Origin: a virus
Length of the DNA stretch: 38,576 nucleotides
IMG/VR virus record: IMGVR_UViG_3300045988_131186
Coordinates: 1-38,576 of that record
Direction: 5' to 3' (one strand)
A program made the translations under genes and the position numbers. This document shows positions 1-38,576 of the stretch, one piece after another (position 1 is the first letter of the stretch; each line of letters opens with the position of its first letter). The notes below the pieces were generated by a model. It had not been told where the DNA came from and searched no databases. It was given only the letters and a program-made list of their open reading frames with translations.

Positions 1-99
1 AATTAGCATCGGAAGCAAACAGCCTGTACAATAGCAGTAAAAGCTATTGGGAGGGCTGTAAAATGGCAAGCAAGAAAGGCAAGAAAAATTTAAAAAAAT
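1..99. repeat. 99-bp terminal direct repeat, identical to 38478-38576; circular-assembly overlap
   Basis: I compared the first 99 nt with the last 99 nt and they are identical. The repeat cuts through the 5' end of the recombinase CDS, so it is an assembly overlap marking a circular molecule rather than a biological end. Confidence 0.95.
3..32 (+). promoter_or_regulatory. Possible promoter of the recombinase gene (TTAGCA-18 nt-TACAAT), with the -35 inside inverted repeat IR-R
   Basis: Hexamers ttagca (3-8) and tacaat (27-32) lie upstream of RBS gggaggg and ATG 63. The same sequence occurs at 38480-38509. The match to consensus is weak. Confidence 0.3.
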
Positions 100-1181
100 A
101 CGATGGCATCATTGGACGTAGGGCGGATGGCGAAGCAGTCACCCGCCCTTTTCGTGGCCGGACGGTCGCGGAGGCAAAGCAGCAATACCACACATATCTC
201 ACAGAACATGGAATAGATGCGGAACGCAAAATCTGCGATGATGAATTTTTGGTGCGCGGTTGGGCGCGCCGCTGGCTGCTGGATTATAAGAAGCCCGCTG
301 TCAGCACGAAAGCATATTACACTACGTATGAAGACCCCGTATATAAGTACATCCTGCCGGAGTTCGGGGATCTCCCGCTTTTCGCCGTCACGTCAGAGCG
401 CGTTGGTGCATTTTACGACCGCATATCTGGTGTGCTTTCTCCGAGTATGTGCAGCAAAGTCAGCATGTGTCTTAACGCGATTTTTGAGACTGCGATATAC
501 AACGACTTGTGCGATAAAAATCCGGCGAAATTTAAGAAACTGAAAAGCAAGAAGCGTGTAAAACGCAAACCCGTCTACTCCGATGCGGAGATACTGACGG
601 CAGAACGGTGGTTTTTGAATAAGATGCCCGAAGTTGTATTACTGCTTGAGACTGGAGCACGGCGCGGCGAAATGGCTGGCTGGCGTTCCGGTGACTTCGA
701 CCTACGGCTACGGGCCTATGACATATCCCGCCAGCTTCAGCGGCAGAAAGGAGGGGTGATCGTTGAACGAGCACCGAAGAATGACAGCTTTCGCACAAAT
801 CCACTGTCGAATGTGGCGATACAGGCATATAAACGCTGCCTGGAAATGTATGGCCCCGGCCCATACCTGGTACATGAGCATGGGGCCGCCCTGAATCCAG
901 AGAAATGGAGCGCACGGCTGAAGCGAGAAATGGAACGCTTCAACAGGGCTTATCCATCCATCCCGCCTCTGACGTCGCACCAACTCAGGCATACCTATGG
1001 CACATGGTTGCGGCGGCACGGTGTGGATATCCATTCCATCGCAAAAATCCTCGGCCATAAGTCCATAGATGTGACCGGGAATACCTATGTGCATAATGAG
1101 CTTGCGACGCTTCGCCGCGCCATCCGATTCAACGCGAAGCAACCCTTAATAATACCCATCAGAGAGGAGCAAACGGCATGA
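63..1181 (+). CDS. Tyrosine recombinase (phage-integrase family); candidate tail-fibre invertase
   Basis: 372 aa. Catalytic signature by eye: ETGARRGE (Arg I), HQLRHTYG (His-x-x-Arg II), LGHKS (His), GNTYVH (Tyr nucleophile). Basic N-terminus with a possible arm-type domain. RBS gggaggg. Lies directly downstream of the invertible fibre segment. Confidence 0.9.
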   Translation: MASKKGKKNLKKYDGIIGRRADGEAVTRPFRGRTVAEAKQQYHTYLTEHGIDAERKICDDEFLVRGWARRWLLDYKKPAVSTKAYYTTYEDPVYKYILPEFGDLPLFAVTSERVGAFYDRISGVLSPSMCSKVSMCLNAIFETAIYNDLCDKNPAKFKKLKSKKRVKRKPVYSDAEILTAERWFLNKMPEVVLLLETGARRGEMAGWRSGDFDLRLRAYDISRQLQRQKGGVIVERAPKNDSFRTNPLSNVAIQAYKRCLEMYGPGPYLVHEHGAALNPEKWSARLKREMERFNRAYPSIPPLTSHQLRHTYGTWLRRHGVDIHSIAKILGHKSIDVTGNTYVHNELATLRRAIRFNAKQPLIIPIREEQTA

Positions 1182-1558
1182 GCCTTATCAAATTGGCCAA
1201 CGGACACAAGTATGAAATTGAGCAGCCCAACGAGGGCGAAGGCATGCTGCGCAACCGCCGTCGTAATACCGTGCAGATCACATTCCGGGCGGATGCAGAA
1301 CAGTTTGACGCCATCCGGGCGGATATCGTCCCCGACAACCTTGAAATCTTTACCATCTATTACCCAGACAACGAGACGGCGGATGAACCGGATGAACAGT
1401 TGACCGGAGTTGCGCATAAGGATTTTTCCGCATACGCCCTTGTGGGCGACTGGGAGGATAAAGAGGTCGAGAAACAGAAAGAAACCAGCAAAGCCCCGGC
1501 CGTATACGGGCGTCAGTTATCCGTTACGCTCGGAGAACGGCTGGCAAGCGATATTTAA
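1178..1558 (+). CDS. Hypothetical acidic protein, translationally coupled to the recombinase
   Basis: 126 aa. The start overlaps the recombinase stop as ATGA. No recognisable motif. Confidence 0.6.
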   Translation: MSLIKLANGHKYEIEQPNEGEGMLRNRRRNTVQITFRADAEQFDAIRADIVPDNLEIFTIYYPDNETADEPDEQLTGVAHKDFSAYALVGDWEDKEVEKQKETSKAPAVYGRQLSVTLGERLASDI

Positions 1559-1572
1559 GCGGGGGGAACGCG

Positions 1573-1986
1573 ATGGCATGGATAACGCCAAAAACTGATT
1601 GGCAGGAAACAGACCCCGTTATGCTCGACCCGGACTATGTCCGTATCCGAGGTAATATTCTGCATCTGCGGGACATGGCCCGGCAGTTATATCTGCCGTT
1701 CCCTCTGGCAGATATGGCAGACTATGGCCCGGCAGAATTTCCGTATGTGGAGTTCTTTACCAACGTGGATAACAATGTGGACGCGCTGCTGGACAACACG
1801 TTCCGTCCACCCCGCTCGGAGCGGGCGCGGGCATATGCAGCCAACGGCCGAGTATGGAACTATGACGACCTGAACCGCATCGAGAGCGCACTGCTGGGGC
1901 TGCACACAACCCTGACGGCAGAGCAGAACGCAAGGCAGACGTTAGCCTTTACCATGGGAGGTGGAATATTTGGCGCGTGCATTTAA
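1573..1986 (+). CDS. Hypothetical tail-fibre-associated protein
   Basis: 137 aa. The N-terminus MAWITPKTDW...DYVRIRGN...NRIES resembles small proteins that follow tail-fibre genes in Firmicute prophages (recalled pattern, not searched). RBS ggggg. Confidence 0.55.
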   Translation: MAWITPKTDWQETDPVMLDPDYVRIRGNILHLRDMARQLYLPFPLADMADYGPAEFPYVEFFTNVDNNVDALLDNTFRPPRSERARAYAANGRVWNYDDLNRIESALLGLHTTLTAEQNARQTLAFTMGGGIFGACI

Positions 1987-2485
1987 AGACATGATTGTGC
2001 AGGAAGCGGACGGAAAGCCCCGGCTGACATTCCGCAACCGACAAGGCGCGGCGGTGCTGGAGGATGTTTCCGTGGAAGTGTCCAGCACTGTCCAACAACA
2101 GGGCGACGCCTGGGGCGCGTTGGAAGCGAATCTGTTGATGGAACTGGACGACGACGATGTACCATATGCAGTCGCACCGGAGTTCACGCCCGCGGCCGCT
2201 CCGGCGGCACTCACTCCGCGGGAGAAACTGGCAACAGCTTTTGGTAAATTGGCCGCGGCGGTGTCGGCGTTGATCTCTCATATGGTCGACAAGAATAACC
2301 CTCATGTGACAACCGCCGCGCAGGTGGGCTCTTATACCAAATCCGAGACCGACAGCAAACTGACCGGGAAGGCCAATACCAGCGGGACATATTCGGGGCT
2401 GACCGCCGGGAACAGTCTGAAGATCGGCGGCAAGACCTTCAGCATGAACATGAATGGCGACGATCTTGAAATCTGGTGGCAGTGA
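1961..2485 (+). CDS. Tail-fibre-like protein (paralogous module to the main fibre)
   Basis: 174 aa with a GTG start in the ORF track; an ATG at 1990 is an alternative start. It shares EKLATAFGKLAAAVSALISH and NPHVTTAAQVG with the main fibre (EKLSVAFGKLAASVSALIAH, NPHGVTKTQVG). Confidence 0.6.
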   Translation: MEYLARAFKDMIVQEADGKPRLTFRNRQGAAVLEDVSVEVSSTVQQQGDAWGALEANLLMELDDDDVPYAVAPEFTPAAAPAALTPREKLATAFGKLAAAVSALISHMVDKNNPHVTTAAQVGSYTKSETDSKLTGKANTSGTYSGLTAGNSLKIGGKTFSMNMNGDDLEIWWQ

Positions 2486-3102
2486 TGGGGCTGAAATTCA
2501 ACGGGCGGCTTATCCCGCAAAGTGCGCATGTCCGATTTAACGGTCTTGACCGTGCCCGGGTACTGTTCAACGGCCGCGTGGTCTGGCAGCGTATCCCTGA
2601 CTACCTGTACAATGCAGGGGATCAGATCACCGAGTGGACGGGCGGCTGGCAGCAGAAGGACACCTATATGGCTCACAATGATTATTGGTTCGGCAATACG
2701 CCTGGCGCGGTATCTGGCCTGAATGGCCAACTGACCATCAATGCAGACAACATGAAAGCGTACATGCCCTATGATGGACAGCTCTATCAGGGCGTACTTG
2801 TGTCTACGGTGAAGCAGATAGATTTGACGCACATTTCCGGGCTGACGGCTATTTTTACCGCCTCCGAGATGTGGGGCGGTGGATACGCAAGCATGGGTGT
2901 CACGCAGAGGTTTGAAAATAAATATCAGCCCATCTCGGCGACGGGCGGCGTATGTAGCCGTATCAGTTTTAACACAGCAGGACCGCATTCTGTGACGCTG
3001 GACACCACGCAGCTCACCGGACTGTATTTTGTGTGCTTCACAACGTGCGTGGACAATGGCGCAAAACTGAGTACATATTTACAAAGAATCAAAGTGTCAT
3101 AA
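2485..3102 (+). CDS. Hypothetical tail-associated protein
   Basis: ATG 2485 overlaps the previous stop as TGATG; the ORF track gives a GTG at 2476. 205 aa, no recognised motif. Placement is by position inside the fibre cluster. Confidence 0.5.
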   Translation: MGLKFNGRLIPQSAHVRFNGLDRARVLFNGRVVWQRIPDYLYNAGDQITEWTGGWQQKDTYMAHNDYWFGNTPGAVSGLNGQLTINADNMKAYMPYDGQLYQGVLVSTVKQIDLTHISGLTAIFTASEMWGGGYASMGVTQRFENKYQPISATGGVCSRISFNTAGPHSVTLDTTQLTGLYFVCFTTCVDNGAKLSTYLQRIKVS

Positions 3103-3116
3103 AGGAGGCATGATAT

Positions 3117-4007
3117 ATGGCTATTTTTAAGGGCCGCACGCGGGTGCGGTACGGGTACAGCCGGTGGGGCTATACCCGAAACAACGGCAAGGGCTGGCAC
3201 GGCGGCAGTGATGAGGAAGGATTAGATAGCACCACCATCCTGATGCCTGATTATAAGGGCAAAAGCATTTCCGGGCGGGTTATTACGGCCCGCAAAGTGG
3301 ACAAGTCCACAGGCAGCAAAACGTGGGAATGGGGTTGGTATGTGTGCGTGGAGCTGGACGCGGGCCAGACGCCGGACGCGGTGAACTACCTGTATTTCTG
3401 CCACAACGCGCGGAATCTGGTATCCGTGGGCCAGCGGGTGAAAAGCGGTGATGCGCTGGCGGTGATGGGCAACACGGGCAACGCGGCGCTGGCAAGCCCG
3501 CCCTTTGCACACTGCCATTTCGAGGTGCGGGCCACGACCACCGGGGCGGGGCTTGATCCTACGGCATACACTGGGCACCCCAACGCTGTGGGGACATATG
3601 GCGAAGCAATCGACGAAACGGAGGACAACGACATGAAATTTTTGAAGGTGACAAGCGGCAAGTGCGAGGTGTTCACCGCGCCCGATGTGAATGCGGTGGA
3701 CAAGGCCTATAACGGCGGCAAGCTGACCGAGGGGACATGCTATCCGGTGCAGGCCGAGGTGGGCAACTCCGGCGGGTACAGCTGGGTTCGCATCTTCGTG
3801 GCGGGAGTGCAGCGTTACGCCGCCGTGCTGGCCGACCGCTGCCAGCTTGTGACGCTTTCCCCGGGCGATGCGTTCGCGGCCTGTGTGGCGCAGGGCGGCG
3901 GCGAAGACACGGCGGAATTGGAAGCGCAGCTTGAAGCAGCAAACGCCCGCGCCGATGAAGCGGACAAGCGTCTTGCAGACGTAAAGGCATACGTCGCGGG
4001 GGTATAG
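3117..4007 (+). CDS. Endolysin: M23 (LytM-type) peptidase with a C-terminal binding domain and coiled-coil tail
   Basis: 296 aa. Strong RBS aaggagg. M23 metal motifs HGGSD (HxxxD) and HCHFE (HxH). The C-terminal half is SH3-like in character, followed by ELEAQLEAANARADEADKRL. Confidence 0.85.
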   Translation: MAIFKGRTRVRYGYSRWGYTRNNGKGWHGGSDEEGLDSTTILMPDYKGKSISGRVITARKVDKSTGSKTWEWGWYVCVELDAGQTPDAVNYLYFCHNARNLVSVGQRVKSGDALAVMGNTGNAALASPPFAHCHFEVRATTTGAGLDPTAYTGHPNAVGTYGEAIDETEDNDMKFLKVTSGKCEVFTAPDVNAVDKAYNGGKLTEGTCYPVQAEVGNSGGYSWVRIFVAGVQRYAAVLADRCQLVTLSPGDAFAACVAQGGGEDTAELEAQLEAANARADEADKRLADVKAYVAGV

Positions 4008-4009
4008 AT

Positions 4010-4267
4010 GTGGCTCAATATCAAAAAAAGCCTGTTACAGTGGAAGCTGTGAGGTTTGATTATTCTACAGAGTGCATTTCCGCGCTGCTTGCACTCGGGC
4101 TTGACCCGGTCCGCATAAGCTATGCGGGCACAGCACCAACATTGCGTATTGGTACGCTTGAGGGAACGATGACCGCACAGCTCGGCGATTATATCATCCG
4201 CGGGGTGAACGGTGAGTTCTATCCTTGCAAGCCGGATATCTTTGAGAAAACTTATGAGGAGGTATAG
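4010..4267 (+). CDS. Small conserved phage protein of unknown function
   Basis: 85 aa with a GTG start. The motif GDYIIRGVNGEFYPCKPDIFEKTYE recurs in many phage and prophage small proteins (recalled). Confidence 0.6.
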   Translation: MAQYQKKPVTVEAVRFDYSTECISALLALGLDPVRISYAGTAPTLRIGTLEGTMTAQLGDYIIRGVNGEFYPCKPDIFEKTYEEV

Positions 4268-4270
4268 GCC

Positions 4271-4579
4271 GTGTGGGACTTCCTCCAAAACTTGTTTACG
4301 GCACTCCTGCCCATCGTAACGGCGTTTGCCGGGTGGGCGGGCGCGCGCATCCGAAACACAAACCAGAAGGACAAGGCTGTGGAGCGCGGCGTGAAAATGC
4401 TATTGCGCGCGAAAATCATCGACCTGGGCCTGCACTACCTTGAGGCCGGAGAAATTCCGCCCTACGGCATGGAAACGTTGAAAGGCTGCTACAAGGAATA
4501 CGAGGCACTGGGCGACGGCGATCATTCTGTGGGAGATATCGTCCGGCGCTGTGAAACACTTAAAATCAGAAACGGATAG
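4271..4579 (+). CDS. N-terminally membrane-anchored protein, possible lysis accessory or holin-like protein
   Basis: 102 aa. GTG start 8 nt after gaggagg. One N-terminal hydrophobic helix (LFTALLPIVTAFAGWAG). Lies between the endolysin and the holin. Confidence 0.5.
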   Translation: MWDFLQNLFTALLPIVTAFAGWAGARIRNTNQKDKAVERGVKMLLRAKIIDLGLHYLEAGEIPPYGMETLKGCYKEYEALGDGDHSVGDIVRRCETLKIRNG

Positions 4580-4593
4580 AAAGGAAAAGAACA

Positions 4594-4902
4594 ATGAACA
4601 TGATCGTACTTGTACTTATGATGGCCGTAACGGTGGAGGCACTGATCGAATACGCTAAGACCTTCGGCAAAGCAATCATCGAAAAGCAGTGGAAAACCGC
4701 CGCCACGCAGGCGGGGGCCGTTGCTCTGGGCGTGCTGCTATGCTTTGGTGTTGGAGCTGACTTCTACGCCGCGCTGGGTGTGAATTTCAACGTGGCATGG
4801 ATTGGCATTGCGCTTACGGGAGTCTTTGCCAGTCGTGGCGCGAACTATGTATCCGACCTTGTGAAGAAGTTGCAGGCGCTGGGCGCGGCAAAAACCGAAT
4901 AG
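4594..4902 (+). CDS. Holin
   Basis: 102 aa with 2-3 hydrophobic helices and a charged C-terminus (KKLQALGAAKTE). The TVEALIEYAK-type N-terminus is typical of Firmicute phage holins. It is the last gene of the late operon before a terminator. Confidence 0.7.
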   Translation: MNMIVLVLMMAVTVEALIEYAKTFGKAIIEKQWKTAATQAGAVALGVLLCFGVGADFYAALGVNFNVAWIGIALTGVFASRGANYVSDLVKKLQALGAAKTE

Positions 4903-4915
4903 TATATGACGAAAA

Positions 4916-4958
4916 CCCCCGGTTCAGGATTTTTGATTCCTGGCCGGGGGCTTTTTTA
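4916..4958 (+). terminator. Rho-independent terminator ending the late/lysis operon
   Basis: GC-rich hairpin cccccggttcagga / tcctggccggggg followed by cttttttatttt. Confidence 0.75.
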
Positions 4959-5133
4959 TTTTATAGAAAACTGCCCCGCCCATGAATAACGGACGAGGGC
5001 AGCGTGCACCGCGCGAAGTGGGGAGCGCGGCTATGAGGATACAATACCACAATAGTATGGTTTTGTCAGCTAAAATTCCGTTAAATTTATACAGTTCATC
5101 AACGATGCAAGAGGACAAGAATGCAATGAGGTA

Positions 5134-5169
5134 AAATAATAAAAGAAAGAGCTGCACATTGGCAGCTCT
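5134..5169 (-). terminator. Terminator of the leftward lysogeny operon
   Basis: Hairpin agagctgc (5148-5155) / gcagctct (5162-5169), immediately after the integrase stop. On the - strand it is followed by ttcttttattatttt. Confidence 0.6.
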
Positions 5170-5172
5170 CTT

Positions 5173-6849
5173 TTAAGCGCGTGGTATACTCCACGCAAAT
5201 ATGAGATATTGCAGGCCATCAAGCATCCTGCAAGTACTATACATATGGTGACCCGACCCGTTTTCGGGTGTTGTATGGTACTTTTCACCGCTTGCGCTTT
5301 CTGAAGGAAACAACTCCGGGTGCTGCGGCCTGGATTTCGTTGGATCAGGATCTGTCCCATCCGTAGAAATCAATGTTTTAATCTCGATGGTATCTGTGCG
5401 TATATTCACGCGGCTTACAACGGCCAGTATAAGTTTTAATCCTTCGGGTGTGTCAATATCTACCTTCGCCACATTTTCTACACAGCGGCGAATCGTAGCG
5501 TCGTCAAGCCCTACATAGCCCTTATATTGATTCAGCTCTGCCGTTTCTGCTTCGATTTTTGCCTTTTCTTCTTCCAAGCGCCTGACCTTTTCTTTCAGCT
5601 CCGCGCTGACCACGCCTTCCAAAAGCGCGTTAACACCATTTTCCAGTTGGCGGCATACACGCGTATACCGGGATGCCAACTCTGCGCGACGTGTATCGTA
5701 TTCGGTAGTGATTTGCCGCTCCTGGTCGCGTGCTACATCAACCAGCATTTCAATATTGGCTGGCTCATTCAGCATTTGCTTAATACTGGCCGCGACCGTC
5801 TGTTCCAGCCACTCCGTACGAACATTTTTCATTTTGCATGTATGTGTACGCCTTTTATTATTGCACTCATAGTATTGGTAACCGGATGCCTTGCTTCCCA
5901 TCACCACCATGCTGGCGCCACAGTCACCGCAGAATACACGGCCGGTGAGCAGATATTCGCGCTTGGCACTGTATCTCCCGCCAGCCCCCTTGCGTGTTCG
6001 GATTCGGGACTGTACCTGCTCCCACAATTCTTGTTCAATGATAGCCGGTACACCGTTCTCAACCACAATAGCGTCCTCTTTGCTTTTGGCGTGACTATTC
6101 CAGCGTCCGTCCGCCTGTGCCTTGGTGGCGCCGTAAACAAGGCGGCCGATATATTTTTCGTTTTTGAGCAGGTCAAAAATGGAGTTTTTCCCGAACGGTT
6201 GGCCCCGTTTTGTAAGATATCCTCGGCTGTTCAATTCGTCTACGATTTCTCCGTAACTGAATCCCCGTGCGAATAGTTGAAACACAAGGCGCACGGCCCC
6301 TGCTTCATGCTCATTGACCACATACTTTTTGTCCTTGTCAAGATCGTACCCTAGGGGCGGCTTACCGCCGGAGGATTTGCCCTCCCGGGCGTTATGCTTC
6401 AGCGCATCTATTGTTTTCTGGCGCGTTATCAGAACCTGCGCGTGATTGAGCATCGCTGTTGCAGCTTCATTGATGAATACTGCGGGGTCTTTAAGATCTC
6501 CTCCCACCATTGGCTGCGTCACACTGGCCACCCGTGCTCCCAGCATATCCACGTCTTTCCGGAACTGAAACCACTCGGTAAATTCGCGGAACATACGGCT
6601 TTGGTCGTATACGACCACAAGCTGCGCGCCGCCCATGCCCAAGTGCATCATGCAGGCTTCATAACCGGCACGGGTCTCTTTCATGCCGGAAACAGCTTCA
6701 TCGGAGAATATTTTTCCCACCTGATAACCATTGCGCTCACACCATTCGCGGCATTTTTCCACCTGAACGTCGATGGTCACGGGATTCTGATTGTCTGTTG
6801 AGTACCGGGCCAGAATATCGGCTACCGGGCGGGCAGCAAATTCATCCAT
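5173..6849 (-). CDS. Large serine recombinase (phage integrase type)
   Basis: 558 aa from ATG 6849 (RBS aaaggga); the ORF track extends to 6933. N-terminal resolvase-type catalytic motif ARYSTDNQ, a recombinase domain, a Cys-rich zinc-ribbon (CGDCG...CNNKRRTHTC) and a coiled-coil region. Confidence 0.9.
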   Translation of the reverse strand: MDEFAARPVADILARYSTDNQNPVTIDVQVEKCREWCERNGYQVGKIFSDEAVSGMKETRAGYEACMMHLGMGGAQLVVVYDQSRMFREFTEWFQFRKDVDMLGARVASVTQPMVGGDLKDPAVFINEAATAMLNHAQVLITRQKTIDALKHNAREGKSSGGKPPLGYDLDKDKKYVVNEHEAGAVRLVFQLFARGFSYGEIVDELNSRGYLTKRGQPFGKNSIFDLLKNEKYIGRLVYGATKAQADGRWNSHAKSKEDAIVVENGVPAIIEQELWEQVQSRIRTRKGAGGRYSAKREYLLTGRVFCGDCGASMVVMGSKASGYQYYECNNKRRTHTCKMKNVRTEWLEQTVAASIKQMLNEPANIEMLVDVARDQERQITTEYDTRRAELASRYTRVCRQLENGVNALLEGVVSAELKEKVRRLEEEKAKIEAETAELNQYKGYVGLDDATIRRCVENVAKVDIDTPEGLKLILAVVSRVNIRTDTIEIKTLISTDGTDPDPTKSRPQHPELFPSESASGEKYHTTPENGSGHHMYSTCRMLDGLQYLIFAWSIPRA

Positions 6850-6889
6850 ATCGTTTCCCTTTCTAAGGCATCCATACATAAAGAACCTT

Positions 6890-8833
6890 TTATTTCCCGC
6901 CAGAAATCTTTTTCCATATCCAAGAAAGCGCATATCGGACTACTAGCCACTCAATAGCTAATACTCCAAAGTCAAACCAAAAGCCCTTTGTTGATGGTTC
7001 TGAACCGATGTAACCATGAATCAATAGGTCGAATAGTAACGGCAATGTGCCGAATGATGCGATAAAAGCCGCCGGTCTTCCAAATAAAACCTGCAACACA
7101 GGCTTCAAAACTGTAAGGCTTGCGCGAAAGATAGATCCTATTACTCTGAACGGAAGCGGTGCACACTGACTGCGCATCTGTACCAACTTAGAACGCCCCC
7201 ACAACCGAACGCCAATGCGTTCTGCAGTTTCAACGGCGGCCGCAGTAAATTCCTGATTTGTCATCACAACAGGGGTTCGATTTCCATAATACGCAGCGCC
7301 GGAAAACGCCTCCTGTACTGCATGATTGCCCACTGGTGAAGTGTAGCGCTTGCACTGAATCGCATAGCTGTCCATGCCTTTCTGAGCAAGCACGTCAATG
7401 CCATAATCCCCGCTGGTTTGCGTCACTTTTACGTTGCGAAAACCGTTCGCCCGGAGAAGCGATGCACAAAAGTGCTCAAACTGCTCTCCCGTCATGCTAT
7501 CGCATGACTTTATTGTGGGAAGCAATGTGTAGCGCTTCTTTGGCTTGTTCTTTTCTGTTGTGTGACGATTCTCCGCGTAGCTTGGCGCATCAAAAGACGA
7601 CAATCGGGGAGGCGTCGAGTTTTCTTCTTCTCCAGGCAATGTCAACTGAGTGGCACAACGAGAGTTTTGCGATTCATCGCAATCGCCCGCTTCAACAGCC
7701 AATTGATTTTTGGGAACATCTTCATCCTGCGGTGACGCTTCGTTGTGCGATTCTTGCATTATCATCTCAATCCACTGCTGGCGAGTAATGAGCACTTGCC
7801 GGGGCTTCGAGCCTTCATATGGGCCGATAATGTGGAGTTGTTCCATTTCGTCCATGATGCGGGCTGCTCGTGCATAGCCCAATTTGAATCGCCTCTGCAG
7901 AAGGCTAGTAGACGCCTGTCCCACGTCGATGACAACCTCTACAACCGCTTTGAGCATTGGGTCTTGGCTATCATCATATTCCACTTCTTCACTCTGCACC
8001 GGCGCAGCATACCTATTAATCTCTTGAATAAAACTCTCACTATAATTTGCGGCTGATTTCCCTTTGATTTCTTCCAGCAAATTATCAATAGTGGAATCTT
8101 CTTTAAAAACTGTTTTTACCAGCGCACGCGGAAATACTCCAGCCGAGTAAAATATTGCTTCGCCTTCATTGAGGAGTTTTTCAGATACCGTACCTCCCAA
8201 AATTTTTTTGCTATCGCTCTTTTCGGGCATCCTAAAACATAACTTACTCGGGAACTGTGACAAAAAATTTTTGCCCGGTACACTTTGCGTGGTTAGCAGA
8301 AGATGTACTCCCGCCGATCTACCAGCCTGCGTAATGCGCTCTATGTAACCTTCTGCTTCATCTCTATGTGCCGTTAAAACAATATCAAAACTATCAGCTA
8401 TGACAAGAATATGAGGCATCAACTCGGCCCCAGAAACTTCGTTCACTGCCTCATTATAACTTTCAATGTTCCGTACTTTAATTTCGGCAAAAAGCTCATA
8501 CCTTTTTTCAATTTCTACAGCTAAAGCAGCAAGTACGCCAATTGCTTTCGTATAATCCTTTACGACAGGCATCAGCATATTTTCAACGCTGTCATATCCC
8601 GAGTACTCAACACCTTTGGGGTCGATTATTATAAGTTTAAGCAAATCGCCTGGACAAAGTTCAAGTAATTCCACTAAAGCGCTGCGCAGAAATGTAGACT
8701 TTCCGCTTCCAGATGCGCCGGCAATAAGCAGATGGGGAGAACGAGTAAATTCCCAATAAACCACCTGCTCAGGGCCATTGATGATTGTTCCAATGGGAAA
8801 CAGTAGGGGCGCGCGCTCCAATGTATGCTCCAT
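6890..8833 (-). CDS. Fusion protein: FtsK/SpoIIIE-type ATPase, FtsK-gamma wHTH, Mrr-type (PD-(D/E)xK) nuclease domain and C-terminal transmembrane helices
   Basis: 647 aa. RBS aaggagg. Walker A GASGSGKST (res 39-47), Walker B-like ILVIADSFD, HLLLTTQ, KLCFRM. Gamma domain DPMLKAVVEVVIDVGQASTSLLQRRFKLGYARAARIMDEMEQLHIIGPYEGSKPRQVLI (res 291-349). Mrr_cat-like SGDYGIDVLA...YAIQCKRY (res 474-497). Hydrophobic helices in res ~560-640. Confidence 0.85.
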   Translation of the reverse strand: MEHTLERAPLLFPIGTIINGPEQVVYWEFTRSPHLLIAGASGSGKSTFLRSALVELLELCPGDLLKLIIIDPKGVEYSGYDSVENMLMPVVKDYTKAIGVLAALAVEIEKRYELFAEIKVRNIESYNEAVNEVSGAELMPHILVIADSFDIVLTAHRDEAEGYIERITQAGRSAGVHLLLTTQSVPGKNFLSQFPSKLCFRMPEKSDSKKILGGTVSEKLLNEGEAIFYSAGVFPRALVKTVFKEDSTIDNLLEEIKGKSAANYSESFIQEINRYAAPVQSEEVEYDDSQDPMLKAVVEVVIDVGQASTSLLQRRFKLGYARAARIMDEMEQLHIIGPYEGSKPRQVLITRQQWIEMIMQESHNEASPQDEDVPKNQLAVEAGDCDESQNSRCATQLTLPGEEENSTPPRLSSFDAPSYAENRHTTEKNKPKKRYTLLPTIKSCDSMTGEQFEHFCASLLRANGFRNVKVTQTSGDYGIDVLAQKGMDSYAIQCKRYTSPVGNHAVQEAFSGAAYYGNRTPVVMTNQEFTAAAVETAERIGVRLWGRSKLVQMRSQCAPLPFRVIGSIFRASLTVLKPVLQVLFGRPAAFIASFGTLPLLFDLLIHGYIGSEPSTKGFWFDFGVLAIEWLVVRYALSWIWKKISGGK

Positions 8834-8854
8834 GTAGTGCGGCCTCCTTAAAAC

Positions 8855-9448
8855 TTAAACTGAAACCAAATAGGGGTTTTTGAGTTCTTCCTGTATGTAA
8901 GGCAAATAGCGGTGCACCAATTCCAGCTCCTGCTCACCCATGTGATACCAGCGCTTGCGCTGCATCTCCCCGATACGGTGCCGCGCTGCCGCGCCCGACA
9001 CCATAAACCAATCAGACACCTCATGCTGCACCAGCCATCCATTCCGGCTCCACAGCTCCATCATAATGCATTCAGGCATCAGCAGCTGCGCAGCAAACCA
9101 GTCCGCTTCATTTTCCTGCTGAACGCCACGCTGCTTATGGCCAAGGTAAACATGTCCCAACTCATGTGCAATTGTAAAACGGCGGCGGCCAACGGGCAGA
9201 GCATGGTTATAAAGAACAAGACATCCCGGCCCTACGGGCACGCTGGTACCGTCCAAAAACTGTCCTCGGCTTTTAAATTCCGAGAGAGGCATTCCCGTTT
9301 TTGAACAATATCCCTGTATTGTATCCATCAGAATCGAAGCGCCTGCGAACACCATGCCCTGTAAATCAGTAGCCAACGAATTGATGTTCTGCTGAAGTAA
9401 AAGCCATGTAGCTACGCATTGCGCATCAGCGATAGTCATCCGGGTCAA
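8855..9448 (-). CDS. ImmA/IrrE-family zinc metallopeptidase (anti-repressor protease)
   Basis: 197 aa. HEXXH motif in FTIAHELGHVYLGH. Overlaps the upstream XRE repressor gene, which is the classic ImmR/ImmA pairing. Confidence 0.85.
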   Translation of the reverse strand: MTRMTIADAQCVATWLLLQQNINSLATDLQGMVFAGASILMDTIQGYCSKTGMPLSEFKSRGQFLDGTSVPVGPGCLVLYNHALPVGRRRFTIAHELGHVYLGHKQRGVQQENEADWFAAQLLMPECIMMELWSRNGWLVQHEVSDWFMVSGAAARHRIGEMQRKRWYHMGEQELELVHRYLPYIQEELKNPYLVSV

Positions 9449-9812
9449 GCCCCCGTGCTCTCAAATATATATCAAGGGTATCCTCAAAGTTTTTCACAAG
9501 CCGATTGTAATCTTCTTCAGGCAATTGCGACGCCATGCGCGTCAAAACCACTATATCCCGTTGCCGTGCATCCTGCGCGGTGGCGGGATTATTTTTTTTG
9601 CCTTCTGACGGATCATCTGTTTCTCCCAGCAGATAAGCGGGGGTTGTGTGGAGTGCGGAAGCCCAAGTTTCAACGGCATCCAGAGGAATCGCTATCCCCT
9701 TGTTTTGACTATCTGCAATATACGAGTTCTTCTTTCCGACGATATTACACAAGTGCGTAATGGTCATTCCTTGTTTTTTTGCAAGGGCTCTTAATCTGTC
9801 GAAATTGAACAT
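9426..9812 (-). CDS. XRE/CI-like HTH repressor
   Basis: 128 aa from ATG 9812; the ORF track extends to 9836. N-terminal HTH_3-type helix-turn-helix (LRALAKKQGMTITHLCNIVGKKNSYIADSQNKG). Divergent from the early operon. Confidence 0.85.
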   Translation of the reverse strand: MFNFDRLRALAKKQGMTITHLCNIVGKKNSYIADSQNKGIAIPLDAVETWASALHTTPAYLLGETDDPSEGKKNNPATAQDARQRDIVVLTRMASQLPEEDYNRLVKNFEDTLDIYLRARGLDPDDYR

Positions 9813-9847
9813 AATTACCCACCAATCATTGTACAATGCAACAAATA

Positions 9848-9893
9848 TCTAGCTTATCCTAGAATAACTCTTGAAATTCTAGGTTTTGCTAGA
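9848..9893. promoter_or_regulatory. Two operator-like palindromes, TCTAG-N6-CTAGA (O1 9848-9863, O2 9878-9893)
   Basis: tctagcttatcctaga and tctaggttttgctaga have centres 30 bp apart. Four CTAG tetramers fall within 46 bp of the repressor/early-gene intergenic region. O2 fills the spacer of the rightward promoter. Confidence 0.6.
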
Positions 9894-9899
9894 TATACT
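9871..9899 (+). promoter_or_regulatory. Early rightward promoter (TTGAAA-17 nt-TATACT)
   Basis: Near-consensus sigma-A/sigma-70 hexamers with a 17-nt spacer, pointing towards the early genes. Confidence 0.6.
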
Positions 9900-10087
9900 A
9901 AGAATGTCCCCTCAAAAAGGGAACAAAAAACCAGCCTTACATGGAGTATGCCCCAAGAAAAGGTGTTTTGCGTATTAAATTGAATGTAGCAACTTCAAAT
10001 TACCACAAAACGCCAAAAAAAGCAAGGCATACTCCATGAAAAGGCAACAAAAAAGCCGAAAAAATCGACATTTAAGGAGGTGGAACA

Positions 10088-10285
10088 ATGCCCCTGCACA
10101 CCGTAGAGGAGGCCGCAGAATTGATGAAGGTCTCCCCCGACACTGTCCGGGAGTGGGTACGCAGCGGCCGCCTGCGGGCCAGCAAGTTGGCAGGCTCAAA
10201 AACGCTGCGAATCAGCACGGATGACATCATGGCGTTTTACGATGCAAATGAAACCCGGGCCAAAGAAGAAAAAACACATGCTTAA
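10088..10285 (+). CDS. Excisionase-family (MerR-like HTH_17) DNA-binding protein; Cro-like or recombination directionality factor candidate
   Basis: 65 aa. RBS aaggagg. The motif HTVEEAAELMKVSPDTVREWVRSGRLRASKLAG...RISTDDI is typical of the excisionase-type HTH. It is the first gene of the early operon. Confidence 0.75.
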   Translation: MPLHTVEEAAELMKVSPDTVREWVRSGRLRASKLAGSKTLRISTDDIMAFYDANETRAKEEKTHA

Positions 10286-10297
10286 AAGGAGGATATC

Positions 10298-10489
10298 ATG
10301 CGCCTGATCGTCAGCCGGGAAACCGGAGAAATATTGGACGTTCTGGAGCCTGCCTCCGCCGCAGATTATGCCGCGTTTCATCAGTTTCTCGCCGATCAGG
10401 TACGCCGTGAGATTTTGCGAATCGGCCGGGAACATTTGGATGGCATTTGCAGGAAAGCGAGGGTAGCACATGAATCATCTGATACTTAG
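10298..10489 (+). CDS. Hypothetical early protein
   Basis: 63 aa. RBS aaggagg. No motif recognised. Confidence 0.5.
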   Translation: MRLIVSRETGEILDVLEPASAADYAAFHQFLADQVRREILRIGREHLDGICRKARVAHESSDT

Positions 10490-10736
10490 AATGACTGCCG
10501 TAACCGCGGCGATTCTTTCCATTGCCGTTTTAGATGGTATTGTGAGCGGACAGACGGCCCCCTGGACAGGATTGTTCACCGTCGCGGCGCTGCTCGGCAT
10601 TGCAGCATGGAGCTACAGCAAACAGACAAAAAGAGAGGCGCCCGCCCGTGCTGCGAACACGGACAAGCGCCAGGCGGTCAAGTTGAACCCTACGACCGCC
10701 TCCATTGTAACACATCAAGGAGGTATACATCAATGA
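10470..10736 (+). CDS. Small membrane protein (two predicted TM helices)
   Basis: 88 aa. Hydrophobic segments AVTAAILSIAVLDGIV and LFTVAALLGIAAW. Overlaps both neighbouring genes. Confidence 0.55.
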   Translation: MNHLILRMTAVTAAILSIAVLDGIVSGQTAPWTGLFTVAALLGIAAWSYSKQTKREAPARAANTDKRQAVKLNPTTASIVTHQGGIHQ

Positions 10737-11059
10737 GAGTTATTACATTACGCCCGGGCGAGGCCCCGAAATTCAACGAAATCCCGGCACTTCTAGACAC
10801 CACCGAAGCGATGCAGCACTTTTGTGGCGGTGATATCTACGAAAACAGAATCGGTTCCAGCGGAATTTTTGCCATCACCAGCGGCGAGATATCGCCCGAA
10901 GATATGCCGATATCGTGCATGATCCCGGAAATGGACATGCTCCTGCGCGGGCCGGTCGTGTTCTGCAGGCGCTGCGGCCATGAGCTTGCAGCAGTGTATG
11001 AGGACGATTTAAAGGCCGTGAAGAAGTCCATCGTCCTGCCCGGGGGTGACTGGTTTTGA
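10733..11059 (+). CDS. DUF3846-like early protein
   Basis: 108 aa from ATG 10733 (ATGA overlap, RBS aaggagg). The pattern MRVITLRPGEAPKFNEI...MQHFCGGDI...ISCMIPEMD...GPVVFC matches the DUF3846 layout seen on phages and plasmids (recalled). Confidence 0.55.
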   Translation: MRVITLRPGEAPKFNEIPALLDTTEAMQHFCGGDIYENRIGSSGIFAITSGEISPEDMPISCMIPEMDMLLRGPVVFCRRCGHELAAVYEDDLKAVKKSIVLPGGDWF

Positions 11060-13266
11060 ACCGATACCTCTGCAAGTGCGGCCGGCCGGTAAATAAAAGC
11101 ACAAATGCCGACAACACGGGGAACCGGGAGACAGATGGCTGCGAGGGCTGTCCGTACCTGATGCCTTGGGGGCCGACGCAATGGGATACCACCCGGCATG
11201 CAGTCGTTACCGACGTAAAAGGGTATGAATGCCGCATGTCGCCAACTTTGGAATACCGTACGGAATTACGCGGCCATCTTGACGATAAAACGACCATCCG
11301 AATCACAAGCCTGGATTTTGATTTTCTTGAACGTGTGAGCGATTGGGTAAAAGAGCATTATCCAAATGGCGAGCTTTACGGCGGCTTCTCCCGGGACCGC
11401 ATCCGGGCTGTGGAATATGTAGACGAAGGACGGTATCGGTATACGCTTGCCTGCTCGCAAAACAAAAAGGGAATTGCTGCGAAGCGTGCCCTATGGGCTG
11501 AATTTTTCGATGAAACCTTTCACCGAAAAGACATGGACGCCGATGCAGAAAAGCAAAAAATTCTGCGCGATATCGAGCAGGGGAAGGCAGCGGCACGCGA
11601 AGGCGCCGCCGCGCCCGATAAGGAGGAAAACACTATGCTGATATACAGAGACCCAGCCACGGGTTGGCTGTACCGGGTAAGCCCGCAACCGGAACACGGC
11701 TCATATGTGATGCAGTACCGCGACCCTGCGAACAGCGCCACCTGGAAATGGTGTGCGAATTGGAATATCGGAAACATCTATCGCGAAAGCCTGGAGGAAG
11801 TTTTGGAGGCCCGTGCGAAACGCGACGGCTGGGAGCTGGTGTCCGGTCCGGCGGGCATCGAGCCGCCGGAGGTTGTGGAGGGGAGTGGTGAAGAGAAAGA
11901 CACTCCTGTTTTTCCTGAACGTCCTAAAAAAACAACAAAAACCCAGAAGTTGAACCTGCGCTGCCTCTGCGTCACCTGCAAACGCGAGGGATGTTGTGGC
12001 CATGAGTGCAAAAAGGAATGCCCATCTAATGCCGATGACACTTGCTTTACTCCACAATGCCCTGAATATTCGGCGATACGAATAAGAGATGAGGAAATGG
12101 AAAAATGCAACAATCAACCTGCCCCGAATGGGGATGCTGCTGCGACCACGTCCGGGAGTGCTGCGCCGGAGGCGGCGGAAACATCGACCACCCCGATGGA
12201 TGCAAACACCTTGCCGGCCCCCGGCTACCCTGCGGATGCTGGCAGTGCGACACAAAGCCTGTCCGCTGCTGGGCCTGTCTCTTTGGAAGCGGAGCCGGAG
12301 GCCACGCCCTTTGACTACTCCGGGCTGGATACACAGACGGTGGACCAGCTGGTGGATATCACTGGAGAATTTCAACGTCATAGAAATAACAGCATGCGAG
12401 AATACATTCAAGCATGCATTGCGGTATCAAATGCGCACGAACTTTTAGCTGCACACTATGGTGGAAAATGGGGAGAGTGGTGCAAATCCCAAGGTTTGAG
12501 TGAGGGTAGCGCCCGCAACATGCTCAATATTGGACGCGCCGTTTTAGGTTCCGCAACTGTTGCGGAACTCTCTGAAAGCGGTGAAATCGGAAAACGGTTG
12601 TTACAGCTCATTTCTGATCCAAAGGCTCCAACTGCTTTGGTTGAAAAGGTCGAAAAACGCGAAATTACTACAGCCGCTCAGTTTCAGCGAGAGCGAGAGG
12701 AGCTGGAGGCCCAGCTGAAAGCCGAACGCGAGGCGCGAGAGAAGGCCGTCGCGGAAGCGGAAAGCCTGCGCTACGCCAATGATGCGCTGCGCGACGAAGC
12801 TGCCACAGCCCGGGCACAGGCAAAGCATGCGCAGGAAAAAGCCGACGCGCTGGAAACAAGGCCGGTGATGAGCGAGCTGTTCGATGCCAAGGAGCGCATC
12901 AAGGAATTGGAAGCCCGTCCTGTGGAGGTAGCTGTCCAAGAGCCAGACCCCGCCGAAGTGGAACGTCGAGCCGGTGAAAAAGCCCGGGAAATGACGGCCA
13001 TGCTGCAAGCGCAAGTGCGTGGCATGCAGGAAGATCTGGACGACGCACGGAAAATCATTGACAGTGCAGAGAGCGCCACATATATGGCGGCAGCGGAATT
13101 TGCAGTAAATGCTGCGCAGGTACTGAACGGCATTCGGGCCTCGTTTTGGGCAGTTGCGAAAGAACTTTCCGATGAAGATTTTTCAAGCGCCGCGGCGCCG
13201 CTTCTTGAAGCTGCAAACCGCATCGTGGATTGCGAATGGGATGATGACGAGGAGGAACAAGAATGA
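11056..13266 (+). CDS. Large multidomain early protein: N-terminal CxC..CxxC zinc-ribbon, Cys-rich insert, DUF3102-like HTH region and long coiled coil
   Basis: 736 aa. The TTG start overlaps the previous stop. Motifs: CKCG...CEGCP; CLCVTCKREGCCGHECKKECP...CFTPQCPEY; AHELLAAHYGGKWGEWCKSQGLSEGSARNMLNIGRAV (DUF3102-like). The C-terminus is E/A/R-rich coiled coil with an acidic tail. Confidence 0.7.
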   Translation: MNRYLCKCGRPVNKSTNADNTGNRETDGCEGCPYLMPWGPTQWDTTRHAVVTDVKGYECRMSPTLEYRTELRGHLDDKTTIRITSLDFDFLERVSDWVKEHYPNGELYGGFSRDRIRAVEYVDEGRYRYTLACSQNKKGIAAKRALWAEFFDETFHRKDMDADAEKQKILRDIEQGKAAAREGAAAPDKEENTMLIYRDPATGWLYRVSPQPEHGSYVMQYRDPANSATWKWCANWNIGNIYRESLEEVLEARAKRDGWELVSGPAGIEPPEVVEGSGEEKDTPVFPERPKKTTKTQKLNLRCLCVTCKREGCCGHECKKECPSNADDTCFTPQCPEYSAIRIRDEEMEKCNNQPAPNGDAAATTSGSAAPEAAETSTTPMDANTLPAPGYPADAGSATQSLSAAGPVSLEAEPEATPFDYSGLDTQTVDQLVDITGEFQRHRNNSMREYIQACIAVSNAHELLAAHYGGKWGEWCKSQGLSEGSARNMLNIGRAVLGSATVAELSESGEIGKRLLQLISDPKAPTALVEKVEKREITTAAQFQREREELEAQLKAEREAREKAVAEAESLRYANDALRDEAATARAQAKHAQEKADALETRPVMSELFDAKERIKELEARPVEVAVQEPDPAEVERRAGEKAREMTAMLQAQVRGMQEDLDDARKIIDSAESATYMAAAEFAVNAAQVLNGIRASFWAVAKELSDEDFSSAAAPLLEAANRIVDCEWDDDEEEQE

Positions 13267-13565
13267 GCACTATTATCAAAACAAATTATGTCGCTGTGCA
13301 GCTCGCTGACCGAAGCCAGCCCGGCATATACAGCGGTCGTGAATATACGTATATTGCGGACAAAAGGCTTGCTGTGGACGATATCGTCTATGCAGACACA
13401 CGCCTGGGCGGTACTTTGGCCAAAGTCGTGGCGGTGGACGTGCAGGAACACACGATTGATCCGAAAATCCGCCCGCTGCTGAAACACATCACCGACGGCC
13501 CGCTGCCGCCGGATAAGGTTCCTCAGCCACGTCCTCAAGCGGTCACGCAAATGACGCTTGGTTGA
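13263..13565 (+). CDS. Hypothetical protein
   Basis: 100 aa. ATGA overlap with the previous gene and RBS gaggagg. Confidence 0.6.
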   Translation: MSTIIKTNYVAVQLADRSQPGIYSGREYTYIADKRLAVDDIVYADTRLGGTLAKVVAVDVQEHTIDPKIRPLLKHITDGPLPPDKVPQPRPQAVTQMTLG

Positions 13566-13575
13566 AAAGGGGTGA

Positions 13576-15534
13576 ATGATGTTGAAAGTTGTGAAACTGC
13601 TGAAGCTGTATGTCGAAAATTTTCGCGGCATAAAGAATTTTGTACTTACTCCCGACGGGCGCAGCGCCACAGTACAGGGGGGCAATGGGACGGGAAAAAG
13701 CACGTTGATGGCTGCTTTTCTCTGGCTCTTGACCGGTAAGGACGCACAAGGCCGTGAAAATTACAACGTGTTTCCGCTGGGAACAGATGGGAACCGCCTG
13801 TCCGGCTGCAGCCCTACGGTGACAGCTACTCTCTCAATGCCGGACGGGCACACGCTCATTCTGCAGCGTTCCATATGCGAACGCTGGACGAAACGTCGAG
13901 GAAGCGCCGAGACGGAATATAACGGCGACGAGACGCGCTATTTCATCGACGAAGTTCCCGTGAGTGCAGGGGAATATAGCTCCGCCATTTTTGGTGTGTT
14001 CCCGGAAAAGTTGCTTCCGCTGCTGCTCAATGCAGTCTGGTTCTCGGAGCAGACAAAGGACTATAAAGAGCGGCGGCGCCTTCTGCTGGAGCAGTTCGGC
14101 AGCCTGCAGCCGGCGGACGTATTTACTGCCAATCCAGAGCTTTCCGACCTGGAAAGCATGCTGGGGACGCATTCCGTGGATGAATTTTCCCGAATCTGCA
14201 CAGAACGCCGTAAGCGGTATAAGGATTCCCTGTCGGCATTACCCGCGCGCATCGACGAAAACCGAAAGCAACTGCACCCCGTATCCGATGCCAGGGCCGT
14301 CAAAAACGAGCGCAGCAAGCTCAATGTTGAAATCGCCAAACTGCAGTATGAGATTGAGCACACGACGGCGGACGCTGTACAGCGGCATAACCAGCAGGAA
14401 CTCGAAAAAGTACAGCAGTATTTGGAGATGATCCCCAATAAGCGTCGTGTGTTGGAATCGTCCAGTAATGCGGGATGGCTGGAAGAGCACAACCGTCGTA
14501 TTGATGACGCTGCCCGTGGAAAACAAAATGCAATGTGCCGGGTGGAAACACTTGCTGCGGAACTTCGCTCGCTGAATCGGGAGCGGGACCTCCTGGCTGC
14601 TGAACGTGACCGTCTGCGGGTTGAATGGGTGGAAGTGAACAGGACCGTGCCTGACATTGCGCAGACATGCCCGACCTGCGGACAGGCATTGCCTGCGGAA
14701 CTGGTGCAGGAGGCGCAGGAGAATTTTAACGTTTCCAAATCTGAACGGTTGTCGGATATCGCAGCCAAGGGTGCAAAAGCCACTCAGGACGTGGAAACAA
14801 TGGAGAAAAAAGCGGCACGCTTGCGCGAGGAACTGGATACATGCGAACGCGCGGCCAGGGCGGCAGCTGCGGCCTATGATATGGTGATCGCAGAGAAGCC
14901 TCCTGTAACACAGATGGGACTTTTCGCGGAACTGGATGCGGAGGAAAAGGAGCTGAAAGCCAGAGCTGAAGAATTGCGGCAAGCAATCCAAGCCAGCGCC
15001 CAAGCGGCCGAGCAGGTTGTTCAGGAAAAGCGCCAGAAACTGGCAGACATGCAGGCTCAATCCGATGCAATGACCTCACGGCTGGCGGAAATCGAACGCA
15101 ATGCGGCTCTCGAAACCCGTATCCAGGAGCTTGAAGCAGAACAGCGTGACACTCTTCATCAATTGGAGGAAGCGGAGCGCGGGCTGTCTATGTGCGAGGA
15201 ATATACCCGCACGCTGGTGACACTTCTGACCGAGCGCGTCAACAAGCATTTTCCCACGGTGCGCTTCAAACTGTTTGAGCAGCAGAAAAACGGCGGTCTG
15301 CGAGAGGTCTGCGAGGCAATGGTGGACGGCGTTCCTTACGGCGCTCTGAATACCGCGTCCAAAATGCAGGCGAACGTGGAAATCGTGCAGGCATTCAGCC
15401 GGGCGGCGGACATTTCGCTGCCGCTGTTCCTGGATAACCGGGAGAGCGTTACCGATTTAACGCTGCCGGATGAAATACAGGTCATCAATTTGAATGTGAG
15501 CCCCGGCGAAAAACTGGGGCTGAAAGGGGATTAA
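13576..15534 (+). CDS. SbcC/Rad50-like AAA ATPase with a CxxC zinc hook
   Basis: 652 aa. N-terminal P-loop NFRGIK...GGNGTGKST, long coiled coils, a central CPTCGQ (nt 14668-14679) and a C-terminal signature/D-loop region (LPLFLDNRESV). Confidence 0.8.
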   Translation: MMLKVVKLLKLYVENFRGIKNFVLTPDGRSATVQGGNGTGKSTLMAAFLWLLTGKDAQGRENYNVFPLGTDGNRLSGCSPTVTATLSMPDGHTLILQRSICERWTKRRGSAETEYNGDETRYFIDEVPVSAGEYSSAIFGVFPEKLLPLLLNAVWFSEQTKDYKERRRLLLEQFGSLQPADVFTANPELSDLESMLGTHSVDEFSRICTERRKRYKDSLSALPARIDENRKQLHPVSDARAVKNERSKLNVEIAKLQYEIEHTTADAVQRHNQQELEKVQQYLEMIPNKRRVLESSSNAGWLEEHNRRIDDAARGKQNAMCRVETLAAELRSLNRERDLLAAERDRLRVEWVEVNRTVPDIAQTCPTCGQALPAELVQEAQENFNVSKSERLSDIAAKGAKATQDVETMEKKAARLREELDTCERAARAAAAAYDMVIAEKPPVTQMGLFAELDAEEKELKARAEELRQAIQASAQAAEQVVQEKRQKLADMQAQSDAMTSRLAEIERNAALETRIQELEAEQRDTLHQLEEAERGLSMCEEYTRTLVTLLTERVNKHFPTVRFKLFEQQKNGGLREVCEAMVDGVPYGALNTASKMQANVEIVQAFSRAADISLPLFLDNRESVTDLTLPDEIQVINLNVSPGEKLGLKGD

Positions 15535-15540
15535 AATATT

Positions 15541-16641
15541 ATGGCGGAAAATAACGGAATCGCAAAAATGCCGGATTATCGCACTATCGTGCAGAAAACA
15601 GGGGCCGCATACATCCCATTGGTGGAGAAACAGATTTCCAATGGTGGCTCGGTGGACCTTTATCAACATCTATGCATGGAAAATGCGCTGACAATGATGC
15701 ATGAAACAGCCGTTGGAGCGGGCCTTGATGGAATCTCCGCGCTTCAAAAAAGTGAAATCATGCAAATTTTGCAGCAGGTGGCTACGCTCCGCTTGAACGC
15801 ATTTTCGAGACCGCGGGAATGTTATTTCCAGACGCGCAAGAAAAAGCAGCCGGATGGGAACTGGACAACCTCCATCGAAATGGGCATTGAGGGGGATGGC
15901 AACGACGTCATTCTGAGAAACTTTGGCCATGGCGTCGAAGAGGTATATCCATACTGGGATGTTCATGTAGATGATGAATTTACTTACCCCGTACACCACG
16001 GAATCGACGTAGAGCCGCCCACCTGGAAACGCTGCGGCACTGGAAAATATGCCCGCGTCGTCTATCCTGTACGCTTCACGGACGGCACCGTGCGCTATTT
16101 CATCAGTGAGCGCGCCGAAGTCCGTGCGAACTTGGTCGCCCATATCAACAACAACATGATGAACGAAACCTTCGGCATTGCAGAAAGCCGTTACAAGGCC
16201 ACGCTACAGCAGAAACAGCAAATTGATGCGCGTAAGTCCGAGCTGAAAGCTCTGATGGATGGAAAGGACATCGACGAGATCCTCGACATTCCTGAACTGA
16301 AGCCATACATTTCCCCCGCTTGGATGGAAGGGAGCCGTGAGCGGATGATTTTGCGCAAAATGCGCAACAATGCGGTCAAGCCTATCCCGAAGGATTTTGC
16401 AAATGAACTTTCCTTGTCCGCCTACTACAAAAGCATGGCGGTATCGGAATCCGACAACACCATCGACGCCGAATATCGTGAAATTCCTGATATGGATGCT
16501 CTCCCATCCGGCCCGCAGGAAGTAGAAATGCCGCCTGCGGCACCGCCCCGCTCCGAGCCTGCACCTGCACCAGTGGAGCCAACCAGCAAAGTAGAGCAGG
16601 CGGCCCCGGCGGCTCCGCCCGTTACCGCCGCTCCGTTTTAA
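15541..16641 (+). CDS. Putative single-strand annealing protein (RecT-like), with a Pro/Ala-rich C-terminus
   Basis: 366 aa. Assigned from its position between the Rad50-like ATPase and an MBL nuclease, and from a loose RecT-like core (CYFQTRKKK...IEMGIEGDG...VHVDDEF). The coding call is solid; the family call is tentative. Confidence 0.5.
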   Translation: MAENNGIAKMPDYRTIVQKTGAAYIPLVEKQISNGGSVDLYQHLCMENALTMMHETAVGAGLDGISALQKSEIMQILQQVATLRLNAFSRPRECYFQTRKKKQPDGNWTTSIEMGIEGDGNDVILRNFGHGVEEVYPYWDVHVDDEFTYPVHHGIDVEPPTWKRCGTGKYARVVYPVRFTDGTVRYFISERAEVRANLVAHINNNMMNETFGIAESRYKATLQQKQQIDARKSELKALMDGKDIDEILDIPELKPYISPAWMEGSRERMILRKMRNNAVKPIPKDFANELSLSAYYKSMAVSESDNTIDAEYREIPDMDALPSGPQEVEMPPAAPPRSEPAPAPVEPTSKVEQAAPAAPPVTAAPF

Positions 16642-16653
16642 CGGTGAGGCTGT

Positions 16654-17355
16654 ATGGAAATAAAGACACTGGCCAGCGGTAGCACAGGCAATGCATATCT
16701 GGTGGGCGATGGAACCACCACACTCCTGTTGGAATGCGGTATCTCAATGCGTGAGCTGATGCGACGGAGCCGCTTCACACTCTCCCGGGTAGACGCCTGT
16801 CTCATCACACACGAGCATGGCGACCATGCACGGGCGGTTCACGACGTGATGGCACGCGGCATCCCGGTTTACTGCAGCGAGGGGACGGCCGGATTCTTAG
16901 GAATACATGAAAGCGCTGGGTATCATCGGGTGCAGCACGGACAGCGGGTTGACATTGGGACATTTGCCGTGCTCCCAATGTCGACATACCACGATGTCGC
17001 AGAGCCGTTAGGGTGGTTATTGGAATCCATTCGCACCGGTGAGCGCCTAGTATTTTTGACAGATACGAGCCGCGCCGAAGATACTTTTCCGCCGCTTGAC
17101 CACATTCTGATTGAATGCAACCACATGGGAGCCGAAAGCATGGCGGATACCAACGCATATCAGGCACAGCGCATAATCGACAACCACCTGAGTTTACAGG
17201 AGTGTATCGCTTTTCTGACACACCAGAACTTGAGCCGCGTGAAAGACATCCGATTGCTCCATATAAGTCGTAGGCACGGCGACCCCGACGCTATGCGCCG
17301 GGCCGTCGCCGCGGCCACCGGAAAAAGAATCATCATTGCAGAGGAGGAAATATAA
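16654..17355 (+). CDS. Metallo-beta-lactamase-fold hydrolase (putative recombination nuclease)
   Basis: 233 aa. Canonical HxHxDH motif THEHGDH and downstream His/Asp ligands. Confidence 0.85.
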   Translation: MEIKTLASGSTGNAYLVGDGTTTLLLECGISMRELMRRSRFTLSRVDACLITHEHGDHARAVHDVMARGIPVYCSEGTAGFLGIHESAGYHRVQHGQRVDIGTFAVLPMSTYHDVAEPLGWLLESIRTGERLVFLTDTSRAEDTFPPLDHILIECNHMGAESMADTNAYQAQRIIDNHLSLQECIAFLTHQNLSRVKDIRLLHISRRHGDPDAMRRAVAAATGKRIIIAEEEI

Positions 17356-17356
17356 T

Positions 17357-17896
17357 ATGGCATACATTGAGCACGATCAGTTGGACGCCCAACTGAAAAA
17401 ATTAGAGAATGTCTGCGCCGAAAATGGGTTTACGTATAAATTTCTTCGGGACAAGTATCCCGTAAGAATCATCATTAGCCCAGATACCAGCATGGATGGG
17501 CAAATCAGCATGCTGGATAATCCCGTGGGATACAATTCACGCGATTGCTCGATTTCGTTTGTTTTTAACGATGGCGACCTTACAGAGGATTTCGGGAAAG
17601 GCGGCGGTCTTGTTATAAAAGACAGTCTCCTTATGAGTTTTCGGAGGATTTGCAAAAAAATAAGCGCACTCTGGATGAAGGTAGTGTTTATCAATTTGTC
17701 GGAATCAAAAAAGTTAGCGAATAAAATGCAAGGCGGCGGCACGAATGACAGCATCGCGCAGGACCCCGAATTTGAGGCCATAGGAGACGGGGAAATTCTT
17801 GCCGATGAGAATGTCGAAGCCGATGGAAACAGCGCTCCTACGGCCGCACAGGCGGATGCATCGGACGATTCCGCCAGCGGCAACGATAACGAGTAA
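17357..17896 (+). CDS. Hypothetical protein with a strongly acidic C-terminal tail
   Basis: 179 aa from ATG 17357 (RBS gaggagg). Visibly AT-richer than its neighbours. C-terminus EADGNSAPTAAQADASDDSASGNDNE. Confidence 0.6.
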   Translation: MAYIEHDQLDAQLKKLENVCAENGFTYKFLRDKYPVRIIISPDTSMDGQISMLDNPVGYNSRDCSISFVFNDGDLTEDFGKGGGLVIKDSLLMSFRRICKKISALWMKVVFINLSESKKLANKMQGGGTNDSIAQDPEFEAIGDGEILADENVEADGNSAPTAAQADASDDSASGNDNE

Positions 17897-17910
17897 AGCG
17901 AGGACGAACA

Positions 17911-18600
17911 ATGCCGGACGACGCCGAAAAATCAAAATACATCCCGATGTATTATTCGTACATCGAGCAGCTTGGGCTGCTGTCTCTGGAACAGGTCGGC
18001 GCTCTGGTTATGGCGCTGCTGGTGTATGGCCGCGATGGTACTCAGCCCGATTTCCCAAAGGATGGGAACGTATATATGGCATTTTCTTTTATCGCAGACA
18101 ATTCGATGCGCGCTGAAATCCGCCGGCAGGAAATTGTTGAAAAGCGCCGGGAGGCCGGACGCATCAGAGCTGCATCCGCAGAAAAAGACGAAAGCGGACG
18201 CTTTGTCCAGCAAAAAGCCAGCAAAAAACCAGCACTTTCCAGCAAATCCAGCACCGACCAGCAAATCCAGCTATACAAAGACAAATACAATAACAAAGAC
18301 AATAACAATAACAATCGTCGTATACGCGCGCACGCGCACGCATACGCGAACGACGACGGATTCGACGATGGTTGGTCAGAGAGAGAACGGGAGATCGTCG
18401 CCTTTTGCCGTGAGGTGGTGAAGGACATAAAGCCCGAGCAGGAACGAAAGGTCCTTGCTGCCGCCGATGGTATGGAGCTGGGAATGGTCCTGGACGCTAT
18501 ATCCATCGCCTACGAAAAAGGATGCAGTTCTCCCGATTACATCGTGAGCAGCATTGAATCGCAGCGTCACCAGCCTGATCGCCGCCCCGGAAAGATATAA
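17911..18600 (+). CDS. Putative replisome organiser / replication initiation protein (DUF4373/DnaD-like N-terminus)
   Basis: 229 aa. The N-terminus YIPMYYSYIEQLGLLSLEQVGALVMALLVYGRDG...AFSFIADNSMRAEIRR is typical of phage replisome-organiser N-domains (recalled). The central part is a low-complexity linker. Confidence 0.55.
   Translation: MPDDAEKSKYIPMYYSYIEQLGLLSLEQVGALVMALLVYGRDGTQPDFPKDGNVYMAFSFIADNSMRAEIRRQEIVEKRREAGRIRAASAEKDESGRFVQQKASKKPALSSKSSTDQQIQLYKDKYNNKDNNNNNRRIRAHAHAYANDDGFDDGWSEREREIVAFCREVVKDIKPEQERKVLAAADGMELGMVLDAISIAYEKGCSSPDYIVSSIESQRHQPDRRPGKI
18207..18272 (+). repeat. Iteron-like array: seven CCAGCA/CCAGCT motifs phased at 9-11 bp (candidate origin)
   Basis: Motif starts at 18207, 18218, 18229, 18239, 18248, 18258 and 18267. 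It is followed by an A/T-rich run (18272-18315) and an alternating purine-pyrimidine tract cgcgcgcacgcgcacgcatacgcg (18325-18348). Confidence 0.55.
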
Positions 18601-18651
18601 TACAGCGCCCGCCCGGCCAACCACCGGGCGGGTATCGTCAAGGAGGACAGT

Positions 18652-19110
18652 ATGGAAAGAGTAATTTTTGAGGTCCCGGGAAAACCACAGGGCAAAGGGC
18701 GCCCCCGGGCCAGTGTTGTGGGCGGACATGCCCGCATGTACACCCCCGCCGGCACGGCTTCGTATGAAAACAAAATCATGCTCTGTTACCAGCAGAGACA
18801 TGCCGGTGTTCGCTTCGTGCCGCCGATTATCTTGGAGGTAAATGCATATTTTGCAATACCCAAATCCTATCCGAAGAAAAAGGCTGCATTGTGTAGCCAG
18901 AATATCCTCCGTCCCACATGTAAGCCGGACATGGATAATATCGTGAAAGCTGTAGCCGATGCATTGAACGGTGTAGCCTACCGCGACGACAGTGCCATCG
19001 TAGAGCTGCGCGTGGCTAAGCGGTACGGAAGTCCGGAGCGTCTTGTGGTGCGTGTATCAGGGGATCTCGAACCAGAGGAGGAAGTAGTGGAGGGCGTACA
19101 GCATGAGTGA
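18652..19110 (+). CDS. rusA: RusA-family Holliday junction resolvase
   Basis: 152 aa. RBS aaggagg. Family motifs PGKPQGKGRPR and KPDMDNIVKAVADALNGVAYRDDSAIVEL. Confidence 0.9.
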   Translation: MERVIFEVPGKPQGKGRPRASVVGGHARMYTPAGTASYENKIMLCYQQRHAGVRFVPPIILEVNAYFAIPKSYPKKKAALCSQNILRPTCKPDMDNIVKAVADALNGVAYRDDSAIVELRVAKRYGSPERLVVRVSGDLEPEEEVVEGVQHE

Positions 19111-19282
19111 ATTTGAACGGCAGATTTATGCAGATATGAAATCTACAGACCGTGTCTCGCTCTGGGTGGCTAAGTGCATGGAGCTTGCAGAATTTTCATG
19201 CATCTTAACGGATGAAGATATTGATGGAATTGCTATGGTATACAAAACGATGCGAAAGAAGGATGACCCATGCAAATCTTGA
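19103..19282 (+). CDS. Small hypothetical protein (59 aa; below the ORF-track cut-off)
   Basis: I translated it by hand: MSEFERQIYADMKSTDRVSLWVAKCMELAEFSCILTDEDIDGIAMVYKTMRKKDDPCKS. The start overlaps the rusA stop (ATGAGTGA). Confidence 0.4.
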   Translation: MSEFERQIYADMKSTDRVSLWVAKCMELAEFSCILTDEDIDGIAMVYKTMRKKDDPCKS

Positions 19283-19362
19283 TAAATCTGGCGGTCTTGG
19301 CCGTCGCACTGGCGGTTGTGGCCACGCTGGCCTGCATTGCCGCGGGGAGGGATGGGCGATGA
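19270..19362 (+). CDS. Possible 30-aa single-TM peptide
   Basis: Hand translation MQILINLAVLAVALAVVATLACIAAGRDGR. It overlaps both neighbours; its stop and the next start form ATGA. Confidence 0.3.
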   Translation: MQILINLAVLAVALAVVATLACIAAGRDGR

Positions 19363-19610
19363 AATCCGTTCGCCCGCTGGCGGTTCCACCGGTTGCGTAT
19401 ATAGAAAATGCAACTGCAGATGCTGTTGTAGATGTGGTTTATCCAGCGATGACATATCGCAAAGGGTACACAGAGTTCAAGGCCGATAATTTACCACGTC
19501 AGGGCCGTGTGGAGTATATATCGCCACGTGGGTGGGCCACTCTGATGCTGCTCTCAAATGCGGATACTCGGCCGCTATACCGGGAATCATTCTGGATACT
19601 GAAAAGATAG
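19359..19610 (+). CDS. Hypothetical protein
   Basis: 83 aa from the internal ATG of track ORF 19212-19610. The upstream part of that ORF is Gly/Arg-rich and overlaps the two small genes. Confidence 0.5.
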   Translation: MKSVRPLAVPPVAYIENATADAVVDVVYPAMTYRKGYTEFKADNLPRQGRVEYISPRGWATLMLLSNADTRPLYRESFWILKR

Positions 19611-19658
19611 CACGAGGAGGCGAAAATCACGGAGGCTGAGGAGAAAAAAGAGCGGCTG

Positions 19659-20069
19659 ATGAAATATTTGTCGCTGAAAAAAGAAAACGAAAACCGCCGT
19701 GAACGCCTGGCACGGATGAAAGCCGGAGCTGAGATCCCAGCAGCGCGAGAATACGATGGAAGTCAGCATACAGGGGGCGGCGGTAGCCATATAGCTGTGG
19801 CGGTAGAACGATACATAGAGTACGAGAAAGAAATTCGCCCGATTATTGCCGAAAATGAGAAGGAAATCTTTATACTCAAGAACGCTGTGCATGCTTTGAA
19901 AGATCCTCTGGAACGTGAGGTTGTACGATTGCGGTACATGGACGGAGATCATTGCAGGCCCACTCCATGGCGAGAGGTTGCATGGGGGATGTACCAAGAA
20001 GCGGATGACGCGGCAGTTTATCGAGCGAAAAGAATACACGATAGAGCGATTTCTCATATTGCCCTATAA
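19659..20069 (+). CDS. Putative late-gene transcriptional regulator (sigma-70 region-4-like / RinA-ArpU-type)
   Basis: 136 aa. The region-4-like motif LEREVVRLRYMDG...W.EVA...A.YRAKRIHDRAISHIA, and its position just upstream of the packaging genes. Confidence 0.5.
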   Translation: MKYLSLKKENENRRERLARMKAGAEIPAAREYDGSQHTGGGGSHIAVAVERYIEYEKEIRPIIAENEKEIFILKNAVHALKDPLEREVVRLRYMDGDHCRPTPWREVAWGMYQEADDAAVYRAKRIHDRAISHIAL

Positions 20070-20086
20070 CGCCCTATTTTGCATTA

Positions 20087-20115
20087 TTCACATTGCAAGC
20101 TTGCTGGTGTATGAT
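20087..20115 (+). promoter_or_regulatory. Candidate promoter (TTCACA-17 nt-TATGAT)
   Basis: Each hexamer matches consensus at 5 of 6 positions, with a 17-nt spacer, in the gap after the regulator gene. Confidence 0.4.
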
Positions 20116-20167
20116 GAAAATGTCGAAAAGCGAGACGAAAGCCGAGCGATTCGCAGGAATTTCGCAA

Positions 20168-20194
20168 GGGCTGCCTTCGGGCGGCCCTTTTGTT
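20168..20194 (+). terminator. Rho-independent terminator with a UUCG tetraloop
   Basis: gggctgcc-ttcg-ggcggccc followed by ttttgtt. It lies inside the 5' extension of track ORF 20093-20950, which argues for the downstream GTG start of the methylase. Confidence 0.7.
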
Positions 20195-20227
20195 ATGGTC
20201 ACGGTCGCTTTGCGAAAGGAGCGCAAA

Positions 20228-20950
20228 GTGGATTACAAAAATCAAATATTCAATATGGATTGCATTGCTGGAATGACGCTACTTCCAGACGGATGTGTAG
20301 ACATGGTATTAACAGACTTGCCATATGGTATGACGGACTGCAGATGGGACAGCATTATTCCGTTTGATCTCCTCTGGAAGCAACTTGAGCGCGTTACAAA
20401 GCCAGACGGAGCAATGGTGTTTACTGCATCGCAGCCGTTCACTACAAAGTTGATTGGCAGTAACCAGAAGAATTTTCGATACTGTTGGTATTGGGTGAAA
20501 AATATGGTGACAGGGTTTCCTTTCGCCAAGTTTCAACCACTGCGCTGCGTAGAGGATATTGTGATTTTCTACCGCAAAAAACCTACATATAATCCGCAAG
20601 GATTGGTTGCGACAGAAAAACCGATTCATACAAAACCACGCGCAGTAAAAGACGATTGTGTGTACGACCAGAAGACTTTAAATAAAGAATACGAAACAAA
20701 ATACACCAATTGGCCCTGGCAGATTCTCACGTTTTCGTGCCAACGTGAAGGACTTCATCCAACGCAAAAACCGGTAGCATTGTTTGAATATCTGGTGCGG
20801 ACTTATACAAATCCGAAGCAGCTTGTACTAGACTGTTGCATCGGAAGTGGTACAACAGCTATCGCATGCCGCAATTCTGACCGTGATTTTGTAGGATTTG
20901 AGATTGATAAAGCTCATTTTGAAACGGCACTTGAAAGGCTGAAAAGATAG
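20228..20950 (+). CDS. Orphan DNA methyltransferase (N6A/N4C, beta-class motif order, PF01555-like)
   Basis: 240 aa from GTG 20228 (RBS aaaggag, 6 nt upstream); the ORF track extends to 20093. Motif IV-like TDLPYG is N-terminal, the AdoMet motif VLDCCIGSGTTAIAC is C-terminal, and HPTQKP is present. No adjacent nuclease. AT-richer than its neighbours. Confidence 0.85.
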   Translation: MDYKNQIFNMDCIAGMTLLPDGCVDMVLTDLPYGMTDCRWDSIIPFDLLWKQLERVTKPDGAMVFTASQPFTTKLIGSNQKNFRYCWYWVKNMVTGFPFAKFQPLRCVEDIVIFYRKKPTYNPQGLVATEKPIHTKPRAVKDDCVYDQKTLNKEYETKYTNWPWQILTFSCQREGLHPTQKPVALFEYLVRTYTNPKQLVLDCCIGSGTTAIACRNSDRDFVGFEIDKAHFETALERLKR

Positions 20951-20968
20951 AAGAAAGGGGCGGCAATA

Positions 20969-21379
20969 ATGCCATGTATCCGAGATCCTGCTGTGCAGCA
21001 GGCCATCGCAGATGCCTACATCGAAAATGGTGGAAACAAGGAGCAGGCCGTTATTGCCGCCGGTTATTCCGAGCGGTATGCCCGGGGAAATGCGTCAAAA
21101 TTAGTGGCAATTAGTGGCGTTCAGGAAAAAATCAGCGCTAGAAATCGGGAGCTGGAGCAATCGCGTATTGCAGACATGGCAGAGATCAACAGTTTCTGGA
21201 GCGATACGATGCGCAATGCTAAATATGATATTAAGGACCGCCTAAAAGCATCCGAGCTTCGCGCCCGGGCCGCAGGCGGTTTTGTTGATAAAGGGGAGCA
21301 CAGCATCGAGTTGAAAGTAAAAAATCCATTTGCAGAGTTGACAACGGAGGAGCTGCGGAGGCTTGCGGGGGATGAATAG
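20969..21379 (+). CDS. terS: Terminase small subunit (Terminase_2/P27-like)
   Basis: 136 aa. Motifs NKEQAVIAAGYSERYARGNASKL and DRLKASELRARAAGGF are typical of this family. Lies immediately upstream of TerL. Confidence 0.8.
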   Translation: MPCIRDPAVQQAIADAYIENGGNKEQAVIAAGYSERYARGNASKLVAISGVQEKISARNRELEQSRIADMAEINSFWSDTMRNAKYDIKDRLKASELRARAAGGFVDKGEHSIELKVKNPFAELTTEELRRLAGDE

Positions 21380-22790
21380 ACAGGAAATTGCAATGCATGC
21401 GCGCATCGAACTGGCACGGCGCTGCTTTTGGGATTACTGCCGGCTGCGTGCCGGAGACTTCTATAAGCCGGACCGCCCGCATCTGGTGCGCCTGTGCAAT
21501 GAGCTGCAAGGCTTTTCGGAGAGCAATGAAAAAGTGATGATTGTATGCGAGCCACCGAGGCACGGAAAAAGCCGTACCGCCGGACTGTTCACGGAATGGC
21601 TGTTCGGCCGCGATAATACCGTGAAAGTAATGACTGGCAGCTACAACGAAAACCTTTCCTCTACGTTCTCCAAGGGCGTGCGCAACGGCATCAGCGAGCA
21701 GAAGGCAGACCCTGACGTTATAGTTTACAGCGATATCTTTCCGGAAACTCGTATCAAATACGGCGACGGCGCTACGAACCGCTGGGCACTGGAGGGGAAT
21801 CATTCGAGCTACCTTGCCACAAGCCCGAAGGGAACGGCAACGGGCTTCGGTGCGACGTGGCTCATCATCGACGACCTTATCAAACTGGCGGAAGAGGCAT
21901 TCAACGAGAACGTTCTGGAAGCCCATTGGAAGTGGTTCACTGACACCATGCTCTCCCGTTTGGAGGAGGGAGGGAAAATCCTCATCATCATGACGCGGTG
22001 GGCCAGCGGAGACTTGGCCGGGCGTGCGATGGAGCATTTTACAGGGGCCGGCGAAAAAGTCCGGATGCTGGTTGAAAAAGCACTGCAGGACGACGGCACT
22101 ATGCTGTGCCCCGAAATATTGAGCCGCGCAAGCTATGAAATGAAAGTGCGGCCCATGAGCCCGGAAATCGCGTCCGCAAACTATCAGCAGATTCCCATTG
22201 ACCTGCAGGGCAGGCTATACCAGTCTTTCAAAACATACACCACGCTTCCCTGTAAGCCGGATGGCAAGCCTATCCCGCTGCAAATACGCAACTACACCGA
22301 TACCGCCGACCAGGGCGAGGATTATCTGTGCAGCATCACATATGCGGACTACAACAACGAGGCGCTTGTGCTGGATGTGTACTTTACCAAGGCTGGGATG
22401 GAAGTGACCGAAGAAGAGACCTCGCGCAGGCTTGCGGAAACAGGGTGCCAGGTTGCACGCATCGAGAGCAACAACGGCGGCCGTGGATTTGCCCGCAATG
22501 TGGAGCGCATTCTGCGGGAAAAATATCGTTCAAACCGCTGCCGGATCGAATGGTTCCACCAGGGGGAGAACAAGACCGCGCGCATTCTGACGCATGCTAC
22601 CTGGGTGTGCGATCACATGTATTTCCCGGTCAACTGGAAAGACCGATGGCCCGAATTTTATACATCCATGTACAGATACCAGAAAGAGGGCAAAAACGCC
22701 CACGACGACGCACAGGACGCTGCTACGGGCGTCGCGGAGCAATTCAATAAACCAAGCGGCTGGGGGTTTTCTTCCGGCCGCATTGTGTAG
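21372..22790 (+). CDS. terL: Terminase large subunit
   Basis: 472 aa from ATG 21372; the ORF track gives a TTG at 21363. Walker A-like EPPRHGKS, Walker B WLIIDDL and a C-terminal RNase H-like nuclease region with conserved Asp residues (NAHDDAQDA). Confidence 0.9.
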   Translation: MNRQEIAMHARIELARRCFWDYCRLRAGDFYKPDRPHLVRLCNELQGFSESNEKVMIVCEPPRHGKSRTAGLFTEWLFGRDNTVKVMTGSYNENLSSTFSKGVRNGISEQKADPDVIVYSDIFPETRIKYGDGATNRWALEGNHSSYLATSPKGTATGFGATWLIIDDLIKLAEEAFNENVLEAHWKWFTDTMLSRLEEGGKILIIMTRWASGDLAGRAMEHFTGAGEKVRMLVEKALQDDGTMLCPEILSRASYEMKVRPMSPEIASANYQQIPIDLQGRLYQSFKTYTTLPCKPDGKPIPLQIRNYTDTADQGEDYLCSITYADYNNEALVLDVYFTKAGMEVTEEETSRRLAETGCQVARIESNNGGRGFARNVERILREKYRSNRCRIEWFHQGENKTARILTHATWVCDHMYFPVNWKDRWPEFYTSMYRYQKEGKNAHDDAQDAATGVAEQFNKPSGWGFSSGRIV

Positions 22791-22805
22791 CAGGAGGAAA
22801 GATGC

Positions 22806-24281
22806 ATGCTGCAAATGAACCAGAAAGCCCTGGAGGCTTATAACGCCGAAAATATCCAGAACCTGGTGGATAGGATCGCGCCTATTCTGGAGTACCGCCG
22901 CGAGATGTACAAGCGGTATTCCCGCAAAAACGGACTGTATGAGATCATCGGAGACGACGGCCAAAAGAAAACGGTGCCTTTTGAATACTACATCGCCAAT
23001 ATGGTGACCGGATACCTGAGCGGGAAGGCGCCGCAGTACAACGTACGCTGCCGCAACTGCGGAGAAGGCGGAGCGCACGATGAAGCGTATATCCGTGAGT
23101 TCAAATCCGCCATTGACCATATTCGCCGCTACAACGATGACGGGGCCACGTACATGGAACTTGTGCGGGATTATGTCGTCATGAGCGGCGCCTATTTGTA
23201 TGTGTACGAGAACAGCGATAACGAAATCGTGTATACCCGTTTCGATTCAAAGCAGACAGTTGGCATATGGGATTACTCGACGCCTGTAAATCTAATCGGG
23301 CTTGTGCGCATATGGAAGGAAGAGGACAGCGGTGGAAATCCTCAGTCCGTGATCGAGCTTTTGGCGCAATCAGGTACGCGCACGTTCCGTTCTTCCTCGG
23401 ACGGTTACAAGGAGGAAACCGGAGACAATGGCTCCACTTTATGGGACGGCATCCCGGCTGTGGCGTTTGAAAACCCGGACAACATCGCCATTTTTGAGCC
23501 TGGCCTAAGCGACATCAAGGATTTTGAGCAGATCCGCAAAAATATCCGCAGCATGACACAGGAAAATGATGAGGCGAAGCTGCTGCTGAGAGGCTACAAC
23601 TATGAGAATCAAGCCACCATCCTGAATGAGCAGGGAGAAATGGTTCCCAACCCGGCCCGCCTTGTGGAGGAACGGGCCATTCTGAACGCCCGCACCATCT
23701 CGGTGGACGATGATGGAGATATCCACTGGCTGCTGAAGGACGTCAACTATTCCGGCTTGCTGGATGTACTGAAAAGCCTGCACGATGAGATCACGATGCT
23801 GACAGGTGTGCCCAATATGACGGATGAGGCGTTCGCCAATGCGGACAACGCAAGCGCGCTGGGATATAAGCTGTATGCTCTGGACCAATACACGGCCAGC
23901 ATGGACCGAATCTTCCGAAAGGGGTATCTGGCTTTGTGGGAGCTGATCTGCGGCCGTCTTGCCAAGAAAGGACAGAAATTTGATTTCCGCGACATTGACG
24001 TTGTGATGCAGCGGAATATTCCGACCGACAAGGATAAATCCATCAACCGGGCGGCTACAATGAAAACCAGCGGCCTGTTCAGCGACGAGACATGCATCAG
24101 CGAGAGCCAGGTGGAGGTGGACCCTGCGGAGGAGATCGCCAAGCGTGACGCCGAAGCAGCGGCGAACTATGAGCTTGCCGTGGAGCGGGCAAAGGAACTT
24201 GGAAACGAAGACGATACACCCGGACAGGATGATGACAAAACAGGCGAGGACGGGGATTTGAATGGCACAGCAAGGCCGTAA
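22806..24281 (+). CDS. Portal protein (SPP1 gp6-like)
   Basis: 491 aa. Assigned from its position after TerL, its size, the N-terminal pattern ...YRREMYKRYSRK...FEYYIANMVTGYLSGKAP and an acidic C-terminus. Confidence 0.8.
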   Translation: MLQMNQKALEAYNAENIQNLVDRIAPILEYRREMYKRYSRKNGLYEIIGDDGQKKTVPFEYYIANMVTGYLSGKAPQYNVRCRNCGEGGAHDEAYIREFKSAIDHIRRYNDDGATYMELVRDYVVMSGAYLYVYENSDNEIVYTRFDSKQTVGIWDYSTPVNLIGLVRIWKEEDSGGNPQSVIELLAQSGTRTFRSSSDGYKEETGDNGSTLWDGIPAVAFENPDNIAIFEPGLSDIKDFEQIRKNIRSMTQENDEAKLLLRGYNYENQATILNEQGEMVPNPARLVEERAILNARTISVDDDGDIHWLLKDVNYSGLLDVLKSLHDEITMLTGVPNMTDEAFANADNASALGYKLYALDQYTASMDRIFRKGYLALWELICGRLAKKGQKFDFRDIDVVMQRNIPTDKDKSINRAATMKTSGLFSDETCISESQVEVDPAEEIAKRDAEAAANYELAVERAKELGNEDDTPGQDDDKTGEDGDLNGTARP

Positions 24282-25890
24282 CGATAATACATATGGCTTT
24301 GACGAGCTGGCCTTCTGGCGGCCCATCGATGCGGAAAACAGGCACGTATACAGGGCGGTCCTGCGGGAAAGCCGCGCGATACAGGATGAAGCACAGGACA
24401 TTCTCAACCGTTTTGCCGGTCTGTCCATGATGGGGCTTCTGCCCAAGGCGCAGGTAGAACGGCTGCACCGGGACATCGCACACTGGAAAAAACAAGGGGA
24501 GAGCACCAGCGAGCTGCGGCTGCTGATGCAGGACGCCCAGCGCCGGACAAGGATGCGCTGCGACGAGGCAATGCTGCTGTACCTGATGCATGTTGTTTCT
24601 GACAGCTATGCCAGAATTTCAGAGACAGACCGCGACGCCCTGCTGAACGCCTCCAGAATCGCCTACAAGCGCGCTTTTGCCGAGGGGAATGAAATTACAC
24701 GGCTCGGAACCAAAAACGCTCCTGGGGCCAAATTTGTGCGGGATACGCTTTCAAACAATCCATTGCCCACGGGCCTTACGTATGAGCAGGCACTGGCTGC
24801 GGATGCGGCATACCGGGCAAGAGAGATCACCAAGCAGGCCGTTGTCGATTCATCCCAGGGAAAAGAGCTTTCCATGGACAGCGAACCGATGCAGGCTATT
24901 TTGAGGCGGCAGCGGGCATGGCAGCTTCGTGAGGTGAAAGAAGCGCCGGAGGAACGCGAGGTACAGAATCCCCCGGAGGAGCGCGAGACACGGGAAGCGC
25001 CAGAGAACCGCGAGGAGCGGGAAGCACCGGGAAGCAGATTCACGGGTTATTACGATATGGTGATGGGCTTCATCGTGGGGCACACGGTGGTTCAGGCATT
25101 CATAGATGCGGGCGTGAAAGCGTACCGGTTCATAGCGACCATCGACGACCGCACAACGAGCGAATGCCGGGCGCTGCACGGCAAGGTGTTCCGGATGGAA
25201 GAGCTGAAGCTGGGCATCAACGCCCCGCCCGTGTATCCTCCGCCGCACCCCTGCCGCAGCGTGATTCAGGCAGTGGAAGTTGCAGATACCGGGCAGCATG
25301 ATATAATAGGAATAGGACGAGGGACAGGGATTTCCTCTGATGGTGGCGCACTCGTTGAGAATGCAGTGAACGTTGGGCACATAAATTTCAATGATAGTAC
25401 TCAGGTGGAAGAACAATTCCGGGATTTCATAGACAAAAACAGGGATTCAGACCATGAAAGTATCCGCATTATCACAAAGTCAGGCGATGTGTACGATATT
25501 TTGGGTGGTCAGGTACGCATAAATCTTGAGGGAATGGATGATTTTCTGGACGGCGCAAAGACTATTCACAACCATCCGACAGGGTATTCAGAGTATTCAT
25601 TCAGCTCGGACAGGCAGGACGATGATATCCCCAGTTTTTTCCGTGAAAACGGTTCTATGATGGAGGCTTTTGATGAAAAATATAGATATCGTTTTAATCG
25701 ACCCGCAAATGTGACGCTGGAACAATGGAACGAAGCATATGCGGCCTCCGATAAGATTGCCTTTGAAATGCTTGATGCTGAAGGCTACAGCCTTGACGAT
25801 GACCTGGTTACTTTGCTTCAGCATTACAAGATATTGGGTACGTGCAAAAGTTTGGGAATTGATGGGAGTTATATGAGATGGGAATTTTAA
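24262..25890 (+). CDS. MuF/SPP1 gp7-like minor head protein with a C-terminal extension domain (HNHPTG motif)
   Basis: 542 aa. MuF core signature IATIDDRTTSECRALHGKVF...PPPHPCRSV (res ~290-334). Residues ~345-542 form an extra, AT-richer domain containing E399...H436-N-H-P-T-G...S-S-D450. Confidence 0.85.
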   Translation: MAQQGRNDNTYGFDELAFWRPIDAENRHVYRAVLRESRAIQDEAQDILNRFAGLSMMGLLPKAQVERLHRDIAHWKKQGESTSELRLLMQDAQRRTRMRCDEAMLLYLMHVVSDSYARISETDRDALLNASRIAYKRAFAEGNEITRLGTKNAPGAKFVRDTLSNNPLPTGLTYEQALAADAAYRAREITKQAVVDSSQGKELSMDSEPMQAILRRQRAWQLREVKEAPEEREVQNPPEERETREAPENREEREAPGSRFTGYYDMVMGFIVGHTVVQAFIDAGVKAYRFIATIDDRTTSECRALHGKVFRMEELKLGINAPPVYPPPHPCRSVIQAVEVADTGQHDIIGIGRGTGISSDGGALVENAVNVGHINFNDSTQVEEQFRDFIDKNRDSDHESIRIITKSGDVYDILGGQVRINLEGMDDFLDGAKTIHNHPTGYSEYSFSSDRQDDDIPSFFRENGSMMEAFDEKYRYRFNRPANVTLEQWNEAYAASDKIAFEMLDAEGYSLDDDLVTLLQHYKILGTCKSLGIDGSYMRWEF

Positions 25891-26075
25891 ACGAAGAAGC
25901 AAAAAAAGAACTCACCAAACTGGAACAGGAGTACAAGAGGCAACTTAATGAGCTTATGAAAGGCACTCCATCCGCTCCTTTTTCACATGAAAAGTACAAA
26001 GAACGCGGAATCCTATACAGGGAATATTGCCAAAAAGTCTCTCAGGCAATAAAGCGATATAGCAGCAAGGACTGA
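25878..26075 (+). CDS. Small hypothetical protein overlapping the MuF stop (candidate immunity/partner protein)
   Basis: 65 aa, helical and charged (EEAKKELTKLEQEYKRQLNELMK). 13-nt overlap with the MuF gene. Same AT-rich composition as the MuF C-terminal extension. Followed by terminators. Confidence 0.5.
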   Translation: MGILNEEAKKELTKLEQEYKRQLNELMKGTPSAPFSHEKYKERGILYREYCQKVSQAIKRYSSKD

Positions 26076-26104
26076 ACCACCACCCATGAGGCGGTGGTTT
26101 TTTC
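26075..26104 (+). terminator. Rho-independent terminator
   Basis: aaccacc...ggtggtt hairpin followed by a T7 run. Confidence 0.7.
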
Positions 26105-26129
26105 ATGCCCAAAATTCAATCAATAGCAC

Positions 26130-26160
26130 AAGGCCCACGCTTCGGCGGCGGGCCTTTTGT
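26130..26160 (+). terminator. Second tandem terminator-like hairpin (UUCG loop)
   Basis: aaggccc-a-cgc-ttcg-gcg-gc-gggcctt followed by ttgt. Confidence 0.5.
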
Positions 26161-26177
26161 TATACACGCATCCAAAA

Positions 26178-26229
26178 AAATAAGCCGGCGGGCGTAAAAC
26201 GCAAATAAGCCGTGCGGGCGTAAAACGCA
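26178..26229 (+). repeat. Tandem direct repeat (2 copies of 26-27 bp) abutting the scaffold gene RBS
   Basis: aaataagccggcgggcgtaaaacgca (26178-26203) and aaataagccgtgcgggcgtaaaacgca (26203-26229). The copies share one base and differ by one substitution plus one inserted base. Confidence 0.85.
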
Positions 26230-26239
26230 GGAGAAGAAC

Positions 26240-26863
26240 ATGGACGAAAACAATATCACACAGGAACAGGCCACTATTACGGTTCAGAATGGGCAGGCCC
26301 AGGAACCTGCGGCGGGCGCCGGCGCTGCACAGCAGCCCGCTGCCTCTGCTGCCGCTCCGGAGAAAAAGCCGGAGCGCACGTTCACCCGGGAGGACGTGAA
26401 TAAAATGATCGCCGCAGAGGTCGGCAAGGCCCTCCAGAAGCAGCAGGAGGCCGACAGGCTGGCGAACATGACCGAGGCCGAGCGCGTACAGCACGAGCAT
26501 GATGAGGCCATCCGGCGGGCCGATGAAGCGGAGCAGGCGCTGAATGCCTACAAGCTGCAGGCCGAAGCATCCAAGCTGGCCAACGCCGCCGGGCTGCCCC
26601 TGGAATTTCTGGACACCATCGACTTCCGCACCGCCAAGGCCGAAACGGTGAAGGGGACTGTTGAAAATCTGGCGTCCGTGTTCAAAAAGGCGGTCGAGGC
26701 CGCTGTAAATGAGCGCCTGAAGCAGCCTGCGCCAAAGACCGTGGCCGCGCAGGTGCAGACCGAGCGCCAGCGGCTTGAAAAGCAGGCCGCTGACCTGAAC
26801 GTGCCGCTGGCCCAGCGGGTGGCGGCGAAGAACAAACTTTTCAGCATTCAGAAGGAGGACTAA
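26240..26863 (+). CDS. Capsid scaffolding protein (DUF4355-like)
   Basis: 207 aa, helical and Ala/Glu/Gln-rich. FTREDVNKMIAAEVGKALQK is typical of the family. Lies directly upstream of the major capsid gene. Confidence 0.8.
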   Translation: MDENNITQEQATITVQNGQAQEPAAGAGAAQQPAASAAAPEKKPERTFTREDVNKMIAAEVGKALQKQQEADRLANMTEAERVQHEHDEAIRRADEAEQALNAYKLQAEASKLANAAGLPLEFLDTIDFRTAKAETVKGTVENLASVFKKAVEAAVNERLKQPAPKTVAAQVQTERQRLEKQAADLNVPLAQRVAAKNKLFSIQKED

Positions 26864-26869
26864 AAGACT

Positions 26870-27817
26870 ATGGCAAACATTACGACCACGGGCTCCGTTT
26901 GGAACCTGCCCAACTATGCGGGTGAGCTGTTCACTGCCGACGCAGTGAATACCCCTATCCTGTCGGCCATTGGCGGCCTGACCGAAGGCGGCATGCAGAC
27001 GGAGGACTTCGAGTTCCCGACTGACAGCCAGTACAATTTCCCCGAAGCGGCACAGCCTGCGATCACGGAGACTGCATCGCTGACTGCGCCTGCGCCGGTT
27101 GGAATCGTACGCAGCCAGAACACCAACGTGACGCAGATTTTCCACGAATCTGTGGATATCAGCTACGTGAAGATGTCAAACGCCGGACGCATGAGCGGCC
27201 TGAACACCGCCGGGCAGGAGAATAACGTCCCCAATGAGAAAGATTTCCAGATTGCCAAGGCGCTGCAGAAGATTGCCCGCGATGTGGAGTACACCATCAT
27301 CAACGGCGTATACGCCAAGGCTACCGCTGCGAATGTGGCCAACAAAACGCGCGGCCTTCTGGCGCTGTGCGCTGGCGACGGCGGCACAAACGTCGCGGCT
27401 GGGAGCAAAGCTCTTACCAAGGCGCTGATGCAGCAGCTTTTCAAGAAAATGTATGATGCGGGAGCCATCTTCAGCAACATGGTTTTGTGGACCGGCAGCA
27501 CGCAGAAACAGCTCATCACGGATATCTATTCCTACGCGCCGACGGACCGCAACATCGGAGGCACCAATATCAAGCAGATCGAGACGGACTTCGGCAATAT
27601 CGGCATTGCCCTGAACCGTTTCATGCCGCAGACGGCGGTGCTCGCCGTAGAAATGAGCGCCGTGCGCCCGGTGTTCCAGCCTGTGCCGGGTAAAGGCAAT
27701 TTCTTCTATGAGGAGCTTGCCAAGACGGGCGCCAGCGAGAAAGGCCAGATCTTCGGCCAGTTCGGCCTGGACCACGGCCCTGCGTTCCTGCACGGCTCCA
27801 TCACCGGCTTGACCTGA
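26870..27817 (+). CDS. Major capsid protein (SU10/DUF5309-like)
   Basis: 315 aa. RBS aaggagg. The N-terminal pattern WNLPNYAGELFTADAVNTPILSAIGG is characteristic of this capsid family (recalled). Confidence 0.85.
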   Translation: MANITTTGSVWNLPNYAGELFTADAVNTPILSAIGGLTEGGMQTEDFEFPTDSQYNFPEAAQPAITETASLTAPAPVGIVRSQNTNVTQIFHESVDISYVKMSNAGRMSGLNTAGQENNVPNEKDFQIAKALQKIARDVEYTIINGVYAKATAANVANKTRGLLALCAGDGGTNVAAGSKALTKALMQQLFKKMYDAGAIFSNMVLWTGSTQKQLITDIYSYAPTDRNIGGTNIKQIETDFGNIGIALNRFMPQTAVLAVEMSAVRPVFQPVPGKGNFFYEELAKTGASEKGQIFGQFGLDHGPAFLHGSITGLT

Positions 27818-27832
27818 TAGGAGGGAACGAAC

Positions 27833-27970
27833 ATGACCCCTGATGAAATCATGAAGATGGAAGGAATTGCGCCGGAGCTGCGCAAGGTTCTCGCAGAGAT
27901 GGTTTCCGGAACCGCGTCGCTTGACGCTCGTATAACCGCGCTGGAAGAAGCCGCGGCGCCCGGCTCGTAA
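27833..27970 (+). CDS. Small hypothetical protein (45 aa; below the ORF-track cut-off)
   Basis: Hand translation MTPDEIMKMEGIAPELRKVLAEMVSGTASLDARITALEEAAAPGS. RBS aggaggg lies 6 nt upstream. Confidence 0.5.
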   Translation: MTPDEIMKMEGIAPELRKVLAEMVSGTASLDARITALEEAAAPGS

Positions 27971-27986
27971 GGGAGGCTGATGTGCG

Positions 27987-28298
27987 ATGAAGCCCGAAGA
28001 AAAGGAAAAGCAGTTGGACATCATCCGACGCCAGTTGGGATTGTCCGAAGCGGGCGAGGAGCTTGGCGACCTGTTCGACGGGCTTCTCGCCTCCGCCCTG
28101 ATGCACGGCAACCGCACCAGTACCCCGGATGCGCTGCTGAAGCTGGTGCGGGACGCTGTATGCGCAGCGTGGCGCCGCCGCGGCGATGAGGGCAGCACCG
28201 GCAGCACGGCGGGCGGCCAGAGCTATACCTACGAGGATATTGAAGCTACTCTGCACAAAAACATCGTGGCAGCAGGATTGCGGGTGCTGCGGCTATGA
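27987..28298 (+). CDS. Head-tail connector (gp6-like adaptor) protein
   Basis: 103 aa. RBS agggagg. Assigned from size and position after the capsid gene. The alternative ATG at 27980 gives an Arg-rich, implausible frame. Confidence 0.55.
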   Translation: MKPEEKEKQLDIIRRQLGLSEAGEELGDLFDGLLASALMHGNRTSTPDALLKLVRDAVCAAWRRRGDEGSTGSTAGGQSYTYEDIEATLHKNIVAAGLRVLRL

Positions 28299-28678
28299 AA
28301 CTGGAAAACAACAGCACCGTGTGGGTGACGACGCCCCACACCGCGCGGATCAGAGCGCAGGAGGAGACCGTATACACCCGCCTGCGTGCGGTGGAGATCA
28401 ATGTTCAGACTGACCGCTCCGAAGTCGATGTCCAGGCGTACGGCAAGACCGTGAACGAGCTTATAAAACTGCGCAGCGAGACGTTGCCGGACATAGGCAA
28501 GGATGACCGTCTGTACATGACGCAGCCTGCGGTGCAGCGCACCGTAGAGATGCACGGGGAAGCTATGGAGGATTACGGACAGGGAGAATACCGCGTGGAA
28601 GCCGTGCGCAGCGTGTTCATAGGCGGCATACATCCCAAAAACCCAACGTTGATAGAGGCGGTGCGTGTGAAATGGTGA
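28295..28678 (+). CDS. Putative head-closure / head-tail joining protein
   Basis: 127 aa. ATGA overlap with the previous gene. The call rests on position only. Confidence 0.45.
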   Translation: MKLENNSTVWVTTPHTARIRAQEETVYTRLRAVEINVQTDRSEVDVQAYGKTVNELIKLRSETLPDIGKDDRLYMTQPAVQRTVEMHGEAMEDYGQGEYRVEAVRSVFIGGIHPKNPTLIEAVRVKW

Positions 28679-29211
28679 CCTTCGATTTCAAACGTACAGG
28701 GCCGGGACTGCAGCGCATTATCGACGGTTTGCCGGGGGCAGCAGAGCGCGGTGTGCGGCGCGCCTTGGACGACACGGCGAAGCTGGCCATCCGGATGGCT
28801 CCCAATGTCGTTGGGAAGTGCATCAAGGTCGAGATGCTGAACAGTGAGACCGGGGAAATCGTCGGGCGCGTCTACACCGATACCGGCGTCACGAGCTTTG
28901 CACCATATGTGGAATTTGGAACAGGCGTCAAGGTGGATGACCAGGGCAACCCGGAGGCTATACGCCTCAAGCGTGCCAAGCAAATTCCATGGTTTATCCA
29001 TGTAAGCATGGTGCCGCGCAGTTTCGCAAAATACGGATATCCGCTTGTCGTGGGGCGCGACGGGGCGCAATACTGGGTCGTAGACGGCATGAAGCCGCAT
29101 CCGTATTTCCACCCGGCGGCATTCAACCGCCGCGGGGACAACGTAGATGCCGTGAAGCAGGAGATCATCGCCCTTGTGACCGGAGGAGGTGGCGCGACTA
29201 ATGCTTCATAG
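28672..29211 (+). CDS. HK97 gp10-family tail-component protein
   Basis: 179 aa. Family hallmark FAPYVEFGTG, and HPYFHPA. Confidence 0.7.
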   Translation: MVTFDFKRTGPGLQRIIDGLPGAAERGVRRALDDTAKLAIRMAPNVVGKCIKVEMLNSETGEIVGRVYTDTGVTSFAPYVEFGTGVKVDDQGNPEAIRLKRAKQIPWFIHVSMVPRSFAKYGYPLVVGRDGAQYWVVDGMKPHPYFHPAAFNRRGDNVDAVKQEIIALVTGGGGATNAS

Positions 29212-29273
29212 GAGCGCCAAACACTGTTTTTCGCGCATCGAAAACCGAGATGGAATCGAGGAGGTGGCACTGG

Positions 29274-29675
29274 ATGAATGATCCACTGCACACATTGAAT
29301 CAGGCGGAGCTTGCCGTGATGTTCTGGCAGGCAGTGGTGGATTCGGGCCTGTTCCCGGACGGAGAAAGCGTGATGCTGGAAAATCCCAGCACCCGCGCCG
29401 TATTTCCGTGCTGCACGCTTTCCGTGCCGCTGGCGCGCCCCCTATATATGGGGAGAGCCTACGATATCTCTATCACGGTTGAGGTGTGGGCGGACAAGCA
29501 GCTTGACGCCGTGCGCCTGTTTGAACAGCTCCGCACAGAGCTGGAAAAACTGAACCTGCGGCAGACCGGGAACGTGCCCAGCCAGCAGGACGATATCACG
29601 GAAAAATGGCGTTTCGGAGGGTACTTTGAGGTCCGCTGGAACGCCATTGACAACACTTTTGAAAGAAACAACTGA
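29274..29675 (+). CDS. Putative tail completion/terminator protein
   Basis: 133 aa from ATG 29274 (RBS ggaggtgg); the ORF track extends to 29250. The call rests on position only. Confidence 0.45.
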   Translation: MNDPLHTLNQAELAVMFWQAVVDSGLFPDGESVMLENPSTRAVFPCCTLSVPLARPLYMGRAYDISITVEVWADKQLDAVRLFEQLRTELEKLNLRQTGNVPSQQDDITEKWRFGGYFEVRWNAIDNTFERNN

Positions 29676-29691
29676 ACTGGAGGGATATACT

Positions 29692-30168
29692 TTGGCGAAA
29701 TACAATGCAGAATTTACGCCTCCGTCCGCAACGATGCTGACCGAGCTTTACTATGCGGAGACGGACACCGTTGCGCCCACTCAGGTGTTCGGCGTACAGG
29801 GCATCCCGGAGGTGGACACGCCCCCGGACGACATCACATACCGCACGCTGGAAAGCGACGTCGAGTACGGCGTCCCGGGCGTGAAGCCGTTCAGCGCCAT
29901 CGAGGTGGAGATCCTCTACTACAAAGAGCAGTACACGGCGCTGAAAGCGCTGGAGGGCAAAAACCTGTTCTGGTACGTAAAACTGCCGGACGGTAGCGCC
30001 GGCAGCACGCCTGCGGCAAAATCACTCGTGAAAAAGTGGAAAGGAGATTTCCGCATCACGCTGGCGGCCCTGGAGCTGGACGACATGGTGAAATGTACGC
30101 TGAAAATCTATAAGGCCACTGCACCTGAAGATCTGACGACCGGACTTCCCACCGGAGGCGGCGGCTGA
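29692..30168 (+). CDS. Putative major tail (tube) protein
   Basis: 158 aa from TTG 29692, 6 nt after ggaggg; the ORF track extends to 29626 and overlaps the previous gene. Lies directly upstream of the chaperone/tape-measure genes. Confidence 0.55.
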   Translation: MAKYNAEFTPPSATMLTELYYAETDTVAPTQVFGVQGIPEVDTPPDDITYRTLESDVEYGVPGVKPFSAIEVEILYYKEQYTALKALEGKNLFWYVKLPDGSAGSTPAAKSLVKKWKGDFRITLAALELDDMVKCTLKIYKATAPEDLTTGLPTGGGG

Positions 30169-30194
30169 TACTCGATGGACTACCTGACGGTAGT

Positions 30195-30226
30195 CCGCAG
30201 CATATGCTTACAACCGTATGCTGCGG
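30195..30226 (+). other. Perfect 10-bp stem-loop after the major tail gene (attenuator-type hairpin, no T-run)
   Basis: ccgcagcata (30195-30204) pairs with tatgctgcgg (30217-30226) around a 12-nt loop. Confidence 0.5.
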
Positions 30227-30273
30227 AGTGCCGTTTCGGCCTGAAAATACACAACAATCTGGAGGAAATGTAA

Positions 30274-30699
30274 ATGCTTATCGTGACAAAAGAAAAAGAA
30301 ATAGAGCTGAAGCTGAAAACCCGCTTGATGCTGCTCCTGGAGGAACGGCTGCATATCGAGGACACGCAGCTCTTTTGGCAGAAGGCCGCGCAGGCAGGGA
30401 ACATCCGTATCCTGACCACGGCGGTACTGATTCTTTCCGACGGCGCTCTGAAGAAGCTGGAGGACGCCGCGGACCTGCTGGACGCATATCTGGAGGAAAA
30501 CAGCGAGGTGTCGGTACAGAATTTGTACATCGACCTTTTGACGGAGATCAATGAACGCGGTTTTTTCGGCCGGAAGATGACGAAGGAGCGCCTGAAGGCA
30601 TGGCTGGAGGAGCCGGCGCTGGAGTTGGGCGAGATCGTCAACCGCGCGGTGGACAAGGTAGCCGAAGGCATGGTAGCCTCCGAACTTGGCGCGCGGTAA
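30274..30699 (+). CDS. Tail assembly chaperone (gpG analogue)
   Basis: 141 aa. RBS ggagga. Lies immediately upstream of the tape measure and overlaps an ORF in the -1 frame. Confidence 0.7.
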   Translation: MLIVTKEKEIELKLKTRLMLLLEERLHIEDTQLFWQKAAQAGNIRILTTAVLILSDGALKKLEDAADLLDAYLEENSEVSVQNLYIDLLTEINERGFFGRKMTKERLKAWLEEPALELGEIVNRAVDKVAEGMVASELGAR

Positions 30700-31010
30700 T
30701 CGACGCCAGCCGGGCGGCCGCCTATGCATGCGGTATATCCCCGCTGGAATTTGGGGAAATGACGCACAGGGAGATAGGCGAATACGTGCAGGCACAGAAC
30801 GACCGGCAGGAAGAGGACTTCAAGAAACAGGCGATCCTGCTGGATGGGCTGTACCGGCAATGGATATCCACGCAGCAGAAAAAACCGAGAGTGCTCAACC
30901 TGAAAGAACTGTATCCGAGCCTGTTTGGGAAAAAGTCTCCCAGACATATGACGCCGGAAGAACGGCGCGCCGCTGAAATTGAAGCATGGACAAAATTTTT
31001 GATGGGATGA
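30274..31010 (+). CDS. Tail assembly chaperone G-T fusion, produced by a -1 frameshift near 30567
   Basis: The -1 frame ORF (30555-31010) has no convincing RBS or start of its own. Its distal part (ISPLEFGEMTHREIGEYVQAQNDRQEEDFKK...) looks like genuine protein sequence. This is the canonical G/GT arrangement upstream of a tape-measure gene. Confidence 0.5.
30561..30567 (+). promoter_or_regulatory. Candidate -1 programmed frameshift slippery heptamer T_TTT_TTC
   Basis: In the zero frame the sequence reads ggT TTT TTC. The -1 frame has a stop at 30552-30554 and is then open to 31010. Confidence 0.5.
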
Positions 31011-31064
31011 CCCCGGCAGAATCTGCCGGGGTATTTCTGTATGTCGCCAGGGAGGTGAGGACAC

Positions 31065-38576: not shown

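Follow-up and report, generated by a model that had tools for sequence, protein, structure and literature searches.

What is a phage head protein doing with a long C-terminal extension, encoded in AT-rich DNA and followed at once by a small overlapping gene? This is the question raised by the MuF gene of a virus from IMG/VR (record IMGVR_UViG_3300045988_131186), of which the whole stretch of 38,576 nucleotides, here called the window, was analysed. A first-pass annotation, made from the letters of the DNA, had seen in this locus a cassette resembling an effector with its immunity gene. Our own answer, to which as a whole we give a probability of roughly 0.6, is that the span 25281-26075 forms an exchangeable effector unit at the 3′ end of MuF, and that this unit encodes a capsid-delivered RadC/JAB-like hydrolase effector together with a cognate partner that neutralises it. 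The phage belongs to the phages of human-gut Clostridia and, judging from its gene content, it is temperate, with genes for lysogeny that include a serine recombinase, an integrase and an ImmA/IrrE peptidase.

Where does the head protein end and its cargo begin?

The MuF fusion gene spans 24262-25890 in the window's list of open reading frames and encodes 542 aa. It and its surroundings can be read as follows.

22806-24281, plus strand: SPP1-type portal gene, 491 aa, directly upstream of MuF and overlapping its start at 24262
24262-25281, plus strand: carrier part of MuF, residues 1-340, ending in PHPCRSVIQAVEV; matches TIGR01641 and PF04233 and is conserved in sister phages
25282-25362, plus strand: Gly-rich linker ADTGQHDIIGIGRGTGISSDGGALVEN, the start of the swapped cassette; predicted to be disordered, with a G-[RL]-G-[AS]-G motif also seen in other family members
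25363-25887, plus strand: predicted divergent RadC/JAB-like domain, MuF residues 368-542, from the AF2 model, the family profile and HHalign to RadC
25456-25458, plus strand: codon of E399, which supplies the Glu in the signature E...HxH...S...D; Glu in 138 of 140 family members, aligned with the conserved RadC Glu
25567-25626, plus strand: H436-N-H438-P-T-G-Y-S-E-Y-S446-F-S448-S-D450-R-Q-D-D-D455, the predicted metal-binding and catalytic loop
25878-26075, plus strand: partner ORF of 65 aa with its own Shine-Dalgarno sequence and a 13-nt overlap with the MuF stop; candidate cognate inhibitor or immunity protein
26077-26100, plus strand: terminator-like hairpin 1, then a U run (-15.8 kcal/mol, z -3.4); right-hand cassette junction, common to sister phages
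26131-26158, plus strand: terminator-like hairpin 2, GGCCC...GGGCC then UUUUGUU (-23.5 kcal/mol, z -5.5)
26240-27817, plus strand: scaffold (DUF4355, 207 aa) and major capsid protein (SU10_MCP, 315 aa), named from Pfam families on the homologues in L108 and L109

The portal gene was identified through a related locus, L108, which is 95.8% identical and whose product, likewise of 491 aa, matches PF05133 (SPP1_portal). Within the packaging module MuF is thus the next gene after the portal gene, as in the MuF polymorphic toxin systems. As to where the MuF core ends, the first-pass annotation had said near residue 335, in good agreement with the models, of which TIGR01641 (SPP1 gp7) covers residues 267-337 (E 3e-14, 53.2 bits, cut-off 39.65) and PF04233 (Phage_Mu_F) residues 282-325 (30.6 bits, cut-off 29.6), and with the conserved carrier, whose final stretch PHPCRSVIQAVEV occupies residues 328-340 and closes on V340. 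The abrupt turn to AT-rich DNA that it reported near nt 25290 is equally clear in windows of 200 nt, where GC stands at 0.60-0.63 up to 25299 and at 0.39-0.45 across 25300-26099 (by part, 0.59 in the N-terminal part of MuF, 0.43 in the C-terminal part and 0.40 in the small ORF). This breakpoint is more than an effect of composition, since it lies no more than about 10 nt from the limits of nucleotide homology to sister phages, which breaks off at 25280 and sets in again at about 26070. The small ORF across the MuF stop and the two terminators right behind it, also noticed at first reading, lie at the coordinates given above. Within the cassette, residues 1-19 of the domain as modelled with AF2, which belong to the linker, have a pLDDT below 50.

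Is the cassette exchanged between phages?

Four related loci (L107-L110) match the window at 92-96% identity on both sides of the cassette, on the left as far as nt 25280 and on the right from about 26070 onwards, and the DNA between these points does not align at all; in L107, L108 and L109 the right-hand homology restarts at 26067-26075, and the scaffold and major capsid stretch beyond it is conserved backbone, at 93-96% nucleotide identity. The MuF carrier is 85-97% identical in the proteins P0194-P0200, and on N-termini that are 85-87% identical there are five types of cassette.

Type 1: the window's own
Type 2: same family as the window's, 37% identical (P0198, L107)
Type 3: VHNHNEAQPLSETD (P0195)
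Type 4: LHNHPSNDILSPED (P0199, P0200)
Type 5: an unrelated type (P0196, P0197)

At least four other C-termini occur in sister phages, mutually unrelated or very distant and each with different small ORFs, and every cassette type is accompanied by one or more type-specific small ORFs of 62-79 aa. A GNAT-like identity had been suspected from sequence for the P0196/P0197 cassette and was dropped, with no supporting match in Pfam or the PDB. The first-pass annotation had held the C-terminus to be a horizontally swapped module and had proposed aligning MuF homologues; the alignment does reveal a C-terminus that varies on conserved N-termini, with unrelated cassettes between near-identical flanks. 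On the evidence of its genes, the combination of MuF, extension and small ORF is a polymorphic-toxin architecture.

It might be argued that the extension is simply part of the head, a conserved structural or morphogenetic piece of MuF such as a head-maturation or self-processing peptidase, with the small ORF an ordinary head-assembly gene. A domain found in 361 cluster representatives and always on head proteins would suit this idea, as would a conserved linker motif that could be a processing site and the one carrier that is a prohead protease. We nevertheless regard it as highly improbable. Backbones that are 92-96% identical bear unrelated domains instead, and more remote MuF relatives (31-44% identity) are proteins of about 300 aa without any extension, so the extension appears to be dispensable for morphogenesis; in addition, a cluster of 15 sequences retains a form in which MuF and the domain are encoded by two separate ORFs, and the composition of the cassette is foreign to the backbone. 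A conserved structural part of this MuF subfamily is also what the first-pass annotation had named as the finding that would count against it, and the sister phages, which replace the domain, point the other way. There are also orphan cassettes, truncated or without a carrier, in L003 and L008-L010, which lie downstream of a full MuF bearing another toxin and adjoin ADP-ribosyltransferase and CdiA_C modules.

Is the C-terminal domain a new family?

Yes, in the sense that a sizeable protein family is new to the catalogues, with no entry in Pfam, PHROGs, NCBIfam, PADLOC or the PDB. The window's C-terminal domain and its 65-aa protein have no match in the first four, and PDB sequences searched with the C-terminal region, singly and as a profile, gave nothing usable, the sole profile match (the designer propeller 'Scone-R') being a short repeat match that was set aside. 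The yield of homologues differed greatly between searches, from three relatives with a word-indexed search and 44 with a profile to 361 cluster representatives at 50% identity with an exhaustive HMM search, and related loci were gathered with subfamily alignments. Searches of GenBank phages gave no match at the DNA level and two records at the protein level; a related locus, with a minor capsid protein as carrier, occurs in Fusobacterium phage FNU_1P, which is in culture.

In family members the domain is C-terminal without exception. The carriers among 84 long members comprise 42 Phage_Mu_F proteins, 27 of Phage_min_cap2, three of VG15, one portal and one XkdF prohead protease, all of the carriers identified being phage head-interior proteins, and no Rhs, LXG or CDI carriers were seen in the family. 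Carriage on head proteins only would be unusual for a general interbacterial toxin domain and therefore leans towards an infection-specific effector. The AF2 model of the domain (pLDDT 89.3, pTM 0.83) predicts an alpha/beta core, with a helical hairpin and then one last strand at its C-terminal end; an earlier model built from three sequences (pLDDT 52.6) was discarded as poor.

Is it related to RadC and the JAB proteins?

Profile comparison supports the view, first raised by the HNHPTG motif, that this domain belongs, in divergent form, to the RadC/JAB (JAMM-like) superfamily. The curated models are blind to it, in that PF01398, PF14464, PF04002 and PF14220 (JAB, Prok-JAB, RadC and DUF4329) gave no match to the window's protein at E<=1. 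A direct HHalign comparison of the family with the RadC alignment scores 27.5-30.4 (P 3e-4 to 1.3e-3, probability 18-38%), above the controls, which reach 8.7-17.8 with shuffled columns and 17.7 with a reversed alignment. A bridging homologue, P0211, carries the canonical HNHPSG..PS..D motif at near-canonical spacing and is tied both to the family (96.6% HHalign probability, E 5e-10, 136 columns) and to the RadC alignment (90.9%, E 1e-6). Single-sequence HHalign against YicR, and against Prok-JAB from L006, gave motif-level matches only, at 2-6% probability.

Structural comparison, which the first-pass annotation had also proposed, gives a more mixed picture: a Foldseek search of the domain model against solved structures found none at E<0.2 (best E 0.23; the JAMM protein BRCC36 at rank 10, E 0.53, TM 0.22), hence no solved JAB structure at a significant E-value, while in BFVD the neighbours outside the family include, weakly, three 'RadC' proteins (E 3.6e-3 to 0.27, TM 0.33-0.34), along with a 'deubiquitination hydrolase' and giant-virus proteins. 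In the model a strand and a helix are followed by two strands, then by a further strand with HxH at its end and, after a loop, by a helix that begins with D455, an order that fits the MPN/JAB layout.

Could the letters HNH instead belong to an unrelated fold, that of a His-Me/HNH nuclease, say, or of some other HxH metalloenzyme, and the likeness to JAB and RadC be a coincidence of a short motif? The direct HHalign score to RadC does come largely from the HNHP stretch, and the failure of Foldseek to recover a solved JAB structure fits as well. We consider it very unlikely all the same, given that the HHalign alignments span 84-136 columns and take in both the strand with the Glu, upstream, and the helix with the Asp, downstream, that the order of secondary structure is compatible with MPN/JAB, and that the structural neighbours, weak as they are, come out as RadC proteins and a deubiquitinase. 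None of the libraries searched gave a match to an HNH or His-Me family, and an HNH/His-Me nuclease identity was rejected on alignment length, layout and this lack of a family match.

The signature elements E, HxH, S and D of the JAMM/RadC proteins are each conserved across the family. Counted over the same 140 members as E399, H436 is present in 139, H438 and D455 in all, S446 (as S or T) in 137 and S448 in 131. The first-pass annotation had written the motif as E399...H436-N-H-P-T-G...S-S-D450, and the letters are right, but the choice of D450 as the conserved Asp is not: its position holds D or E in 107 of 140, whereas the invariant residue, and the one aligned with the JAMM/RadC Asp in profile alignments, is D455. 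The intervening RQDD is an insertion found only in a few close relatives of the window, with gaps at those positions in 111-134 of the 140. The canonical spacing H-x-H-x(7)-S-x(2)-D is unmatched, since the Ser stands at +10 as in JAMM but the invariant Asp, counted from the first His, lies at +15 in most members and at +19 in the window, as against +13 in canonical JAMM.

Relative to RadC-clade JAB proteins (E. coli YicR and the RadC of polyvalent proteins, PMC5512222), the domain shares the HNHP core, the upstream Glu on the preceding strand and the Ser and Asp after the HxH loop; these too are proteins delivered early by mobile elements, and P0211 supplies the HHalign link. It differs in its very low identity, such that the Pfam RadC model misses it, in a longer HxH-to-Asp loop (a YSFS insertion), in an added N-terminal strand and C-terminal helical hairpin plus strand, in its own conserved residues (D471, Y476, H521, Y537 and R539, invariant in the family) and in having a dedicated small partner gene. 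JAB clades are also known as toxin domains with the motif E, H[ST]H, S, D (PMC3482391), and JAB-superfamily toxins such as Tox-JAB-2 and DUF4329 share with our family both this signature and the use of a JAB domain as a C-terminal toxin module; Tox-JAB-2 is reported in Caudovirales and giant viruses, and giant-virus proteins are among the BFVD neighbours mentioned above. However, DUF4329 matches only one of 35 family members put to the curated models, and marginally (E 0.016), the carriers of those toxins are Rhs, T6SS or T7SS proteins rather than phage head proteins, and their immunity proteins are Imm65 and Imm-NTF2-2, not a protein of 59-85 aa that is probably a helical hairpin.

What can be said of the small partner gene?

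The 65-aa ORF has a Shine-Dalgarno sequence, GGGAG, 9 nt upstream of its ATG. A small overlapping ORF follows the domain in every related locus that has downstream DNA, in about 15 distinct versions with products of 59-85 aa, and the partner ORF is under purifying selection (pN/pS 0.16-0.34); the 65-aa protein has exactly the same sequence in L002 and L011, and where the gene in L002 differs from the window's, at two nucleotides, both changes are synonymous. The first-pass annotation had cast this ORF as a conserved partner and would have given up its reading for an ORF that was not conserved; conservation is what we find. When a profile of the small ORFs of other loci was run against the 557 six-frame ORFs of the window, the 65-aa ORF was the top match, at E 0.0033, a weak similarity, so homology among the small ORFs is not firm, and BLASTP gave no match between the window's small ORF and that of L001. 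No promoter for expression of the partner gene in a lysogen was found.

How might the cassette work, and against what?

MuF and portal proteins fused to effector domains are known to be packaged and injected (PMC5512222), MuF polymorphic toxins with downstream immunity genes have been described (PMC3482391, PMC5576092), and SPP1 gp7 is packaged and released on infection (as cited in PMC5576092). By analogy with SPP1 gp7 and this MuF work, the N-domain (residues 1-340) would act as a carrier that brings the protein into the capsid beside the portal, for ejection with the DNA; that the fusion protein is packaged we infer from the same analogy, and the exclusively head-protein carriers fit. In the cargo (about residues 368-542), E399, H436, H438 and D455 with S446/S448 are predicted to form a water-activating metal site, by which a host macromolecule may be hydrolysed early in infection, through cleavage of peptide or isopeptide bonds or of nucleic acid. 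The 65-aa gene would be translationally coupled to the cargo and its product most likely be the cognate binding partner, an immunity-like inhibitor that keeps the enzyme harmless in the producing cell. Cargo and partner would then be exchanged together between phages by recombination, with the left crossover in the conserved coding sequence that ends in PHPCRSVIQAVEV and the right one in the conserved terminator region. The toxicity of the cassette, the 'immunity' role of the partner and any peptidase or nuclease activity are matters that we infer.

The likeness to the MuF polymorphic toxins (Zhang et al. 2012, PMC3482391; Jamet et al. 2017, PMC5576092) extends to an N-terminal MuF directly after the portal gene, a variable C-terminal domain that close relatives exchange, a small gene right behind it, the temperate lifestyle of the phage and orphan cassettes in some loci. 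The window's cargo differs from theirs in not being among the catalogued toxin domains and in having no Pfam model (neither 'JAB' nor 'RadC' occurs in those supplementary tables of Jamet et al., PMC5576092, that were searched), and also in its occurrence on minor capsid protein 2, portal, VG15 and prohead-protease carriers, with no homologues seen on non-phage toxin carriers. T4 Alt, the EFV ADP-ribosyltransferase MuF toxin and the MuF/portal-PBECR fusions (PMC5512222, PMC5576092) are likewise enzymes that are joined to proteins of the head interior, or packaged together with them, and enter the host with the DNA, but their enzymatic domains are other ones and a strictly coupled small partner gene has not been reported for them.

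Need the effector be a toxin at all? A possible, though in our view doubtful, alternative is a counter-defence or host-takeover effector, that is, an isopeptidase of the JAB type or a RadC-like enzyme that processes nucleic acid, delivered from the capsid to disarm host immunity at DNA entry, with the small protein an assembly chaperone or temporary inhibitor and not a kin-protecting immunity protein. The confinement of the domain to phage head carriers, away from secretion-system toxins, agrees with this, and so does a partner gene that is coupled inside the late operon and has no detected promoter of its own, and would therefore be produced together with the cargo and at no other time. RadC domains are, moreover, frequent in the early-entry 'polyvalent' proteins of phages and plasmids (PMC5512222), and Jamet et al. 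propose that MuF cargos of low toxicity, such as proteases, modulate infection (PMC5576092). Set against this are the strict pairing of each cassette type with its own small gene, a hallmark of toxin and immunity, the orphan cassettes beside modules typical of toxin loci, and the fact that no target defence system has been identified. A more specific proposal, which we judge unlikely, is that the capsid-delivered JAB isopeptidase strips ubiquitin-like conjugates of bacterial Ubl defences (type II CBASS of the Cap2/Cap3 type, or Bil-type) or cleaves another host immune protein, the small protein being an inhibitor in the producer or a packaging chaperone; a literature search for phage JAB deconjugases or capsid RadC effectors brought up nothing directly relevant. 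Were it true, this would be the first virion-packaged deconjugase counter-defence, and the restriction to head carriers would reflect an infection-specific role instead of interbacterial killing. Our preference remains for the effector with its neutralising partner.

Why does it matter?

The cassette is an uncatalogued addition to the known MuF polymorphic toxin type of phage-delivered effector. Its partner gene is systematically unannotated, as in the Fusobacterium phage FNU_1P, where the ORF, with a product of 85 aa, is present and was passed over. A family of 361 representatives can now be placed in the RadC/JAB superfamily with its catalytic residues predicted. RadC-type JAB domains are not known to have an agreed biochemical activity, and one with a dedicated partner in an exchangeable toxin-like cassette offers a simple genetic handle, through any expression phenotype and its rescue by the partner. 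Finally, five alternative cassettes on near-identical backbones amount to modular cargo exchange, with precisely mapped junctions, in phages of human-gut Clostridia.

The cassette and its place in the head module

By ORF calling, the window's + strand holds a module of packaging and head genes, with family names borrowed from loci that are 93-96% identical.

Packaging and head genes of the window
small and large terminase genes, + strand
22806-24281, + strand, SPP1-type portal
24262-25890, + strand, MuF/gp7-type gene, 542 aa (TIGR01641, PF04233)
25878-26075, + strand, 65-aa ORF
26077-26100, strong hairpin with U tract
26131-26158, strong hairpin with U tract
26240-26863, + strand, DUF4355 scaffold gene
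26870-27817, + strand, SU10-type major capsid gene

The MuF assignment comes from TIGR01641 (53.2 bits over residues 267-337) together with a PF04233 match, and the 65-aa ORF, which overlaps the MuF stop by 13 nt, has a GGGAG Shine-Dalgarno 9 nt 5' of it. The first-pass annotation had read both ORFs, their overlap, the MuF domain, the two terminators and an abrupt AT-rich shift at about 25290 from the bare sequence, and every one of these elements is borne out: windowed GC falls from 0.60-0.63 to 0.39-0.45 across 25300-26100 or, by part, from 0.59 in the MuF N-terminal region to 0.43 in its C-terminal region and 0.40 in the 65-aa ORF.

Within an acidic, repetitive MuF stretch (REVKEAPEEREVQNPPEERETREAPENREEREAP) the window has about 55 nt more than all sister phages, those with near-identical DNA on both sides of the cassette (24952-25008); since the flanking alignment blocks overlap by 26 nt in the sister loci, this looks like a PEERE-type repeat expansion. 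In the sister phages a 67-aa Cys-rich gene (MPKMCPYNRAREVQ...CTGEECGAWRDGACRY...) sits between both terminators (L002 2014-2217, L108 5038-5241, L110 4829-5032, L107 ~4076-4279), and its absence from the window marks 26111-26120 as a second small insertion/deletion hot spot, adjoining the cassette.

Swapping of the C-terminus

When the N-terminal 340 residues of MuF are used as query, the proteins recovered are 85-97% identical over this part and carry five types of C-terminus.

C-termini on the shared MuF N-terminus (P, database proteins; L, related loci)
type 1, the window type: P0194, P0004, P0214
type 2, same domain family at only 37% identity: P0198, Anaeromassilibacillus prophage L107
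type 3, domain with ...VHNHNEAQPLSETD: P0195, P0215
type 4, domain with ...LHNHPSNDILSPED: P0199, P0200
type 5, unrelated domain: P0196, P0197

At the DNA level, the identity of L107-L110 to the window is 92-96% as far as nt 25280, directly 3' of the codons for PHPCRSVIQAVEV (residue 340), and again from 26067-26120, at the stop of the 65-aa ORF and the first terminator; between these junctions nothing aligns. Every alternative cassette is AT-rich (GC 0.43-0.50 against 0.58-0.60 for the backbone) and has small ORFs specific to it (62 + 76 aa, 63 aa, 79 aa and 66 aa). The horizontal swap proposed in the first-pass annotation can thus be followed to its junctions, and what moves on this head-interior carrier is a cargo together with its partner. 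The reading that annotation had set against its own, in which the extension is a conserved structural part of MuF, is excluded by the swapping and by more distant MuF homologues of about 300 aa that have no extension. Polymorphic toxin loci are defined by just this exchange of a C-terminus along with the small ORF that belongs to it. HNH...S..D motifs also occur in two other cassette types on the same backbone, so that JAB-like cargos dominate this MuF lineage.

Just past the left junction, a G-[RL]-G-[AS]-G motif is kept family-wide in an otherwise variable, predicted-disordered linker (25303-25329, residues 348-356, HDIIGIGRG), and RG.G-like strings stand just past the junction in other cassette types (P0195, P0196, P0198). 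The motif may serve as a site of proteolytic release or be left over from recombination at the junction.

Fold and predicted active site

Searches of Pfam, PHROGs, NCBIfam, PADLOC and PDB sequences with residues 345-542 gave no match. Counted over 140 family members, the RadC/JAB-like catalytic signature is conserved, with E399 in 138, H436 in 139, H438 and D455 in all 140, S or T at position 446 in 137 and S448 in 131; F447, D471, Y474, Y476, H521, Y537 and R539 are conserved as well. Of the E...HNHPTG...SSD signature first proposed, the Glu and both His stand, but its Asp, D450, does not (D or E in only 107/140): the invariant residue is D455, separated from D450 by a four-residue insertion, RQDD, in the window and its few close relatives.

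The AlphaFold2 model, built on a 35-sequence alignment, is confident (pLDDT 89.3, pTM 0.83). The Gly-rich linker, which makes up its first 19 residues, is disordered; the core runs through a strand, a helix, two strands (E399 right before the first), a short helix and a strand ending in H436-x-H438, then a loop, a helix starting at D455, two further strands, a helical hairpin and a final strand. In the MPN/JAB fold, HxH closes a strand and the Asp caps the following helix, and the order of strands and helices in the model is compatible with that layout.

How far does the likeness to JAB and RadC proteins go? Foldseek of the model against the PDB gave nothing significant (best E 0.23; the JAMM protein BRCC36 at rank 10, E 0.53); against viral models, the neighbours past its own family include a 'deubiquitination hydrolase', several proteins of giant viruses and, at E 3.6e-3 to 0.27, three proteins annotated 'RadC'. 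Profile-profile comparison tells more: the family, set against a RadC alignment (E. coli YicR and 15 phage RadC proteins), scored 27.5-30.4 over 84-88 columns (P 3e-4 to 1.3e-3, probability 18-38%), against 8.7-17.8 for 30 column-shuffled alignments and 17.7 for a reversed one, and in these columns E399 lies opposite the RadC Glu, HNHP opposite HNHPSG and D455 opposite the RadC Asp. The link holds through a bridging homologue, P0211, a MuF with canonical SHNHPSGGPPSPND at its C-terminus. Its match to the cargo family reaches 96.6% probability, with E 5e-10 over 136 columns, and that to the RadC alignment 90.9%, with E 1e-6. We conclude that the cargo is a divergent RadC/JAB-like domain with a longer HxH-to-Asp loop and family-specific additions.

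Carriers of the cargo family

Exhaustive profile search places 361 cluster representatives in the family at E<=1e-3, 75 of them at E<=1e-10, and the domain is C-terminal in all cases. Among 84 longer members the carriers are Phage_Mu_F (42), Phage_min_cap2 (27), VG15 (3), a portal (1) and an XkdF-type prohead protease (1), all head-interior proteins; Rhs, LXG and CDI carriers were not seen among family members. Only two GenBank phage records have the domain, one being the cultured Fusobacterium phage FNU_1P.

In some phages (L003, L008-L010) a truncated or carrier-less 'orphan' cassette lies 3' of a full MuF with another cargo, adjoining ADP-ribosyltransferase and CdiA_C modules, in a way that recalls orphan modules at polymorphic toxin loci. 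Such multi-cassette loci of other gut phages (L003 1541-5318; L008/L009 1637-4740) start with a full MuF2 bearing an ADP-ribosyltransferase-like or other cargo and its own small ORF, continue with an orphan CdiA_C module and an orphan JAB-like cassette with partner, and end in a conserved 47-48-aa Cys-rich (KTR-like) gene directly before the scaffold gene.

Some gene calls are broken or mixed. In L002 (234-1768; P0001 cluster, 15 sequences), a relative with 95-96% identity, the linker has lost 6 nt and 7 nt, which breaks the fusion into two ORFs, a 358-aa MuF and a 161-aa one with the domain, and MuF2 is likewise split in L008 and L010 (387 + 212 aa) and fused in L009 (610 aa); the split forms may stem from decay or from an error in assembly, or may be functional without fusion. 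Calls joining an ArsR-type HTH to the last 30 residues of the cargo domain (P0003), a MuF N-terminus to an IMS_C (Y-family polymerase) domain (P0203), or a response-regulator receiver domain to a MuF fragment and the cargo domain (P0012, P0214) could be assembly chimeras or recombination scars.

The partner gene

Across the 90 loci examined, an ORF of about 59-86 aa has its start in the final 4-38 nt of the domain gene in every case but the few where the contig ends. About 15 distinct versions exist, which share size and charged composition, are weakly similar to each other and co-vary with the cargo. A profile of 14 of them, the window's left out, ranks the window ORF first of 557 six-frame ORFs (E 0.0033). 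Pairs give pN/pS of 0.16-0.34 at near-saturated synonymous divergence, and the window and L002 versions differ by two nucleotides, both synonymous; the small ORF is conserved and coding. From their sequences, the partners probably form two helices around a Gly/Pro-containing loop (...EY.R...G...LY.EY...). For the 65-aa ORF, Pfam, PHROGs, NCBIfam and PADLOC gave no match to any known family of immunity proteins or antitoxins. In FNU_1P, an unannotated 85-aa partner ORF (L111 3468-3725 = MZ503612.1 4735-4992) overlaps by 4 nt the stop of the domain-bearing 'minor capsid protein', which puts the partner gene in a cultured phage that could serve as an experimental system.

Phage, host and other window genes

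The phage is temperate, encoding two site-specific recombinases and an ImmA/IrrE peptidase. An Anaeromassilibacillus sp. MAG holds a full-length MuF fusion protein 67% identical to that of the window, in flanking DNA 92-96% identical, and the host is therefore probably a gut member of the Clostridia.

Genes in the left part of the window
63-1181, tyrosine integrase
5173-6933, large serine recombinase
6890-8833, - strand, 647-aa fusion of FtsK/HerA-type ATPase, FtsK gamma domain and Mrr-type restriction endonuclease domain
8855-9448, ImmA/IrrE peptidase gene

GC is lower (0.44-0.50) over ~4500-10500, and this left part may belong to a second element or form the end of a prophage. The 647-aa fusion, which adjoins the serine recombinase and ImmA/IrrE genes, is a candidate prophage-encoded defence or exclusion gene.

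What the cassette might do and why it matters

By analogy with SPP1 gp7 and MuF/portal effector fusions, the published precedents for capsid delivery (PMC5576092, PMC5512222), the MuF part would carry the fusion into the capsid, from which it would exit with the DNA. The cargo may then act as a metal-dependent hydrolase on a host protein or nucleic acid, while the partner would bind and silence it in the producing cell, and the outcome could be that non-immune bacteria are killed or that the infecting phage is helped. Confinement of the domain to phage head carriers, translational coupling of the partner to the cargo and a search for a separate partner promoter that detected none lean towards an infection-specific role, which we still think rather unlikely.

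The window locus has the architecture of MuF polymorphic toxins and all of their defining features that can be tested in sequence (PMC3482391, PMC5576092). Toxin domains of the JAB superfamily (Tox-JAB-1/2) have also been described, as have RadC domains in polyvalent proteins that are injected (PMC3482391, PMC5512222); their models, however, miss the cargo family, which has a partner protein family of its own, and the available part of the supplementary tables of the MuF toxin survey (PMC5576092) does not mention it. The architecture is already known, then, but the cargo family is large and undescribed, and part of the finding's value lies in cassette junctions mapped at nucleotide resolution. 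Since it comes with its own genetic handle, this RadC-type domain could help to settle the function of RadC-clade JAB domains.
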